Shown here piece by piece: positions 1-64,000 of a stretch of DNA of 64,000 bases (its first letter is position 1; every line of letters starts with the position of its first letter). Both the position numbers and the translations under genes were made by a program. The stretch is from contig CP169074.1 of the NCBI GenBank assembly GCA_041891055.1, positions 480,001 through 544,000 on the forward strand, written 5' to 3'. Source of the DNA: Halorutilales archaeon Cl-col2-1. GTDB lineage: Archaea > Halobacteriota > Halobacteria > Halobacteriales > Afararchaeaceae. The notes below the pieces were generated by a model. That model did not search any database. It was not told the origin of the DNA and was given only the letters and a program-made list of their open reading frames with translations.

Positions 1-854
1 AGACACGTGAGGTTATCGAGAGAACGAAACGTGAGACACAGAGCATGTTCGGAGTAAACATAGTCGTAGATCCCGACGCGAAAGAGATACCGACGGAGAC
101 ACACGTCGATATCTGTCTTGACGAGGGCATCGAGATATTCTCGTTTTCATTCGGCGAGGCGGCTCCATATGTCGAAAAGATACAGTCCCAGGGAGGAAAA
201 GTTCTCGAGACAGTTGGGAGTGCTCAAGAAGCAAGGGAGGCTGTGGATGCTGGAGTGGACATAGTAGTTGCTCAGGGATGGGAGGCAGGCGGACACGTTG
301 AGAGCGACGTAGCCACACTCCCGCTGATCCCTCGCGTACGCGACGCAGTCCCCGATACACCGGTGGTTGCGGCTGGGGGAATCTCAGACGGAAGAGGTGT
401 TGCTTCCGTTCTAACACTAGGCGCCGACGGTGCGTGGCTAGGGACGCGTTTCGTCGCGACTCACGAGGCTTATGCTCACCAGATTTATCAGGATAGTATA
501 TCTCAAGCCGACGAGACGGAGACCGTCTATACCACACTGTTCGACAGAGGATGGGAGGGGGTTCCTCACAGAGTGATCGAGAACCAGACGGTCTCCGAAG
601 CAAAACACACAGAAGACAAGCCGAGCGAGAGCGAGGTAATCGCAGTCACCGACGACGAGAGACGGATTCGAAGATACGAGGACGCGCTTGGAGTTCCCGG
701 AATGGAGGGGAACTTAGAGGAACTACCCCTCTACGCGGGACAGAGTTCGGGTCTAATCGACGAGGTAAAGCCCGCCAAAGAGGTCATAACCGATCTCGTG
801 GACGGAGCTACTAAAGCTCTCGAAGAGACGTGTACGGATCAGGTAGAGGGCTGA
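1..854 (+). CDS. Nitronate monooxygenase / FMN-dependent oxidoreductase (5' end outside window)
   Basis: QGWEAGGH, AAGGISDGRG and GAWLGTRF motifs; frame is open back to the window start. Confidence 0.9.
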   Translation, partial: TREVIERTKRETQSMFGVNIVVDPDAKEIPTETHVDICLDEGIEIFSFSFGEAAPYVEKIQSQGGKVLETVGSAQEAREAVDAGVDIVVAQGWEAGGHVESDVATLPLIPRVRDAVPDTPVVAAGGISDGRGVASVLTLGADGAWLGTRFVATHEAYAHQIYQDSISQADETETVYTTLFDRGWEGVPHRVIENQTVSEAKHTEDKPSESEVIAVTDDERRIRRYEDALGVPGMEGNLEELPLYAGQSSGLIDEVKPAKEVITDLVDGATKALEETCTDQVEG

Positions 855-857
855 TCC

Positions 858-1118
858 TCAGCCGTCCTCTGTCTCATCGGGATCGGTGACCTCTATCTGA
901 GTCATACCTCCCTGGCTTGTCGATTCCTTCGAGACAGTCTTAGACGTCTCGAACTCTACTCCCGGAATCCTCGACAGTGTCTCGAAGGTCTCCGACGGAT
1001 CTATACGTATCTCCGACGGCTTCTGTACTGTGACGTTGGGGAGTGGACCTTTTCCTCTTATACGTATCTCGTCTTCGTCGACAGTCATACATCCTCGGAA
1101 GAATCTGTTGTGCGACAT
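858..1118 (-). CDS. Hypothetical protein, 86 aa
   Basis: Acidic ORF with host-like codon usage filling the gap between neighbours. Confidence 0.55.
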   Translation of the reverse strand: MSHNRFFRGCMTVDEDEIRIRGKGPLPNVTVQKPSEIRIDPSETFETLSRIPGVEFETSKTVSKESTSQGGMTQIEVTDPDETEDG

Positions 1119-1230
1119 CCGTATGTATACTCACTGTTTGAGGTCTTAGGGTTTGGGGCACCCGATCCGACCGAATCCGAGTACCGAACTCGTACAAGGT
1201 TTTATGTTGAAGACCTTCCCATTAAGATCA

Positions 1231-1569
1231 ATGTCGGATGACTCGGACCGCGATCGGAGCCAGAGCCAGGGTCAGGATCAGGATCAGAATCAGAATCAGA
1301 ACCAGGACTTCCCACCGAGCAAGAAGGAGTTCAAGGAGCTGATCTCAGAGGGTGGGGATCTCAGCGACCTCGAAGGTTTCGACGAGTCAGTTACGGAGCT
1401 GTCTCTTGAGGAGCTCCTTCACGACTACAAGTGCCTCGACTGCGAGGCACTCTGGAGCTACTGGAGCAGTCTTCATATCGAGACCGAGTACTGCCCCAAC
1501 TGTGGCTCTGACAGAGTACTCACGACTAGAGAGCTCGACTCGCTGAGACGTGAGTCGAAGTCGGAGTAG
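1231..1569 (+). CDS. Small acidic zinc-ribbon protein
   Basis: CLDC...CPNCGS motif; ATG at 1231 follows TTTATG promoter-like sequence; QD/QN hexamer repeat at N-terminus. Confidence 0.7.
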   Translation: MSDDSDRDRSQSQGQDQDQNQNQNQDFPPSKKEFKELISEGGDLSDLEGFDESVTELSLEELLHDYKCLDCEALWSYWSSLHIETEYCPNCGSDRVLTTRELDSLRRESKSE

Positions 1570-1594
1570 CTCGAAACACGCCGAAGAGAAAGAC

Positions 1595-1726
1595 ATGGCT
1601 CCCGAACCGAAGACGAATATGAACGGCTGTCCCACATGCGGAGAAGATCTCAGAACGAGACACTGTAAGATACTCTGCCCCAACTGCGGCGTAGTAGCCG
1701 ACTGCTCCGACCCGTTCTATCTGTAA
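1595..1726 (+). CDS. Small CPxCG zinc-finger protein (HVO_2523-like), 43 aa, not in ORF track
   Basis: Manual translation MAPEPKTNMNGCPTCGEDLRTRHCKILCPNCGVVADCSDPFYL. Confidence 0.8.
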   Translation: MAPEPKTNMNGCPTCGEDLRTRHCKILCPNCGVVADCSDPFYL

Positions 1727-1736
1727 TCCTCTATTC

Positions 1737-2210
1737 TCAGAGAAGATCGGTGACGTCTCCCTTGACGACCGTCTCGCAGTAATGGCACTGGAGTTCAGCT
1801 GACTCCATCTCGTGAGGAACCACAACGTCGAAACGCGTCTCAACAGGTTCGTCGGTGTTGGTTATGCAGTTGGGGTTGGGACAGTCGAGTATTCCAACTA
1901 TACAGTCAGGCATAGAGACCTCGTACTTCTCGACGACATCGTACTCACGTATCATGTTGACAGTCACCTCGGGTGCTATCAGAGCGATTATAGCCGCTTC
2001 GTCCTCCTCTATCTCTCTTCCCTCGACCTTGACTATGTCCTTCTTACCCATCTGTTCGCTCGGGACGTTCATAGCGACGCTGACTGTGTCGCGTGTCGAC
2101 TCATCTATCCCGAGTATATGAAGTACGTCGATAGACTGTCCCTGTGGTATGTGATCGATCACGGTTCCGTTACGTATCGGACTTATCCTGAGTTCCTCCA
2201 TCTCAGTCAC
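1737..2210 (-). CDS. pyrI: Aspartate carbamoyltransferase regulatory subunit
   Basis: [22 protein letters not shown] motifs; overlaps pyrB. Confidence 0.97.
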
Positions 2211-3096
2211 CTCCTAAGACTAAGTCGAGTATAGCCATTCTGACCTCGACTCCGTTGTGTGCCTGTTCGAAGTACTTCGCCTGTGGCATCGAGTCGACCT
2301 CGGGGGTTATCTCGTCTACCCGGGGAAGAGGATGCATCAGACCGAGTTCGTCCTTAGCGGACTCTAGGGTCTCAGGTGTTATCTGGTACGAGTCCGAGAC
2401 CTTCCTGTACTCCGACTCGTCTGGGAACCTCTCTTCCTGTATCCTCGTCGCGTAGAGGACGTCGAGTTCGTCGATTACACCGTCGAGATCCTCAGTCTCC
2501 TCGAAGTCGGCGTCGGAGTTATCGAGGTCGAAACGCACCCGCTCTGGGAGACGTAGCTGAGGAGGCGATATGAACTTCATGGTGACGTCGAACTTCGTGA
2601 GAGCGAGAGCGAGCGAGTGTACAGTCCTGCCGTACTTGAGATCCCCGAGTATACCCACCGTGAGGTCTTCGAGACCGCTGTTCTGTCTCATGGTGTAGAG
2701 ATCGAGAAGTGTCTGTGTCGGATGCTGACCCGTGCCATCGCCCGCGTTTATGACAGGGACGTCTACGAACTCCGAGGCGAGACGTGCAGACCCCTCCTTG
2801 GGATGGCGTATGACTATCGCGTCGGCGTATCCCTCTATGACTCTCACGGTGTCTGCGAGCGTCTCGCCCTTCTTCACGCTACTCGACTCGACGCTTCCGA
2901 GGTCGATACTCCTCCCTCCGAGACGTTTGACTGCGGTGTCGAAGCTCATACGTGTACGCGTCGACGGCTCGAAGAAGAGAAGTGCCAGAACCTTGTCGGA
3001 GAGTTCCGATCCCGAGCCTTCGATCTCAGAAGCCCTGTCGAGAACCGACTCTATCTCGGCTCTCGACATCTCCTTTATACTGATGATACTGTCCAT
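2203..3096 (-). CDS. pyrB: Aspartate carbamoyltransferase catalytic subunit
   Basis: [26 protein letters not shown] motifs. Confidence 0.98.
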
Positions 3097-3162
3097 TCCG
3101 GCTTGAGTATCGGTGTCCGAATAAAAAATCTTTCCTGATACTGCGGTGGATCGAGCTCAGAC

Positions 3163-4980
3163 TCAGTCCGCCTGTGTTCCCATCTCGGTGTCATCGGAAC
3201 CCGCGTTCGAGTTTAGCTCCTCGACAGCGTGTCCAATCTCGTTGACCCTCGACGTCTGCTCCTGGTTCGACGCCGCTATGTCCTTTATCTCGTCGGCGAC
3301 CTGATCCGCCTTCTCCGCAGCCTCATCTATCATGCTAGCGACCTCTTCTGTCGAAGCCGCTTGGTCGTCGGTGGCGTCGGCGACCTCGTTCATTCCCTGT
3401 GACGCCTCACGGACGGCGTCGGCAATCTGACTCAGGCTGTCTCCGGCGTCCTCAACCATCTCGACGCCCTCGGAGATCTCCTCGTTGGCAGTGTCAAGGC
3501 TCTCGACTGTCTCCTCTGTGTTCTCCTGTATCTCGTTGACTATCTTCTCTATCTCTGTCGCACGTTCCTGCGACTGTTCGGCGAGATCCTTGACCTCGTC
3601 GGCGACGACTGCGAATCCGTCGCCCGCCTCTCCCGCCCTCGCAGCCTCTATGCTCGCGTTGAGTGCGAGGAGGTTAGTCTGGTCTGCTATGTCGTTTATG
3701 ACGTCTACGATCTCGTCTATCTCCTCGACGTTCTCGCGGAGACGGTAGACATCCTCCGAGACCTCGTTCGCGGCGTCCTCGACGTTCGCCATAGTCTCAA
3801 CCGCCTTCGTAGCCGACTCCTGACCGTCCTCGGCGAGATCCTCCGCCTCTTCGCTCTTGGCGTTGACCTGGTTCGCACTCGAAGCGATCTCCTCGACAGT
3901 CGCACTCAGGTTCGAGATCTCCGACGATATCTGTTCTATCGACTCCGACTGCTCGTCGGCAAGCTGGCTTATCTCCTGTGAGCTGTCGGAGACGCCCTCG
4001 GAGGTTCTCTGGAGGTCGTCTATCGACTGCTCTATCTGTGAAGAGACTTCTTTGCGTCTCTCTAGCTCTTCCTCCATCTGCTGACTGTACGAATGTATGT
4101 AGGTGTCCATCGCCATCTGCTGGTCGAGGTTGGCGAGACGCAGAAAAGACATAGCCCTATCGACGGTCTCGTCGACTGCGTCCTCGACGTCCTGGGAGGT
4201 GACCTGGGAAGACGGGGCTTGTGAGGCAGCTTCGGACGTACGGGTGCCACCGTCTGTGGCTGTCGTCTCCGTCTCGTCGTCGGCTCCTGTCTGAGTCTCT
4301 AACTCATCTGAGGCGCCGAATCCGAGGAAGGAAGAGACCTTCGACGCCGCCCTGTGTAGAACTGACCCTTCCTCGTCGTCTGTCCCGGTTCCGGTTCCGG
4401 TCTCAGTAGCCGTATCCGTCGGTGTCTCCTTCGGTGATTCGGTGGATCGGGTCGGAGCCATACCTCGCTCCTTGTCTGTGACACCGACGCCACCTCCGTC
4501 TGTCATCTCCTCGTTCTCCGTGTACTCGTCTTTGACGTCCTCGGCTATGGCTTCTAGTACGCCTTCGTAGTACATCGAGTAAGCCCCGAGGTAGATCTTG
4601 GGACCGAGGTCGAGTATGTCGTGGATCTTTCCTATACGTGCCCTGTCCTCGAAGTAACCCTTACCGTACTCTCCGCTTCCGAGATCGACGAGGTACTCCT
4701 TCTGTGTCCGTTTAAGCTGTTCGACTGTTCTCGTCGACTTCGAGAGGATCTCCTTAGTCTCGGAGTAATCCTGGAGATGTCCGTAGAACTCCTCGACGAG
4801 ATCGTCCTGTATATCCTCGAAGACGTGTGACATCTCTTCGAGACGGCGCTCGTCCTCTCTCGTAAAGCCCGTGTACTCCTTCCTCCACTCTATCTCCTGT
4901 CTGTCTACCCCTATCTCATCCACGAGACTCTCACCGTCAACCCGGTGTCGGATAGCCTCGCCTCCCTCAGATCCTGACAT
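3163..4980 (-). CDS. hemAT: Globin-coupled aerotaxis transducer (HemAT-like MCP)
   Basis: N-terminal protoglobin ([13 protein letters not shown]...DQQMAMDTY) plus MCP hairpin [34 protein letters not shown]. Confidence 0.92.
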
Positions 4981-5024
4981 GGAGTAACGTTGGATCTACT
5001 CGCATAAATATCTGGGTACTCGGG

Positions 5025-6383
5025 TTACGACGACGAGTTGGAGGCGGCTTCTGAGTCCGTCTCGGACTCCGCCTCCGAGACGGGTATCACGGCTCTGGAG
5101 TCGGTCACTGCGTACGCGTCTATCTTCGTAGGCAGATTACGTGCCACGGTTCGGACGTTTTCGGGAGTGTCGCCCGCTACGACGAGGTCGTATCCCGAGT
5201 CGGGAGCCGTAACGACCACTGTATCACTTCCCTGTAACGGCGACTCGACGAACTCGGAGGGAACGTCGGCGTCCATTCCCTTTCCGCGCAGGAAGCCGTA
5301 CGTCGTCACGAGGACGTCTGTGTTCGACGGTGACGGGCTCTCACCGTATACCGCAAAAGACCTGCGTCCCGCGTCCTTGAGGTCACGTCTGATGCCCACC
5401 GACGCGGAGGCGAGCGAATGGGACGTATACCTTACCGTGGCGTCGTCGCCGACTACGTAGGGGTAGTCGAGGAGGTCGCGTCTTCTGTCTCCACTCACGA
5501 GGAACTCGGCTATGTTCGAGATCAGAACCTCGTTGTCGGCGACGTTGTACTTACCTCCTTCGAGGAAGGTCGTGTCTCCCACGCCTAAGACGTTGCCGTT
5601 GACAACTGAGACCGAGTAAGCTCCCGGTGAGTCGCCGCCCGATCTCCTGGTTCCCGGAACCGCAGTCGCTACTGTGACACCGCGTGTTGACGAGACGTGG
5701 GTAGCTGTGTAAGTGGAGATACGGTTGACTCCGTCGGCGATGTCGGAGCCTGCACGTCCCGAGGCGAGGACGTTCTTGTAGTTGCCGTCGGTCGCGTCAG
5801 ACTCCATGTTGTAGAGGTAGTCGGAGCCGAATCTCAGACCGAACCTCGAAGCCAACGGGTTGATGTAGCTCTCCTCCGACGTAGTTCCGAGGACTCCGAG
5901 ACGTGAATCCGAGGGTTCGCCGAGAAGGAGGAGACGTCCACCGTCGTCGACGAAGGACTCGACTGCGTTAATCTCACGTTCGGAGTAACTCCTTCCGGGG
6001 TCGGCGACAACGAAGGCGTCTGCCCGGCTAAGTGTCTCGCCCAGATCCCTTCTTTCTTCGAGGTACTCGACCTCGTATCCCGTTTCGGTGACCGTAGAGA
6101 CTACTGAGTCGATCCCATCACGTGTTATACGGTTAGAGTGTGCGAGGTCGACCGCTACGACTCCCGTGTCGGGGCTGAGGTTGACGTCTGTCCTCCCCGA
6201 CGACTCCAGCCTATTGGGTGTCAGGTCGGACGTGTCGTAGATATCGGTGTCGGACCGGGCTGACTCCAGCCCTGCTTCGAGGTACGTCGAGACTCCCGAA
6301 ACCATCACGACAGCTACGACTATCCCTAAGAAGATAACGAGTCGTTTTGTGACTTCGGAGTTACCGTCGTTATCTCGTGGCAT
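5025..6383 (-). CDS. Membrane-anchored DUF4350/GldG-like (class I GATase-like fold) protein
   Basis: N-terminal TM; VAVDLAHSN and FVDDGGRLLLLGEP motifs; coupled to sppA. Confidence 0.7.
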   Translation of the reverse strand: MPRDNDGNSEVTKRLVIFLGIVVAVVMVSGVSTYLEAGLESARSDTDIYDTSDLTPNRLESSGRTDVNLSPDTGVVAVDLAHSNRITRDGIDSVVSTVTETGYEVEYLEERRDLGETLSRADAFVVADPGRSYSEREINAVESFVDDGGRLLLLGEPSDSRLGVLGTTSEESYINPLASRFGLRFGSDYLYNMESDATDGNYKNVLASGRAGSDIADGVNRISTYTATHVSSTRGVTVATAVPGTRRSGGDSPGAYSVSVVNGNVLGVGDTTFLEGGKYNVADNEVLISNIAEFLVSGDRRRDLLDYPYVVGDDATVRYTSHSLASASVGIRRDLKDAGRRSFAVYGESPSPSNTDVLVTTYGFLRGKGMDADVPSEFVESPLQGSDTVVVTAPDSGYDLVVAGDTPENVRTVARNLPTKIDAYAVTDSRAVIPVSEAESETDSEAASNSSS

Positions 6384-7317
6384 TTTCCACCTCCGCCGTC
6401 TCCCATGTCCGTGTGGAGTTTCCGGAGACCAACTCGGGAGGAAGCATAACGGGATTAGGGAACTCGGTTCGCGTGTCGACTCCGGTTATGTAGGAGGGGT
6501 CAACGAGCTTCTTCTCGGAGGCGTCCGACGCGACGTAGTTGGAACGCGAGATGAAACGCACTATTCCGTCGCGTCTCATACGTGTCACGGAGTAGCTTTC
6601 CATTCCCGCTAACTCTGCCGCCTTTTCTGCTGCGGCGTCCAAGCCACCTATCTCGTCGGCGATGCCGTTCTCGACAGCCGTAGGACCCGAGTATAGCTTA
6701 GCGTACTCAACCTCTTCCCTCGTTATGTTTAGGTCGTCATCCCTGTGCTTCATCACCGATCCCACGAACGCCCTCTTCGCTGTCTCTATACGGTAGTACC
6801 AGTCCCTCTCGTCCCCCGCATTGAGCTTGTTGGGTCCTGTGGTTATCACGCCCTCTACCGACCCGGGGTTCTGTGGCATCTGCATCACGACGCCGACGCT
6901 CCCGATGAAGGACGACGGCTTAGCATAGATCTCATCGCTCGGGAGTGACGAATAGTAGGCTCCCGACGCCGCCGACGAGTCTACACTCGTCACCACGGGC
7001 ATCTCGTCCGCCGTCCTCAGAACTTCGAGGTAGATCGTCTCGCTCGCCGACGCCGACCCGCCGGGACTATTGACTCTCAAAACTACCGCCTCGACCCCGG
7101 GGTCGTTTCTCGCTCTTTCGAGCATCCCTGTCACCGTGGTCGCAGTACTACCGTCTATGCTTCCTTCGAGAGGAACGACTGCGACCTCACCCTCTGTCGT
7201 AAGCCAGCCTGAAACCACGGGAGAGATCATGAGACCTAAGAGGAGTGCGGCGGCGACAAGGGCTACGTAAGACCTTCCGATCCTCGTGAGGACGTCGGGT
7301 ATCTCTGGTCTCCACAT
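6370..7317 (-). CDS. sppA: S49 family peptidase (signal peptide peptidase SppA-like)
   Basis: LRVNSPGG, AASGAYY, GSVGV motifs; start chosen at MWRPEIP. Confidence 0.88.
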   Translation of the reverse strand: MWRPEIPDVLTRIGRSYVALVAAALLLGLMISPVVSGWLTTEGEVAVVPLEGSIDGSTATTVTGMLERARNDPGVEAVVLRVNSPGGSASASETIYLEVLRTADEMPVVTSVDSSAASGAYYSSLPSDEIYAKPSSFIGSVGVVMQMPQNPGSVEGVITTGPNKLNAGDERDWYYRIETAKRAFVGSVMKHRDDDLNITREEVEYAKLYSGPTAVENGIADEIGGLDAAAEKAAELAGMESYSVTRMRRDGIVRFISRSNYVASDASEKKLVDPSYITGVDTRTEFPNPVMLPPELVSGNSTRTWETAEVENATR

Positions 7318-7480
7318 CTGAGCCAATTTGGTGTCGGAGTCCCAAAAACACACGGGTTCGGGACTCCGCTCCCCGGTTCCTCCTCCTCTGGGTATAGTTA
7401 GACTTTTGTTGGAATCGGTACTATCGTGTGTCAACACGTGACAGAGACACAGTCTTCCGGGAAGGTAGGAGCCGACGGAG

Positions 7481-7960
7481 GTGCGTGAAAAGATCCGTTC
7501 GCGGGAAACCGGTACTAGAACGGATCGGGGGTCGAGACGTGTCGCAGTCGACATAAGCGGGAGACATGAGAGGGAAGGCAGGTATCTCATGGTCTGTGCC
7601 GCGGTCTCAGTCGACCTAACATCCGACTCTGTCGACGAAGTCAACGAGATTGAGTACTCGGTCGTAGACACCCCCAAGAAGCCCGGCTTTGACGTCGTAG
7701 TCGACGCCGTGAGTGGCACTGTCGGAAAGATGTCCGACGACACGAGTACCGTCGTCGCCGAGGAAGGCGAGTTCTACAACAAGCCAGACTGGGTCGTCGA
7801 GGGGGCACTTGGACTGAGGCGCGGCAGGTCGTTTAAGTACATAGAAACCATAAGTGAACGTAAGGCGGTGGGGATAGCCCACCACGCCGCTTACGGCGGC
7901 AGGAAGCTTCTGATTGAGTACACAGACTCCAACACCAAGAATGAGAGACCGAAAGGATAA
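7481..7960 (+). CDS. DUF2209-like conserved archaeal protein
   Basis: VAVDISGRH...YLMVCAAV and AHHAAY motifs; start uncertain. Confidence 0.7.
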   Translation: MREKIRSRETGTRTDRGSRRVAVDISGRHEREGRYLMVCAAVSVDLTSDSVDEVNEIEYSVVDTPKKPGFDVVVDAVSGTVGKMSDDTSTVVAEEGEFYNKPDWVVEGALGLRRGRSFKYIETISERKAVGIAHHAAYGGRKLLIEYTDSNTKNERPKG

Positions 7961-9299
7961 GGCAGTAATTGTAAAACGCGTCGGCTCGGGCGAGACGGCT
8001 GACACGTCCGAGATAACCGAGTTATCTGAGTCGGCAGGGTACGAGATAGTCGGCGAAATCACACAGTCGAGGAAACAGGACCCCGCGTACCAGATAGGAC
8101 GCGGAAAGGCGGACGAAGTAGCGCGTCTCGCTGAGACGGAAGACGCCGACAAGGTGATATTCGACAATCAGCTCGGTCCTTACCAGGTCTACAACCTCGG
8201 AAACGTGATAGACGCCGAGGTCATAGACCGTTTCACACTCATACTTGAGATATTCGGGCAGAGGGCAGGAAGCCGGAAGGCTCAGCTTCAGGTCGAGCTC
8301 GCGGAACTCAGATACGAGCTACCGAGGGTAGACGCCAAGACTTCGCTCGCCAAACGTGACGAGAAGCCGGGTTTCATGGGTCTCGGAGAGTACGACGAGA
8401 AACGTAAGAGCGACATAAAGGACAGGATATCGAGGATACGTGACGAACTCGACTCTCTCGCCGACAAGGAAGAGGCGTGGAGACGTGAGAGACGTAACTC
8501 GGGATTCGAACTCGTCGCCCTCGCGGGATACACCAACGCCGGAAAGTCGACTCTGATGTCGAAGCTCGCCGAGGTCGACCCCGACGAGAACGAGAGCCAT
8601 CCCGACATAGACGAGACGGCGAAGTCGGAGAACCGTCTCTTCACGACGCTCGGAACGACTACGAGGAAGATGGAGGTTCCCGGCAGGGACGTCCTTCTGA
8701 GCGACACCGTCGGATTCATAAGCGACCTCCCCCACTGGCTCGTAGACAGCTTCAAGAGTACACTCGACGAAGTCTATCTCGCAGACCTCGTCCTCCTGGT
8801 TGTCGATGTCAGCGACCCTGTCGAGGAGATGCGTGAAAAGCTCGTGACCTCACACGACACTCTCTGGGACAGGGTCGAGGCTCCGATAGTCACTGTCTTC
8901 AACAAGGCTGATCTCGTCTCCGACGAGGAGCTTGAGACAAAGATACGTGAGGTCGAGTACCTCACACCTGAGCCCGTCGTCGTGAGTGCGAAGGAAGGCG
9001 AAGGTATTGATGAGATACTTTCGAGGGTCAAGGACGAGCTTCCCGACTGGGACGAGGCGGAGGTCTCACTCTCAATGGACGACGACGGAATGAGCACCGT
9101 CTCGTGGCTCTACGACAACGCCGAGGTCTTAGACGTCGAGTACGGCGACCAGATACGTGTCGAGTTCAAGGCACGTGACGAGATCATAGCCAAGGCATAC
9201 GACAGGTCAACGGTAGAGGTCGAACCCGCGCTCGAATCAGACGCCACCGAGACGGGAGAGATCCGGAGCCGCGCCCACGCCGAGACCCAGACCCGGTGA
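7941..9299 (+). CDS. hflX: GTPase HflX
   Basis: AQLQVELAELRY, GYTNAGKS, LFTTL, DTVGFI, NKAD. Confidence 0.96.
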   Translation: MRDRKDKAVIVKRVGSGETADTSEITELSESAGYEIVGEITQSRKQDPAYQIGRGKADEVARLAETEDADKVIFDNQLGPYQVYNLGNVIDAEVIDRFTLILEIFGQRAGSRKAQLQVELAELRYELPRVDAKTSLAKRDEKPGFMGLGEYDEKRKSDIKDRISRIRDELDSLADKEEAWRRERRNSGFELVALAGYTNAGKSTLMSKLAEVDPDENESHPDIDETAKSENRLFTTLGTTTRKMEVPGRDVLLSDTVGFISDLPHWLVDSFKSTLDEVYLADLVLLVVDVSDPVEEMREKLVTSHDTLWDRVEAPIVTVFNKADLVSDEELETKIREVEYLTPEPVVVSAKEGEGIDEILSRVKDELPDWDEAEVSLSMDDDGMSTVSWLYDNAEVLDVEYGDQIRVEFKARDEIIAKAYDRSTVEVEPALESDATETGEIRSRAHAETQTR

Positions 9300-9362
9300 G
9301 AGATAAAGAAAGTATTAAAAAGAGGCAAGACAAACGGTTTAATGCGAAGAACGAAACACGGT

Positions 9363-9435
9363 GCCGCCATAGCTCAGCTGGTAGAGCACCTCGCTGTTAA
9401 CGAGGTAGTCCCAGGTTCGAGCCCTGGTGGCGGCG
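9363..9435 (+). tRNA. tRNA-Asn(GTT)
   Basis: GCCGCCA/TGGCGGC acceptor stem, CCTCG-CT-GTT-AA-CGAGG anticodon arm, GGTTCGAGCCC T arm; no intron. Confidence 0.97.
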
Positions 9436-9477
9436 CTTCTCTTATACGTCGGTCTCACTTATTTACTCAATACATCC

Positions 9478-9912
9478 ATGAATCCGGACTCGGTCATAAT
9501 ATACGACGGCGAATGTCCCTTCTGTTCGACGGCTTCTAGGGCACTCGAAAGACTCGAAGACGTCGGTGCTGTCTCGTGGTACGACGACGAAGCCCAGTGG
9601 TTCCTCGAAGCCGAGTTCGGCGAGACGCCTTTCGTCCTCTTCCTCGTCGACTCTGAGGAAGGCAAGGTATACGCTGGAGGTGACGCCGCCGAGGAGCTAG
9701 CCGACAGAGCCGGGCTTCCGGGTCTCGTGGGCGACCTTTTGGGCGACAGGTACGAGACGGTCTCGGAGGTCATACGTAAGGTCACTCGAACCGAGGGGAG
9801 TCCAGAGAGCTTCGACGGTGTCTACGAAATAGAAGACGAGGCGAACGATCTCTTCGACGAACTAGCCGAGGTGTCGGAGACGGCTGAGGACAGAAGGCGG
9901 GACACATCTTAG
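9478..9912 (+). CDS. DCC1-like thiol-disulfide oxidoreductase (DUF393)
   Basis: IYDGECPFC motif. Confidence 0.85.
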   Translation: MNPDSVIIYDGECPFCSTASRALERLEDVGAVSWYDDEAQWFLEAEFGETPFVLFLVDSEEGKVYAGGDAAEELADRAGLPGLVGDLLGDRYETVSEVIRKVTRTEGSPESFDGVYEIEDEANDLFDELAEVSETAEDRRRDTS

Positions 9913-9972
9913 CTTAATTAACCCGAAGCGTCAGACGAAACTGTCTTCTACTTAGACAGTTAAATCGGAACC

Positions 9973-11280
9973 ATGGACGCGGTTCTTCTCGGATCGGTAG
10001 GTCTCCGAGTCGTCGGGGTCGTCTACTCTATCTATCTTCTCTACCAGGTCGGTGACCCACGTTTCGGCTACCTGACTCTGATGCTGTCCCTCATGGCTAC
10101 GCGTCAGATTCTCACGTACCTCAATCTCCTGCCACAGTCCCTGACAGAGCTACCGGGTCTCGTGGTCAGTTTTCTCGCACTGGTTCTAGTATACTACCTC
10201 GTCGAGTACACCGACCATGAAGCCGAGATGCAGGAAGCTCTTAGGGAAAGAAACGAGAAGCTCAACGAGTTTCGGAAAGCCATCGAGCACGCGGGGCACT
10301 CGATCTACATAACAGATGACGACGGAAGGATAGAGTACGTCAACGAGGAGTTCGAGGAGACGACAGGATACTCGGAGGAAGAAGTAGTCGGCGGGTCTCC
10401 CGAGATACTCAAGTCAGGGAAGCAGGACGAGAAGTACTACGACAGGCTCTGGAGGACTCTGAGAGAGGGTGAAGTATGGGAGGAGAAGATAATCAACCGC
10501 AGGAAGGACGGTAAGATCTATACGGCGTACCAGACAATAGCACCCGTCGAGAACGACGAGGGCGAGATCACTAAGTTCGTCGCGGTTCAGTCGGATATTA
10601 CAAAGAGGGAGATGCGTGAACAGCGTCTCGAAGTTCTTCACAGGATACTCCGACATAATCTGCGTAACTCTCTCAATCTCATAAAGGGAAACGTCGAGAT
10701 ACTCCTCGACGAGATCGACGACGACTACTGTGAGGAGAAGCTCGTCGAGATATCTGAGAGTGCAGACAGCCTCGTCGAACTCAGTGATAAGACGGAGGAG
10801 ATCAACGAGACTATCGAGTTCGTGAGAAACGCCGAGACAGACACGAGACGTGTCTCCGAAATAGTAGACGAGGCGGTCGAGAATCTGTGCGAGAGATATC
10901 CCGAAGCCAACGTGTCGGTCGAGTACTCTGACGACGTCGCGGAGAGACGTCTCCCCGTGGTTCTGGGATCGGCTGTCGAGGAGGTCGTCGAGAACGGCGT
11001 GCTACACAACGACTCCGGGAGACCGTGTGTCTCAGTCGAAGTCTCGGAAGAGGACGGCGGAGACAGAGTCAGGATAGACATCGACGACAACGCCGGCGGA
11101 ATTCCCGAGTACGAGAGGGAGGTTCTCAGAACCGGCGAGGAGACCCCTCTGATACACGGAAGCGGCCTCGGTCTCTGGTTCGTCTACTGGATACTCAGAA
11201 TGGTGGGTGGAAGCATAGAGATAGAAGACACTGAGGCGGGAAGTAGGGTGAGTCTTCTGGTTCCGACACCGTCGGAGTGA
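9973..11280 (+). CDS. Membrane PAS-domain sensor histidine kinase
   Basis: 3 TM helices, PAS (YVNEEFEETTGYS), RHNLRN H-box, HGSGLGL G-box. Confidence 0.92.
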   Translation: MDAVLLGSVGLRVVGVVYSIYLLYQVGDPRFGYLTLMLSLMATRQILTYLNLLPQSLTELPGLVVSFLALVLVYYLVEYTDHEAEMQEALRERNEKLNEFRKAIEHAGHSIYITDDDGRIEYVNEEFEETTGYSEEEVVGGSPEILKSGKQDEKYYDRLWRTLREGEVWEEKIINRRKDGKIYTAYQTIAPVENDEGEITKFVAVQSDITKREMREQRLEVLHRILRHNLRNSLNLIKGNVEILLDEIDDDYCEEKLVEISESADSLVELSDKTEEINETIEFVRNAETDTRRVSEIVDEAVENLCERYPEANVSVEYSDDVAERRLPVVLGSAVEEVVENGVLHNDSGRPCVSVEVSEEDGGDRVRIDIDDNAGGIPEYEREVLRTGEETPLIHGSGLGLWFVYWILRMVGGSIEIEDTEAGSRVSLLVPTPSE

Positions 11281-11286
11281 GAAGGA

Positions 11287-11799
11287 TCAGAACTCGACAT
11301 CTGAGACGTCGAACCCGTCTTCGGCGGGCGACACCTCGTCAATCTCTATGTCTTCGAGATGAAGTGCGGCGTTACAAGGCTCAGTGAGCCAGGGCTTCAT
11401 GCTGACGTAACGTTCTAGGTCGAAGTCCCTGTCCCAGTCCTGTTCGGCTATCGGCACGTTGGGTTTTCCGACGAGGGTTCCCGTCACGAGAGCCTGTATC
11501 CCCGAGTCGTTGAGATGGCTCTCGTCTATCTCCTCGACACGGCAGTCAGAACACCGCGACTCTATGTAAGTCGTGCCGTATTCGTCTATGTTGACAAGTA
11601 TCTGAAGCTCATCGTACTCGTCAACGTCACCGATTCCGTCTTCGTGTATGTTACACGTAGCCGTCGATGGCTCCCTGTCGAAGCCGACGTACTCTCCGTC
11701 TACGACAGTCTCGACTATCTCCTCGGCGTCGTCTCTGCGTGTCGGGTTCCAGTCAGTCTTCGGCTGAGACTGTGACTCTGACTGTGACTCGGTATCCAT
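11287..11799 (-). CDS. Hypothetical acidic protein with CxxH/CxxC motifs
   Basis: Host-like ORF downstream of dim2; TCNIH and RCSDC. Confidence 0.7.
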   Translation of the reverse strand: MDTESQSESQSQPKTDWNPTRRDDAEEIVETVVDGEYVGFDREPSTATCNIHEDGIGDVDEYDELQILVNIDEYGTTYIESRCSDCRVEEIDESHLNDSGIQALVTGTLVGKPNVPIAEQDWDRDFDLERYVSMKPWLTEPCNAALHLEDIEIDEVSPAEDGFDVSDVEF

Positions 11800-11804
11800 T
11801 CACC

Positions 11805-12350
11805 TCACCTCTCGTAGTACTCTATGGCGTTTCTCTTTAGCTCGCGGCGTTTCTCCTCTAAGAACGAGTAGACAGTGCCGTGGGGTGCTCCGTCGAGTAT
11901 CATCTCCGCCGCAGTCATCGCCACGTCGACCTGTTCATGCGTACCTATAACTCCGAAGGTGTTCCCGTAGATACGTACCTCGGCACCCGTGAGATCCTCC
12001 ATTAGCTCACGTGTCTTCCCGTTCCTGCCTATGAGACGCCCCTTCTGTGACCTGCGTTCGGAGTCGCTTCCGGTGGCTTTCTTGAGGTCGATGGTCTCGA
12101 AGACCATCATCTCGTTTTCGAGTAGCTTGAGTGCCGACTCAGGCGGAAATCCTCTCCCGATAGCCTTGACTATGTCGGAGCCCTTGAGTCCCTTTATGGG
12201 GTCACCCGTCTTGTCTATTCTGACGCTCCCGCTGTCGGAGTCGACTGTGAGAGAGACCTCGGCGGCTTCCTCTATCTCTCTCTTGGTCTCACCTCCCTCT
12301 CCTATTATAACACCTATCCTGTCCTGTGGTATCTTTATGTGTTGTGACAT
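11805..12350 (-). CDS. KH-domain RNA-processing protein (Dim2/Pno1)
   Basis: RIGVIIGEGGETK, AIGRGF, GRLIGRNGKTR, GAPHGTVY. Confidence 0.93.
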   Translation of the reverse strand: MSQHIKIPQDRIGVIIGEGGETKREIEEAAEVSLTVDSDSGSVRIDKTGDPIKGLKGSDIVKAIGRGFPPESALKLLENEMMVFETIDLKKATGSDSERRSQKGRLIGRNGKTRELMEDLTGAEVRIYGNTFGVIGTHEQVDVAMTAAEMILDGAPHGTVYSFLEEKRRELKRNAIEYYER

Positions 12351-12410
12351 AATATCGTAGAACTGAGTTGTCTCGGAGTAGGTGTCCTACCGACTTAACC
12401 CTTTTGAGGC

Positions 12411-13226
12411 TCAAGTCTCGGTTACGTCTTCGAGTATCGCGTCGGCGTCGACTTCGACGCCCCTCGACGAGAAGAACCGCGCGACGTTACGGCAGTCGCG
12501 TTCCAAGAAGTCGCGCGAGTTGGGATGGTGGATCGTAACCGCCTGTCCGACGTCTATAATCACTATATCGCCCTCGTGTACGAGTATGTTGTACTCGCTC
12601 AGGTCGCCGTGTACGAGACCTGCGGAGTAGAGACGCCTCATGTACTCGACGACGACATCGAGGGCGGTCTCGGGGTTCTCAAGTCTGACCTCCTTTAGCG
12701 TCGGAGCCCTTTCTTCGTTCCTGCCTATGAACTCCATTACGAGGACGTTTCTCTGTACAGCGATAGGGCTCGGGACTCTCACGCCCGCCTCCCTGGCTCT
12801 CTTGAGGTTCGAGAACTCCTTCTTCGTCCACGCTATCACGGTGTCTTTCTTGTCATTCTTGACGCCCTCGAACCTCGGATCGCCCTCGAAGTAGTCCCTC
12901 ATGTCGCGGAAGTTCGAGGTCGCGACCCTGTATATCTTGAGTGCGACGCTCCCCTCTTCACCGTCTGCCTCGAAGACGTTCGCCTCCTTCCCCGTCGAGA
13001 CCGGGGCTCCGACTGCGTCTACGTAGCCGTCCTCGACGAGCTTATAGACCGCCTTGAGAGTCGGGACGTCGAAGACCTCTGCCTCCGTGTCGTAGTCCTC
13101 CGAGTCCTCTATCCTCTCCCTGAACCTGTCTATCTCGTCTGCCCACTCGCGCTCCTTTTCGAGAGTAATCTCATCACGTACTGTGATTCTTTCCCATCCG
13201 AAACCGTTCTCTGATACGTCTTCCAC
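12411..13226 (-). CDS. rio1: Serine/threonine kinase Rio1
   Basis: STGKEANVF, LVHGDLSEYN, IDVGQAV. Confidence 0.95.
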   Translation of the reverse strand: MEDVSENGFGWERITVRDEITLEKEREWADEIDRFRERIEDSEDYDTEAEVFDVPTLKAVYKLVEDGYVDAVGAPVSTGKEANVFEADGEEGSVALKIYRVATSNFRDMRDYFEGDPRFEGVKNDKKDTVIAWTKKEFSNLKRAREAGVRVPSPIAVQRNVLVMEFIGRNEERAPTLKEVRLENPETALDVVVEYMRRLYSAGLVHGDLSEYNILVHEGDIVIIDVGQAVTIHHPNSRDFLERDCRNVARFFSSRGVEVDADAILEDVTET

Positions 13227-13446
13227 GGGGAGTGTACGGAAGTCAAGGACAAAGGCGTACTGATACGCGTACTGGTACCAACTATCTACGTAGTACTATC
13301 CTATTAATATTCAACCATTTATACTCTGACTCCACTGTTTCAGACGTAAATGCCCCTCGTGGGGGTGGGGGTATTACGGAAACTACTGTAAGTTCCGAAA
13401 CAGTCTTTCCCCAAACATCTGCAGCCGCATTCTCCTTCTTTTCGGA

Positions 13447-14148
13447 TCAGAATACGAACGTTCTCAGACCGTACCTTTCGGCTGTCTCGGGTGAGATAGA
13501 GTCGCCCGTGTAGTCGACGACACCGTCCTCCAGAACTGCGATACTGTCTCCGACTTCGAGACCGAATCCGGTGTCATGTGTCGATATCACGAGAGTTATT
13601 CCCTTCTTCGAGAGCTTCTCGACTATCTCGACTATGGCGTCACAGCCCTCTCCGTCGAGTCCCGCTGTGGGCTCGTCGAGTAACACGTAGTCGGGCTCCA
13701 TGACTAAGACGCCCGCGAGAGCGACACGTTTCTTCTCGCCACCGCTGAGTGTGTTACAGAGGCGGTCGCCGTATCCCGAAATTCCCATGGTTTCGAGAGC
13801 TTCTTCTACGCGTCCGTCGTCCTCGATACCGGCGTTCTTCAAGCCGAACCTCACGTCCTGGGAGACGGTCGGAGCTATTATCTGGTCGTTGGGGTCTTGG
13901 AAGACATAGCCGACCCTCTGACGCAGATCTTCGAGGCTGTCGTCGTCGTATCTGACTTTTTCGCCACCGACATAGACTTCTCCCGAGTCGGGCTCCAGGA
14001 GACCGTTGAAATGACGGAGTAAGGTCGACTTCCCCGCACCGTTTTTCCCCATGAGAACGGTCACCTCTCCCGACTCTGCCTTGAAGTCGGTGCCGTTGAG
14101 TACTGTGTCGTCGCCGTATCCGAAGACTAGATCACGCGTCTCTATCAT
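13447..14148 (-). CDS. cbiO: Cobalt ECF transporter ATPase
   Basis: [31 protein letters not shown]. Confidence 0.9.
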
Positions 14149-14888
14149 CAGACCACCAGTGTCGACGAGAGCAAGAGGAGTATCATAGCCGCGTATACGT
14201 GTCCCGAGCTCTGTCTGCGTGGACTCGGCATCTCGCCCGAGTACGATCTCGATCTCATCGACTCTTCCATCCTCTCTGCCCTCGTTAGTGATTTCAGAAA
14301 GAGGGAGAAGCCGATTAGCTTTGTCGATCTGAAGAGAGAAAGTCTGTCGGAGTAGCCGAGACGTGACCTAGCCGCAGTCTGGAGCCTCTCCGACTCTTCG
14401 GTGAGTATCTGTATTCCTCGGTAGGTCAGAAGGCAGAACTCGACGAAGAAATCAGGGAGACGTAGTCTCTTGAGTGCCGAGAAGGTCACGGGAACCGTCG
14501 TCGTGAGTATGAAGTAGACGAGAACTGACAGCGATGCCCCTGATCTGACCGCAGTCGTGACCCCTCTTTCGACTCCTCTGTCCGAGAAACGTAAGACGAA
14601 GTCGAAGATGAGAGGAACCGAGAAAGCCGTCTCCCCCGAGGTAAAGACGAGTATCACGCCTATACTCGGCACCGCGAAGTAGATGGGGAGACGGACGAAG
14701 TCGAGGTAGTCACGTCCAACTGCGTGGAGGCCCAGTGTTACGAAGACCCCAGCTGTGGCTAACTTTGTCAGACGGCTCGGAGCAGCGACGGCTAAGACGA
14801 GACCCGCGAGCGAGAAGTAGACGTTTAGCTCTCCGTCTACAAGAGGGGTAGAGGACGACTGTGTCTTCTCCAGGCTCGCGTGGTGCAT
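14148..14888 (-). CDS. cbiQ: Cobalt ECF transporter T component
   Basis: TM protein with AARSRLGY and MRSRSY; position in cbiMNQO. Confidence 0.9.
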
Positions 14889-14907
14889 CTATGTAATAAC
14901 TGTTTGT

Positions 14908-15231
14908 CTACGTCTGAGTCTGTGACGCGTCTGTCGAAGTCGTCTCTGTCTCTGTCTCTTCGGGCTCCGAGCCTCTGAATCTGCCGAGGTAGTAGCCTAT
15001 CGCGAGCCCTCCTACCGCCGCCTGTAACGAGAAGAGGAGACTCTCTATCTCGCCGCTCGGCGGTGTCCAGACGGGGTTGAACCACGGCTCATAGCCCGGG
15101 CTGATCTGGTTTATGCCCTCCTGTGCCTGACCGTCGGCTCCTCCCCAGGCTGCCGAAGACATCACGAAGCTTCCGACTACGAGGACTGCGAGGAGTCCGA
15201 TCCCTATGGCGGCGTATCCTCTCCCCTTCAT
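14908..15231 (-). CDS. cbiN: Cobalt transport protein CbiN
   Basis: WGGADG, YEPWFNPVWTPPSGEIESLLFSLQAAVG. Confidence 0.95.
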   Translation of the reverse strand: MKGRGYAAIGIGLLAVLVVGSFVMSSAAWGGADGQAQEGINQISPGYEPWFNPVWTPPSGEIESLLFSLQAAVGGLAIGYYLGRFRGSEPEETETETTSTDASQTQT

Positions 15232-15887
15232 GCCGGGACCCCCATGCGTTTTCTGACTGAGTCCTTAGCCTTGACGAGGTATCCCACGACAGCCGCCGCG
15301 AGTGCCCCCTCGACTATGCCTATCGGAATCTGAGTCACCGCGAATATTCCCATGAACCGAGCCGCCGAAGACATTATTCCGTCGATACCCGCCTCCGACG
15401 GGAACGCGACTGCTAACTGTAACGACGTAAAGACGTAGGTCGTCCAGTCGGTGACCACCGCAGCGACAAAGGTCGACTTACGTATGTCGGTTCGGGGTCT
15501 GACGAGCTTATAGGCTCCGTAGCCGACGAAGGGTCCTATGACACCCATCGAGGCGACGTTCGCTCCGAGTGTCGTGATTCCGCCATGAGCCAGAAGTAAC
15601 GACTGGTATAGTAAGACGACAGCCGAGAGGAAGGAAGTCACCACGGGACCGAAGAGGACGACTGCGAGACCGGTTCCCGTGGGATGTGACGTACTGCCGG
15701 TTACCGACGGCATCTTGAGAGCCGAGAGGACGAATATGAAACCCGCCGAGACGGCTAAGAGAGCCTTCGACCTCGAACTGTCCATCGACTTTGCTGTCTT
15801 GTACGCTCCGTATCCGACGAAGGGAGCCGCGACTACGTACCATGCCGCAGCCCACTCTACGGGTAGAAACCCTTCCATTATGTGCAT
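15228..15887 (-). CDS. cbiM: Cobalt ECF transporter S component
   Basis: MHIMEGFLP N-terminus, SHPTG, AHGGITTLGAN. Confidence 0.96.
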   Translation of the reverse strand: MHIMEGFLPVEWAAAWYVVAAPFVGYGAYKTAKSMDSSRSKALLAVSAGFIFVLSALKMPSVTGSTSHPTGTGLAVVLFGPVVTSFLSAVVLLYQSLLLAHGGITTLGANVASMGVIGPFVGYGAYKLVRPRTDIRKSTFVAAVVTDWTTYVFTSLQLAVAFPSEAGIDGIMSSAARFMGIFAVTQIPIGIVEGALAAAVVGYLVKAKDSVRKRMGVPA

Positions 15888-16029
15888 GTCCGTGTCACCA
15901 CACCCCCTTCTACCAGAGAAGGGATTAAAACAATTTTGGTTGAACTAATACAAATGAAGTTTAATTCAGGGAGCGTGAGACGAGGCTCGTCGAGGTCAAA
16001 ATAAAAAAGAGTCTGTCGTCTGTCCCGTC

Positions 16030-16707
16030 TTACTCTTCTTCTAGGTCGGTAAGGCAGAACCACCAGTCCTTACAGTCGTAGCCCTCTGCCTCGGCTTCTG
16101 CGAGTCTGTCCTCGGCGTCCTGGTCGCTGCCGGGCGGCGGAACAAGAACCTGGTCGCCGAAGTTCTGGTTCTCGGGCCAGTCGGCGGGTGTGGCGACTCC
16201 TTCATCGTCGCTCGTCTGGAGTGCTTCGAGCGATCGGAGTATCTCGTCTATGTTACGTCCGATCTCGAAGGGGTAGTAGAGAGTGAGACGTAGGACACCG
16301 TCGGGGTCGACTATGAAGACCGCACGTACTGTCGACGATCCCATTCCAGGATGGAGCATTCCGAGCTCCTGTGCGACTCCACCCATCTCGTCGGCTATTA
16401 TGGGGAAGCCTATGTCTACGCCTATCTCCTCCTCTATCCAGTCGGTCCATTTGATGTGGGAGTGGACGCGGTCGACCGAGAGACCTATGAGGTTCGCGCC
16501 TAACTCCTCGAACTCGTCACGTCTCTGTTCGAACGCGATGAACTCGGTCGTACAGACGGGCGTGAAGTCACCGGGGTGGCTGAAGAGCACGAACCACTCG
16601 CCCTCGTACTCGTCGGGGAGCTTCATCTCTCCGTGTGTTGTGGATACTTCGACTTCGGGGAACCTGTCACCAAGCAGCGGCATCGTGGGTTTTTCTTCTG
16701 ACATCAT
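16030..16707 (-). CDS. Peroxiredoxin (Prx6-type, archaeal)
   Basis: FSHPGDFTPVCTTE, GRNIDEILR, CKDWWFC. Confidence 0.95.
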   Translation of the reverse strand: MMSEEKPTMPLLGDRFPEVEVSTTHGEMKLPDEYEGEWFVLFSHPGDFTPVCTTEFIAFEQRRDEFEELGANLIGLSVDRVHSHIKWTDWIEEEIGVDIGFPIIADEMGGVAQELGMLHPGMGSSTVRAVFIVDPDGVLRLTLYYPFEIGRNIDEILRSLEALQTSDDEGVATPADWPENQNFGDQVLVPPPGSDQDAEDRLAEAEAEGYDCKDWWFCLTDLEEE

Positions 16708-16859
16708 ACTACTACACGTGTGGAGAGGACTTAAAGCTTACTCAACGCAAGAAATATTCGCAATTCCACATTCGTAATTATCCTATAGGAAAAGATATTT
16801 TATATTAGGCAAACTACATTCTCCGGTGGACTTTTCGTCGACGAAACCAAGACATATTC

Positions 16860-17399
16860 ATGGAATCCGACTGGGAAGAACGCATAAGAGCGATGAGGGA
16901 CGAGAAAGACGACTTCTTCGGGAGTTCGCGCAGGTCACCTATACCTGCCGACGAACGCGACGACTTCGACGGTCTCAACTACTTCGAACCCGACCCCGAC
17001 TACCGTTATGAGCTGAAGCTCGACGAGTTCGACGACAAGAGCGTGGTCGAGATAGGCACGACGGAGGAGGGTGAGAGGAAGTACCTCGACTGGGGAGTCT
17101 TCAGTTTTACTGTCGACGGAGAGGACTGTGAGCTACACGCTTACAAGAGCGACCCCGACGAGAGCCGTCTCTGGGTTCCCTTCAGGGACGAGACCAACGG
17201 AGACGAGACCTACGGCGCGGGGAGATACCTCGACCTCGACGAGGATAGCCACAGGCTCGACGATGACAGATGGATACTCGACTTCAACCAAGCCTACAAC
17301 CCTTTCTGTGTCTACTCCGACGACTACGAGTGTGCTCTCATACCCACGACCAACTGGCTAGACGTAAGTATAGAGGCGGGAGAAAAGAGCTACAAGTAA
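16860..17399 (+). CDS. DUF1684 family protein
   Basis: PFRDETNGDETYGAGRYLD, LDFNQAYNPFCVY. Confidence 0.92.
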   Translation: MESDWEERIRAMRDEKDDFFGSSRRSPIPADERDDFDGLNYFEPDPDYRYELKLDEFDDKSVVEIGTTEEGERKYLDWGVFSFTVDGEDCELHAYKSDPDESRLWVPFRDETNGDETYGAGRYLDLDEDSHRLDDDRWILDFNQAYNPFCVYSDDYECALIPTTNWLDVSIEAGEKSYK

Positions 17400-17406
17400 T
17401 AAAAAG

Positions 17407-17604
17407 CTACCTCTTCCTTACGACCTGTTTCGAGATCTTTCTCTGTGTGCCGCTGGGATGCTCTAAGAGAACGACCGAGTCACCGTCTATCTCACGTACC
17501 TCGCCCTTCCTGTCGGTACCGTCCTTCCAGTGGAAGACGACCCTGTCGTGGGGGTATAGTTTTTCGGGGCTGTGAAGCTCTGACTCGTGTTCTTGGGCTT
17601 TCAT
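17407..17604 (-). CDS. Small hypothetical protein (SH3-like beta barrel possible)
   Basis: 65 aa ORF with TTAATA promoter-like sequence ~30 nt upstream. Confidence 0.55.
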   Translation of the reverse strand: MKAQEHESELHSPEKLYPHDRVVFHWKDGTDRKGEVREIDGDSVVLLEHPSGTQRKISKQVVRKR

Positions 17605-17729
17605 CTGACATCTATCTCTAAGTAGTCTGACATATTAAGCCTTTCCTCGGCTCTGATTCTCCTTCAGTATATACGTTCGGATTCGTCTTCTGTCAGACAG
17701 TATAAGTAGCTAGCCCACGAAGATAAGGT

Positions 17730-18131
17730 ATGTCGAAGTACGAGGATCAGCTTGAGCGTGCTTTATCTGAAGCTTCCGAGACTGAAGAGATAGGTAGGTT
17801 CTCTCTTCCCGAGCCCGACGTGAGACAGGAGGGCAACACGACAGTCTACGAGAACTTCCAGGACTTCGTCCAGACGGTCGACAGAGACGAGAACGACGTC
17901 TTGGAGTTCCTCCAGAGAGACATGGGAACGAGCGCACACCTCGACGAGAAGGGACGCGCACGTCTCGTCGGAGACTTCAACGCCGGACGTATAATGGAAG
18001 CAGTCGAGGAGTTCACCGACAAGTACGTTATCTGCCCCGAGTGTGGCTCTCCTGACACACGTCTCGAAGGCGACGACGAGAACCTCTCGATAAAGTGTGA
18101 GGCGTGTGGCGAGAAGTCGCCCGTAGAGTAG
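17730..18131 (+). CDS. eif2b: Translation initiation factor aIF-2 beta subunit
   Basis: YVICPECGSPDT...CEACG zinc ribbon. Confidence 0.93.
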   Translation: MSKYEDQLERALSEASETEEIGRFSLPEPDVRQEGNTTVYENFQDFVQTVDRDENDVLEFLQRDMGTSAHLDEKGRARLVGDFNAGRIMEAVEEFTDKYVICPECGSPDTRLEGDDENLSIKCEACGEKSPVE

Positions 18132-18176
18132 TACCGCCCCCATAACTAATACTCCTGGAGTCTTTTCTTGTGTTGT

Positions 18177-18458
18177 ATGATAAGAAGGCTCGTCCTGGAC
18201 ATAATGAAGCCGCATGAGCCGCCGATGCACGACGTAGCCGTCAAGGTCGCAGACACCGACGGCGTCTCGGGTGTAAACGCGAAGCTCATAGAGACCGACA
18301 GTAAGGTTCAGAACATAAAGATGACAGTCGAGGGCGAGGACATCGACTACGACGCGGTTAAAGACCGTATAGAACACCTCGGGGGAAGCGTCCACTCGGT
18401 CGACGAGGTGGCGTGTGGTGAGACCATAGTCGAGGAGAGCATCACCCCACAGGACTGA
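18177..18458 (+). CDS. DUF211 family protein
   Basis: IRRLVLDIMKPHEP, GGSVHSVDEV. Confidence 0.92.
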   Translation: MIRRLVLDIMKPHEPPMHDVAVKVADTDGVSGVNAKLIETDSKVQNIKMTVEGEDIDYDAVKDRIEHLGGSVHSVDEVACGETIVEESITPQD

Positions 18459-18461
18459 GAG

Positions 18462-19040
18462 ATGTGGGGAATCGACTTCGTGCGTGAGACGCTCCAGGAC
18501 GAGGAAGCACGTTCGATATCGCGGCGTTACTTCATATCGAACGGCTTCGACGGTGCTCTCACGAGTGTCGGAATCACAGTCGGCTCGTACCTCTCGGGAG
18601 TCCCCGACGGTCTCACGGTAGTCAAGGTCGGAGTGGGTGCCGCAGTCGGTCTGTCGACGTCGGGTGTCTGGAGTGTCTGGGAGATAGAACGTGCCGAGAA
18701 GCTCGCTGAGCTACAGGGCGTAGAGGCAGCTATGCTGAGAAGCCTCGAAGACACCTCGATACACGCCGAGAAGAAACGCGTAAGGATAGTCAACTCGGTT
18801 ATGAGCGGTCTGGGTCCAGTCGTGGGTATACTCCTTCCCGTCTTAGTCTTCGCCTTCGAGGGCGTCTACCTCACGATGCTCGAAGCCACCCTCCTCTCTG
18901 TGGCTGTCGCAGTCTCTGTCCTCTTCGTCTTCGGTGCCTACATGGGATCTATCTCCAAACAGAGATGGTACGTCGCGGGTCTCCGTATGGGCGTAGCAGG
19001 AGTCGTAGTCGCAGGAATCAACGTTCTACTCCCGGGATAA
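18462..19040 (+). CDS. VIT1/CCC1-family membrane protein (TIGR00267-like)
   Basis: RRYFISNGFDG motif, 5 TM; usual partner of DUF211. Confidence 0.85.
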   Translation: MWGIDFVRETLQDEEARSISRRYFISNGFDGALTSVGITVGSYLSGVPDGLTVVKVGVGAAVGLSTSGVWSVWEIERAEKLAELQGVEAAMLRSLEDTSIHAEKKRVRIVNSVMSGLGPVVGILLPVLVFAFEGVYLTMLEATLLSVAVAVSVLFVFGAYMGSISKQRWYVAGLRMGVAGVVVAGINVLLPG

Positions 19041-19042
19041 GA

Positions 19043-21796
19043 ATGAAAGAAGGATGGAAGTCGAAGAAAACGGACGAGGTGATAGAAGATATCGGAACCT
19101 CCGAGGAGGGTCTAAGCTCGGAGGAGGTGGAGGCGCGGCTTGAGGAGTACGGCGAGAACGATATACGCGGTGATGAGGGCGTCTCTCCTCTGAGGATACT
19201 CGTCTCACAGTTCGACGACTTCCTGATATATCTCCTCGTGGTCGCGGCTCTCCTGTCTCTCGGCGTCGGACTCCTACCCGGGAGACAGCCCGAGTATGTC
19301 GACGCCGGACTCATAACTGTTATACTCATCGCGAACGGGATCTTCGGCTTCGTCCAGGACTACCGCGCCGAGAAATCGATAGAGGCTCTGCGTGAGCTGT
19401 CGACACCCGACGCTACCGTGGTGAGAGACGGAGAGAAGGTCAGGGTCGACTCGAAACGCGTCGTCCCCGGAGACGTCGTCTTCATCGAACAGGGCGATGC
19501 AGTTCCCGCAGACGCGCGCCTGATCGAGTCACAGAGCTTAGAGGTCGATGAGTCGGCATTAACCGGAGAGAGCACATCGGTGCCAAAGGAGACGGGTGTC
19601 GTCGAGGAGGACACACCTACTGCCGAGACCTCGAACCTCGTCTTCATGAACACGAACGTCGTGAGGGGAAGAGGTAAGGCTGTCGTCGTCGAGACGGGGA
19701 TGGAGACAGAGGTCGGGAAGATAGCGACACAGATCACTCAGGCTGAGGAGAGACAGACTCCGTTCGAGAGGGAGGTCGACAGACTCGGGAGGACAATAGG
19801 CTACGGTGTCGTGGCTCTCATACTTGTAGTCGCAGGCGTACAGTGGGGGTTCACATCGGCATCACTCATTACGGTCTTCCTCGTCTCTATAACACTCGCT
19901 GTCGCCGCAGTACCCGAGGGTCTCCCCGCAGTCGTGACACTCACTCTCGCTCTGGGTTCGAGGAAGATGCTAGACAGGAATGCGATAGTACGTAACCTCC
20001 CCGTCGTCGAGAGCCTCGGGTCGACAGACGTGATCGTGACTGACAAGACGGGAACACTCACCGAGAACCTCATGACGGTCAGACGCGTCTACTTCTCGGA
20101 TGAGACCTACGGTGTCACGGGAACCGGACTCAAGACCCAGGGCGAGTTTGTCGAGGAAGAATCGGAGACCGAAGTCGATCCTGAGGTGGTCGAACCTCTT
20201 CTCAGGGCGGGTGTCGTCTGTAACAACTCCGAGAGATCCCTCAACGACTCCGACGACGACTACTACGGCGATCCCACAGAGATAGCCCTACTCGTCTCGG
20301 CACAGAAAGCGGGTATCGACGTCGGGGTTGGAGACGAGAGACAACGAAGAAGAACCGACGAGGTACCGTTCACCTCGGACAGGAAACGGATGACTGTTAC
20401 AGTGCCCAGCGGTGACGAGAACGGCGGGTACATTTCCTACATGAAGGGAGCTCCCCAGGAAGTTCTCAGCCGGTGTGACACGCATCTCGTCGAGGGTGAT
20501 GCCGTAGAACTCGACGACGAGGCGAGGAAAGATATCAGAGACAGACAGACCGAGTTCGAGGAAGATGCTCTCCGTGTCCTCGGGTTCGCGTACAAGGACG
20601 GACGTGTCTCCGACGAGGACGACGAGGACGGCTTTGTCTTCCTCGGGTTACAGGCTATGATAGATCCGCCGAGGGACGGCGTCAGGGGTGCTGTCGACGA
20701 CTGCCGGAGTGCGGGGATAGATGTTATCATGGTCACGGGCGATGGAATGGGGACGGCTAAGGCAATTGGAGAGGAGGTCGGATTCGATCCCGAGAACGCG
20801 ATGTCGGGGCGCGAGGTCGAGAAGATGGAAGACGACGAGTTACGTGAGGTCGTCGAGGAGACGGAGGTCTTCGCGAGGGTCTCACCGAGCCACAAGGTTC
20901 GTATACTCAAAGCGTCCCAGGAGAACGGTCACAACGTCGCTATGACGGGTGACGGAGTCAACGACGCGCCGGCTCTCAGGAACGCCGACGTCGGTATAGC
21001 GATGGGACAGAGGGGAACAGACGTCGCCCAGCAGGCTTCCGACATGGTTCTGAGAGACGACAACTTCGTGACCATACGTGACGCGATAGCAGAAGGGAGA
21101 GGGATATTCGACAACATACGTAAGTTCGTCAACTACCTACTCTCGGCGAACGCGGGCGAGATCTTGGTCGTGACCTTCGGAATTCTGCTCGGAAGCCTCG
21201 TCTTCCCGGATCTGTTCGCGGGTGCAGGCGAGTCACTCATACTCACACCCGTGATGCTCCTCTGGATAAACCTCGTGACCGACGGACTCCCCGCACTCGC
21301 CCTCGGAGCCGATCCCCATTCTCCGAGCATAATGGAGAGACAGCCCCGACCCAGCGACGAGCCAGTCATCGATCTGAGGATAGGCGCGTCGGTGGTGGGA
21401 ATAGGTCTCGTGACGACACTCACGGGTCTTCCGCTCTTCTTCGAGACTCTCTCACGTACACGTAGCCTCGTCCTCGCACAGACTTCGCTCTTCACCTTCC
21501 TCGTGGCTGCCGAGATGGTACGTATCCAGGTCATACGCCACAGGTACGGTCAGTCGATCTTCTCAAACCCGTGGCTCATCGGCGCTGTGGGTCTCTCGCT
21601 CGTCCTCCATCTCGGCGTCCTCTACACCCCCGTGTCGTCTCTCTTCGAGGTCACACCTCTCGGTGCCGGCGCGTGGCTCAGGATAGGCGTCGGCTTCGTG
21701 GGCTTCCTGGTCTTAAACGTCGTAGTATCGTGGCTCCTCAACCGCTTGGTAACTGACCAAAGCCTCAAGACCCACGATCCGGAGGATATAGTATGA
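19043..21796 (+). CDS. Cation-transporting P-type ATPase (type IIA, Ca2+/Mn2+)
   Basis: LTGES, AVPEGLP, DKTGT, TGDGVND, LWINLVTDGLPA. Confidence 0.95.
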   Translation: MKEGWKSKKTDEVIEDIGTSEEGLSSEEVEARLEEYGENDIRGDEGVSPLRILVSQFDDFLIYLLVVAALLSLGVGLLPGRQPEYVDAGLITVILIANGIFGFVQDYRAEKSIEALRELSTPDATVVRDGEKVRVDSKRVVPGDVVFIEQGDAVPADARLIESQSLEVDESALTGESTSVPKETGVVEEDTPTAETSNLVFMNTNVVRGRGKAVVVETGMETEVGKIATQITQAEERQTPFEREVDRLGRTIGYGVVALILVVAGVQWGFTSASLITVFLVSITLAVAAVPEGLPAVVTLTLALGSRKMLDRNAIVRNLPVVESLGSTDVIVTDKTGTLTENLMTVRRVYFSDETYGVTGTGLKTQGEFVEEESETEVDPEVVEPLLRAGVVCNNSERSLNDSDDDYYGDPTEIALLVSAQKAGIDVGVGDERQRRRTDEVPFTSDRKRMTVTVPSGDENGGYISYMKGAPQEVLSRCDTHLVEGDAVELDDEARKDIRDRQTEFEEDALRVLGFAYKDGRVSDEDDEDGFVFLGLQAMIDPPRDGVRGAVDDCRSAGIDVIMVTGDGMGTAKAIGEEVGFDPENAMSGREVEKMEDDELREVVEETEVFARVSPSHKVRILKASQENGHNVAMTGDGVNDAPALRNADVGIAMGQRGTDVAQQASDMVLRDDNFVTIRDAIAEGRGIFDNIRKFVNYLLSANAGEILVVTFGILLGSLVFPDLFAGAGESLILTPVMLLWINLVTDGLPALALGADPHSPSIMERQPRPSDEPVIDLRIGASVVGIGLVTTLTGLPLFFETLSRTRSLVLAQTSLFTFLVAAEMVRIQVIRHRYGQSIFSNPWLIGAVGLSLVLHLGVLYTPVSSLFEVTPLGAGAWLRIGVGFVGFLVLNVVVSWLLNRLVTDQSLKTHDPEDIV

Positions 21797-22707
21797 TAGC
21801 CGAGGTGCTCCTGTTCGGTCTCGGACTCACAGTTCTCGTCGTCGGTGCTGACACAGCGGTGAGGTCGGCGGGAGACCTCGCACTCTACTACGGTGTCTCA
21901 GCGTTTTTCGTGGGAGTAACAGTCATCTCGATAGGCACGTCAGTTCCCGAGATGACGACTTCGGTCTATGGCGCCGTCTACGGATCGGGAGACCTAGTAG
22001 TCGGAAACATAGTCGGCTCCGAGGTCGCCCAGATCACACTCGCTGTAGGAATCGTGGCTCTGATATCACCCATATCCGCCGAGAGACGGAACACGGCAGT
22101 CTACGGCGGGGCGATGATACTCGCGATGGTGATAATGTATCTCACAGTCGAAGACGGCGTAATAACACGTTCGGAGGGCTTCCTCATGATGCTGTCGTAC
22201 GTCGTCTTCATACACGACCTCTACTCCTCAGAGGGCGGAGAAGAGATAGCCGAGGAGGTAGAGGAGGCTGAACCCCCTAAGAGAGCAGTCCCTCTCATAC
22301 TCTTGGGCGTCGGACTCGTCGTAGTCGGTGGACATCTCTTAGTCACTAACGGAGCCGAGATCGCTCGTCTTGTTGGCGTGCCCGAATACACAGTGGGCGT
22401 CTTGACGGGACTTGGGACGACAACTCCCGAGATAGCAGTCGCAGGTCTCGCCGCACACAGGGGCAAAGCCGGAATATCGGTGGGATCGATACTCGGGAGT
22501 AATATTACCGATCCCGTCTTCTCTCTCGGCGTAGGAGCTCTCGTCTCAGATGTCATAGTCTCGGATGTCGGGTCGGTACTCGTCTCGTCGCGGTATATGA
22601 TTGGCGTCTCGGTCTTTGTCCTCGGACTCCTCTACTGGAGACGAGGGATCAGCCGTCGAACCGCCCTAGTATGTATGGCACTCTATGTCCCGTTCTTCTT
22701 CGTCTAA
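21793..22707 (+). CDS. Sodium:calcium antiporter (CaCA/YrbG)
   Basis: Two alpha repeats GTSVPE/GNIVGS and GTTTPE/GSILGSN. Confidence 0.92.
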   Translation: MIAEVLLFGLGLTVLVVGADTAVRSAGDLALYYGVSAFFVGVTVISIGTSVPEMTTSVYGAVYGSGDLVVGNIVGSEVAQITLAVGIVALISPISAERRNTAVYGGAMILAMVIMYLTVEDGVITRSEGFLMMLSYVVFIHDLYSSEGGEEIAEEVEEAEPPKRAVPLILLGVGLVVVGGHLLVTNGAEIARLVGVPEYTVGVLTGLGTTTPEIAVAGLAAHRGKAGISVGSILGSNITDPVFSLGVGALVSDVIVSDVGSVLVSSRYMIGVSVFVLGLLYWRRGISRRTALVCMALYVPFFFV

Positions 22708-22752
22708 AACTCCATAAATATAAGAAGACAGACCGCGGATACGGGACACGGA

Positions 22753-24090
22753 ATGGAATCCGAGAAGCTCGGTCTCAAGGAGGTCGTCGCCATGGGTGTC
22801 GGCGGTATGGTCTCTGGAGGCATCTACGCTGCACTCGGGGTTGCGATGCGTCAGGCGGGGAACGCCGTCCCAGTCTCGTACCTTCTCGCAGGCGTCATCA
22901 CGCTCCTCACTGCGTACTCGTACGTCAAGCTCACAGTCCACTTCGGAGAGAAGGGCGGTGCTTTCGCCTTCATCGACCACACGACGGAGAACCCGCATAT
23001 AGCAGGCGTCACGGGATGGGTTCTGATAGTAGGGTACGTCGGCGTGATGGCGATGTACGCCTTCGCATTCGGGGCTTATACATTGACCGCGGCGCGCGAG
23101 ATCGCGTCCGTCAGCCTGCCTCAGATACTCAGACCCATGATCTCTGTGGGAATCGTGGGGCTCCTCGTAGGTCTCAACCTCGCCGGGGTGAGAGAGACAG
23201 GCTTGTTCGAGGACATAGCAGTATATCTCAAAATAGTAATACTTCTGTCCCTCGCGTCTCTCGGAGTCGTCTTCTACGACGGCAGCCTCGCGGCTGTCGA
23301 CTTCTTCAACAAGGGATACGTGAGTCCAGTCACGGGTTTCGCTGTGATCTTCGTGTCATACGAGGGCTTTCAGCTCCTGACATACGACTACAACGACATA
23401 GAGAACGTCGAGACTAACCTCCGACGTGGCATATACATAGCCATCGCCATAGCCATCCTCATCTACGTCTCGGTGTCCTTCATGGCGACCCTACATCTTA
23501 CCCCCGAACAGCTAGTCGAACACAAGGAGACAGCACTCGCAAAGGCGGTCTCGAACATACCCGTACTCGGGGGTGCGGGCTTCATTCTCGTGATTCTGTC
23601 GGCGATGAAAAGCACGTCTTCGGGGATAAACGCCACACTCTTCGGCGCTTCAAGGCTCGCACACAAGGTCGCAACCGAGGGGAAGATGCCACAGGTATTC
23701 TCGTTCCGTGACAGACACGGAGTGCCCAAGTACGCCCTCGTCGTGATGGGGGTTCTCACGGCGATCTTCGCCGCACTCGGCACCCTGAGACAGATAACCG
23801 AGTTCGGCTCTGTCGCATTTCTGATCTCCGACGCGATAGCCAACTACACCAACCTCAGAATCTACGACGAGACGGGGTCGAATCCCGTATTCCCCGCTCT
23901 CGGATTAGTCGGTACAGTCGTTGCGATACCCATAGTTCTCCACCACCTCTACGTACATGAGTTCGGTGTCTTTGTCTCTGTGGTAGGAATATTCGCGGCT
24001 GTCTTAGTCCTCGAATTCTTCTACCTCGAACGTGAGTCGGTCGAAAAGGGGGTCAAGGAGATAGAAGATGGAGTGAAGGACAGGATATAG
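22753..24090 (+). CDS. APC family amino-acid permease
   Basis: GVGGMVSGGIY, FVSYEGFQ, ~12 TM. Confidence 0.9.
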   Translation: MESEKLGLKEVVAMGVGGMVSGGIYAALGVAMRQAGNAVPVSYLLAGVITLLTAYSYVKLTVHFGEKGGAFAFIDHTTENPHIAGVTGWVLIVGYVGVMAMYAFAFGAYTLTAAREIASVSLPQILRPMISVGIVGLLVGLNLAGVRETGLFEDIAVYLKIVILLSLASLGVVFYDGSLAAVDFFNKGYVSPVTGFAVIFVSYEGFQLLTYDYNDIENVETNLRRGIYIAIAIAILIYVSVSFMATLHLTPEQLVEHKETALAKAVSNIPVLGGAGFILVILSAMKSTSSGINATLFGASRLAHKVATEGKMPQVFSFRDRHGVPKYALVVMGVLTAIFAALGTLRQITEFGSVAFLISDAIANYTNLRIYDETGSNPVFPALGLVGTVVAIPIVLHHLYVHEFGVFVSVVGIFAAVLVLEFFYLERESVEKGVKEIEDGVKDRI

Positions 24091-24097
24091 ATAGCTA

Positions 24098-24871
24098 CTA
24101 CTCGTCACTCTCGTTCTCGTCTTTATTACAGTCACACTGCTTACGTTTACGTAGATGTTTGATGGTCTCAGAAGCCTCGTTAACAGTTCCTATTAGAGTG
24201 GTTATTTCCCTCTTAGTGGGATGGCACCTACCGAGGACACGTCTCATCATTCTCGCTGTCTTTTCGCGTCTTCCCTCGGGATGGTCGACCGCTGCGAGGA
24301 GATCTCCGAAGACGGTGTGGAACCTCTCTATGTACTCGTCGTCTGCCCTGTCGTGTCTCTGTTTCTGTCTCTCGTTGTCGTTGTCGTCTTCTTGAGACTT
24401 CCTCATCTCGTAGAGAGCGACAGTGACAGCCTGTCCGAGGTTGAGAGACGGATACTCGGGGTTCGCGGGTATCGAACAGACACGGTCGAGACGTCCTATC
24501 TCCTCGTTGGTGAGTCCCGTCGACTCCCTACCGAAGACTAGTGCGACTTTGGCATCCAGATCCTCAATCTCGTAACGTATCTCCTCGGGAGTCGTATAAG
24601 GGAACCTTGCGTGCTGTTTGGGTGAGCCCGTCGTCGCCGTAAATCCCACGGTGTAGTAGCTCTCGACGACCTCATCGAACCCCACGGATCGGCGCGACCT
24701 GAGTACGTCGTCGGCGTCCTGTGCGAAGCCGTACGCCTCGTCGCCCTCCTCTATACCGGGAGGGTCTACCACGAGGAGTTCGTCAAAGCCGAAGTTCTTG
24801 ACAGCCCTCGCCGCAGTACCGACGTTCCCCGGAGTCTCGGGATCAACTAAGACGACTGAGAGCTTCGGCAT
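24098..24871 (-). CDS. trmJ: SPOUT tRNA methyltransferase TrmJ family
   Basis: PGNVG, VFGRESTGLTNEE, YPSLNLGQAV. Confidence 0.9.
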   Translation of the reverse strand: MPKLSVVLVDPETPGNVGTAARAVKNFGFDELLVVDPPGIEEGDEAYGFAQDADDVLRSRRSVGFDEVVESYYTVGFTATTGSPKQHARFPYTTPEEIRYEIEDLDAKVALVFGRESTGLTNEEIGRLDRVCSIPANPEYPSLNLGQAVTVALYEMRKSQEDDNDNERQKQRHDRADDEYIERFHTVFGDLLAAVDHPEGRREKTARMMRRVLGRCHPTKREITTLIGTVNEASETIKHLRKRKQCDCNKDENESDE

Positions 24872-24878
24872 ACCTCAC

Positions 24879-25370
24879 TCAGTCGAGATTCTCGTTCTGG
24901 TGTGACCCTGAGTAGGTCTCCGAAAGCTTCTCGGTCTTCTCGAAGACTATCTGGCAGATCCTCATGTCCGCCTGTATCTCCATAGGAACGTCGATCCTCA
25001 GACCGCCTTCTCCTCTTCCCTTGTAGCCCGAGTCCCAGACAGCAGTGAAGAGCATACCGCCGCTCCTCATGAGCCTGCTCCGCGGGTAGACGAATCCGAC
25101 GTGGTTCTCGGGTATCTCGACGACCTCGGCGTACTCGACTACGTAAGAGCCGGGTTCGAGCGAGTAGAACTCCCCTCCGTCTCTCTCCTCTGTCTCAATA
25201 CGTCTCCTATCGGGCTTGTCGTAGTCGTCGTCGGTAAGAGTGGCTCGGGTCTCGTGTCTGTATATCTCCCGTATGCTGAGGTCGAAGCCGTTAGGCTGTA
25301 TCGCCTCGTCGAAGTCGGTCGAGTCGGCTGGCTCGATGTGGTCAGCGACGAAGCTACCGGATCTTATCAT
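24879..25370 (-). CDS. dUTPase / dCTP deaminase family protein
   Basis: QPNGFDL, PRSRLMR, WDSGYKG, RICQIVF. Confidence 0.9.
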   Translation of the reverse strand: MIRSGSFVADHIEPADSTDFDEAIQPNGFDLSIREIYRHETRATLTDDDYDKPDRRRIETEERDGGEFYSLEPGSYVVEYAEVVEIPENHVGFVYPRSRLMRSGGMLFTAVWDSGYKGRGEGGLRIDVPMEIQADMRICQIVFEKTEKLSETYSGSHQNENLD

Positions 25371-25442
25371 ATACCCAGTTCGAAGTCGGAGGTAACAAAC
25401 CTCCCGGAATCGGATCGGGAGACGGGGACTTCCCGTTACTCC

Positions 25443-26195
25443 TTACTTTTTCTCCGCAACGCGGCGGGCTCCGAAGAACAAGAGGGAGGCTAGGACTCCG
25501 ACGACACCGAAGCCGGGCATTCCGTTTCCGTCCTCGGCACCTTCTCCGTCAGCTTGGCTGTCTTCTCCTTCTGCACCTCCATCACCACCATCTCCTTCCT
25601 CCGATACGTAGACAACGCCGAGTGTCCGGTCAACCTCGACAGGACCTTCGAGAGTTACCGTGTTTCCGTCCACGGCTCCCTCTGGAATCTCCGAGTCGCC
25701 CTCCGAGAGACTGTATCCCTCGGGAGCTACCACGGATAGGCTCTGTCCCTCGGAGAGGCTGAGACCTCCCTCGAAGACGTCGCCCACGTAGACTCGGCTG
25801 TCGTCAACACGCCCGAAGTTCTCCCAGCTTAGTGTGATTGAGATGGTTCCCGTCTCGCCGTCTCTGGTTCCTTCTACTGACTCAACCGAGACCGACATAT
25901 CCCTCTCGACTTCTTCCGACGCTCTCTCGGCGAACGACTCGAAGGGGGCGGCGGCTTCGGCTCCCATCTCATCGAGCCTCGTCTGGTTCGAGAGTATCGA
26001 GTCGAAGGCTCGTCTCTCGGACTGTGTACCGAGCGAGACGTGGTTGTCTATGACCAAGTCTGCGTCGCCGTTGTCGTCGATGTCTATCTGTATGTCGGTC
26101 TGGCTAGGGTTCTGTGCCGAGACAGAGACCGCGACTGCCGATAACGCGATAAGGAGTAGGAGACTGACGCCTAAGAGCCGCAGTCTACGGCTCAT
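25443..26195 (-). CDS. Surface protein with PGF-CTERM sorting signal (DUF4897-like)
   Basis: Signal peptide; C-terminal MPGFGVVGVLASLLFFGARR. Confidence 0.85.
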   Translation of the reverse strand: MSRRLRLLGVSLLLLIALSAVAVSVSAQNPSQTDIQIDIDDNGDADLVIDNHVSLGTQSERRAFDSILSNQTRLDEMGAEAAAPFESFAERASEEVERDMSVSVESVEGTRDGETGTISITLSWENFGRVDDSRVYVGDVFEGGLSLSEGQSLSVVAPEGYSLSEGDSEIPEGAVDGNTVTLEGPVEVDRTLGVVYVSEEGDGGDGGAEGEDSQADGEGAEDGNGMPGFGVVGVLASLLFFGARRVAEKK

Positions 26196-27082
26196 CTTCT
26201 GTCACCTCCCTGCCCTTGTCCATCCATTCCCACGGCTCCGTTCGAGCCTGGGTTACTCCCTCCCCCTCCCCCTCCGCGATCGGAGTTCTGACCTCCGTTC
26301 ATACTTTGACTCCCCTGTTGTGCTCCGTTACTCCCCGACCCGTTCGTGTTGTCTGCCTGCTGTCCCTGACCCGGGGCTCGGTCGGTTCTGTTTGTGTCGA
26401 CCGGGGGAGCGTGGACACGGTCACGGCTGAGGTTGCGTGCTCTCTGGGCGACCTCGTGTCCCGTCATGTTACTCGCGTTCCTCGCGAGACTCATCGCACG
26501 TCTCGCCGTCTCGACTGGCCCTAATCCACGCGGATGTGTCGGTGTCTCGTTACCGACGATTCCACGTGCGAGACCCCGTGTCTGGTTGAGACGGCTTCTG
26601 TTGAGGCTGACGTTACGTCTCTCGGATACATTCTCGACGCGTCCGAGGCTACGCCCGGCTTCGGAGACCCTCGTGTTTATCTCAGCCATCCTCATCGCGA
26701 ACTCGGTAGGGGATATACTCCCGTTCTGAAGCTCTTCTACGAGGCGTTCACGTTCCTGGTGTGCGTCGGCTATCTCCTCGTGAATCATCTCCACCTCACG
26801 TTCGGCGACCCTCGACCTGTTGGTCTCGGAGGCGTTCTCGAAGGCTAGGCGGAAAGACTCACGTTCGACTGCGCCCTCAACGTATCCCCTCTGGGATCTG
26901 AGAGCGATGCTTATCTCGTGTCCGAGTCCGAGACCCGGTGGTTCGGACTGTGTGACGTTCGTGGCGTTCGTGTCCGTGTCGTCGGCGTCCTGCGCGGCTA
27001 CCGAGATCGTCCCTGCGACTACGATCCCGGTTAAGACGACTAATACGGCTAATACCGCGACACGTATGTCTATATCAGACAT
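26192..27082 (-). CDS. Secreted/anchored helical protein with low-complexity G/N/Q tail
   Basis: Signal peptide, many N-x-S/T sequons, overlaps next gene. Confidence 0.75.
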   Translation of the reverse strand: MSDIDIRVAVLAVLVVLTGIVVAGTISVAAQDADDTDTNATNVTQSEPPGLGLGHEISIALRSQRGYVEGAVERESFRLAFENASETNRSRVAEREVEMIHEEIADAHQERERLVEELQNGSISPTEFAMRMAEINTRVSEAGRSLGRVENVSERRNVSLNRSRLNQTRGLARGIVGNETPTHPRGLGPVETARRAMSLARNASNMTGHEVAQRARNLSRDRVHAPPVDTNRTDRAPGQGQQADNTNGSGSNGAQQGSQSMNGGQNSDRGGGGGGSNPGSNGAVGMDGQGQGGDRR

Positions 27083-27188
27083 GGGCTCCCTTACCTAACC
27101 CAGGCTTATATATCTACCTGCGCCCCAAACGTCTGTCTCTCGGGTGTCAGTCTTAACATAAATAAGGGACTGACACAAAGACGGTTCT

Positions 27189-27824
27189 ATGTTGATAGCC
27201 TTCGACTTCGACGGAACGCTCTCTGACTCAGAGATGACTGTACTTCTGGGTGAGGAAAAGGACGTAGCCGAGGAGATAGCCGGAATTACCGACAGGGCGA
27301 TGAACGGCGAGATAGGATACGCCGAGAGTCTGAGACAGCGGATAGAGCTTCTCGAAGGTCTTCCCGAAGAGAGGATGAACCACGCCTTCGAGAGAATAAA
27401 GTTCCACGAGGGCGCAGCCGACCTCATAAACGACCTGCGTGACGCGGGAGTCTTCGTCGCCATACTCACGGGGGGATTCGAGAGGGGAGTCGAGTCGGTT
27501 CTCGAACGCAACGGTATAGAGGTCGACGAGATAGTCGCCAACAGGCTCGTCCTCGAAAACGGTGCCCTCACGGGTGAGGTTGAGGGAAGCCTCATAGAGG
27601 GAACCAAGGACGAGGCTCTCGAACGTCTGGCTACGTCAGAGGGGGTAGACCTCGAAGACACAATGGCTGTCGGCGACGGTGCGAACGACCTTCCGATGCT
27701 CAGAATTGCCGGCGATGCGATAGGATACGAGCCGAAGCCTACTGTCCGCGAGGAGTGTGACACAGTCGTGGCTTCTGTCGAGGAGCTAAGACGTCTCCTC
27801 GAAGAGAAAGGAGTCCTCGGGTAG
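27189..27824 (+). CDS. serB: Phosphoserine phosphatase
   Basis: FDFDGTL, AMNGEIGY, GDGANDLPM. Confidence 0.95.
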   Translation: MLIAFDFDGTLSDSEMTVLLGEEKDVAEEIAGITDRAMNGEIGYAESLRQRIELLEGLPEERMNHAFERIKFHEGAADLINDLRDAGVFVAILTGGFERGVESVLERNGIEVDEIVANRLVLENGALTGEVEGSLIEGTKDEALERLATSEGVDLEDTMAVGDGANDLPMLRIAGDAIGYEPKPTVREECDTVVASVEELRRLLEEKGVLG

Positions 27825-27862
27825 ATTTTTTAGTTTTCAGTCTGAGTTTGACGGCTCATACC

Positions 27863-29104
27863 TCACGTCGATGTAGCCTCGGACTCTGTCTCTTCTGACA
27901 CGGGTGTCTCCCAGACTAGGATCGCTCCTGACCCGAGTATCAGGACGACACCGCCCACGAAGAGTGCGAAGAGAGGCGAGACGTAGTCCGAAATCACTCC
28001 GCTTCCGAGCTGGAACGGGACGACTGCGAGACCGCTGACCATTGCCATCCCGCTCAGAACCGTGGCTCTTCCTAAGGTGGCTATCCTGTCGTTCACGTAC
28101 TGTCCCGCGAACGACTTAGTAACGTCCGAGAGTCCTCTTACGAACAGAAACGTCAGAAGCGAAAGCACAGGGAAGAAGTACATTCCCACGAGTGCGGCTC
28201 CGACACCGAACGGCAGGTAGAGGAACCAAGCTCGGACGCCGATGTACTCCTTTATCGCCCCCGCGTAGTAACTGATCACAGCCCCCAGGAGACTGTAAGC
28301 CGCGTAGAACCATCCGAGGAGTGACTCGACCTGGCTCGCGGCGACACCCAGATCTACGACGACCGTCTCGAATATGGGCTGGAGAAAAACGAATATCAGG
28401 TAGGTGACCGCGGAGTAGAGGACATAGTAGTAGACGACGAACGCCCTGAGGTTCTTCTGTGAAACAGCGTCTCTGACGATCCGCGCGGTTCTGCGGAGAC
28501 TCAGGCTCTCTGTGTCAGCGGCTTCGTAGGTCTCGGGCTCGTCGACTGTCACGAGGACTAAGGCTCCCAAGAAGGTGACAGCCGCTCCTACGAACCACGG
28601 GTACGAGAGGTCGATGCCTCCGAGGTAGCCGCCCACGACAGCCGCGACGGCTCCCGTTCCGAGAGAGACTGCCTCTCCTCTACCGCGTACGTGGGCGAAT
28701 CTCTCCGATCCCAGGTCGTCGATCAGAGTGTCGTAGAGCCAGGCGTCCTCACTCCCCGACCGGAAGTTATACCCCGTAGACCAGAAGACATAGAGGAGTA
28801 CGACGGTGGCGAAAGACTCCGAGAGACCGATCCCTACGAGTGTCACCGAGATGAGGAGGGTTCCGATCAGAAGACTGTTGCGTCGTCCGACCCGGTCGCC
28901 CACGTATCCCGTCGGAATTTCGCCCACTACCGTCGTTATGTTATAGACGGCTTCGAGGATTGCTATCTGTGTGAAACTAAAACCATTCGAGAGGAAGAAG
29001 AGGTACATGATAGGACGGTAGAACTCGTCGGCTCGCGTCGACTTGTAGAGGTAGTACTTGAGTATACTGCCTAACTCGGAGTGTTTACTGCCTGGGACGT
29101 CCAT
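27863..29104 (-). CDS. MFS transporter
   Basis: EIPTGYVGDRVGRR motif A; ~12 TM. Confidence 0.92.
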   Translation of the reverse strand: MDVPGSKHSELGSILKYYLYKSTRADEFYRPIMYLFFLSNGFSFTQIAILEAVYNITTVVGEIPTGYVGDRVGRRNSLLIGTLLISVTLVGIGLSESFATVVLLYVFWSTGYNFRSGSEDAWLYDTLIDDLGSERFAHVRGRGEAVSLGTGAVAAVVGGYLGGIDLSYPWFVGAAVTFLGALVLVTVDEPETYEAADTESLSLRRTARIVRDAVSQKNLRAFVVYYYVLYSAVTYLIFVFLQPIFETVVVDLGVAASQVESLLGWFYAAYSLLGAVISYYAGAIKEYIGVRAWFLYLPFGVGAALVGMYFFPVLSLLTFLFVRGLSDVTKSFAGQYVNDRIATLGRATVLSGMAMVSGLAVVPFQLGSGVISDYVSPLFALFVGGVVLILGSGAILVWETPVSEETESEATST

Positions 29105-29153
29105 CGAACATATCCAGCTTCGACAGGACAGACCAACTTTCTTCCGGTTCTAG

Positions 29154-29606
29154 TCAGTCAAAGTTCTCGTAGCCGAGGTACTCGTCAGGACTGTCCCAGC
29201 CTTCTCTGTCTTCGAGACTGTGTGCTTCCTTGAGTATCTCGTTCTGGCTGTAGACTATGTCCATGAGAGTGACTACTCCTTCGAGTTTGAGACTGTCCAT
29301 CACGACGAGCTTCTTCACCGAGTTGGACTTCATCTTCTCACTAGCAGTTCTCACCGAAACGTCGGGCTCGACGGTGACGAGAGGTGAGCTCATGACATCC
29401 GAGAGAACCACGTCGGTGAAAGGCTTCTGTGTCTCGTAGGTGTGTTTTAACACGTCGCTCTCGGTCATTATCCCCGTCGGATCACCGCTCTGTGTAACTA
29501 CTACGCTTCCGACACGGTTCTCCAGCATCTTACCAACCCCCTCCTGAACCGTATCGTCGACCTCGGCTTTCACTACGTCTTTCGACATTATCTCCTCTAC
29601 AAGCAT
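29154..29606 (-). CDS. CBS domain protein
   Basis: Tandem CBS repeats (GIMTESD, MSSPLVTV). Confidence 0.9.
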   Translation of the reverse strand: MLVEEIMSKDVVKAEVDDTVQEGVGKMLENRVGSVVVTQSGDPTGIMTESDVLKHTYETQKPFTDVVLSDVMSSPLVTVEPDVSVRTASEKMKSNSVKKLVVMDSLKLEGVVTLMDIVYSQNEILKEAHSLEDREGWDSPDEYLGYENFD

Positions 29607-29690
29607 GGCTTCCCGTACCGTATACGTGAAAATATATCTGTGGGTGGTGTCAGTCGAAATGTCTTATCGGGAGTTAAAGTAAACGAAGTA

Positions 29691-29773
29691 CGCCGAGGGA
29701 GGGATTTGAACCCCCGTGGCTTGAAGCCACACGCTTTCCAGGCGTGCGCCCTGCCAGACTAGGCGACCTCGGC
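29691..29773 (-). tRNA. tRNA-Ser(GGA)
   Basis: Reverse complement GCCGAGG...CACGC-CT-GGA-AA-GCGTG, long variable arm GTGGCTTCAAGCCAC, GGTTCAAATCC, CCTCGGCG. Confidence 0.95.
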
Positions 29774-29856
29774 TCATCCAGTCGTATGGGGTTCGGGATT
29801 TAAAAGCTTCCGTTAGAACGCCGAAGTTATTAGTCCTCACGACCTCGTAATACTCA

Positions 29857-30780
29857 ATGAACGACCTTCCTACGTCGGTTGCTCTCGAAACTATACCCGT
29901 GTCACAGGGTGTCAGAAAGGGGGCGACCGTCGAACTCGACAGGGACTACTTCGAGGGACAGAGAGGAGCGATAGGTAGGACTTACGACGAGAAGGCGGCG
30001 AACCTCTCCGACAGGCTTCAGGGTCTCCGTGAGTCGTACGACACCGTCGTCAACGTCAAGGTCAAAATAGGCGGAATCGATACTGAGACTCTCACAGAGG
30101 CGTCTGAGGAGCTACGCCAGAAGTTCGAGGAGACTTACGAGGCGGAGTTCCTCGACGACAACACGCCCGACGACGTGGAGGTCTTCGTCGTTCCCGAGTG
30201 GGTTCGTAGACGCGGGGGTCTGAGCTACACAGCGAGAGCCTACTTCCTCGGTGAAGACGTCGACGTGAGCCCCGACGGTATCATACAGAAAAACGTCGAG
30301 TCGGTCGTCTCGGAGGAAAACGACGGCGACGGCTTCGACTTCGAGGAGTACAGGAAGTCAGTCCTCGGATACCCCGACTGTCCCGACGACGAAGACGCCG
30401 ACAGTCAGAATGTCACAGAAATAGACGGATTCGATGTCAGGGAGGACGAGATAGGAGACAACGTCGACGACATAGTCCCGTACATATTCGACAGTGACTA
30501 CGCATACATGTACTTCTCGTCGGGATTCTCTACGACAGAGACGTGTGATGACGCAAAGGAGATCGGAAGAGAAGTCTACCGGTGTCTCAGGGAGGAGGTC
30601 AAGGAGGGACTCGTGAGGGACTTCTTCAGGATGAACTACCTCCGATCTTGGTTAGACGTGCAGGAACACCGACGAGGAAAGATCCAGAGTCAAAGCCGCG
30701 GAGGTAACGCGATAGCGAGAGAGGAAGAGTATCTCTATCTCCCTCTCGGAGAGCTAATCGAAGGTACGAGCTATGTCTGA
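29857..30780 (+). CDS. Hypothetical protein (LGYPxC motif, DUF483-like)
   Basis: Acidic 307 aa ORF overlapping tgtA start by 8 nt. Confidence 0.7.
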   Translation: MNDLPTSVALETIPVSQGVRKGATVELDRDYFEGQRGAIGRTYDEKAANLSDRLQGLRESYDTVVNVKVKIGGIDTETLTEASEELRQKFEETYEAEFLDDNTPDDVEVFVVPEWVRRRGGLSYTARAYFLGEDVDVSPDGIIQKNVESVVSEENDGDGFDFEEYRKSVLGYPDCPDDEDADSQNVTEIDGFDVREDEIGDNVDDIVPYIFDSDYAYMYFSSGFSTTETCDDAKEIGREVYRCLREEVKEGLVRDFFRMNYLRSWLDVQEHRRGKIQSQSRGGNAIAREEEYLYLPLGELIEGTSYV

Positions 30781-32299
30781 GGATTTCGGTTTCGAGATCG
30801 AGTCGAAGGCAGCGATGGGACGTATAGGGAGTCTCGAAGTCGGCGACAAGACTGTACAGACTCCCGCACTTATGCCTGTCATAAACCCTCATCTTACGCG
30901 TCCCGACATCTCTGAGGCACAGATACTCATTACGAACGCCTACATCATAAACAAGAGCGACGACTACCGCGAGAAGGCAGTCGAAGACGGTCTCCACGAC
31001 ACTCTCGACTTCGACGGCGTCGTCGTGACTGATTCGGGTTCGTACCAGATGAGTGTCTACGGCGAGGAAGAAGTCACCCTCTCGAACCGCGAGACTGTCG
31101 AGTTCCAAGTCAATATCGGAACCGACATAGCTACTCCACTCGACATTCCCACACCACCCGACTCGTCGCACGAGACCGCCGGGGACGACTGGGAGACCAC
31201 CCTCAGTAGGATAAAAGAGGCGAGGGAGATTCTCTCAGAACTCGATGCCAAGGCAGGTCTCAACGTCCCCGTGCAGGGATCGACACACCCCGACCTGCGT
31301 GAGAGAGCCGGGAGGGAGGCTTCGGGTCTTGGCGACATCTACCCCGTGGGTGCGGTCGTCCCTCTGATGCAGGAGTACAGGTTCAGCGACCTCGTCGACG
31401 TCGTAGCCGCAGCGAAGAGGGGACTCGACTCCGACGCCCCCGTACATCTCTTCGGAGCGGGACATCCGATGGTCTTCAGCCTCGCAGTCGCAGTCGGCTG
31501 TGATCTCTTCGACTCGGCGGCTTACGCTCTCTACGCCGAGGACGGACGTTACATCACTCCCGAAGGAACCGAGTACGTCGACGACCTCAGGGAGCTACCG
31601 TGTTCTTGTGAGGTCTGTGTCTCACACGACGTCGATGACCTCCGTGACTCTCTCAGTCTCCTCGCACAGCACAACCTCAACGTCTCGTTCGCCGAGATGA
31701 GACGTGTGAGACAGGCGGTCAGAGAGGGTAACCTCATAGAGCTCGTCGAACAGAGATGCCGCTCCCATCCGAAGCTCTTAGACGGTCTGAGGAGCTTTGG
31801 AGACCACGCCGATCAGATAGAGAAGTACGATCCGTCCTCGAAGTCGACAGTCTTCAGTCTCGGGCTTGGACGGCGTCCCGAGGTCGTGAGACACCACAGA
31901 CGTCTCGATAGGATAGATGTCGACGACGGCGACCGGATTCTCGTGGTTCCCGCGACTGACTACCTCGAAGACGGCTGGGAGGACGAACTCGATATCTACA
32001 CCGGCGACTTCGACACCGTGCTACGTCTACTTCCGCCTCTCGGACCCTACCCGAAGGAGCTTTCACACACCTATCCTTTCAACGCCGAGGTTCCCGAAGA
32101 GCCGAGCCACGACGAGGTGGGGGCTGTCTACGAGGGCGTCCTGCGTCTCGTACGTCTCCACGATACCGACGCAGTACTCGTCTCCCCATGGGATCACCCT
32201 CTTCTCGGGGAGATAGAGGACGAATGCGTCGATGTGATACGCAGAAGTAACGGTTCCAAGACAAGAAACAGTAACACAGAAACGGAACAACAGACATGA
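30773..32299 (+). CDS. tgtA: tRNA-guanine(15) transglycosylase
   Basis: TPALMPVINP, TDSGSYQ, HLFGAGHP, FDSAAY, CSCEVC. Confidence 0.97.
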   Translation: MSEDFGFEIESKAAMGRIGSLEVGDKTVQTPALMPVINPHLTRPDISEAQILITNAYIINKSDDYREKAVEDGLHDTLDFDGVVVTDSGSYQMSVYGEEEVTLSNRETVEFQVNIGTDIATPLDIPTPPDSSHETAGDDWETTLSRIKEAREILSELDAKAGLNVPVQGSTHPDLRERAGREASGLGDIYPVGAVVPLMQEYRFSDLVDVVAAAKRGLDSDAPVHLFGAGHPMVFSLAVAVGCDLFDSAAYALYAEDGRYITPEGTEYVDDLRELPCSCEVCVSHDVDDLRDSLSLLAQHNLNVSFAEMRRVRQAVREGNLIELVEQRCRSHPKLLDGLRSFGDHADQIEKYDPSSKSTVFSLGLGRRPEVVRHHRRLDRIDVDDGDRILVVPATDYLEDGWEDELDIYTGDFDTVLRLLPPLGPYPKELSHTYPFNAEVPEEPSHDEVGAVYEGVLRLVRLHDTDAVLVSPWDHPLLGEIEDECVDVIRRSNGSKTRNSNTETEQQT

Positions 32300-34065
32300 C
32301 AGACTATTTCGAGGTAAGAGACCACGACTCGGCGGCAAGACTCGGCAAGCTACGTCTCGACGACCCAATTACGACGCCGGCTCTCGTCGGCGACGTACTC
32401 AGAGACACATACAGCAGATGGACTCAAGCAGACTCCGACTCCAGCGAGGAGATAGAAGGCTCGTCGGACGCTGTGACGGTTCTGCCACACAGGGCGATGC
32501 CTTCGGGAACCCCCGACGAGATTGTTAAGACAGCGTCATATACAAAGGAGAAGTACGACTTCCCGACCGCGGAGGTCGTCAACGTCGAGAACCCGGTCGC
32601 GTCGGGACGTGACGTCTACATACTCACGGGTCTCCGGAAGGGACGCGCGAGACAGGTCGTCGACGCAGTAATAGGTGCGAGGAGAACACTCGAACCCGAC
32701 TCCGCTCTTGTGGCTCCCGGGATTGCGACTCCACGTAACGTCGCCCTACTCGCCTACCTCGGTGTCGACGGGTTCGACGAAGACTACACCGCAGTACAGG
32801 GCTATGGCGAGACCTACATGACGCGTGACCTCTCGGTCGACTTAGACGAACTCACCGAGCTACCGTGTTCTTGTGAGGTCTGTGCGGGATCAAGTCCCGA
32901 CGACCTCGGCAGGGAAGACGTGGCTAAACATAACGTCTCTATGCTCCGCGCCGAACTCGCGACGGTGCGTGACAGGATACGTAACGGACGTCTCCGCGAG
33001 TACATCGAGGGACAGGTGAGGTCGGAGAGATGGCTCGTCGAGGCGATGCGTCTCGTTGACCAGGAGCGCGACTACATAGAGACGAGAACCCCCGTCGTCA
33101 GGAACACACGTCTCGACGCCAACTCGTCGGAGACGCTCGACAGGATTGAGGTAAAGAGGTTTGCCGAACGTGTCGTCGAGAGGTACAGAGCACCCCGAAC
33201 TGACGTCGGCGTCCTTCTGCCGTGTTCAGCCGGGAAGCCCTACTCCCAGTCGAAGTCACACCAGGACTTCCGGCAGGTCATAGGCAGACGTGGACACGAG
33301 GTAATAGTCACGAGCCCCTTAGGAGTCGTACCCAGAGAGCTCGAAAACATCTACCCCGCGGCGCATTACGACACTCCGGTCACGGGTCGGTGGGACGCGA
33401 AGGAGAGGGAGTTCGTCTCGTCGGTCTTCGAGTCGTACGTCGAGAACAATCCCTATGACCGTCTCGTAGCACATCTTCCCGAGGAGGGCTACGGAGAGAT
33501 AGTGCGTTCGGTCGTAGAGTCGAAGGACGTCGAGGTCGAGTTCACAGTCAAGGAGGACGAACATCCGCGTGACGACGACCCTCTCGAAAGACTCGGATCG
33601 GCACTCGACGGGGTCGAGAAGTCGCCCCACGGGATACTCGACAAATGGAACGTCAGAGGTGTCGTCGACTACCAGTTCGGGGAAGACGTCTTCGACTCCG
33701 AACTCGGGCTATCGGGAGTCGAGATAAGGGGAAGGCTTCCACGTCTCCGTCTCTTCGGCAGAGACGAGTACGAGGACGAACAGCTAGGCGCTCTCGTACC
33801 GACCTACGGCAGTCTCGCACTCACCGTGAAAGGTGCTGAGGTCTTAGACGTACCGAGAGTCGAGATAGACGCATTCGTGCCACACGGAAACGTCCTCGCT
33901 CCCGGAGTCTTAGACGCCGACGACGAAATACGTATAGGTGATGAGGTCTACTTCGAGGGCGAGAAGGCACGCGGCGTCGGAAGGGCGAAGATGTTCGGCG
34001 ACGAGATGGCGAGGAGCACGAGAGGAGTCTCGGTAGACGTACGACACGTCGAGGAAGTCGAGTAA
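32296..34065 (+). CDS. arcS: Archaeosine synthase alpha subunit
   Basis: LPCSAGKPYSQSKSH, TSPLGVVPRELE, C-terminal PUA. Confidence 0.95.
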   Translation: MTDYFEVRDHDSAARLGKLRLDDPITTPALVGDVLRDTYSRWTQADSDSSEEIEGSSDAVTVLPHRAMPSGTPDEIVKTASYTKEKYDFPTAEVVNVENPVASGRDVYILTGLRKGRARQVVDAVIGARRTLEPDSALVAPGIATPRNVALLAYLGVDGFDEDYTAVQGYGETYMTRDLSVDLDELTELPCSCEVCAGSSPDDLGREDVAKHNVSMLRAELATVRDRIRNGRLREYIEGQVRSERWLVEAMRLVDQERDYIETRTPVVRNTRLDANSSETLDRIEVKRFAERVVERYRAPRTDVGVLLPCSAGKPYSQSKSHQDFRQVIGRRGHEVIVTSPLGVVPRELENIYPAAHYDTPVTGRWDAKEREFVSSVFESYVENNPYDRLVAHLPEEGYGEIVRSVVESKDVEVEFTVKEDEHPRDDDPLERLGSALDGVEKSPHGILDKWNVRGVVDYQFGEDVFDSELGLSGVEIRGRLPRLRLFGRDEYEDEQLGALVPTYGSLALTVKGAEVLDVPRVEIDAFVPHGNVLAPGVLDADDEIRIGDEVYFEGEKARGVGRAKMFGDEMARSTRGVSVDVRHVEEVE

Positions 34066-34106
34066 GTACGGCGTACTCTTTTGAGTCTGAGTCACTAAGA
34101 CGGTGT

Positions 34107-35087
34107 ATGAATGGACTCGTGGATGGAGAATGGGTCGTGGGAGGCTACGACGAGACAGACGACGAGGGGAGATTCGAGAGACAGGAGGCGCGTTTCCACA
34201 GCGAGGTAAAAGATGATCCCGAAGCCGACTTTCCTGTCGAGTCGGGACGTTACCATCTCTACGTCTCGCTCGCGTGTCCGTGGGCTCACAGGACACTCAT
34301 CACACGTAAGCTCAAGGGTCTCGAAGACGTCGTCTCTGTCGACGTCGTCGATCCCTTCCGTGCCGAAGACGGCTGGGATTTTACTCCCGATAAGGACGGC
34401 TGTACTCCCGATACGGTCAACGGCGAGGAGTACCTCCGTGAGGTCTACCTCAAGGCTGACCCCAACGTGACGACACGTGTCACCGTCCCCGTTCTCTGGG
34501 ACAAGGAACGCGGGACTATCGTTAACAACGAGTCAGCCGAAATAACCCGGTTCCTCAACACGGAGTTCGACTCTCTCGCCGAGAACGACGTCGACCTCTA
34601 TCCCGAGGAACACAACGACGAGGTCGACCGGATAATAGACGCGATATACGAACCGATCAACAACGGCGTCTACAAGGCGGGATTTGCCGAGACACAGGAG
34701 GCTTACGAGGAGGCGGTCGACGAGCTCTTCGACGCACTCGACCACTGGGAAGGCATCCTCGCCGACCAGAGGTACTTAGCCGGAGACCGTCTCACAGAGG
34801 CGGACGTCTTTATGTTCACGACACTCGTGCGTTTCGACCGCGTCTACAACATACATTTCAAATGTAGCAGACGCCGTATAGACGACTACGAGAACCTCTC
34901 GGGCTACCTGCGTGACCTCTACCAGACCCCCGGCTTCTCCGAGACAGTCGACTTCGACCACATAAAGGAACATTACTACACCACCCATCCGAGCGTCAAC
35001 CCAAAACGTATCATAGCAGTCGACCCCGAGATAGACCTCGAAGACGACCACGGAAGAGACAGCCTACCCGGCTCTCCGCCTGTCTGA
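34107..35087 (+). CDS. Glutathionyl-hydroquinone reductase-type GST (omega/Xi)
   Basis: YVSLACPWAHR, TVPVLWD, NNESAEI, INNGVY. Confidence 0.95.
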   Translation: MNGLVDGEWVVGGYDETDDEGRFERQEARFHSEVKDDPEADFPVESGRYHLYVSLACPWAHRTLITRKLKGLEDVVSVDVVDPFRAEDGWDFTPDKDGCTPDTVNGEEYLREVYLKADPNVTTRVTVPVLWDKERGTIVNNESAEITRFLNTEFDSLAENDVDLYPEEHNDEVDRIIDAIYEPINNGVYKAGFAETQEAYEEAVDELFDALDHWEGILADQRYLAGDRLTEADVFMFTTLVRFDRVYNIHFKCSRRRIDDYENLSGYLRDLYQTPGFSETVDFDHIKEHYYTTHPSVNPKRIIAVDPEIDLEDDHGRDSLPGSPPV

Positions 35088-35174
35088 GATGTATCTTACC
35101 ACTCTGAGGTTGTGGTACATGACTCGAAGACGGAGGAGCATCCAAAAACGCTTTAGGCACCCGCTACTAATAAT

Positions 35175-35293
35175 GTAGTAGCACCGGCGAACTGGGTACT
35201 TACCGGTGCTATGCTGACGCCAAGTCAGCAAAACCAGCCCCCACCCCACCACCCCCCAACCCCCACACCACCATTCTCTGCGTCTTTTTCTCT
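35175..35293 (+). ncRNA. Candidate small structured RNA
   Basis: BRE/TATA-like AAAACGCTTTAGG upstream, two adjacent perfect stems (9 bp and 7 bp), C-rich tail, oligo-T terminator. Confidence 0.4.
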
Positions 35294-35355
35294 TCGTACA
35301 TCGAACCCGACGTCTGACCCAATCTTTATCCCCGCTCCCACGGTAGTAATAGAGT

Positions 35356-37065
35356 ATGCGTAAAGCCGACAGTGGGGAAGACGCCGTATCTGTAGTCATA
35401 GGTGCGGTGTTGATGCTCGGCATCGCCATAACCTTCCTAGCTATTCTTCAAACCCAGGCAGTCCCTGTCTGGAACGAGGACACCGAGTTCTCCCACAGTC
35501 AGAACGTCCAGGAGGATATCCAGAGCCTCGGAAGTGCGATAAGCTTCGTGTCTTCGTCAGGAACCCCGAGGTCGGTTACAGTCGACATGGGAACCGAGTA
35601 CACAGATAGGGTAGTCCTACAGAACCCTCCCGACGCTAGTGGCACTCTCCGGAGTATCGACGGATATATGAATATCTCTAATGCACAAGTCGAGACTTCC
35701 AGAGAGACCCGGGACTACTGGGACGGATCGGAGAAGCCGTTCGAGACTAGGATCCTCACGTACTCGCCAGACTACAACCGGTACCAGGACGCGCCCTCGA
35801 CGGTCTACGGCAACTCGATGGTCTACAATTACTGGTCGGGAATCGCCGACTCGCAGTACAACGCCAACCTGACCCTCTCAGAACAGTCGATGATTAACGG
35901 ACGTAACATAAACCTCGTCGTCCTCAACGGCTCTATCTCGACGGGACAGGTCGAGTCTAAGACTGTCTCTCTGAAGCCTAACAGCGTAATGGAGACTACT
36001 ATAGCCCCGACTGACGACGGCGATCCTATCACTATCACAGTCACATCGCCTCTGACGGCGGCGAACTGGACGAGCGCGCTACAGGATGAGATAGATAACG
36101 GAAACGTCGTCGATGTCTCGGACACGGGAAAATATAATGGACTAAATAAGCTGGAGATCACTCTCGAATCCGACAAGACCTATAATCTGCGTATGGCTGA
36201 GGTCGGTATACAGCAGGGCAGGGAAGTCCCCGAGTATTATCTGACTGACATCGAAGGTAACAACACAGATGGATCTCAGAATCTCGTCGCGGAGGTGCGT
36301 GATAAGTATAACAATCCCGTGAGTGGGGTGACCGTGAACGCGAGCGTAAAACAGGACGAGGGAAACTTTTCAAATGGAGATAACTTCACGGTAAAGACCT
36401 CCGATGCTAGTGGACAGACTACTTTCGACTATACAGCCTCTGATTCCACGGGAACGATAGAAGTCAACGTCAGCATGGATTCTAACGCTTCGAAGGCAGG
36501 AAGTAACTTCCAGCCGAGACAGAAGGAGAATGTGACGTTTTACTTAGATATTACTTCTGGTGGAGATGACGGAGATGGTGGTAATGGTGGGGGTGATGGT
36601 ACTGAAAGTGCTTCCTGTGTTCAAGGTATAACAGATGAAGGAAGTGGGAATACGAAAACTCTGAGATTTAGTATAACTAATAGTGGAAGCTGTAACTCAA
36701 TTACAGTTGACCAATTTAGCATTAATTCCAAAAATGAGGCAGATGTTTTGGACTTTATACAAGAATTTGAATATGACAGAGGGGAGGTTGAAGTAACAGG
36801 AGATGGGACTGGATATGCTGATGCTAATGATGAACCTGGTTTTGACTTTAATACAGATGGTACATTCTATAGTTTTGATAGTAAACCTACAATACCCTCG
36901 GGAGGAACTTCTACCTTTGATATGGGATACTTTAACGGAGATGATAACAATAAGATGAAATATGATCTAAATGGAGATGATATTACAGTAATCTTGGAAT
37001 TTAGTGACGGAAGTCAGAAGGAAGTTACATTTGAAGTGACTAATAATAACGATATCGACTGGTAG
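35356..37065 (+). CDS. Archaeal type IV pilin-like surface protein with Ig-like domain
   Basis: Class III-like signal EDA|VSVVIGAVLMLGI...Q, VRDKYNNPVSGVTV Big_1 motif, AT-rich C-terminal domain. Confidence 0.8.
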   Translation: MRKADSGEDAVSVVIGAVLMLGIAITFLAILQTQAVPVWNEDTEFSHSQNVQEDIQSLGSAISFVSSSGTPRSVTVDMGTEYTDRVVLQNPPDASGTLRSIDGYMNISNAQVETSRETRDYWDGSEKPFETRILTYSPDYNRYQDAPSTVYGNSMVYNYWSGIADSQYNANLTLSEQSMINGRNINLVVLNGSISTGQVESKTVSLKPNSVMETTIAPTDDGDPITITVTSPLTAANWTSALQDEIDNGNVVDVSDTGKYNGLNKLEITLESDKTYNLRMAEVGIQQGREVPEYYLTDIEGNNTDGSQNLVAEVRDKYNNPVSGVTVNASVKQDEGNFSNGDNFTVKTSDASGQTTFDYTASDSTGTIEVNVSMDSNASKAGSNFQPRQKENVTFYLDITSGGDDGDGGNGGGDGTESASCVQGITDEGSGNTKTLRFSITNSGSCNSITVDQFSINSKNEADVLDFIQEFEYDRGEVEVTGDGTGYADANDEPGFDFNTDGTFYSFDSKPTIPSGGTSTFDMGYFNGDDNNKMKYDLNGDDITVILEFSDGSQKEVTFEVTNNNDIDW

Positions 37066-37176
37066 ATTTCTACACGTGTTTGTCTGCTTTGAGAGTCTAA
37101 GAGAACATTTACTCCAGTATTGAGGCGATAGCTTACAGAGTTGCGGTCTTTGAGAGATTCTCAGACGGAGTCATAC

Positions 37177-37602
37177 ATGAGCATGAATAAAGACAGGCAC
37201 GAAGGTATAGAGATACCCGAGATACCCGAGGGTACGGATCTGATAATCACGTCAGAGTCCTGGGAAGAGTTCAAAGAGGGTTCGGTAGATAGAGCTAGGT
37301 CGTTAGACGAAGGAGAACAGCCACCCCACGTTGTCAACATAGAAGACCCAAGCGAGTTCCGTAAGCTACTCACATCCAAACGTCTCGAACTCATAGAGAC
37401 CGTCGTAGAAGACCCTCCCGAGAGCATACGTGATCTAGCCGACAAGCTCGACAGAGGTCTACGTGAGGTACACGAGGATCTTGAACTCCTCGAAGAGTAC
37501 GGTATAGTCAAGTTCGAGGAGGAGGGACGCGCTAAGAGACCCTACATCCCATACGAGACTGTCAGGATAAGCGGGGAGATCGCCAAGAAGCCCCAGACCT
37601 AA
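37177..37602 (+). CDS. HVO_A0114-like wHTH regulator / orphan antitoxin
   Basis: LLTSKRLELI...PESIRDLADKLDR...VHEDL...GRAKRPYIPY. Confidence 0.85.
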   Translation: MSMNKDRHEGIEIPEIPEGTDLIITSESWEEFKEGSVDRARSLDEGEQPPHVVNIEDPSEFRKLLTSKRLELIETVVEDPPESIRDLADKLDRGLREVHEDLELLEEYGIVKFEEEGRAKRPYIPYETVRISGEIAKKPQT

Positions 37603-37681
37603 TACTCAGTCGTCACGACACCGAGCCCGTACTCAGGCTCTAATCTACTGTTCATCAATTGGCATCTCGTCGACTTCTACC

Positions 37682-37879
37682 CTACGCATCACACCGAGTT
37701 AATCTACTGTTGAGTTCGTATAGCTCCTTCACGACGTCGCTCTCGGCTACACGGTAACGTGTAGGTGACGTCTCGGGCACCTCTTCGATGATACTCAGTT
37801 CGAGAAGTAGGTCGACGTAGTTGGCTACCGTCTGACGCGTCACGCCTGCGTGTTCGGCTAGCTCCGTCTTATCGAAGCC
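37682..37879 (-). pseudogene. 3' remnant of a wHTH protein gene, 5' part lost at the IS605 relic junction
   Basis: Manual translation FDKTELAEHAGVTRQTVANYVDLLLELSIIEEVPETSPTRYRV...; no start codon. Confidence 0.7.
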
Positions 37880-38380
37880 GTGCAGGTTGACCCTCGAAAT
37901 ACGTCGAAGCGTTGCTCAACGTGTGGATTTACCCACGACCACAATCGGTCGGGCAGTCGTTTGAGTGTCAGCAGTGCGGATACGAGAACCACGCCGACTA
38001 CAACGCTTCGAAGAATATCGGTTTGCGGTATCTCCGTCGTCCCCAGAAATCGGAGATTTCTGGTGTGCGAACGAGACGCTTCGCGTCTCGTCAACGTCGG
38101 CAAAACGCAGACGATGGAGGCGTGCTCAAAAATCAAAGATTTTTGGTATGTCACTGAGCTTCGCTCAGTGAGCACACCCGTAGACGTGCGCTTGAATCGC
38201 GGGACGCTGAACGTGAGTGGAGAGTACAACCTTCCTGCCTCATCTGAGGCGTAGAACGGGAGTCCACGCGAAAGCCCTAGTGCAGGCACAAGCTTGCACG
38301 TCGTCAGACGCAGTCTGACGGGACCCTCAACGAGCGAGTGGGGCCATTGCCCCCGAGCAAAGTAGGGTAGGGTAGTTTAC
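37880..38380 (+). mobile_element. tnpB: IS200/IS605 relic: tnpB 3' fragment, omegaRNA region and right end
   Basis: [14 protein letters not shown] / [21 protein letters not shown] (frameshifted), [20 protein letters not shown], right end CCCTCAACGAGCG...GTAGGGTAGGGTAGTTTAC. Confidence 0.9.
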
Positions 38381-38429
38381 CAGAAGCCCTTAGTATGACG
38401 GGACACGACTTCTACCGAGCAACTCACGA

Positions 38430-38834
38430 ATGCCATCTACTCAGACATACAGTAGGATATCGGAGACATGGAAGTACGCAGTCATCGCCGGAGCCGCTTC
38501 CCTCCCACTGACTTTCCTGAGGTTCTGGCTAACAGGGATGGAGTACTTCTCAGTCAGCATGGTCTTCTTCGGAGGGATACTCGCGGGATACTTAGCTGAG
38601 AAAAAGTCGTTGGACTCTAACTCCGTAGGAGCCCGCGCAGGTATGGTAGGAGGCGTCCCGGGCTCAGTGTGGGTCTTGGTAATGGCGTCACGTAACGACT
38701 TCGCAACGGGGTGGTCTCTGGCACCTACCGCAGCCATAACAGCCGTAGCGGCTGGCTTCGTACTCGTAGTCAGCGCAGTAATAGGTGTTATCGGGAGCGA
38801 GATAGGTGCTTGGATAGGCTCTAAGTTCGAGTAG
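38430..38834 (+). CDS. DUF5518-like small membrane protein
   Basis: FGGILAGYL...GARAGMVGG, 4 TM. Confidence 0.8.
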   Translation: MPSTQTYSRISETWKYAVIAGAASLPLTFLRFWLTGMEYFSVSMVFFGGILAGYLAEKKSLDSNSVGARAGMVGGVPGSVWVLVMASRNDFATGWSLAPTAAITAVAAGFVLVVSAVIGVIGSEIGAWIGSKFE

Positions 38835-38904
38835 AAGATTCGGACTTACTGAAACTGACCTACAAAACTGAGGTTTTATAAATTAGGATATGTATTTATA
38901 ATGA

Positions 38905-40494
38905 ATGACCGGTAGAATATTGGTCTTTATTTCTAATAAATCTGACAAAAAAATGGTGGAGAGATGGGTAAAGGATGAAACTGATTACACACTCTCGCCT
39001 CAGTCTAACCCACAAACCCCCGAAAACTTAGACCTGACATTCGACCTCTGTATACTGGATGAAGACAGCTTCGAACAGCATAAAGACTGGATCAGAAAAG
39101 TAAAAGAACTTAGTTCGGTATTACTCCCTTTTCTGCTTCTATTCCCGGAAAGTCAAGCCAAGAACTTCGATAAGCCTCGGTTCGCTGACTCTGCTGAAGT
39201 TATCAGAAATACAGTTGATGAAATAGTAGCCACTCCCCTAAGCAAACACGAACTCGGTATCCGTATAGATAACCTTCTGAGAATGCGTAAACAGAGTCAC
39301 GAAGTAGAAACTAAAGAGCATTATAGAGAGCTAAGTGAACGACTCAAAGAGAGAGAAAAAACACTCGACATCATCCAATCTGTAAATAGAACCCTGATAA
39401 AGAAGACAGACCGTGAAGAGCTGATAACGTCTGTAGCTGAGACTATCGCGAAAAGCCAAAGGTTCGGATGTACATTCATCGCTCTTACCCGGGACAGACA
39501 GACAACATATGTGTGTGAATCAGAGTCGGACTATGCCCCTCAAAAGACCTCAGACCTCCACTCAAAAGATTACATAAACGAGGTATTTGACAAAGGCATT
39601 CTCGTTATAGAAGATGTCACTCAGCCTCCGTATAAACAGCATACTTCTGAGAGGGAGAAACACCAAGGTGTAGCTCTCGCATTAAGACATAATGGGCAGG
39701 AGTTCGGTGTGCTTACAGTCCATTTTCCCCCCGATTCGCCACCCACGGAGAAAGATAAGGATCTACTCAAACAGGTCTCGGATGACCTCGCAAACAGTCT
39801 GGATAGTATCCGTGAGAGAAACCTCCGAAATGAGCGTGAGACACTAATAAAGATCCTAGATCGTGTTCTACGACACAATATGCACAATAAGATGAATGTA
39901 ATTCTCGGATACAGCGATTTTCTGAAGAACCAAGTTTCTGAGACTGAACGAAAGAAAGTCAGTAATATCATACAGGCTGGGAAAAAGCTCGTGGATATCA
40001 CAAACAAGGAGAGAGAGGTCATTAATGTAATTACCGAAGAACCAGAGCCTGAACCTATTCGGATAGATAAAGTTACTCGGGATGTCGTGAGTGAGCTGAG
40101 AGATGAATACTCCGGTGCAGATATAGAGTACAGATCAGAGGAAGCCGAAGCTCTAGCACTACCTCAGATAAGGAAGTCTATAGAAGAACTCACACGGAAC
40201 TCGGTAATACACAGTGAGGAGAGTCGCCCTAAAGTAGAAATTAAGGTTAGGGAGACGGATCAGACAGTCCAGATACGGATTGCCGATAATAATCCGAGAA
40301 TACCTGAAGAGGAAATTAAAGTTGTAACAGATAAAGTGATCGATCCTCTGTATCACGGAAGTGGAATGGGGCTCTGGCTCGTCAACTGGGTTATTGAAAA
40401 GTCGAACGGCGAGCTTGAGTTCGAACAGAAAGAACCGAGAGGGAATGTAGTCAAAGCTAAAATACCTAGACCTGGCTTTGTGGAGTTGAGCTGA
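38905..40494 (+). CDS. Sensor histidine kinase (degenerate REC-like, GAF, HATPase)
   Basis: RVLRHNMHN, HGSGMGLWLV; low GC. Confidence 0.88.
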   Translation: MTGRILVFISNKSDKKMVERWVKDETDYTLSPQSNPQTPENLDLTFDLCILDEDSFEQHKDWIRKVKELSSVLLPFLLLFPESQAKNFDKPRFADSAEVIRNTVDEIVATPLSKHELGIRIDNLLRMRKQSHEVETKEHYRELSERLKEREKTLDIIQSVNRTLIKKTDREELITSVAETIAKSQRFGCTFIALTRDRQTTYVCESESDYAPQKTSDLHSKDYINEVFDKGILVIEDVTQPPYKQHTSEREKHQGVALALRHNGQEFGVLTVHFPPDSPPTEKDKDLLKQVSDDLANSLDSIRERNLRNERETLIKILDRVLRHNMHNKMNVILGYSDFLKNQVSETERKKVSNIIQAGKKLVDITNKEREVINVITEEPEPEPIRIDKVTRDVVSELRDEYSGADIEYRSEEAEALALPQIRKSIEELTRNSVIHSEESRPKVEIKVRETDQTVQIRIADNNPRIPEEEIKVVTDKVIDPLYHGSGMGLWLVNWVIEKSNGELEFEQKEPRGNVVKAKIPRPGFVELS

Positions 40495-40520
40495 CGATCT
40501 ATCGATTTATCCGAGTGGAT

Positions 40521-43500
40521 TCAGGCAGTTTTCAGCTTCACTTTGAAGACAGAACCCTCTGGAACGTTGTCCTCCACCCAGACTTCGCCATTGTAACTGT
40601 CGACAAGAGTCTGGACTAGATAAAGACCGATACCCGTACCTCCACTCTCTAGTCCTTTCTCCCCTCTACCGAAGATCTCTTCCTTCTGTGAGTCGGGTAC
40701 CCCAGGACCGTTATCCGCTATGCTCACAACAACATCTCCGTCGGTTTCCTCAGCCGAAATTTCGACTTTTGGCGTTTCTTTGTCGTTATGCTGTACGGCG
40801 TTATTGAGTATATTTCTGAAGGCTGTTGAAAGTAGATCATTTGCTTTGACGGAGGTCTTCGGAAGTCCCTCTATACTGAACTCGGCTTCGTCGTATGCTT
40901 GTTTTCTTTTTTCGACGGAGTCCTTGAGTACTTTGGAGAGAACTGTGGGGCGGAGATCCATCTCTTCTTCCTGTTCAATCGCATCAACAAAGTCACGCGC
41001 CGTCTTCGTGAGGTCGACAACGTGCTGACTTGTACTTAAGACTGTTTCTAAGTACTCCTCACCCTCATCGTCGACGTGGTCTCTCAGCATGTCTCCCCAG
41101 CCTAAGACTAGGTTCATATCGTTACGTATGTCATGGCGGACGATACGGTTGAGCAGAGTTAACTCGTCTCTCTCGCTCTCAATCCTCTCCTCAGTCTCAA
41201 GCGTGTATAGGCCTATCGAGAGATCGTGCGCTATTTCCTCTAGAATTGTCCTCTCTTCGTCGGATATCCCTTCGACGGGAAGATGTAACGTCATAACCCC
41301 GTACTCTGTGTCTCGGTACTTCAGAGCGAGGGCTATTCCGGGATGGCTCTCCGTGTCTTCAGGATGTTGCTGATATGGTGACTGGGTCACATCGTCCATG
41401 TATAAAACGCCCTCGCCGAGAACCTCCTCTATGTAGTCCTCCGAATAGATACTCCGCCATTTGGATTCACAGTCCTCAGCTTCAGCTATCTTTCCGGCAT
41501 CGTAGACTTCGGAAAGATCACCGTCTTGATCTAGAACCCCAATCGCAGTACAGCCATACGTGTATCCCACTTCACTTCGAGAAGCCAGGGCTTCCTTTGA
41601 TGATTCAAGGATCTCCTCTTTAGTTTCTGCTTGGAGTATCCCCTGAGCGATATCCCGTATCGAGTTTAACATACTCTCCAGACGACTTTCCTTGGTCACG
41701 TCCTGTACAGTGCCGACCATCCGCACTGGCTCGCCGTCCTCGTAGTAAACATCGCCTTTCTCGTGTACTATACGTATTTCTCCGTCCGGGCGTATTATAC
41801 GGTGATCTATGTCGTAGTTGTCCTTTTCGAGAGCTTCGTCTACTGCCTCCTGTACTCTTTCGCGGTCGTCGGGATGTACGAACTCAAGCCACTTCTCGTG
41901 TGTCGGATCTATCCCACCAACTTCGACGCCGAATATCCTGTATACCTCGTCGGACCACTCGATGTTCTCGAAGTCCGAAACCCAGTGTCCTATATTAGCT
42001 ATTCTCTGTGCCTCTTGGAGTCGGTCACGTGTCTTCTCTAGCTCACTCTCGTACTCTACTCTTTTACTGATATCTCTCCCAATACCAACGACAACAGTAT
42101 TTCCTTCTTTGTCTTTTAGCCTATTAGCGATGAATTCGTAGGGTATCTCTTCTCCGTCCTTGGTCAAGAAGGTCTCTTCTGTTCTCACGCTGCCTGTTTC
42201 CATCACCTCTTTGAATACGTCTAGTACATTCTCAGTTTCCTCCTCGGGGAAGAAGCCGGTGGCGTGCATCGATCCTATCTCCTCATCCGAGTATCCAGTC
42301 ACCTCTGAGAAACTCTGGTTCCATCTTTTCATATACCCGTCAGAATCTAGTATATAGAGGGTATCCTCAATCGCGTCCAGTATAAGGTCAGTGTACTCCT
42401 TTTCGTCTTCAAGCTCCTGTTCACGCTTTTTTCTCTGAGTTATATCTCTGCTGTTAGATATGATACCGTTAATCGCGGGATTCTCAAGCTGGTTGTTGCC
42501 GCGAACTTCGAGCCAACGCCATTCTCCATCCGCTGTCTTGAACCTAGCTTCAAGAGTTACTCTTTCGTCGGGTTCGGAAATCAGCCTCCTGAATTTTCTC
42601 TTGGCCCTTTCTTCGTCCTCGGGATGGAGAAGATCGAACCCGTTCTTACCGACGAGTTCGCCGGGCTCATATCCGAGGATACGAGTGACTGACGGGCCCT
42701 GGTACTGTATCACTCCGGAGTCATCCTGGACTATGACTAAATCCGTCGACTCCTCAATATAGGCTTCATACCGCTGTAGCTCTTTCTGTCTCTCTTTACG
42801 TTCGGTAATATCCTCTCCCGAGCTGAGAACACTAACTATTTCGCCCTCCTCGTCGGTTATCACGGTATTACGCCAACTAATAACCCTCTCTTCCCCATCC
42901 TTAGTCAAGATGGGACTCTCAAACTCCTCCTCGTACTCTATCTCACCTGCCATTGCTTGAGAGAAGACTTCTTCAAGTCTGTCCCGTTCCCGCTCAGGAA
43001 TAAAGTTTTCAAACCAGTTTTTGCCTATGACTTCCTCTTTGTCATCATAGCCTAAGACCTCAGACCCTTTCTTATTAATTCGACTGACAGTGTGATCCTC
43101 ATCGATAACCACCATCATAACCCCCGCAGTATCAAAGTACTTCTGGGCTCTGTTTCTCTCCCCCTCTAACTCATCTTCATACTGTATACGCTCTGATATA
43201 TCTCTGAGTACAGTAAGTGTAGCAGGCTCGCCCTCGTACTTGATCGTAGAGACATTCATCTCAGCACAGATACTCTCCCCTTCTTTCGAGAGTACCTCCA
43301 CTTCGTACTTCTCAAGAGGCTCTTCACCCTCTAGTCTCTCTCTATATCTCTCCATCAGCTCTTCTCTATAATCGGGAGCTACGAACTCAGCGGGTGACTC
43401 TCCTATGATCTCGTCTTCGGTGTATCCCGTGAGTTCGAGGGTGCGTTCGTTGACGTATACTACTTCGCCGTCTTGGACTACGACTACGCCGTCGCGTATA

Positions 43501-43541
43501 TTCTCTACTATACTCTCGAATGTCTGGTCATCTCCTGTCAT
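40521..43541 (-). CDS. Multi-PAS/GAF sensor histidine kinase
   Basis: Five PAS/PAC repeats, RHDIRN, NAVQHN, GTGIGLYL. Confidence 0.92.
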   Translation of the reverse strand: MTGDDQTFESIVENIRDGVVVVQDGEVVYVNERTLELTGYTEDEIIGESPAEFVAPDYREELMERYRERLEGEEPLEKYEVEVLSKEGESICAEMNVSTIKYEGEPATLTVLRDISERIQYEDELEGERNRAQKYFDTAGVMMVVIDEDHTVSRINKKGSEVLGYDDKEEVIGKNWFENFIPERERDRLEEVFSQAMAGEIEYEEEFESPILTKDGEERVISWRNTVITDEEGEIVSVLSSGEDITERKERQKELQRYEAYIEESTDLVIVQDDSGVIQYQGPSVTRILGYEPGELVGKNGFDLLHPEDEERAKRKFRRLISEPDERVTLEARFKTADGEWRWLEVRGNNQLENPAINGIISNSRDITQRKKREQELEDEKEYTDLILDAIEDTLYILDSDGYMKRWNQSFSEVTGYSDEEIGSMHATGFFPEEETENVLDVFKEVMETGSVRTEETFLTKDGEEIPYEFIANRLKDKEGNTVVVGIGRDISKRVEYESELEKTRDRLQEAQRIANIGHWVSDFENIEWSDEVYRIFGVEVGGIDPTHEKWLEFVHPDDRERVQEAVDEALEKDNYDIDHRIIRPDGEIRIVHEKGDVYYEDGEPVRMVGTVQDVTKESRLESMLNSIRDIAQGILQAETKEEILESSKEALASRSEVGYTYGCTAIGVLDQDGDLSEVYDAGKIAEAEDCESKWRSIYSEDYIEEVLGEGVLYMDDVTQSPYQQHPEDTESHPGIALALKYRDTEYGVMTLHLPVEGISDEERTILEEIAHDLSIGLYTLETEERIESERDELTLLNRIVRHDIRNDMNLVLGWGDMLRDHVDDEGEEYLETVLSTSQHVVDLTKTARDFVDAIEQEEEMDLRPTVLSKVLKDSVEKRKQAYDEAEFSIEGLPKTSVKANDLLSTAFRNILNNAVQHNDKETPKVEISAEETDGDVVVSIADNGPGVPDSQKEEIFGRGEKGLESGGTGIGLYLVQTLVDSYNGEVWVEDNVPEGSVFKVKLKTA

Positions 43542-46200
43542 TTGTATCTTCCTCCGGTCTCGGCAGTTTCATCTTGACTATGTTGCCTCTCGGATCGTTC
43601 CTCTCAAACCCGAGTTCCCCACCCGACTCCCTCACAATCCAGTTGACGAGCCACAGACCCAGGCTCCCGTGGTAGAGGGGTTCGATCCTGCCTTCGTGTG
43701 TCAGAACGCCTCTCTCCATCTCGGGTATAGTCGGTCCATTGTCCGAAATACAAACCTCCACCATCTCGTTTGGTTCTACTGAGAGGGTTACCTGAGGCGT
43801 ATCCATATCGTTGTGTATTACGGCGTTTTCCACGAGTTCGGTTATCGCTCTTCTAATCTCGGGTATGGCAGACACCTCAGTCCCCTGTCTGTCTCCGTCT
43901 CGGGTGTCATAGCTTATCTCAGCATCCGGATATTCCTCACTCAGGTCGTCGATTACGTATTGAACAACACTGTCGAGAGATACAGTTTCAGTGTCTCTAC
44001 TCTCCGATATTAGCTCGACTATCTCCGCCTCTTTATCAGTCGTCTTGACTAGGCTTTCGGCTTCTTTGTGTATCTGGAGGATCTGTTCTCTCTCTTCTCC
44101 TGACAGCTTATCCTCTAGGAGCTCGGAGTACCCGAGTATCACATTCATCTTGTTATGCATGTTATGCCGGAGAATTCGGTCAAATACTCGAAGCTGCTTT
44201 TCGCGCTGCTTCAGATCCGTTATGTCCCTCGCTATACTGAGTATGCGTTTCTCGCCTCTGTACTCGGTCACAGAAGCGTGTACCTCTGCTTGGAACTCGT
44301 ATCCGGTCTTAGTCAGAAAAATACCTTCAAAAGTTGCTTCTCCATCCTCCTCTAATTCTCGGTTTAATTCTGCGAACTCTTCCTTCGAAGAGAGAGTAAT
44401 ATCTTGAAGCTCAAGTTCGAGTAACTCTTCCTCTGAGTAGCCTAGCTTGTCGACAGACGCCCTGTTCACACTCACTAACTCCCCCTCCATCTCGTGGACG
44501 AAAACAGGGTCACTAATGCTGTTGTATAGACTCCTGTATTCCTGCTCGCGCTCCTCACGTAGCTCTCTTTGCTGTATGCTGTTCAGCGTCAGACCGATGT
44601 CATCCGCAAGATCATTGAGAAGATTGATCTCCTCGTTAGAGATTGATGACTGAGGCAGAGAATGTACTGTCAGTATCCCGTATCTCTCACCACCGTGGTG
44701 TATCGCGATTCCTACCCCTTCGTGCTTCCCCTTATCCATAGAATGCTGTTGGTATGGAGAAGAAGTCACATCTTCCATAACTAAGATGCCGTCTTCGAAC
44801 ACTTCTCGCACGTATTCGTCCGAATGGAACTCTTCTATCTCTTCCTCTGAGAGAACCGTGTCTCCTTTACCGATATGTGTCAACTCTTCGCCGTCAGTAA
44901 GACAGACGAAAGTACATCCGAAGAGTTCACTCTCAGAGATTATCTCAGCCGTCGAAGTAGCAATCTCTTCTCTACTGTCGTACCTGACGAGACACTCGTT
45001 GACTTCACGTACGACTTTCAGAACCTCTACTAGATCCCTCAGACGCTCCTGCTGTCGTTTATGTTCTGTAATATCCCGCAGTGCGCCAGCAATACCTCGG
45101 ATTTCACCTTCGTCGTCTCTTAAAGGATAGTACCGTATATCGAAGACTCTGTCCTCTCCCTCTGGGCTCTCACGCTCCATCTCGTACTCGACTGCCTCTC
45201 CGTCTAGGACTTCCTGGATATGTGGTTTTATTTCCTCGAACATCTCTTCTCCGAGAATGCTCGAAAGATTTTTTCCGACGATTTCTTCGGAGTTCGGGAG
45301 GTTGTACTTGATGTACGAGTCGTTGGCAAACAGGTAGTTGAAATCCCTATCGACTGCAGCGATTAGATCCTTCGAACTCTCTATTGCCTGTTTGTACTCA
45401 CTTAATCTCCTTTCACGTTTCTTACGCTCCGAGATATCTCTGCCTATACCTATTACAACGGTCTCTCCCTCAGGATTCGTTATTCTGCTCGATAAGAACT
45501 CGTAAGGGATCTCTTTACCATCCTTAGTCCTCAGAAGTGACTCTACCTTGATACCTCCTGTCTCGACGGCTTCCCGAACTGCGTCTCGTATAGACTCTTT
45601 GTCCTCTTCGGGGAAGAATTCAGTAACATTCCTCGATCCTATCTCTTCGTCTGAGTATCCCGTTACTTCGTTGACTCTCGCGTTCCAGTCTATCAGATCT
45701 CCTTCCGTGTCATGGATATATATAATATCCTCGAACGAGTCCTCTATCTTCTCACGGTACTTCTTTTCTTCCTTGAGACCTTGATTGGTTTCTTTGAGAC
45801 TCTTCTCGTACTTCTCTTTCTTACTCATCCAGCGGTAGATACCGAATACGATTAGTACAATACCTACTGACAGCCCCGTAGCCTCTAGTATCTCGAAATG
45901 CACGCCCGGCTCGTAGATGTCCTCTAATGCATCTACGAAGAAGCCTAAGAAAAACAGGGATATACCCGTGACTAAGGGACGGTAGATATCTTTCTCATCC
46001 GAGAGTCTTTGTACTCCTATAATCCCTGTGAATGAAACGACTGCTACGATAAATTCACCCAAGATACGTCCCCATATCACTCCTGTTTTGGGAGTAGACG
46101 TTAATGATGCCCGAAACCAAAGAAATACGGCTATTATCGAAAGAAGTAGGATAATAGCCCATCCTTTTATCTGGCTGGTTTTGTTTGTTATTATCCTCAT
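43528..46200 (-). CDS. Membrane PAS/GAF sensor histidine kinase
   Basis: 4 N-terminal TM, 3 PAS, GAF, RHNMHN, HGSLGLW. Confidence 0.9.
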   Translation of the reverse strand: MRIITNKTSQIKGWAIILLLSIIAVFLWFRASLTSTPKTGVIWGRILGEFIVAVVSFTGIIGVQRLSDEKDIYRPLVTGISLFFLGFFVDALEDIYEPGVHFEILEATGLSVGIVLIVFGIYRWMSKKEKYEKSLKETNQGLKEEKKYREKIEDSFEDIIYIHDTEGDLIDWNARVNEVTGYSDEEIGSRNVTEFFPEEDKESIRDAVREAVETGGIKVESLLRTKDGKEIPYEFLSSRITNPEGETVVIGIGRDISERKKRERRLSEYKQAIESSKDLIAAVDRDFNYLFANDSYIKYNLPNSEEIVGKNLSSILGEEMFEEIKPHIQEVLDGEAVEYEMERESPEGEDRVFDIRYYPLRDDEGEIRGIAGALRDITEHKRQQERLRDLVEVLKVVREVNECLVRYDSREEIATSTAEIISESELFGCTFVCLTDGEELTHIGKGDTVLSEEEIEEFHSDEYVREVFEDGILVMEDVTSSPYQQHSMDKGKHEGVGIAIHHGGERYGILTVHSLPQSSISNEEINLLNDLADDIGLTLNSIQQRELREEREQEYRSLYNSISDPVFVHEMEGELVSVNRASVDKLGYSEEELLELELQDITLSSKEEFAELNRELEEDGEATFEGIFLTKTGYEFQAEVHASVTEYRGEKRILSIARDITDLKQREKQLRVFDRILRHNMHNKMNVILGYSELLEDKLSGEEREQILQIHKEAESLVKTTDKEAEIVELISESRDTETVSLDSVVQYVIDDLSEEYPDAEISYDTRDGDRQGTEVSAIPEIRRAITELVENAVIHNDMDTPQVTLSVEPNEMVEVCISDNGPTIPEMERGVLTHEGRIEPLYHGSLGLWLVNWIVRESGGELGFERNDPRGNIVKMKLPRPEEDTNDRR

Positions 46201-46406
46201 TTTCACCTTCACCCTCACCTTCGTCTGCGATAGGTTTCGCAGACTACACTGATGGCAATATACTATCCTATGTTTATGAAGCTAGGGGGGGATTGGCACA
46301 CTCTGGCAAAATACAACTCCTATCTGACTCCTTGACTCGAGATGCAAAGAGTCATTTTGTCAAGACCGGCGAAAGAGTAATACCGTCGGATCGGTAGTTA
46401 GGAGAT

Positions 46407-46543
46407 ATGCCGTTGCAACAAGGCTATACAACACGGGACGGCGAAAGGAAGGGCTACTATCGATGGGGTGACTCGGGGAAGAGGTATATCTATACTCCGG
46501 GTGACGACGAAGATAGAGAACGAGCTAAGGAGAAGGGTAACAT
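46407..46543 (+). pseudogene. Small protein gene (YYRWGDSGKRYIYTPGD) interrupted by IS605 miniature
   Basis: Protein-like sequence ends abruptly at the element's right end and the frame reads into the element. Confidence 0.55.
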
Positions 46544-46945
46544 GTCAACTACCCCACCCTACTTCGCTCAGTCTGACGACTTCGTCTCAAACTCTACGAG
46601 TTTGAGGGCTCGTGAATCTAAGATTCACGAACGCTCGTTGAGGGTAGGGCTTGTCCGTGTTCTCGCCCTCGACCGTAGTATTGTTCTATACTACGTGGGC
46701 GGTCAAACCGCACTCGGGGTCATCGTCCCGGACTTCGGGGCAAGTTGACTGTTGCCCGTCCATCCGAACAGCTGTTGGCTTGAATGGACGTGTCTTACTG
46801 TACTCCCTTGAGTCAAATAAGTGTACGTCTTCCTCCCCTCCCTACTCATCCGCTATCTCGTGAATCGGAGATTCACGAAGGTACGCAAATCTTTGATTTG
46901 CTTGAAAGCGGATTCCTTGAGGAAGGGGACTCCGCCTGAACAAGT
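46544..46945 (-). mobile_element. Non-autonomous IS200/IS605 miniature (left end, omegaRNA region, right end)
   Basis: Right end GTCAACTACCCCACCCTAC...GAGGGTAGGGCTTG matches 38320-38380; tnpB tail remnant TGNSQLAPKSGTMTP; left-end hairpin CCCCTCCCTACTC...GAGGAAGGGG; left boundary approximate. Confidence 0.8.
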
Positions 46946-47026
46946 TGAAACCGTTAGTTATCTCAGAGGGACACTCCAAGTTCAACTGCCGACACCTATT
47001 TAGCTCTGTAATACAAACGAGTACAC

Positions 47027-47257
47027 ATGTCGGAGAGTCTAAAACCAGTACAGGCACGTATACCTGAGAAAGTCGAGGAAGAGCTAGACGAACTCATAGA
47101 GACGGGCGAGTACGCAAGTCGGAGTGAAGTGATCCGTGAGGCTCTCCGGAAGCTACTCGCCGAGAACCGACGTGAGTCCCTACGTGAGTTAGCTGAACGC
47201 GCAGGCGTGAGTGAAGACGAGATGCTCGAAGAGCTCGACGAAGTTAGACACGGATGA
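47027..47257 (+). CDS. Ribbon-helix-helix (CopG) antitoxin
   Basis: VQARIP...LDELIETGEYASRSEVIREALR. Confidence 0.9.
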   Translation: MSESLKPVQARIPEKVEEELDELIETGEYASRSEVIREALRKLLAENRRESLRELAERAGVSEDEMLEELDEVRHG

Positions 47258-47685
47258 ACTCCGGTAATCGTACTGCTTTCGTGGATACTAACGTTCTAAT
47301 CTCGGGGATCTTCTTCGATGGTCTTGAAGCTGAACTCTTAGACTCACGGAGTATATATCTCGTTACAGCTGAGGTCTGTCGTGATGAACTCGAAGAAGTA
47401 GCAGTACGTAAGTCAGGTACTTTCAGGATCTCCGAACAGGGAGCAGTTGAGGCTCTCGACACCGCGCTGATAGACATCGACATTATCCCCGAAGAAGAGT
47501 ACGAGGATCGATACGGTGAGGCAGTCGATGTATTAAGCGAAGGCAACGACGCTAAGGTCTTCGCCTCGGTGCTCGAAGCTAATCCGGATTACTTCGTCAC
47601 CGGTGACAAGGACTTTCACACGGATACTGTGGCTGAGAAGGTCAACGTCGTGCGTACACGAGAGGTCTTAGAAGAGATAGACTAA
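47254..47685 (+). CDS. PIN-domain toxin (VapC-like)
   Basis: FVDTNVLIS, D-A-K-V, FVTGDKDF; 4-nt overlap with antitoxin. Confidence 0.9.
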   Translation: MNSGNRTAFVDTNVLISGIFFDGLEAELLDSRSIYLVTAEVCRDELEEVAVRKSGTFRISEQGAVEALDTALIDIDIIPEEEYEDRYGEAVDVLSEGNDAKVFASVLEANPDYFVTGDKDFHTDTVAEKVNVVRTREVLEEID

Positions 47686-47726
47686 CTGAGTTCTTCACCG
47701 ATAGTTCTCCTCACGGACTCGAAGTA

Positions 47727-47748
47727 TGCCACCTCCCGGATTTGAACC
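47727..47748 (-). repeat. att-like duplication of tRNA-Phe 3' end
   Basis: TGCCACCTCCCGGATTTGAACC vs TGCCGCCTCCCGGATTTGAACC at 50330 (21/22). Confidence 0.9.
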
Positions 47749-47854
47749 TCGGGAACGGAACCCTGAAATAAAGCCAGGAAATCCGCCGCTACCTGGCATT
47801 TCTGGAGAGAAACATTCCAGCGATTCTATCATTACTCCGCTCATGGTTCAGGAT

Positions 47855-48024
47855 ATGGGGGCCGTTCGACACGAGGGGTCGGGAACGTGGCACCTGATAG
47901 GGGCGCGAGAATGTGGTGCCGAACCCGAAGGCGCGACCGTCGAAGGAACTTGGGCCGAGGTGCGGAACCGTGTCGACCGCGATGCTGGCGAACGGTGTAG
48001 TCGGCCAACTGGCCAAGGAGTTAG
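47855..48024 (+). pseudogene. Small hypothetical gene, apparently frameshifted near C-terminal Cys motif
   Basis: MGAVRHEGSGTWHLIGAREC...ERCSR, then NWPRS* in shifted frame. Confidence 0.4.
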
Positions 48025-48108
48025 AGCGGATCGCAAACTCACGCGTTTCGTGGATCGGTTTAGGCTCCAGTGGTATTGTCGGAGTCCTGGGTTCTTACTT
48101 GGGTGTGA

Positions 48109-48136
48109 TTATACACAAATAACTAATTGTGTATAA
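48109..48136. promoter_or_regulatory. Perfect 10-8-10 inverted repeat upstream of TATA box (candidate RHH operator)
   Basis: TTATACACAA-ataactaa-TTGTGTATAA followed by TTTATAAA at ~48145 and ATG 48177. Confidence 0.55.
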
Positions 48137-48176
48137 GGACAATGTTTATAAACTTAGAGTAGGTAGTAAGGATCGC

Positions 48177-48653
48177 ATGTCGCCAAGTATGCATCTCGAC
48201 TCAGAGCTCTATGAAGCTCTGGGACAATATGGCAATCGAGACGAATCCTGGAACGATGTAGTTGCGCGTGTGCTCGAACACGTTGACGAGGAGGCGGCCC
48301 TTGAAGACAGGAATAACCGCGTGACGACCTATGAAGGTCAGTCATCGGCTACTGATGATAGCCCTCTCAGTACACTGGAGGATGGTACGGTGGTTCGCCA
48401 CGTGTACCAGCGTGGTGAATACAGTGGCGAGGATGTGGAGGCAACGGTACAGAGAGGTCGAATTAACGTTGAGGGCGATGAGGGACCGGAAGACCGCGCT
48501 ATCGAGACGAGAACACCCTCAGGTGCTGCCCGAGAAGCTGACAAACTCGTCCGGGGAGACGACGCCCGTGGTAGCGGATACAGCGGCTGGGAATGGTGGG
48601 AGTATCAGAATGAAGACGGCAATTGGGTTCCAATAGATACACTCCGCGAATAG
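48177..48653 (+). CDS. RHH-like DNA-binding domain fused to RAMA (DUF4357-like) domain
   Basis: LYEAL...DESWNDVVARVL N-terminus; ATVQRGRI...TPSGAA...SGWEWW C-terminus. Confidence 0.75.
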   Translation: MSPSMHLDSELYEALGQYGNRDESWNDVVARVLEHVDEEAALEDRNNRVTTYEGQSSATDDSPLSTLEDGTVVRHVYQRGEYSGEDVEATVQRGRINVEGDEGPEDRAIETRTPSGAAREADKLVRGDDARGSGYSGWEWWEYQNEDGNWVPIDTLRE

Positions 48654-48689
48654 GCCATCAAAGTGTCCGACATCACAAGGTGATAACCC

Positions 48690-48977
48690 ATGACATCAGA
48701 CAACAACGATGCAGAATTGACAATGCTTCCAGACGATACCGTGCTCCGCTTCAAGTACTACCGTACGGAGTACGAGGGCGTTGAGTACCATGCCCGTGTG
48801 AGGGATGGCCGAATCGAGTTCCAAGGGGAAACCTGGAGCCCATCAGGTGCCGCCCGCGAGGTTGATAATCTCATCCGAGGTGAGGACGCATCAACGTGGA
48901 ACGGATGGGAGAAATGGGAATGGAACCGGGGAGACGGAACCTGGGAGCCGATAAGCAGCCTCACTGCCGACGACTAA
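48690..48977 (+). CDS. Stand-alone RAMA (DUF4357-like) domain protein
   Basis: ARVRDGRIEFQGETWSPSGAA...NGWEKW. Confidence 0.78.
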   Translation: MTSDNNDAELTMLPDDTVLRFKYYRTEYEGVEYHARVRDGRIEFQGETWSPSGAAREVDNLIRGEDASTWNGWEKWEWNRGDGTWEPISSLTADD

Positions 48978-49050
48978 AGAGACACCCCTGTGCGAGAATG
49001 AGTGGAAACGGGAGGGGAAGGCTGGTTTCTGACCTTTCTGTTGAGGTCCA

Positions 49051-49275
49051 CTAATCGAGTCGTCGTTGTCGCTCCGCCCAGAACATGAGTTCGTCACGCA
49101 TCTCGTCGGGCACATCTCCAAAGAGACAGCCGAGACGGTTGCCGAGGTTTTGCCAGCTCAGAGTGTTGAGCGTCCCCTGTGTGTACGAACCATCTTCCAG
49201 TGCGTCGTCCCAACCGTCATGGAATGTGCGCTCGCGTCGTTTATCGAGTGGCTTGCGCTCGTCCTCGTCGTACAT
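49051..49275 (-). CDS. Hypothetical protein or fragment (LSWQNLGNRLG motif)
   Basis: Acidic coding-like ORF inside the island. Confidence 0.5.
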   Translation of the reverse strand: MYDEDERKPLDKRRERTFHDGWDDALEDGSYTQGTLNTLSWQNLGNRLGCLFGDVPDEMRDELMFWAERQRRLD

Positions 49276-49358
49276 CAAAATGGTATCTGGTGACACCATA
49301 AACCGATATTTTCGGAGATCCAATAATAAATCTTACGCAGGGTGCTCGGGTTCTAGTC

Positions 49359-49544
49359 GTGGTTAAGAACCTCTTGGTAGTGATTGTGGAGGAGACCCGA
49401 GCGGACAAAGAGCGAAGTCGTATATTCTTCCATAAAGACGCTGAGATTGAAGATATCGACCGTTGGACGGAGTACCAAGACTGGTTCGTCGAGTGTGGCG
49501 AGTTATTCCATGAGCACTTCCACAACCGGATTCAGCGACTCTAA
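49359..49544 (+). pseudogene. C-terminal fragment resembling DUF4268
   Basis: D-R-W-x-E-Y-x-D-W...F...F..RI pattern; no convincing start. Confidence 0.45.
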
Positions 49545-49613
49545 TCTCTCACGCAGCTTCGAACAGACCGCTCTACTGTTTTATTGTCTGTCACTGAGAA
49601 GTTGTGGTCAGGC

Positions 49614-49913
49614 ATGTCCACCCCCGAGGAATCATACCACCGTGCTATGGAGACCCTCGTAATTGAAGGCCACCAGTACTATGCGCCGAACGCGACGACC
49701 CACACTGATTATCCAACGATGACGGTCCAGGGTGAAGCAGGGTACTCCGCCGAGAATCATGAAATCTACCTCGAATCAATCGGCCCGGGGAGAGGTGGAC
49801 CATACTCTCTCGTCTTTGAACTATCCGAGAAGCAGCTCAAACACGCTCATGGTGCGTACGATGACCAACAGGCTGCAGGAGTGGTCAATGATATCAGATT
49901 CCCGAGCGGGTAG
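49614..49913 (+). CDS. Hypothetical protein
   Basis: ATG after TTTATT promoter-like sequence; acidic ORF. Confidence 0.5.
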   Translation: MSTPEESYHRAMETLVIEGHQYYAPNATTHTDYPTMTVQGEAGYSAENHEIYLESIGPGRGGPYSLVFELSEKQLKHAHGAYDDQQAAGVVNDIRFPSG

Positions 49914-50223
49914 GTCGTAAGCGCACCGAGTCAGGTGTAGCCCCGGTTTCTCGCTCCGGCCCCGATAGTTCTGTGACGGCGATAGAATTCGACTGGAATC
50001 GACCTGCTATCAACAACGGGCGACTATACTGTCCGCAAGGGCTAACGTCAAAAAGCTATCAATATCCCGATGATTTTTGGTAGGTTCCCCGCTTCCAATC
50101 TAACGAAGTACTGGACGGCAGAGGGCGCGTATTTTGACCGGTTCAAATCCTACCGCAAGAACAGGGTAATATACGACGTAATCCCTACGCCGTACCGTCA
50201 ATAGGAGAGGATCGGTAAGGGGA

Positions 50224-50329
50224 TGCCGCCTCCCGGATTTGAACTTGATACGAGACTCAGTTCGTTCGTCTCGTGTAGTTCAAATATCGCTCGGGAGCAT
50301 TTTCACCTCTCACGTTGTTCGCAGGAAAA
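50224..50329. repeat. tRNA-linked ~106 bp structured repeat unit beginning with a second copy of the tRNA-Phe 3' end
   Basis: TGCCGCCTCCCGGATTTGAAC at 50224; internal stems ATTTGAAC/GTTCAAAT, ACGAGAC/GTCTCGT, GCATTTTC/GAAAATGC. Confidence 0.8.
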
Positions 50330-50403
50330 TGCCGCCTCCCGGATTTGAACCAGGGACAACTCGATCTTCAGTCGAGCGCTCTCCCAGGCTGAGCTAAGGC
50401 GGC
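50330..50403 (-). tRNA. tRNA-Phe(GAA)
   Basis: Reverse complement GCCGCCTTAGCTCAGCCTGGGAGAGCGCTCGA-CT-GAA-GA-TCGAG...GGTTCAAATCCGGGAGGCGGCA. Confidence 0.97.
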
Positions 50404-50456
50404 TTCGTCTTACTGCATTACTTCTTTATAAGACTGGATGACATAACAGTTTTCAT

Positions 50457-51182
50457 TTAAGCCGTCTTGCCGCCGTCGACCGGGAGTACGACACCGGTCA
50501 CGAACTCCGACGCCGACGTGAGATAGACGACGGCTTCCGAGACGTCGTCCGGGGAGCCTATACTTCCGACGGGGATCGTCTCGGCGATACGTCTCTCCTC
50601 TTCCTCGTCCCTGTCGGGAGGCGAGAGGACTGTAGCGGGTGCTACGGCGTTTACGGAGATCTCGGGCGCGAGCTCCTTCGCCATCCCTTTCGTGAGAGAG
50701 ATCAGTCCCGCCTTCGAGGCGGAGTATGGGAGATAGCTCGGGTACGGCGTTATACCGCCGACTCCCGCGATGTTGACTATCTTACCCTCGTCGATGACTT
50801 CCGCCGCCCTCTGTGAGACGAAGAAGGGCGCTCTGAGGTTGACGTCTATGTTGTGGTTCCAGTCGTCTTCGTCGACCTCGCCGAAAGGAGTCTCGAAGAA
50901 GACCGACGCGCTGTTTACGACTATGTCGAGACCTTCGAATTCGTCGGCTACGTCGTCGACGAGAGACTCACACTCCTCGACCTCAGAGAGGTCTGCCTGA
51001 AACACCGACGACTCGACGCCTTTCTCACGTATCTCCTCAGCGGTCTTCTCGGCGGCGTCGCCACTCGTCCTGTAATGGACTCCGACGTCGGCACCTTCGT
51101 CGGCGAGAGCGAGCGCTATCTCCTTCCCGACGCGTTTAGCACTTCCCGTCACGAGGGCTGTCTTAGAGTCGAGTTCGGACAT
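50457..51182 (-). CDS. SDR oxidoreductase, pteridine reductase (PTR1/FolM)-like
   Basis: TGSAKRVG, VHYRTS, NSASVF, YSASK; start set at MSELDSK. Confidence 0.85.
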   Translation of the reverse strand: MSELDSKTALVTGSAKRVGKEIALALADEGADVGVHYRTSGDAAEKTAEEIREKGVESSVFQADLSEVEECESLVDDVADEFEGLDIVVNSASVFFETPFGEVDEDDWNHNIDVNLRAPFFVSQRAAEVIDEGKIVNIAGVGGITPYPSYLPYSASKAGLISLTKGMAKELAPEISVNAVAPATVLSPPDRDEEEERRIAETIPVGSIGSPDDVSEAVVYLTSASEFVTGVVLPVDGGKTA

Positions 51183-51271
51183 ACGTATACGACGGGGGGA
51201 AACCGGAAAACCGTACCGTCTGATGACAGAGGCTCCGTTCGGTTTATGAGTCGAGACCCACAAGACGGAGT

Positions 51272-51886
51272 ATGAAAGGGCTACTCTACAGCGGCGGGGT
51301 CGAGAGCGCCTACCTCCTACAGAGTCTCGATGGCGAGATCCAGCCCGTCTATGTCAGCTACGGCTTTCCGTGGGAGGAGTACGAGCGGAAGAAGGCGAGG
51401 CAGCACGTCGAAAGAGTAGAGAACGCGGAAGAACTCATGGAGATCGAGGTACAGCACGACGACCCTTCGAGGATGAGATATAAAGATGTCGACCCCGAGG
51501 ACAAGTACTTCACCTACATACACGGCAGGTCGAGTAGTCTCATAACAAACGCCTCGGTAGAGTTGACGGCTATGGGTGTCACGGATATCTACGAGGGGAC
51601 TCTCGCATCGGGCGACAGATCCTTCCGTGACTCGTCACGCGGATTCTACGACGCGATCGAGGACGCTCTCTCGACGGGGCTCGACGACGACCTGAGTATA
51701 CACACCCCGCTCTACGGCAGGGAGAAGGCGGAGATCGCCGCCGAGCTTATAACAGGAGAGTTCGAGGTGGGATTTGACGACACCGTCTCGTGTATACTCA
51801 CCGACGACCCCGACGGCTGTGGCGACTGTTACAAGTGCCACGAGAGGGAGAAAGCCAGAAAAGAGGCAGAGTCTCTTATCGACTGA
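51272..51886 (+). CDS. QueC-like PP-loop ATPase (7-cyano-7-deazaguanine synthase family, divergent)
   Basis: LYSGGVES, VSYG, TPL..K, SC...CGDCYKC. Confidence 0.8.
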   Translation: MKGLLYSGGVESAYLLQSLDGEIQPVYVSYGFPWEEYERKKARQHVERVENAEELMEIEVQHDDPSRMRYKDVDPEDKYFTYIHGRSSSLITNASVELTAMGVTDIYEGTLASGDRSFRDSSRGFYDAIEDALSTGLDDDLSIHTPLYGREKAEIAAELITGEFEVGFDDTVSCILTDDPDGCGDCYKCHEREKARKEAESLID

Positions 51887-51907
51887 TTCCGTTTTCGTCT
51901 ACGTCTA

Positions 51908-53053
51908 CTATGAGTCTACGAGGTTGCCGTCCTTTATTACCAGCCTCTGGTTCCTCCAGTTCGAGACGTCTTCGAGGGGGTCTCCCGACAGTACGAGGAG
52001 GTCGGCTGTGTAACCCTCGCGCACGTATCCCACCTCGTCGTCGATGCCCAAGAGTTCGGCGGCGTTCGACGTCGCCGCATCGAGTACGGTCTTCTCGTCA
52101 ATGCCGTACTCCGACATGAGTTCTAACTCGTGGAGGTTCTCACTGTGGTAGTTGTACGACGTACCGGCGTCACTTCCCATTGCGACCCTGACGCCGTTCT
52201 CGACCATTCTGTCGACGACTGACTTCTGTCTCTCGACGGTTTCCTCCGCCTTACGTAACTTCTCGTCGGAGACTTTCTCGGGGTTCTCGATGGACATACG
52301 TGTCGGCTTGTGGGTCGGAACCCAGAAGGTACCGTTCCGCGCGAGCGTCTCGGCGGCTTCGTCGTCGGCGAACTTACAGTGTTCGACGCTGTCGACACCT
52401 GCCTCCGATGCGGCGAGTATGCCGTCTTTCCCCTCGGCGTGTGCCGCAGTAGGGACGTCCTTCATCTCGGCGACCTCGACAGCTGCCTCTATCTCGTCGC
52501 GCGTCATCTCCTGTGCGCCCCGTGTCGACGAGTAGGCACTCGAAGTCGTCATCAGCTTTATGACTTCGGCATCCCGTTCGATCTGTTCCCTCACAGCCTT
52601 TCTGACCTCTGAGACGCCGTCTGCCTCGCGACAGCTTCCCGAGAAATGTCCTCCCGTACACGATATACCCTGTCCACACGCCACGACGCGTGGACCGTCG
52701 ATCAGACCCTCCTCGACCGCTCTGCCGGCGTCTATCACCGACGGGTCGGGTGCGTTGAGGTCTCTGACCGTCGTCACTCCAGCAGAGAGGGTCTTCTCCA
52801 TGTTGTCGACGACTCGGTACCATCTCATCCTGTCGTCGCCGTGTCTGTTAGTCGGGAGACACTCCGAGACAAGATGTACGTGGCAGTCTATGACACCCGG
52901 GACGACGTAGTCGCCGTCGAGGTCATAGATCTCATCGTCTCCGTCAACATCGGAGATATCGGAGTCTATCTCATCTATCTTACCGTCACGTATCAAGACG
53001 TCGCCGTGTCTCTCGCCGTCTGAGTCGACTACTTTCGAATTTTTGAGGAGCAC
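51908..53053 (-). CDS. Metal-dependent amidohydrolase (prolidase-like)
   Basis: PGVIDCHVH, GVTTVRD, AAHAEG, SVEH, GSDAG. Confidence 0.92.
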   Translation of the reverse strand: MLLKNSKVVDSDGERHGDVLIRDGKIDEIDSDISDVDGDDEIYDLDGDYVVPGVIDCHVHLVSECLPTNRHGDDRMRWYRVVDNMEKTLSAGVTTVRDLNAPDPSVIDAGRAVEEGLIDGPRVVACGQGISCTGGHFSGSCREADGVSEVRKAVREQIERDAEVIKLMTTSSAYSSTRGAQEMTRDEIEAAVEVAEMKDVPTAAHAEGKDGILAASEAGVDSVEHCKFADDEAAETLARNGTFWVPTHKPTRMSIENPEKVSDEKLRKAEETVERQKSVVDRMVENGVRVAMGSDAGTSYNYHSENLHELELMSEYGIDEKTVLDAATSNAAELLGIDDEVGYVREGYTADLLVLSGDPLEDVSNWRNQRLVIKDGNLVDS

Positions 53054-53104
53054 ACCGGTTAATTAGCCCGAGATTCGTTAACCCTTCTGGTGTGAGGGTC
53101 AAGT

Positions 53105-53640
53105 GTGAAGTACCCCGCGCACGGTGGCGCGGGGCTTCGCCGTTTGGCCTCTCCCAACAGGGAGCGTAACGGCGGCAGGCGAATTTAATTTCCTCCGCAC
53201 TTCCCAGATGGGTCGTGTGGGAGCAGTAACACCCGAACACGCCGTGTCTCCTACCGCACTAGAGATCGTCTAGTGCTGCCGTAGGTGGCGTGTCCGTGGA
53301 GGTCGGCGGCTTCACCACCGCCCGACACACTTGAAGCCCGGCGCAACCTTGCGGTGTTTTGCGAGGCGGATACCGTGGCTCCCGTACTGTAAATATGGTT
53401 CGACAGCAACTTGAACATATGGATTGTGCAGCGGAGCGAACGCGCTTCACCCCCGCCCACGGTGTTGACGCAAATCAAAGATTTGCGAAAGTCCCGAGAT
53501 CTCCGATCTCGTGTACTCGCTAATCGGAGATTAGCGAAAGTTGTTAGATCTCCGATCTAACAGCCCGTGAATCTATGATTCACGAAGCCGAAAACCTGCG
53601 GTTTTCGGAAGGGCGGGGAACTCGCGCTGCTTTTCGTTTA
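53105..53640 (-). mobile_element. Non-autonomous IS200/IS605 miniature of a second family (left end, promoter, omegaRNA-like region, right end)
   Basis: Right end GAAGCCCCGCGC-CACCGT-GCGCGGGGTACTTCAC; left-end hairpin CCCCGCCC...GGGCGGGG split by a hairpin array; no tnpA/tnpB ORF. Confidence 0.78.
53469..53608. repeat. Array of six perfect triloop hairpins, ~24 bp period
   Basis: CGCAAATC-AAA-GATTTGCG; CGAGATC-TCC-GATCTCG; CGCTAATC-GGA-GATTAGCG; GTTAGATC-TCC-GATCTAAC; CGTGAATC-TAT-GATTCACG; CCGAAAACC-TGC-GGTTTTCGG. Confidence 0.95.
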
Positions 53641-53812
53641 GAGCATGATGTTGTGAAGAGGAGAATAGGATTTCAGCCAGTTTGAGGTTGATTTGACGAA
53701 CTGTACTTAATCGCCTCAATACCAACGCTTTCTCAGCGTGTCACAGAAGGCATCCCACGGTCTATTCATCCAGACCTCTTGAATTTATATACGTGATACA
53801 AGCGCGAATCGG

Positions 53813-54022
53813 TCACTCCCCAACCGGTTCGGTGTTGGGATCGAACAGCTCTTCGATCCGGCAATCGAAGTACTCAGAAAGTTTGAATGCCAACTCTAGC
53901 GATGGATCGTAGCGGTTACGTTCGACTGCGTTTATCGTTTGACGTGAGACGCCAACGGCTGTGGCTAAGTCCTCCTGACTTATCCCTTTGCGTTCGCGGT
54001 AAACATCTATTTTATTTTTCAT
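53813..54022 (-). CDS. XRE-family HTH regulator
   Basis: SQEDLATAVGVSRQTINAVERNRYDPSLELAF. Confidence 0.93.
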   Translation of the reverse strand: MKNKIDVYRERKGISQEDLATAVGVSRQTINAVERNRYDPSLELAFKLSEYFDCRIEELFDPNTEPVGE

Positions 54023-54035
54023 GGATACGTCGCTG

Positions 54036-54473
54036 CTATTCGTACTGTCGTTTTACATACCAGTGAGCAGCTCCGAAGATAAACGTCAACAGGAGATAAC
54101 TCCAGATCGCTCCTCGGATAGCTGCGGGAGCGGTATACACGCCAGTCGTGCTGAGGACGACATCTGCCGGAATTCCGATGATAACGACAGCGGTAATGAA
54201 TGTCAATGTCGCTTGGCTTGCTTCCCGCTCCGTGTGCTGTTCGAATTCATCCCTGAGTACAACTTGCGAGTACCAGTATCCGATTCCCATTCCGATGGCA
54301 CCGAGCCAATAAAGCCCTAATCCGGCAAAGAGCACAAGCTGTTCTTCGGTGACCATCCATATCGCCGTCGCAATGAAGAAACTCGCAACACCGAACCCAA
54401 CGGATCTGTTGATCCACTTGGTGTACTGTTCGCGCTTCCGGACTTGTTGTTTCGCGGTGAGTTCTTCTGTCAT
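54036..54473 (-). CDS. DUF2178-like membrane protein
   Basis: 4 TM with RDE...EREAS loop; usual partner of this HTH. Confidence 0.75.
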   Translation of the reverse strand: MTEELTAKQQVRKREQYTKWINRSVGFGVASFFIATAIWMVTEEQLVLFAGLGLYWLGAIGMGIGYWYSQVVLRDEFEQHTEREASQATLTFITAVVIIGIPADVVLSTTGVYTAPAAIRGAIWSYLLLTFIFGAAHWYVKRQYE

Positions 54474-54536
54474 TGGTACCAGGATGTAAAAGTCATCCGC
54501 GGGAAGTTTAAGGTGCTAACGGCTCCAACACCGGGC

Positions 54537-54924
54537 ATGGGAATCCTCTCGCGCGTCGTACATCGTGCGGTCGAAGGTCAACTTGGTGCTCAACCTCGCC
54601 GAGAACCCCGACGAGACGCTCAACTACTCCTACAAGCAGATGCGCGACCAGCTACAGGAGGTCAAGCAGGGCATCATCGACCTGATGACCCAGAAGAAAC
54701 GGCTGGAGATCCAAAAGCGTCGGCTGGAGGAGAAAGTCGAGAAACACAACGAACAGGCCCGCGAGGCCGTCCGGCAGGATCGCGACGACCTCGCTCGCGA
54801 GGCGCTGGAGAAGAAGAAGTCCAAGACGCAGGAGATCGAGGATCTAGAGATTTAGATCGCCGAACTCTAAGATTCACAGGATCGCCTCGTCGAGAAGAAA
54901 GAGGAGCTGCAGGATGACGAGTAA
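54537..54924 (+). pseudogene. pspA: PspA/IM30 family pseudogene
   Basis: MGILSR, frameshift, RSKVN...AENPDETLNYSY..QMRDQLQEVKQG; in-frame TAG (54853) and TAA; truncated. Confidence 0.85.
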
Positions 54925-54975
54925 GCCCAGCAGTTTTCCGGGGCGACGTGACACCTTTTTCAGGAGTGACCTCAC

Positions 54976-56025
54976 ATGAGTGACGACGACGTACCCGACG
55001 ATTCCCGGGGACAGACCCAGGACACGATGCGCGAGCGGGCGGAGGCAAGCACCCGGAAGCTCTGGCTGCTGATGACGGCTGACCGCCGGCTGATCACCTC
55101 GGGGATAGTCGGATTCCTGTTCGCCGGTGTCGTGATTGGCGGAATCCTCCACCCGACGGACGCCCACACCTTGATTGCCGACGGCGACCCGATGGAGACG
55201 CTCGCACAGGCGCTGGTCGGCTCGACGGTGACCGGCGTCACGTTGGTACTCACCCTTTCACAGTTGGTGCTTTCACAGGAACAAGGTGCTGTCGGCGATC
55301 AACGCAACCGGATGGAAGAGGCGATGTCGTTCCGGTCGGACGTGGCCGAACTGCTGGAAGAGCCCGTGAGTCCGACCGAACCCTCGGCGTTCCTCCGTGC
55401 GCTGGTACAGGCGACGCAGCGTCGCGCCGAGGAGGTCGAGTCCGCGGCTGAGGGACTGGATCAGGAGGTGACCGAACGCCTGACGGAGTACACTCGGGGC
55501 GTCCAGGAGAACAGCCAGGGCGTGCGCGAGAGCCTCGACGGTGCCAACTTCGGCGAGTTCGACGTGATCCGTGCGGCGCTCGACTTCAACTACTCCTGGA
55601 AGCTGTACGCTGCCCGGAAGCTCCGGGCCGACTACGAGGATCGACTTACCGACCATGCGATTGACCGGCTGGAGGCACTGTCGAGCGTGCTCGAACTGTT
55701 CGGCCCCGCCCGCGAGCACTTTAAGACGCTCTACTTCCAGTGGGAGCTGATCGACCTCTCGCGGTCTATCCTCTGGGCATCGCTGCCGTCGCTACTGGTG
55801 TCGATGTGGGCACTGTTGTTCTTCGACGCCACAGTCATGGCCGACACGCTCCTTGGTATTCCGCTCTCGCTGCTGGTAACCGCGGGGGTGGTCGCGATCG
55901 CGCTGCTGCCGTTTGCGGTGCTGCTCGCGTACATCCTCCGGATCGTCACCGTCACCAAACGGACTCTCTCGATCGGGCCGTTCATCCTCCGGGAGACCGA
56001 CCGAAACGCGGAGTTCGAGGATTGA
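54976..56025 (+). CDS. Conserved haloarchaeal membrane protein
   Basis: TGVTLVLTLSQLVLSQE, AREHFKTLYFQWEL; markedly GC-rich. Confidence 0.8.
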   Translation: MSDDDVPDDSRGQTQDTMRERAEASTRKLWLLMTADRRLITSGIVGFLFAGVVIGGILHPTDAHTLIADGDPMETLAQALVGSTVTGVTLVLTLSQLVLSQEQGAVGDQRNRMEEAMSFRSDVAELLEEPVSPTEPSAFLRALVQATQRRAEEVESAAEGLDQEVTERLTEYTRGVQENSQGVRESLDGANFGEFDVIRAALDFNYSWKLYAARKLRADYEDRLTDHAIDRLEALSSVLELFGPAREHFKTLYFQWELIDLSRSILWASLPSLLVSMWALLFFDATVMADTLLGIPLSLLVTAGVVAIALLPFAVLLAYILRIVTVTKRTLSIGPFILRETDRNAEFED

Positions 56026-56145
56026 CCGGACACACGCCGGCAACTCCCTTGGGAACTACTGCTGCCGCACGCCGGTGGCGGGCAGCCCCAGCTCCGCCAG
56101 CCACATCTCGCCTTCCGAGAGGTCGACGCGTCGCAGTGACAAGAG

Positions 56146-56190
56146 AGCTAACTAACATTTCTAATATTTCTCTAGAGACGTTGGTTAGCT
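56146..56190 (-). repeat. Palindromic site A (AGCTAACCAAC family)
   Basis: AGCTAACTAAC-N23-GTTGGTTAGCT. Confidence 0.8.
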
Positions 56191-56537
56191 ATATTCGTAG
56201 TTTCCTTCCTTGACTCCGAGTAGAACTCAGATAGACATAGTCATAGATACTTCCATTCGAGGAAATAGCTTTTCCTCCCGTATTGCAGTTTCTTCTGCCG
56301 TGTTGAAGAGAGGTACAGCGTAGGGATTAATCGTTAGAGGATTAAGAATGAAGTCGAGAAGAGAATTTTATTTGTAGAGCGCGTTGAGTGTCATCTCGTC
56401 GACAGCAACACCTTTCTCCTCCATGGAGTTGATATCCAATTAATACGTGTTAGAAGGTAATAAAGCTATCGCAGAAACACACCGCCCATATAACACGAGT
56501 AAATAGGCTTAAGTATAATCCATTCGTACGTCGTTCT

Positions 56538-56936
56538 ATGGGTGGAGAGAGACCGCGACGCGAAGACGGGACTTTCGAGAAAACAGTCACCGAACAAGAC
56601 ATACTGAAGACACTCGACAGTGCCGACGCTCCTATAATGACGGCTAAGGAGATCGCCGACGAGCTCGACGCCTCGAATGTCATCGTAGGAGAAAGGCTCA
56701 AAGAGATGCATGACAGCGGGCTCGTAGGACGAAAGAAGACAGGTGCACGTGCCGTCGCATGGTGGGCTAAAGTCAAGCCCCAACCCGAGGTCGACGCCGA
56801 CATCGAGGATATGGACGCGTCCGACTTCCGCGGAATCATAAAGACAGACAAGACGGCTAAGCAACTCGTCGAAGAAGCCCGTGAGAAGGATCGCGAGCGC
56901 GAAGAACGTCTTATGGACGTAGCGAAGAATGAATAA
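56538..56936 (+). CDS. HTH-domain antitoxin-like protein
   Basis: PIMTAKEIADEL...RKKTGARAVAWW; overlaps PIN gene. Confidence 0.8.
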   Translation: MGGERPRREDGTFEKTVTEQDILKTLDSADAPIMTAKEIADELDASNVIVGERLKEMHDSGLVGRKKTGARAVAWWAKVKPQPEVDADIEDMDASDFRGIIKTDKTAKQLVEEAREKDREREERLMDVAKNE

Positions 56937-57342
56937 CGAACGTATTGTCTTCGACACGGAACCACTCGTCGCACAAGCCGCCTCAGAAACGGGCGAGGAA
57001 GTAGTAGAGTCATACCTTGACCGCGTCAAAGAAGGCGACCTTGAAGGCTTCGTCAGTCCTGTTACCCTAACCGAGGTCAAGTACATAACACAGAGAGTTG
57101 AGACAGCTATACCGACCGACGTCTTCCTTAGTTGGATACAGACCCTACTACACAGAGTAGACGCGTCGGACTGTTGGAATGACGCAGCACGATACAAGGA
57201 AAAACACCAGGTCGCACTCGGAGACGCCTACTCTCTAGCAACCGCTAACTACGTCGACGGTACTCTCCTCGCCGGAGCTGACGACGACTTCGACACAATC
57301 GACGACGTCGACGTCGAGAGGTTCAGAGAAGATTCCGTATAG
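56929..57342 (+). CDS. PIN-domain toxin (VapC-like)
   Basis: VFDTEPL, TLTEV, LGDAYSLATA, GADDDF. Confidence 0.9.
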   Translation: MNNERIVFDTEPLVAQAASETGEEVVESYLDRVKEGDLEGFVSPVTLTEVKYITQRVETAIPTDVFLSWIQTLLHRVDASDCWNDAARYKEKHQVALGDAYSLATANYVDGTLLAGADDDFDTIDDVDVERFREDSV

Positions 57343-57397
57343 ATGTCATTACTCCCGTAGGTAGTCTATATCGTCCAAGGTTGTTCTGTCCTAGTAT

Positions 57398-57443
57398 ATC
57401 TAACCAACAGTCTCTAGATTATTTTCGAAAATGTTGGTTAGCT
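57398..57443 (+). repeat. Palindromic site B (AGCTAACCAAC family)
   Basis: ATCTAACCAAC-N24-GTTGGTTAGCT; near reverse complement of site A including spacer TCTCTAGA. Confidence 0.8.
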
Positions 57444-57508
57444 CTCTATTCTCTCGTCGACGACATCACCATTCACCTCCCCAAAGTTGGTGTCTTGTAC
57501 CGTACCAG

Positions 57509-57889
57509 TCAAACCCCGAACGGGAGATTGAGGTCAAACTGATAATTAGAATTGAAGTCAGGCGTAGTCCCGTTAAGACCCTTAGAAGCTATGTTAATAT
57601 CCATCTCAATAATACGCTTATCATTCATTATACCATATGTTTCAAACTGAAATTTATTATCTGGCGATATAGGGTTTTTAAGCAGAGAGAAGTTCATATC
57701 AACCCCAATATAAGGACCACTCCCTATCTTAAAATCATAATTAGAACCATCAGAAGACACCCCAGACAAGTTACCCGTCTTGCTAAATGTACTATTATTC
57801 ATGTCAAATCCAGGATCCTGAGCTGTAGAAAGAGGTGGAGTTGCAACTATGCTTAAAATAGCCATCAGTACAAAAATTTGTCTGTTCAT
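57509..57889 (-). CDS. Secreted hypothetical protein, very AT-rich
   Basis: Signal peptide, N-rich, non-halophilic composition. Confidence 0.65.
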   Translation of the reverse strand: MNRQIFVLMAILSIVATPPLSTAQDPGFDMNNSTFSKTGNLSGVSSDGSNYDFKIGSGPYIGVDMNFSLLKNPISPDNKFQFETYGIMNDKRIIEMDINIASKGLNGTTPDFNSNYQFDLNLPFGV

Positions 57890-57944
57890 AGAGTCGAATA
57901 ACTAGGAGAGGGCAAAAAATCTTTGGCAACACAGAATACTGGGT

Positions 57945-59186
57945 TCAGCTTCGGTCACTTGTTATCTTATTTACTGCACTTGAGGCGAAGTTTCTGACGT
58001 CCTCGTTTCTCTCCTCGCGGATCATTCTGTTGAGGTCACCAACGGCTTTCTTAGCTCCTATCTTACCGAGTGCGAACGCAGCCATCTTTCTGACCTCGGG
58101 CTCTCTGTGTCTGAGAGCATCCGTGAGGTGATAGACAGCCGGCTGTCCTATCTCAGTAAGACTCGTGGCGGCTAGCCTTCTCACCTGTTGATCGTCGTCT
58201 TCGAGAGCGTCGATAAGAGGGTCTATCATTCTTCTGTTACCTATATGCCCCAACAACCATGCTGCATTTCTTCTTATAGGTGCTTGACTTGATTCTTCGA
58301 GAGCGGAGACAACAGGAGCTACACCCATCTCTGTATCCAAGTCTTCAAGGCGAGAAGCTATCTTCTCACGTATCCTGTGGCTCTCTTCGACGGGAGCCTT
58401 CGAAAGAATCTCTATCAATGCTATCGTGATACTCTCTCTAACCAGTACTTCGTCGTCTGTCAGAGAGTCGAGAAGAGGGTCTATAACTTCTTCACCTCCT
58501 ACACTACCGAGTGCATAGGCTGCGGTTTTTCGGACATAGAGGTACTCGTCGTTTAGAGCCTTTATCAGATCTTCAACTCCTTTTTTACTGCCTATGTCTT
58601 TGAGAGAAACCGTAGCCTGTCTCCGCACCTCCTGGTTTGGATCGTCTAAAAGACCGGTTAAGGGTTCGACGGCTCTCTCGTCTCCAAGACTGCCTAGACT
58701 ACGAGCGACGTTCTCTCTGACCTTGGGATCGTTGTCATCCAAAGCGTGTATGAGTGGCTTGAGTGCTCTTTTTTCACCTATGTGTCCTAGACCGAGTGCA
58801 GCAACAATTCGGATAACGGGTGATTCTGAGTCAAGTGCATTTATGAGAAACTCCGTTGAAGCTCTATCGTCGTCGTCCTGGGATAGCTTCGTGTCGTTCT
58901 CTGTCTCGTATTTACCGATAAGACGTCTGACCTTGTCTATGTCCGCAGACCACACTAGTGACTCAGCAGCAGCTTTTCGTACTTTCTGACTTCGGTCACC
59001 CACTGCTGTCTTGATCAGGATGTTTACTCTTTTTTCTTGGAGATCTTCGTCCTGTATTTCTAGGTCTCCGATGACCTCGGCTGCTCGTGTTCTGGCAGCT
59101 ACAACCGGGTTATTTTCTATATGCTCGATTAGACCAGAGATGTCACCATCTTTTTCAAGAGCAAACAGAGCCTCTTCACTAGACAT
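57945..59186 (-). CDS. HEAT-repeat (PBS lyase-like) protein
   Basis: Repeated VR..AA.ALG.IG...A..PL..AL.D. Confidence 0.92.
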   Translation of the reverse strand: MSSEEALFALEKDGDISGLIEHIENNPVVAARTRAAEVIGDLEIQDEDLQEKRVNILIKTAVGDRSQKVRKAAAESLVWSADIDKVRRLIGKYETENDTKLSQDDDDRASTEFLINALDSESPVIRIVAALGLGHIGEKRALKPLIHALDDNDPKVRENVARSLGSLGDERAVEPLTGLLDDPNQEVRRQATVSLKDIGSKKGVEDLIKALNDEYLYVRKTAAYALGSVGGEEVIDPLLDSLTDDEVLVRESITIALIEILSKAPVEESHRIREKIASRLEDLDTEMGVAPVVSALEESSQAPIRRNAAWLLGHIGNRRMIDPLIDALEDDDQQVRRLAATSLTEIGQPAVYHLTDALRHREPEVRKMAAFALGKIGAKKAVGDLNRMIREERNEDVRNFASSAVNKITSDRS

Positions 59187-59582
59187 ATCCCTCTTCTGTG
59201 TGTACTGTTGATTTTACTGAGTCTTAATCATTTTGCCGAGATGTCGGTTTTTACAGGCAGTCGAGACGAATGCCCCGGGGTCGTATGCAAATCGAAGGTT
59301 TGCTTGCTCAAAAATCTAAGATTGATAAAGTCAGCTATGCGCCTCGAATCGTAGAGCCAGCACGCTCACATTCGAAAAATATGGAGAAGCATGATTATGT
59401 CAGTCAAAAAGATCCTAACCGAGAAACGGGCAAAGAGAGAGACAAAGATGTCTGTGACTACACTGGTACTGGGTATCTTTTCGGAGAAAATGCTTTCGCA
59501 GCTTGGTACAGATGGATGAGACGAGAAAAAAACCAATACGAGCGGTAACTTCATGTAAGGTAAGTGCATACTTCGGTACCGT

Positions 59583-60194
59583 ATGTCGCATGAACTGCCT
59601 GAACTGCCGTACGATTACGACGCTCTTGAACCGCACATAAGCGAACAGGTCGTCCGCTGGCACCACGACACTCACCATCAGGGATACGTAAACGGACTCA
59701 ACAGCGCCGAGGAGACGCTTGAGGAGAACCGCGAGGCGGGAGACTTCGACGGAAGTGCTGCCGCGATGAGAAGCATGAGCCACAACGGCTGTGGACATTA
59801 TCTCCACACTCTCTTCTGGGAGAACATGTCGCCCAACGGCGGCGGAGAGCCCGAGGGAGAACTCGCCGACCGCATAGAAGAGGACTTCGGAAGCTACGAG
59901 GCGTGGAAGGGAGAGTTCAAGGAGGCAGCCGGCTGGTCCGCGGGTGGCTGGGCACTTCTCGTCTACGACCCCGTCTCCGACTGCCTGCGTAACCTCGCTG
60001 TCCAGAAGCACAACGACGGCGCGCTCTGGCACACACATCCCATCTTCGCGGTCGATGTCTGGGAGCACTCGTACTACCACGACTATGGACCTGACCGCGG
60101 TGACTTCGTCGACAACGTCTTCGAGGTCGTTGACTGGGACGACATAGCCGAGAAGTACGAGAACGCGAAGAAGCTAGGCGAGCTTCACGGCTAA
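59583..60194 (+). CDS. sod: Fe/Mn superoxide dismutase
   Basis: HHDTHHQGYV, GHYLHTLFW, DVWEHSYY. Confidence 0.97.
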   Translation: MSHELPELPYDYDALEPHISEQVVRWHHDTHHQGYVNGLNSAEETLEENREAGDFDGSAAAMRSMSHNGCGHYLHTLFWENMSPNGGGEPEGELADRIEEDFGSYEAWKGEFKEAAGWSAGGWALLVYDPVSDCLRNLAVQKHNDGALWHTHPIFAVDVWEHSYYHDYGPDRGDFVDNVFEVVDWDDIAEKYENAKKLGELHG

Positions 60195-60363
60195 GTGAGA
60201 AACACAGCGGTACGTCTATTTTTTGGCGAGCTGTACCGGCGCTGGGAGCGGTTAGATTTCTGGGCGATGTAATCACGCATCGAATCCATAGAGTTCGGGA
60301 CGGAGCTTTTCGATATCTTCGTCCTTAACATCAGAGTCTACGGACTTCAAAGACGAATCTCAG

Positions 60364-60403
60364 AGCTAACCAACGCCTTCTAGAGAAAAAATGTTGATTA
60401 GCT
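60364..60403 (+). repeat. Palindromic site C (AGCTAACCAAC family)
   Basis: AGCTAACCAAC-N18-GTTGATTAGCT with internal TCTAGA. Confidence 0.78.
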
Positions 60404-60441
60404 CGCGGTATGTTATGCTCAAAATCAGGTATGTGTGTTTC

Positions 60442-60978
60442 TTAGACATATTCTTCTTTTGTTTTAGAAGGCAACTTTTCTGTGGCCTCTACGAGTTCGT
60501 CTCTGTCCCTCCATCTGTATAGTCTGTTGAGTTTGTCTAACTCTTTGAAGACTCCCTTGTGCATAGGACTGTACGGATCTTTCTCCTCGTACTCTCGCTT
60601 TAGGACATATGATTTCTTTTTTAGCCAGTCTGCGAACCGTATACCGCCTGATTCGAGCCTGAAATCTCCCTCTGAATCCTCTGCGACCCCGACTACATAA
60701 CTTGATATCTTAGCTATTAATTCGAATTTGTCTGTGAAGTTTCTCAGGGAGAGTAATATGTCACTCATCAGAAAAGCATAGGCATCCTTTCTTCTATTTA
60801 GTCTGTCTTTAACTAAATCTAGATTCCTTATTTTGCTGTAATTGCCGAGCACGAAGTAGCTTGTACCATATCTGAGCACAGGACGTATCTCATTTTGGTT
60901 AACCGTGTCAAGTATCTCGTTTAGCTCCTCTGGCTCGATCTCTTCAGTCATCTCTGTGGTATCTACGTCCTGACTCAT
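60442..60978 (-). CDS. Hypothetical low-GC protein (possible NDT/TIR-like alpha/beta fold)
   Basis: YFVLGNY...AFLMSD...KF...VVGVAE..G..LE.G pattern. Confidence 0.7.
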   Translation of the reverse strand: MSQDVDTTEMTEEIEPEELNEILDTVNQNEIRPVLRYGTSYFVLGNYSKIRNLDLVKDRLNRRKDAYAFLMSDILLSLRNFTDKFELIAKISSYVVGVAEDSEGDFRLESGGIRFADWLKKKSYVLKREYEEKDPYSPMHKGVFKELDKLNRLYRWRDRDELVEATEKLPSKTKEEYV

Positions 60979-61054
60979 TATATTAGTTAATACATGACTT
61001 AGTAGCTAAGTTAGCCTACGTAAAGCTATAGTACTTGGAGACTGTAGATGACCT

Positions 61055-61450
61055 ATGAGCATCGAAGAGAGTGGGGATAGATCAACAGCACAAGACCTCA
61101 GTCTGATGCTTCAAGAGACTCGTCTTAAGATTCTTGAGCTCATAATCGGACATCCCAAGCAGTCTATAAGTATGGGAGAGCTCGACTACATGATCCCCGA
61201 TAAAAGCGAGGCAACTATCCGTAACCACATAGAGAAACTCGTTGATGCCGATATACTTGAAGAAAGAGAACTCGAAGACGAGAAAAAGTCTAATGACCTA
61301 CCCTACAAGTTCTATGAGATCTCAGATAAAGGGGGAAATCTGATTGAAGTTCACAACTTGATGAAAGCCGAGGATAAGCTGAACGAACTATATCAACGTA
61401 CTAAGAGAGATCGTATAAAGGACTATGAGAACGCTCCTCGTCCTGACTGA
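61055..61450 (+). CDS. ArsR-like wHTH regulator
   Basis: TRLKIL...ELDY...SEATIRNH...DLPYKFY. Confidence 0.85.
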   Translation: MSIEESGDRSTAQDLSLMLQETRLKILELIIGHPKQSISMGELDYMIPDKSEATIRNHIEKLVDADILEERELEDEKKSNDLPYKFYEISDKGGNLIEVHNLMKAEDKLNELYQRTKRDRIKDYENAPRPD

Positions 61451-61539
61451 TATAGTCATCTACCCACGGCTAAATCCAGAATTCTTGACTAATATATTCT
61501 CCCGAAGAGTAATATACTTGTGTCAAGTAGGATGTAGCA

Positions 61540-62091
61540 ATGACAGAGACTCCTACAGATACAGACACAGACATAAACCAAGAGGTGACCTCAGGGTGGG
61601 TCGAGGAGACAACGCCCTTCGAGCGGATCAGGGAAGTGATGAAGAGAACGTATGAGCCTCAGGCGGCGTCTGCGATAGCCGACCGTGCCGAGACGACCTC
61701 GACGACGGCACGTAAGCATCTACAGCAGCTGTATGAGAGTGGATTCGTAGAAAAGACTTCACGAGAAGACAGGGATGCAACCCTTTACCGGAGATCTAGT
61801 GAGTCAGTCGTCCTTGAGCAAGCTCGTGATATACTTGACGAGATGGACTCTGGAGAACTCGTATCTCGTATACACGGGATGCAGGAAGATCTCAGAGAGT
61901 ACAGAGACGAGTACGGCGTCGAATCTCCCGAGGATGCGGTATTAGAGGATGTCAACATAGATGACGAGGAGCTACGCGACTGGCAGACTACGGAGCGTAA
62001 CCTGGGCATCGCCAAGGCTGCTCTAGCTCTTAGCGAGGCTGAGGACTCTGTGAGAATACAGACAAACAGTCCAGCAGATGTCCGGACATAG
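61540..62091 (+). CDS. wHTH protein, putative antitoxin
   Basis: TPFERIREV...IADRAETTSTTARKHL...YGVESP; overlaps downstream gene. Confidence 0.8.
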   Translation: MTETPTDTDTDINQEVTSGWVEETTPFERIREVMKRTYEPQAASAIADRAETTSTTARKHLQQLYESGFVEKTSREDRDATLYRRSSESVVLEQARDILDEMDSGELVSRIHGMQEDLREYRDEYGVESPEDAVLEDVNIDDEELRDWQTTERNLGIAKAALALSEAEDSVRIQTNSPADVRT

Positions 62092-62548
62092 TAGTGAATC
62101 TCACGCTGTGCGTGGCGCGACGGATCGAGGTGCTCTTCTCGACTTCCGTGATACCTTCGAGGAGATGGAGCCGTTAGCGACGGCAGAGCTAGACGACTTT
62201 CTGAGTCCCGATGTACTCCGTATTCGTCTCGACGACGGTATAGGAGACGCTCAGAGCTCTAGAATCGACGTTGTCTGGACTGTCCACGGCGACTACAATA
62301 TCCATTATACCGACGATGCCGGTCGGGATTTTCGCTGGGATCTACATCCTCATGAGTATCCGAGACCAGCCGACGATAGACATTTTCATCCTCCTCCTGA
62401 CGCGTCGACGGATGCTGACAATGTAGAAGAGTCATGTATACAGGTTAGTGAGATCGAGCTAGTAGCACGTGCCGTACACAAACTCTGGCGAAGAGCCTAC
62501 GAAACGGGGTCGATAGACGATGTAAACGGCTACTCCAATCCTCCCTGA
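62078..62548 (+). CDS. Putative toxin (TumE/DUF6516-like His-rich motif)
   Basis: YNIHY...RWDLHPH...HFHPPPDA. Confidence 0.7.
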   Translation: MSGHSSESHAVRGATDRGALLDFRDTFEEMEPLATAELDDFLSPDVLRIRLDDGIGDAQSSRIDVVWTVHGDYNIHYTDDAGRDFRWDLHPHEYPRPADDRHFHPPPDASTDADNVEESCIQVSEIELVARAVHKLWRRAYETGSIDDVNGYSNPP

Positions 62549-62563
62549 AAAAAGACTCGTCGT

Positions 62564-64000
62564 TCACCTGGTGTTACCGTTACTCGTCGTATTCGTCGCC
62601 GTCGAAGTACTGTTGGTCGCCGTCGATGTGGTGTTCGCCTGAGTCTGAGTCTGGGTCTGGTTACCCTGGTTCTGCTGAACTTCCTCCATCTCGACTTCTA
62701 TCGTCTCGCCGTCATAGACTGCCGACTCGGGAACTTCGGCGTTTCCGACGCTGCTGGCTCCTAAGACTGTTCCGAACGTAGGCACGTAGGCACCGCCCTT
62801 GTAGAGAGTGTAGTTGCCGGTCGCTCTCACACCTTCGTCTGTGCCTCCCTCAGAGACAGAGACGTCGTTTTCGGTCGGGTACGGTACCGTCATCGTGAAG
62901 TCGCCGTCGTCGTCGACTGAGACGTCCTGGCTGTAGGTGAAGTTACGTCCCGTGTTGGTCGTCTGGAGGTTGAGTATAGCGGTTATAGTCGCGTTCGAGA
63001 CGTTCTCCATGCTCACGCTTCCCGAGAACTCGGCACCTTCGACCTTCTCGTAGGTCTTGACGCGTGCGACCCCCTTTGCGTCGTAGACGAACGAGCTACC
63101 GCCAGCCGGGATTAGCTGGTTGCGCGTGTCGGTGTTTGCGAATCTGCTCGCGTTCCCTCTGTTGATTATACGGTTGAACGCCGTAATCTGTCCCTGCTGT
63201 CCCTGCTGTAGTCCCTGTCTGAGTATGTTGCCTATGAGCGAGTACTGCTGTGTCTCGTGGACGAGCCTGTAATGTGACATGCCGTTAGCGTCGTCGAAGT
63301 AGAGACGTGAGAGAGTCGTGTTCTCGTACTTCGAGTTGGTGGCAGGGAGATTCAGAGTCTGGTTGCCCTGACTCTGCTGGAAGCTCTGTCTCGACGTGTA
63401 CTCGTCGAACTGTGTCCACGTCGCTATCGCGCCGAACTTGCCCGCCGCCATCTGGTCGTCGATCATGACGTACCGCGTGTTGCGCTCCTGTCTCTCCTGT
63501 TCGTTCTGTGACTCGGCTACCGATCTCAGACGGTCGTTAGAGACGTTGCCCCAGTCTATCTCCTCGTCGTCCGCAGACGGGAGCGAGTCGAGGACTAAGT
63601 TCGCTCTCTCCTCGGACTGTGCCGTGAGGTACGCCGACGCGGGATTCGGTCCCTCCTGGAACGGGTTGGCGTTGGGTATACGTTCCGCCTGGTAGGTTAT
63701 CCAGTGTCCGTAGTCCCACCACGACTGGACTCCGTAGGCTTCTTCGGGATAGTCGAAGTCACCGTCCTGAGGCTTGTCGTAGTACCTGTCGTAGCTAAGC
63801 GGCTCCTCGGGAGTATTGTTCTGCATCCAGCTGAGTTCGTCGTCCCACGCGCCGTCGTATCCCGCGAGACGTGGTGCCTGACTCCACGCTGGAGACGTTC
63901 CCGCGACTGCGAGGACGTTACCCGGTATCACGAGGACTAACACGAGGACTATGGCTATCGCCTGGTAGCCCTTTATATCGCTCAGATCTGTGTCGTGTTC
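62564..64000 (-). CDS. aglB: Oligosaccharyltransferase AglB (5' part outside window)
   Basis: WWDYGHWIT...PNANPFQ signature; frame open to window end. Confidence 0.95.
   Translation of the reverse strand, partial: EHDTDLSDIKGYQAIAIVLVLVLVIPGNVLAVAGTSPAWSQAPRLAGYDGAWDDELSWMQNNTPEEPLSYDRYYDKPQDGDFDYPEEAYGVQSWWDYGHWITYQAERIPNANPFQEGPNPASAYLTAQSEERANLVLDSLPSADDEEIDWGNVSNDRLRSVAESQNEQERQERNTRYVMIDDQMAAGKFGAIATWTQFDEYTSRQSFQQSQGNQTLNLPATNSKYENTTLSRLYFDDANGMSHYRLVHETQQYSLIGNILRQGLQQGQQGQITAFNRIINRGNASRFANTDTRNQLIPAGGSSFVYDAKGVARVKTYEKVEGAEFSGSVSMENVSNATITAILNLQTTNTGRNFTYSQDVSVDDDGDFTMTVPYPTENDVSVSEGGTDEGVRATGNYTLYKGGAYVPTFGTVLGASSVGNAEVPESAVYDGETIEVEMEEVQQNQGNQTQTQTQANTTSTATNSTSTATNTTSNGNTR

Follow-up and report, generated by a model that had tools for sequence, protein, structure and literature searches.

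The window analysed here, a stretch of 64,000 nucleotides from Halorutilales archaeon Cl-col2-1 (contig CP169074.1, positions 480,001 to 544,000 of the forward strand), contains the C-terminal remnant of an IS1341-type tnpB gene followed by a structured 3′ tail (Table 1). The remnant comprises the last ~125 codons and ends in a TAG stop at 38252-38254; besides inserts 1 and 2, which break it, it carries a frameshift near 37948/37954. Matches to the TNB zinc-ribbon profile (PF07282) are split between two frames, which shows a frameshift in addition to the 5′ truncation. An annotated TnpB gene is 88.5% identical to the region at the DNA level, and the zinc ribbon, the conserved C-terminus and the structured 3′ tail that characterise the TnpB/IS1341 type are all found here. 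The host genome, of 2.06 Mb and 55% G+C, has 32 tnpB copies. On the right, a genome of the same genus (G001) is homologous to the flank from 38379 onward; its orthologous locus keeps this flank only, which sets the right boundary of the insertion sequence and offers no empty site.

The remnant is itself a mosaic, its 5′ part being nearest to Halobaculum (118/138 identical positions) and its 3′ part to Halapricum (100/104 and 53/57). The neighbourhood looks mosaic too, with plasmid-like and mobile genes; the upstream gene (37177-37594), of the Pfam family HVO_A0114, recurs with 99% identity at C3:9708-10125, on a contig of 10.3 kb.

Table 1. Features of the tnpB remnant, its tail and its inserts (window positions)
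Feature	Position	Strand	Basis or detail
C-terminal tnpB remnant (IS1341-type, TnpB/Cas12f-like TNB zinc-ribbon)	37871..38254	+	PF07282; DNA alignments; intact homolog
Omega-RNA (sotRNA)-like 3′ tail up to the right end of the insertion sequence	38029..38379	+	Consensus fold; filled-tail fold; G001 flank
Insert 1, 57-nt type 1 hairpin-pair element	38040..38096	+	Gaps in paralogs and homologs; family copies
Insert 1, first hairpin	38043-38063		Stem 38043-38051/38055-38063, perfect; loop GGA
Insert 1, second hairpin	38071-38091		Stem 38071-38079/38083-38091, perfect; loop TTC
Insert 2, 52-nt type 2 hairpin-pair element	38123..38174	+	Exact gap in paralogs and homologs
Insert 2, first hairpin			Stem 38127-38134/38138-38145, perfect; loop AAA
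Insert 2, second hairpin			Stem 38151-38159/38163-38171, perfect; loop TTC
Insert 3, older 44-nt hairpin pair	38280..38323	+	Absent/present comparison; tail length
Insert 3, first hairpin	~38280-38299		Degenerate
Insert 3, second hairpin	38302-38320		Perfect
Tail, stem 1 (predicted)			5′ arm 38032-38041; 3′ arm 38110-38119
Tail, stem 2 (predicted)			5′ arm split, 38120-38122/38175-38177; 3′ arm 38186-38191

Insert 1 reads TCC, hairpin, 7-nt linker, hairpin and a CAACG end, with CG in front. As CGTC stands on both sides (38038-38041 and 38095-38098), its boundary slides by up to 4 nt; identical copies in other genera place it at CG/TCC…ACG/, that is, at 38040-38096, to which an earlier placement at 38042-38098 is equivalent. 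Its inverted termini are at most 3 nt long, the flanking CG counted. Insert 1 adds 19 codons in frame and no stop (open reading frame 37912..38157) and alone would not truncate TnpB. Insert 2 shifts the reading frame; it has inverted termini of 6 nt and is also preceded by CG, with neither a flanking repeat nor a target duplication. Folded as single-stranded DNA, inserts 1 and 2 have z-scores of -4.57 and -4.84, and none of 200 shuffles was equally stable. The first-pass annotation of this DNA had located all four of their hairpins correctly, and its description of insert 2 as 52 bp with inverted termini and no duplication was exact. It had not noticed insert 3, the boundary of which is ambiguous by 1 nt and which lacks the preceding CG.

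Sense-overlapping tnpB transcripts are the guide RNAs of TnpB. In Halobacterium, such sotRNAs of IS1341-type tnpB genes are described as starting inside the gene, averaging 218 nt and ending ~74 nt past the stop (PMC4615843). In the insert-free tail the site of insert 1 lies 188 nt from the right end and thus within the sotRNA range. A consensus fold of six insert-free tails puts inserts 1, 2 and 3 in the 5′ arms of stem 1, stem 2 and a terminal long stem, respectively, the last of which is predicted to be split by insert 3; stem 1 shows compensatory changes among the six tails. When the filled tail is folded, stem 1 and the terminal stem are kept and the inserts form self-contained hairpins, stem 1 being rebuilt around insert 1 because the first bases of the element repeat the displaced ones. 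A scan of 37600-38600 against Rfam with E up to 1 gave one chance-level match (18.2 bits against a gathering threshold of 39.8), and no family covers the tail. The earlier proposal that the inserts fall in the omega-RNA region is supported by their position within the 199-nt insert-free tail and by the stems with compensatory changes; we suggest on this ground that all three lie in that region.

Empty counterparts of the inserts

When the four paralogous tnpB tails from this genome are aligned to the window, each of them shows a clean gap of 57 nt at the site of insert 1 and one of 52 nt at that of insert 2. The region has matches in 110 haloarchaeal plasmid records; in several of them (H4-H11 and H13) the match is broken in two, and together the pieces span 108 nt less than they do in the query. 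Full alignment shows that intact tnpB genes on plasmids of Halobaculum magnesiiphilum and Halapricum desulfuricans lack both inserts, as do the relatives in genomes G011, G008 and G028. Insert 3 is missing from the Halapricum locus (L005) and from G011 (L146) and is common to two Haloplanus plasmids and G008. The arithmetic of the tail agrees with these boundaries: the insert-free tail is 199 nt long in the Halapricum plasmid and in G011, and the 352 nt of the tail in the window are the sum of 199, 57, 52 and 44. The two Haloplanus copies of insert 3 differ by a compensatory change in one stem, and a base has been lost from the copy in the window.

Filled sites are found as well. A plasmid of Haloplanus sp. 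GDY1 carries insert 2 at the same site, identical at 51 of 52 positions in a tail that is otherwise identical at 200 of 266 (75%; P ~7e-6), and it lacks insert 1. Conversely, loci L045 and L104 have a type 1 element at the site of insert 1 and no insert 2. Presence and absence of the three inserts thus form a mosaic among the homologs. The copy in L104 is 56 nt long and shifts the frame.

These comparisons mark inserts 1 and 2 as secondary insertions. Three observations carry this conclusion: the empty sites, exact to the base, in paralogs and in intact tnpB genes of other genomes, the copies of the same elements in unrelated flanks (see below), and the conservation of insert 2, which far exceeds that of its flanks. 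The first-pass annotation, working from the letters alone, had read the locus in the same way, as two hairpin doublets of ~50 bp that interrupt the tnpB tail and entered it secondarily, and the gaps in paralogs and intact foreign genes bear it out. It had also removed the two blocks on paper to restore a C-terminus of 20 residues and proposed a comparison of this empty site with haloarchaeal tnpB genes. The restored peptide is contained exactly in the C-terminus of the intact Halobaculum TnpB, and the empty site matches genes from which the blocks are absent.

Relatives of the inserts across the haloarchaea

The architecture of insert 1, with TCC, a hairpin, a linker fixed at 7 nt, a second hairpin and a (C/T)AACG end, defines what we call type 1. 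Six copies occur in the host genome including insert 1 (another is at C1:1615263-1615402), and plasmids contribute matches at 83 places in 57 records from at least 26 genera. Among the plasmid matches listed, all but one lie under no annotated feature, the exception being under an orc1/cdc6 gene. Plasmids of Haloferax mediterranei and Halogeometricum borinquense share a type 1 core that is identical over 59-60 nt, with both flanks unrelated. The core motif is present in 54 of the 151 Halobacteriales genomes sampled and in 29 of 47 genera, against none for a reversed-pattern control. In a scan of one genome per species the type 1 pattern occurs in at least 121 stretches; 81 of the 123 matches listed there have the full architecture, and the remainder are mostly chance matches in bacteria. 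Overall, 69 copies sit in 46 distinct flank contexts. Phage and virus records gave no match to insert 1, so that a viral vector for the identity across genera was not found in those records.

Type 2, represented by insert 2, is rarer than type 1: it has one full-length plasmid match, and G010 and G026 together hold six relatives, three of which have an extra hairpin pair nested in the linker. A BLAST search of insert 2 against its own genome returned only the self-match at E 0.05, and a related group in that genome, at C1:368851, was recognised by architecture.

Over the 67 distinct type 1 copies, 98.3% of the stem cells are paired. Double-sided stem changes number 102, against 26.5 in shuffles, and none of 500 shuffles reaches this value; the changes fall into few stem variants and do not represent many independent events. 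Type 1 elements appear to have a strict need for their hairpins. The loops behave differently. Since the linker fixes the orientation, loops can be compared between copies: those of hairpin 1 are all purine in 29 copies, all pyrimidine in 26 and mixed in 12 (55 of 67 homogeneous against 25% expected), and for hairpin 2 the homopurine and homopyrimidine counts are 23 and 29. Loops differ between copies with identical stems and linkers, even within one context (loci L148-L154). Flip-flop of the loops and hypermutable loops are candidate causes of this pattern.

Hairpins of this kind pervade the host genome. On chromosome C1 there are 454 perfect hairpins (stem of at least 7 bp, loop of 3 nt), where block shuffles give 114-127; adjacent pairs number 126, with 0-1 in each of three block shuffles. 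They form 84 arrays of two to nine hairpins, and 227 of the 233 array hairpins close with C:G. About 15 further pairs of filled and empty sites were found in this genome, with differences of 43-51 nt for one hairpin pair and of 73, 96-98 and 146 nt for stacked pairs. Hairpin arrays also shrink: C1:1262783-1262826 and C1:1277824 differ by 25 nt, best read as a deletion between repeated stem halves of neighbouring hairpins. From these comparisons we conclude that the inserts belong to a pan-haloarchaeal superfamily of apparently mobile, protein-less elements of 43-57 nt with two hairpins.

In genome G150, inverted pairs of type 1 elements (loci L135-L139) flank or abut the right-end terminal motif of an insertion sequence, spanning ~110-130 nt. 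One type 1 element there sits exactly at the boundary of the insertion sequence, where the omega-RNA guide would begin.

Junctions, target sites and the mode of movement

The collection of junctions across the family, which the first-pass annotation had recommended for deriving target rules, yielded a simple one: CG stands in front of all 67 distinct type 1 copies and of all six type 2 relatives. The base before this CG in type 1 copies is G in 29, C in 17, A in 16 and T in 5. The elements begin with T and end in ACG, ACA or GCA. Of the duplication of CGTC claimed for insert 1, the repeat on both sides stands and its reading as a 4-bp target duplication does not: across the 67 copies only the preceding CG is constant, and TC follows the terminal ACG in seven. 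At insert 1 the next two bases of the target simply equal the first two of the element. Insert 2 and several other elements show no duplication; type 1 itself ends in CG, and there a 2-bp duplication of CG may occur.

As to location, the head and tail zones of tnpB copies cover ~2.6% of the genome and would be expected to hold ~2 of the 84 arrays; they hold 34, of which 19 are in tails and 15 in heads, and the other 50 are classed as elsewhere. No array, among these 84, lies within the body of any of the 32 tnpB copies. Insertions of hairpin pairs into the end palindromes of insertion sequences are seen, and both orientations relative to tnpB occur. When 16 empty sites were folded, the insertion point was mostly in or beside a predicted stem, a descriptive tally. 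The site preference and the junction rule, oriented insertion 3′ of CG, are shown by these data.

We consider it fairly probable that mobile elements of very small size (44-57 nt), none of them coding for protein, entered this dead tnpB tail on three separate occasions, and an explanation along these lines, which includes a TnpA step that we infer, is the best we can offer. Each element would consist of two perfect hairpins of 7-10 bp with 3-nt loops, together with a short conserved linker and short conserved ends. Members of the superfamily would home into the hairpin-forming DNA of IS200/IS605-type elements, both end palindromes and stems of the omega-RNA region, and arrays of up to nine hairpins would be built by elements landing beside and inside one another. 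Types 1 and 2 would insert in one orientation directly 3′ of CG, leaving no duplication where this can be read, and the terminal bases of the element would mimic the target bases that they displace. The element may move as folded single-stranded DNA by peel-and-paste, with a Y1 HUH transposase (the TnpA of IS200/IS605) acting in trans and the two hairpins serving as a minimal left end and right end.

That last step, single-strand peel-and-paste by Y1 TnpA, is our leading guess and a tentative one. It is favoured by the hairpin near each end, by the apparent need for the hairpins and by insertion 3′ of a fixed short sequence, as well as by the presence of an intact TnpA and the enrichment of TnpA among motif-bearing genomes. 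The genome has one intact IS200/IS605 TnpA (C1:979011-979418, 159.5 bits with the IS200 model), and the end palindrome directly behind this sole tnpA gene has an array of six hairpins nested in it, at C1:979447-979586. Of 90 genomes with TnpA, 44 have the type 1 motif, as do 10 of the 61 without; phylogeny and the abundance of IS200/IS605 targets confound the resulting odds ratio of 4.9.

Several observations disfavour the TnpA step. The element hairpins are AT-rich beside a C:G-closed loop of 3 nt, unlike the end palindromes of the tnpA-bearing insertion sequence and of most tnpB copies, which are GC-rich with loops of 4-5 nt; one left end (that of the C1:1614018 copy) has hairpins that resemble the doublets, with loops of 4 nt. 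Within a single element the hairpins are not alike, and their loops vary freely and flip relative to the linker, unlike what the sequence-specific recognition of hairpins by IS608-type TnpA would lead one to expect. The target has 2 nt (CG), against 4-5 nt in characterised IS200/IS605 elements. There are motif-bearing genomes without detectable TnpA (10 of the 54), one of which, G123, has seven copies, and insert 3 lacks the CG.

The elements might be mobile hairpin pairs moved by something other than TnpA, either another recombinase or hairpin-primed template switching or copying into exposed hairpins; we judge this rather unlikely. The mismatch between element hairpins and resident end palindromes speaks for such a route, and so does the near-equal flipping of loops about a fixed linker, unexpected under one-strand peel-and-paste, together with the loops that differ in a single context where stems and linkers are the same. 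Template switching within perfect palindromes can, however, flip loops, and the flips could have arisen in this way after insertion. The motif-bearing genomes without TnpA also point away from that enzyme, and strain-specific insertions are described for Haloquadratum C23, in which all IS200-type transposases are given as pseudogenes (PMC3119063). Against this, no alternative enzyme was identified, TnpA is enriched in the motif-bearing genomes, and the oriented junction CG/T…AC(G or A)/, the lack of duplication and the strict hairpin need fit HUH chemistry well. A bolder form of the argument would have the elements as hyperparasites that recognise CG in the 5′ hairpin arm of IS200/IS605 ends and omega-RNA genes, rebuild the stem and cross genera without classical TnpA peel-and-paste, the equal loop flips being left behind by copying primed from hairpins, much as hairpin telomeres flip-flop. 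We regard this as distinctly unlikely.

Insertion of mobile elements, by whichever route, is to be preferred to the idea that the hairpin pairs are functional RNA modules, such as expansion segments of the omega-RNA or terminators, kept by selection on the insertion sequence or the host. The predicted fold of the filled tail, with its intact stem 1 and terminal stem and self-contained inserts, is what such modules would give, insert 1 stays in frame with no stop, and most of the tnpB copies whose tails hold the 19 arrays have open frames of ~400-470 aa. However, the tnpB copy in the window is truncated and frameshifted, so that nothing here is selected for TnpB function; the same elements lie far from any tnpB, as the 50 arrays elsewhere illustrate; they are found in either orientation with respect to tnpB; and Rfam offers no matching family. 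We consider selected modules very improbable. That the blocks are ancestral to the tnpB/omega-RNA lineage, the empty homologs having lost them by precise deletion between short repeats, is a reading for which the 4-nt repeat around insert 1 and the one clear repeat-mediated deletion in the genome (that at C1:1262783-1262826, above) could be cited, but it is already contradicted by the data and hardly credible, since insert 2 lacks a repeat at its borders and has diverged far less than the sequence around it, the blocks are missing from all four paralogs and most foreign homologs and recur in unrelated contexts at up to 100% identity, and the three inserts are distributed as a mosaic.

Comparison with known small mobile repeats

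The closest described elements are the SMR-A repeats of Haloquadratum walsbyi (HqIRS42, HqIRS43 and HqIRS55), given as ~110 bp long with inverted termini and no duplication (Dyall-Smith et al. 2011, PMC3119063). As described there, their targets are the near-terminal palindromes of IS605-type transposons and PATEs, and their mobilisation is termed 'enigmatic'. The same account describes terminal-only PATEs, core-deleted derivatives of HqIRS46 and ISHwa23 of 52 bp that are seemingly still mobile, with six strain-specific insertions. Our literature search found no later treatment of HqIRS, SMR-A, or palindrome-associated or small mobile repeats.

Like SMR-A, the elements described here are protein-less and, where this can be read, make no target duplication. 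SMR-A termini are described as prominent inverted repeats unrelated to known transposons; insert 2 has 6 nt of inverted termini and insert 1 at most 3. The elements share with SMR-A, going by its description, the strong preference for near-terminal palindromes of IS605-type elements and PATEs and the frequent nesting. They differ in size (44-57 nt against the ~110 bp described) and in distribution, as the published account of SMR-A concerns one species whereas type 1 occurs in 29 of the 47 sampled genera. In addition, the inserts in the window lie in omega-RNA stems inside the tnpB reading frame and not, as in that description, in untranslated ends alone. The inverted pair seen in G150, at ~110-130 nt, raises the thought that SMR-A might be dimers of type 1 units.

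The terminal-only PATEs resemble the present elements in their ~52 bp, their palindrome, the lack of target duplication and their apparent mobility. PATEs in general have a palindrome close to either end and no terminal inverted repeats, are too short to code and make no target duplication. These general features are found here, with a hairpin within 3-5 nt of each end, a non-coding size of 44-57 nt and no duplication at insert 2. However, terminal-only PATEs are described as keeping one near-terminal palindrome of a known IS605-type parent, whereas our elements have two different hairpins, and no parent insertion sequence with matching ends was found in the host genome.

REP, BIME and REPIN sequences offer a second parallel, with short palindromic units, arrays with conserved linkers and a presumed link to Y1 HUH enzymes. 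REPs sit between host genes, whereas these elements insert into other mobile elements. We rejected REP/BIME with an associated RAYT as an assignment: the sole Y1 protein scores 26.1 bits on the REP_Tyr_transpos model (cut-off 80) and 159.5 on IS200. MITEs are likewise small, non-coding and repeated, with presence/absence polymorphism; this assignment too was rejected, there being no termini that match a transposase-encoding insertion sequence and no target-site duplication at insert 2.

In the end, we concluded that the elements behave like SMR-A but are half the size, pan-haloarchaeal and documented inside omega-RNA stems. They are of a known, if obscure, kind, and the inserts in the window are probably a variant of it.

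If this account is true, haloarchaeal genomes carry an unannotated layer of mobile hairpin pairs of ~50 nt with a preference for TnpB-type insertion sequences, of which they enter the structured ends and the region encoding the guide RNA. For annotation, such a layer would mean split or lengthened omega-RNAs, apparent tnpB frameshifts and puzzling hairpin arrays. For the natural history of TnpB and its omega-RNA, it would mean a parasite of a parasite, which may inactivate the guide RNA or be tolerated. For transposition, it would offer a minimal substrate that is still able to move and to choose its site; if the hyperparasite reading holds, hairpin pairs of 44-57 nt would be among the smallest site-specific mobile DNAs known. 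Given the junction rule and empty sites that are exact, oligonucleotides and a single purified enzyme would be enough to put the question to the test.

The window contains further hairpin pairs, at 46586-46630 and 46858-46901. The first of these corresponds to an array at C1:1843462-1843554, where four hairpins stand in place of two. Between the two pairs, near 46742, lies an empty site whose filled counterpart, at C1:1655876-1655919, has an insertion of 49 nt. A six-hairpin array at 53469-53608 (C1:533469-533608) is a paralog of those at C1:979447-979586 and C2:51551-51690. Its two-hairpin form is found at C2:69963-70006 and is shorter by 96 nt; in the longer form, two pairs are nested in the linker of the outer pair.

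Follow-up and report, generated by a model that had tools for sequence, protein, structure and literature searches.

Nested doublets of triloop hairpins interrupt the left end of an IS605-type miniature element in a Halorutilales archaeon and probably represent a very small mobile element

The window, a stretch of 64,000 nucleotides from Halorutilales archaeon Cl-col2-1, contains on its minus strand a transposase-free, PATE-like miniature element of the IS605 type (53103-53635, 533 bp, boundaries ±2 nt) that hosts an array of small hairpins. Small ORFs within this element have no Pfam match, and the ORF beside the array (51908-53053), considered as a tnpB gene, was ruled out because its Pfam match is an amidohydrolase. 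The right end of the element carries an intact subterminal hairpin, CCCCGCGC-ACGGTG-GCGCGGGG (53113-53134), located 10 nt from the tip. At the left end, the 5' arm CCCCGCCC (53451-53458) and an identical ACGGTG loop together occupy 53451-53464, and the 3' arm GGGCGGGG is found at 53611-53618, 17 nt from the tip. Two metagenome contigs, X1 (6.6 kb) and X2 (6.2 kb), about 98% identical to the flanks, represent the empty site, with 53102 joined to 53636, 533 nt skipped, and a shorter side of 203 nt. The word GTTTAGA (53636-53642) is retained at this empty site, is common to all copies, and is likely to be the target word beside the left end; similarity among five copies of the element extends to this word and ends there. 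The element fits PATEs, the transposase-free derivatives of IS200/IS605 elements, as described in the available portion of PMC3119063: each end has a subterminal hairpin, terminal inverted repeats and a target duplication are lacking, there is no transposase gene, an empty site exists, and one end adjoins a conserved word. Three copies exist at 98% identity, one of them 541 bp in length (G000:C2:51184-51724), and all three of these young copies contain the full array; the 533-bp element transposed after receiving the array, carrying it along.

The left-end hairpin is interrupted after its loop by 146 nt (53465-53610), which precede the 3' arm and contain six perfect hairpins with 7-9 bp stems and 3-nt loops (53469-53608, positions re-checked in the sequence). 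These are hairpin 1 (53469-53487, 8-bp stem, loop AAA), hairpin 2 (53495-53511, 7-bp stem, loop TCC), hairpin 3 (53517-53537, 9-bp stem, loop GGA), hairpin 4 (53542-53562, 9-bp stem, loop TCC), hairpin 5 (53566-53584, 8-bp stem, loop TAT), and hairpin 6 (53588-53608, 9-bp stem, loop TGC). The loop is closed by C-G in all six, and an ATC-NNN-GAT core is present in all except hairpin 6, which has the core ACC/GGT, so that the six hairpins are exactly those claimed in the preliminary description of this DNA. Folding of 53440-53630 as single-stranded DNA gives a multiloop of the six hairpins closed by CCCCGCCC and GGGCGGGG, with energies of -53.8 and -54.2 kcal/mol for the plus and minus strands, respectively, and z-scores of -8.4 and -8.5; none of 200 shuffled sequences folds equally well. 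A chance cluster of palindromes, or a plain tandem repeat, might be suspected from the regular period of about 24 bp, which is also seen in the 23-25 nt spacing of 111 of 171 pairs of neighboring hairpins, but such an origin is already contradicted by the plus-strand z-score, by the fact that neighboring units are unlike in sequence, by copies scattered in unique DNA, and by a genome-wide excess of hairpins with a sharp limit at 9 bp, leaving it practically no credibility. The window has no Rfam match at the gathering threshold, nor do five loci of other genera have one at E values up to 1.

The genome-wide excess rests on 514 perfect triloop hairpins in 2.06 Mb, 182 of which have the ATC-NNN-GAT core. 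For contig C1, where chance expectation was taken from three first-order Markov simulations, perfect hairpins with stems of at least 7 bp and 3-nt loops number 454, compared with 205, 190, and 213 in the simulations, and those with the ATC/GAT core number 158, compared with 2, 5, and 4. Stems of 7, 8, and 9 bp occur 229, 139, and 141 times in the genome, with only 3 stems reaching 10 bp. Loops of 4 and 5 nt, for which there is no simulated control, are found in 214 and 388 hairpins on C1.

We conclude that the array is an insertion because the right-end hairpin, with the same stem type and loop, has nothing inserted in it, because metagenome joints skip 146 or 96 nt, and because the copy at G000:C2:69929-70040 contains only hairpins 1 and 6 and lacks the inner 96-nt block. 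The joint from 53464 to 53611 omits all six hairpins in four of four runs, with sides of only 19-25 nt, a type of joint that calls for caution; the joint from 53488 to 53585, omitting hairpins 2-5, is likewise seen in four of four runs. The earlier proposal that the hairpins split the left-end hairpin of an IS605 miniature is thus borne out, given that both arms exist, that the right-end homologue is uninterrupted, and that the metagenome forms lack the insertion. The pairing of hairpins 1 with 2 and 3 with 4 in that proposal is probably wrong, however, because polymorphic copies and linker motifs indicate that hairpins 1 and 6 would form an outer doublet, in the linker of which sits the 96-nt block (53489-53584) containing inner doublets 2+3 and 4+5. 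On this basis, the six hairpins probably represent a very small, non-autonomous mobile element present in three nested copies.

Thirty non-identical doublets fit a single frame, and the profile derived from them gives 100 matches, 50 on each strand. The unit is an inverted pair of hairpins of about 48 bp, with perfect 8-9 bp stems, C-G-closed 3-nt loops, and outward ACGTY tags; the two hairpins meet tail to tail at an AGCC(A) linker, placing one purine-type triloop on each DNA strand. When the doublets are oriented, the first loop is a pyrimidine triplet (TTC, TTT, TCC, or TCT) in 59 of the 100 and the second a purine triplet (GGA, AAA, GTA, AGA, or GAA) in 65. The left tag reads ACGTT in 36, -CGTT in 17, and GCGTT in 10 of the 100, and the right tag is GACGT, the opposite strand of which reads CGTC. 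Covariation of the arms was counted only in matches outside the profile-building set. In 38 of 60 of these, the first hairpin pairs without mismatch, compared with a mean of 4.5 (maximum 12) in 500 shuffles of the partner arm, and in 20 of 23 the second pairs fully over 7 bp, compared with 1.4 (maximum 5) after partner-arm shuffling. Arrays contain up to 9 hairpins in G000 and up to 15 in its sister species G001, one four-hairpin block is found at three unrelated loci, and 96-nt blocks also move. A rule that only one of the six reading frames of a doublet is open did not survive, since 40 gap-free doublets have from 0 to 6 open frames, most commonly 3 (13 of 40).

Elsewhere in the window, two doublets lie in the 3' region of a broken tnpB gene (fragments at 37871-38019). 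The first (38043-38091), in the 3' coding end, is missing from the intact paralogue at G000:C1:129180-129560, and the second (38127-38171) supplies a stop codon. Two more doublets are located in an IS1341-type right-end remnant (46586-46630) and at 46858-46901 (9-bp and 7-bp stems), and a decayed doublet with mismatched stems is read by eye, without scoring, at 59287-59323. These sites, with four, two, and two family hairpins plus the decayed copy, had been listed correctly as related; the region 38280-38320, also listed as a doublet, contains only a single family-like hairpin (38302-38320, 8-bp stem, loop GCA). An empty site at 46741-46745 is filled by a 49-nt doublet in two paralogous copies (G000:C1:1655876-1655919 and C2:62231-62274). 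Aligning uninterrupted IS copies, which had been suggested as a route to empty sites, does give filled and empty pairs among paralogues, differing by 43, 45, 47, or 49 nt, and gains of about 48 bp between homologues are in line with the idea of a mobile unit of about 50 bp. That idea was to be abandoned if all homologous IS copies carried the same hairpins or if the hairpins had no common core; in fact, the copies differ in their hairpins, and core, tags, and linkers are shared. Several of the comparisons between IS copies cannot distinguish gain from loss or gene conversion, and the comparison with G001 covers 20 of about 36 hairpin regions. Two G001/G000 pairs (L040-C1:942201 and L045-C1:1162486), possible paralogues for which MAFFT misplaced the gaps, were read by eye and are not counted as empty sites.

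Clearer evidence on the direction of change comes from host genes. Copies are present in frame in at least eight of these, encoding a GT4 glycosyltransferase, an M24 peptidase, a Hel308-type helicase, MetRS, a BioF-like enzyme, a thioredoxin-domain protein, ThiN, and an integrase-family protein, and three tnpB genes also carry in-frame copies. The earlier description of the element as a non-coding parasite therefore needs correction, in that the element is not strictly non-coding. A hairpin inside tnpB was considered as the RuvC-II "IEDL" motif and rejected; in translation it proves to be a 48-nt doublet immediately preceding VLGVDLG, the RuvC-I strand. In all five host genes tested, the inserts are absent from outgroups, including eight outgroups for MetRS (aligned without the contig-end fragments from G016 and G009), five for ThiN, and four for Hel308 (aligned without the G006 and G005 loci, whole-query matches at 45-50% identity that may be paralogues); in Hel308, G000 and G001 differ by one 48-nt step. 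The M24 peptidase and BioF-like genes contain exact 48-nt in-frame inserts in G000 only. The former is absent from the sister species (95.6% DNA identity) and five outgroup genera, and the latter from the sister species (92.5% DNA identity) and three outgroup genera. Because these exact inserts occur in unique genes and are absent from both the sister species and the outgroups, they reflect insertion rather than deletion, and these alignments place the origin of both after the split from the sister species. The two dated insertion sites lie between CAC and GAAGAAGAG and between CACC and GATGAGAGAG.

The location of the doublets also bears on whether they are simply built-in parts of IS605/IS1341 ends or omegaRNAs, with differences between copies being deletions. 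Doublets are enriched at both ends of IS605/IS1341 elements and 3' of tnpB, the region in which omegaRNA is located, with clusters being found 0-400 nt 3' of the TnpB zinc ribbon in 24 of 170 cases compared with 39 of 4969 random points. This enrichment favors the built-in reading, as do the full array present in each of the three young host-element copies and a doublet that occurs in other genera at a fixed place within a conserved element of about 200 bp. The last observation implies that some copies may be old, fixed parts and not recent arrivals. Nevertheless, the gains in unique housekeeping genes already contradict this reading, and it is further opposed by the uninterrupted right-end hairpin of the same element, by the lack of family hairpins in tnpA-bearing IS605 copies from two other genera, by one doublet inserted in a DDE-type IS, and by the 63 of 100 profile matches that lie away from any TnpB, so that we consider it very improbable. 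The latter two findings also limit the earlier suggestion that the element homes into IS200/IS605 ends and omegaRNA regions: preference for such sites is supported, but the doublets do not home exclusively into IS605.

It may also be asked whether the hairpins are kept for a service to the host, as bacterial REPs are, by marking transcript 3' ends, stabilizing mRNA, or binding protein, mobility being incidental. The maintenance of perfect stems would be expected if this were so, and the hairpin pattern TCAGAAATC-NNN-GATTTCTGA, searched in this loose form within the order only, has at least one match in 138 of 401 genomes. Its copy number varies from 0 to 64 within this one order, however, 76 of 105 hairpin clusters lie within multi-copy DNA, and copies are found in coding regions and pseudogenes, all of which make such a role an improbable explanation. 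The strict doublet pattern, searched across the whole species collection, gave 23 stretches, none of which is from Haloquadratum.

Returning to the reading of the doublets as mobile elements, the family has inserted at the junction of loop and arm in the left-end hairpin of the 533-bp element; we infer that a doublet was perhaps transferred or duplicated in single-stranded form by the sole IS200-type Y1 HUH transposase of the genome, working in trans. New copies landing in or beside old ones would enlarge the arrays. Copies would persist, we infer, where their self-folding leaves the host hairpin, RNA, or protein loop undisturbed, and survival of self-folding copies would account for stems that are perfect and for a length divisible by three.

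The identity of the motor is less certain. RAYTs are presumed to mobilize REPINs, and looking for a RAYT or TnpA gene flanked by the hairpins had been suggested as a check. The only Y1 gene in the genome is a tnpA gene (G000:C1:979011-979415) in an IS605 with a divergent tnpB; a copy of this same array lies 50 bp after tnpA, inside the left end of this IS605, so that an adjoining array does exist, but on one side only, and the HUH and Y motifs look IS200-like (judged by eye, no RAYT-specific model having been scored). We infer this TnpA as a leading guess, held with less than even confidence and by analogy, there being no direct tie to the doublets; the preliminary description, too, had raised the TnpA route only as a possibility. 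Observations on its side are that it is the single Y1 gene, that an array copy adjoins it, and that family hairpins are present at both ends of the IS605 of the sister species. On the other side, the triloop hairpins of the doublets are A/T-rich and differ from the native IS end hairpins, which are rich in GC and have the loop TTCA or ACGGTG. IS200/IS605 elements show strand bias, and no such bias of the doublets is seen either in orientation, which is 50:50 genome-wide, or in GCC and GGC linkers on C1 (20 and 21), which argues against TnpA. A Y1 gene is present in four of five hairpin-rich and four of five hairpin-free genomes, making co-occurrence uninformative, and the hairpin-bearing genome without one is 78% complete.

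Movement without any transposase is the alternative that we take most seriously, even though we think it unlikely. A stalled nascent strand might copy a distant doublet via microhomology of 3-4 nt and then switch back, the genome being probably polyploid, with gene conversion between IS copies and hairpin-templated quasipalindrome correction keeping stems perfect; quasipalindrome correction and haloarchaeal polyploidy are both known. The repeats at doublet junctions are short and differ in sequence (ACA, TATC, CGTT twice, and GACG-like twice), and they are as compatible with microhomology as with a target word. Insertions cluster within or beside existing hairpins, where forks would stall, and the even orientation of the doublets is also in keeping with copying of this kind, as are arrays that vary between congeners in steps of about 48 nt with flanks 100% identical and one site at which a stem has been exchanged on both arms with unchanged flanks. 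Switching to a template at a distant locus is, however, rare in known systems; the conserved outward tags and fixed 48-nt unit resemble recognition features, and general palindrome correction does not predict that inner CGC-core hairpins remain constant while ATC-core stems vary.

The doublets resemble several known systems in different respects. Like REP/BIME sequences and REPIN-RAYT systems, they are short, tagged hairpins in hundreds of copies, forming inverted pairs and arrays of alternating orientation, and are non-autonomous in a genome with one Y1 HUH gene. They differ in their archaeal host, in their perfect, A/T-rich stems of widely variable sequence with 3-nt loops, and in their tag, which is ACGTY (ACGTT/GCGTT on one side, GACGT on the other) and not GTAG at the 5' foot; unlike REPIN-RAYT systems, the sole Y1 gene is an ordinary IS200-type tnpA in an IS605 with tnpB and has the array on one side only. 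In the accessible part of PMC6006769, RAYT-class enzymes are reported only from bacteria, Archaea showing only the IS200-type subclass, and tagged REPs are reported only from bacterial phyla in what is available of PMC3733652. CGTC-tagged REPs and Rickettsia palindromic elements (RPEs), as far as the portions of PMC3733652 and PMC10969869 at hand describe them, share with the doublets stems of 8-9 bp, an arrangement as dimers, the absence of an identified dedicated transposase, and in-frame insertion into unrelated housekeeping genes. Their CGTC-like tag at one foot may have a counterpart in the doublets, where the left tags are of the CGTT type and CGTC is read on the strand opposite the right tag. 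According to the same sources, the loops of these elements are 4-5 nt rather than 3 nt and RPEs are about 100-150 bp rather than 48 bp; only the doublets target the hairpins of other mobile elements. By analogy, the hairpin doublets may be regarded as an archaeal element akin to REPs and RPEs.

A haloarchaeal comparison is offered by SMR-A of Haloquadratum walsbyi, which the available portion of PMC3119063 describes as repeats of about 110 bp whose copies are more than 95% identical and bear prominent terminal inverted repeats. Like the doublets, SMR-A has no transposase and no clear target duplication and enters IS605-type transposons and PATEs inside their near-terminal palindromes, and its mobilization is called enigmatic (PMC3119063, in that portion). 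The 96-nt blocks of two doublets approach its size, whereas the single doublet is a 48-bp unit with variable stems that also enters host genes. Judged against the same part of PMC3119063, the doublets are not themselves PATEs, given that their hairpins are unlike IS end hairpins and that they have no terminal stretches of 10 and 17 nt. Beyond PMC3119063, no such doublets in Archaea are described in the full-text literature searched, subscription journals and supplements being outside its scope. Tentatively, and with more doubt than belief, we suggest that this is the first archaeal REPIN-like system: a 48-bp inverted pair that an ordinary IS200-type TnpA, and not a domesticated RAYT, would move in single-stranded form, that would parasitize IS605 transposition hairpins and the tnpB 3' (omegaRNA) region, and that would reshape proteins by 16-residue steps, its stems diversifying by palindrome-templated copying from arm to arm.

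REP, REPIN, and RPE sequences are regarded as bacterial, and with the doublets an archaeal lineage would show this way of life in more compact form. Exact 48-nt gains in single-copy genes since the species split make it unusually clear in which direction the change went. The doublets offer a tractable case for studying the mobility of elements that have no enzyme of their own. They are also a likely explanation for, or relative of, the "enigmatic" SMR-A of Haloquadratum, with which sequence identity has not been compared. Their insertions constitute a natural test of what a TnpA-recognized hairpin and the tnpB 3' region will tolerate, which is relevant to the engineering of TnpB guides, and they supply 16-residue surface inserts to enzymes such as MetRS and Hel308.

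At window positions 53469-53608, six inverted repeats, each perfect and with a 3-nt spacer, follow one another at a period of about 24 bp, and the preliminary description of six perfect 7-9 bp triloop hairpins, all closed by C-G and five of them with an ATC core, is borne out: the stems measure 8, 7, 9, 9, 8 and 9 bp in order, a C-G pair closes all six, and five have the core ATC-NNN-GAT. When positions 53440-53630 are folded as single-stranded DNA, either strand gives a multiloop with the six hairpins, closed by the flanking arms CCCCGCCC (53451-53458) and GGGCGGGG (53611-53618), with z-scores of -8.4 and -8.5, and none of 200 shuffles matches its stability. The same description paired hairpins 1+2 and 3+4 as doublets, which we replace by another arrangement. 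In our reading, hairpins 1 and 6 make up an outer doublet, and two others, 2+3 reversed and 4+5 forward, split its AGCC linker. A copy at positions 69929-70040 of contig C2 has hairpins 1 and 6 only, and metagenome joints omitting exactly that 96 nt (hairpins 2-5) are present in 4/4 runs. Another copy of the array is without hairpins 1 and 2.

Thirty non-identical neighbouring pairs align in one common frame, in which two hairpins, the first with a stem of 8 bp and a loop of 3 nt, are joined by an AGCC(A) linker and bounded by the tags ACGTT on the left and GACGT on the right. Because the loops are mostly pyrimidine in the first hairpin and mostly purine in the second, and each tag is the reverse complement of the other, the doublet amounts to two inverted units of one basic tagged hairpin, set tail to tail. 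A profile made from the sequence of the 30 pairs alone gives 100 matches at E < 0.01, 50 per strand, and is blind to pairing, so that matches outside its training set provide a fair covariation test. With the training hits excluded and gapped rows left out, 38 of 60 untrained matches have a perfect first hairpin, compared to a mean of 4.5 in 500 partner-arm shuffles, and 20 of 23 have a second one that pairs without fault over 7 bp (1.4 in such shuffles). Three or four different Watson-Crick pairs are used at the variable stem positions. Conservation is higher in linkers and tags than in stems, and only the ATC-core stems vary, on both arms each time, even within otherwise near-identical blocks. 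One block of four hairpins is found in three unrelated places on contig C1, at 1726760-1726930, 1421030-1421220 and 13690-13870; the CGC-core hairpins inside the block are near-identical, and the ATC-core hairpins at its outside carry differences on both arms. At C1:129993-130013 and C1:1930867-1930887, identical flanks enclose a 21-nt hairpin with five differences (two paired changes in the stem, the rest in the loop), which looks like an in-place exchange of one family member for another.

The window is positions 480001-544000 of contig C1 in a four-contig genome of 2.06 Mb. This genome contains 514 perfect hairpins whose loop is 3 nt and whose stem is at least 7 bp, 454 of them on C1, compared to 190-213 in three first-order Markov simulations. 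The ATC/GAT core is present in 182 of the 514 (158 on C1 versus 2-5 simulated), and stem length has an abrupt limit, with 141 hairpins of 9 bp and 3 of 10 bp. Of 614 ATC-NNN-GAT sites, 182 pair perfectly across the four positions that follow and only 53 have one mismatch, for which about 29 are expected by chance. The commonest loops are GAA/TTC, GGA/TCC, AAA/TTT and AGA/TCT; C(GNA)G triloops form very stable DNA mini-hairpins. Neighbours are spaced by 23-25 nt in 111 of 171 hairpin pairs, and the largest clusters comprise 9 hairpins in this genome and 15 in that of the sister species (G001). A loose hairpin pattern, with 64 matches here and 48 in G001, is present in 138 of the 401 genomes sampled from the order, usually with 1-5 matches and no more than 15, and the reversed-pattern control has matches in 2 genomes. 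The strict tag-hairpin-linker pattern has 23 matching stretches in the species collection, each from a record labelled as Halobacteriales, as a named haloarchaeon or as a 'Euryarchaeota archaeon' MAG, and the window sequence is found in salt-lake and hypersaline metagenomes; on this basis we infer a haloarchaeal host. In four other haloarchaeal genera (loci L005-L009 in genomes G208, G243, G383 and G330) a conserved intergenic element, about 200 bp long, carries a doublet at a constant position, adjoining a long GC-rich hairpin; this element has no Rfam match.

The array lies within a non-coding element of 533 bp (53103-53635), the empty site of which is seen in two metagenome contigs, each longer than 6 kb, with flanks about 98% identical and 53102 joined directly to 53636. 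A copy on C2 has 98% identity, and a third, limited to the terminal 211 bp, makes up the left end of the only tnpA-bearing IS605 in the genome. The right-end hairpin, CCCCGCGC-ACGGTG-GCGCGGGG (53113-53134), is 10 nt from one tip, the left-end hairpin, which reads CCCCGCCC-ACGGTG followed by 146 nt and then GGGCGGGG, is 17 nt from the other, and the word GTTTAGA directly outside the element is common to all copies. The corresponding distances in IS608 are 10 and 19 nt. By this anatomy the element is an IS200/IS605 derivative, and the 146 nt are, when judged against the right end, an insertion at the junction of loop and 3' arm. Metagenome contigs in 4/4 runs join 53464 to 53611, albeit with short sides and possibly unknown letters between. 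Since three young copies have the full array and a close relative lacks the element altogether, we infer that the element transposed with the array inside its hairpin loop. The adjacent ORF at 51908-53053 was ruled out as tnpB, being an amidohydrolase by Pfam; a short-chain dehydrogenase gene (50457-51263; Pfam) lies beside the element, and three tRNA genes (9363-9435, 29691-29773 and 50330-50403; Rfam) are ordinary.

Insertions prefer existing hairpins, as in the left-end hairpin loop of the present element (insert at 53465-53610), at a distance of 7-12 nt on the 3' side of GC-rich IS hairpins, in the loop of another family hairpin within tnpB, and in the linkers or flanks of earlier doublets. 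There are 33 TnpB zinc-ribbon matches in the genome. Clusters fall 0-400 nt 3' of a zinc ribbon in 24 of 170 cases (39 of 4969 random points), and 300-1,500 nt upstream, inside the tnpB span in the direction of its 5' end, in 20 of 170 (86 of 4969). Multi-copy flanks surround 76 of 105 clusters versus 44 of 300 random sites, and 63 of the 100 profile matches are away from any TnpB. An uninterrupted hairpin, CCCGCCC-TTCA-GGGCGGG, is located at C1:429314 in the left end of another TnpB element, and a TTCA loop is found repeatedly among the native IS1341 end hairpins in the genome. Hairpin clusters also stand on either side of a 323-aa ORF with a C-terminal cysteine cluster (C1:937477-938923), putatively a Cas4-like nuclease by motif alone.

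IS paralogues differ by clean indels of 43, 45, 47 and 49 nt, one doublet each, with junction repeats ACA, TATC, CGTT and (C)GTT. One doublet-bearing host is a DDE-type IS, a label taken from reading its translation; paralogue comparison places an empty site at window 46741-46745, and an intact tnpB paralogue lacks two doublets that the window has at 38043-38091 and 38127-38171. These two stand at the 3' end of a broken tnpB with two zinc-ribbon fragments (37871-38019). Such comparisons cannot separate gain from loss, but single-copy genes can. In-frame inserts of exactly 48 nt (16 residues) in an M24 peptidase (C1:1620737-1622023) and a BioF-like enzyme (C1:1773752-1774960) are absent from G001, whose genes have 95.6% and 92.5% DNA identity, and from outgroups of 5 and 3 genera, respectively. 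Inserts of 16 residues in MetRS (C1:1751583-1753664) and ThiN (C1:1918461-1919429), likewise in frame and shared with G001, are missing in 8 outgroups (two with unrelated longer loops there) and in 5. A Hel308-type helicase (C1:1725265-1727565) has 32 in-frame residues (96 nt), with 144 nt in G001 and none in 4 outgroups, and the insert in the present genome is a four-hairpin block that recurs at two non-coding loci whose flanks are unrelated. Given these absences, all five host-gene inserts tested are, by sequence comparison, gains. Additional in-frame doublets, seen in this genome alone, occur in a GT4 glycosyltransferase (C1:1010059-1011186), a thioredoxin-domain protein (C1:1373721-1374554, just 3' of CxxC), the catalytic domain of an integrase-family protein (C1:1836588-1837718, two doublets) and, directly before the RuvC-I strand, three tnpB genes. 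Arrays differ between G000 (this genome) and G001 by 48, 143, 162, 268 and 304 nt, roughly multiples of 48, with flanks 100% identical in one pair.

The doublet works like bacterial REP/REPIN sequences and, within genes, like Rickettsia palindromic elements. Membership of REPIN-RAYT fails because the doublets have neither a GTAG tag nor a RAYT gene, and that of CGTC REPs fails on loop length. Our literature search found nothing closer than the SMR-A repeat of Haloquadratum, the nearest archaeal precedent, which targets the same palindromes and whose mobilization has been termed enigmatic (PMC3119063).

By analogy with REPINs, we tentatively favor, at less than even odds, the genome's single IS200-type TnpA acting on single-stranded DNA as the motor. 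In its favor, its gene (C1:979011-979415; 134 aa, in an IS605 with a divergent tnpB) is the only Y1 transposase gene, and the left end of its own element contains a copy of the array. A tblastn search of the genome gave no second Y1 copy or remnant (next best E = 0.26). Against TnpA, native IS hairpins look unlike family hairpins, doublets have no strand bias, and Y1 genes are equally common in hairpin-free and hairpin-rich genomes; copy-choice with microhomology is the main rival, to which we give only slightly less weight. What the sequences demonstrate is that the elements are gained in 48-nt units, nest, travel as larger blocks and remain perfectly paired. We infer that self-folding would render an insert harmless in the loop of a hairpin, in an RNA scaffold or in a loop on a protein's surface, and that selection may then hold the stems perfect and, in genes, the length at a multiple of three.
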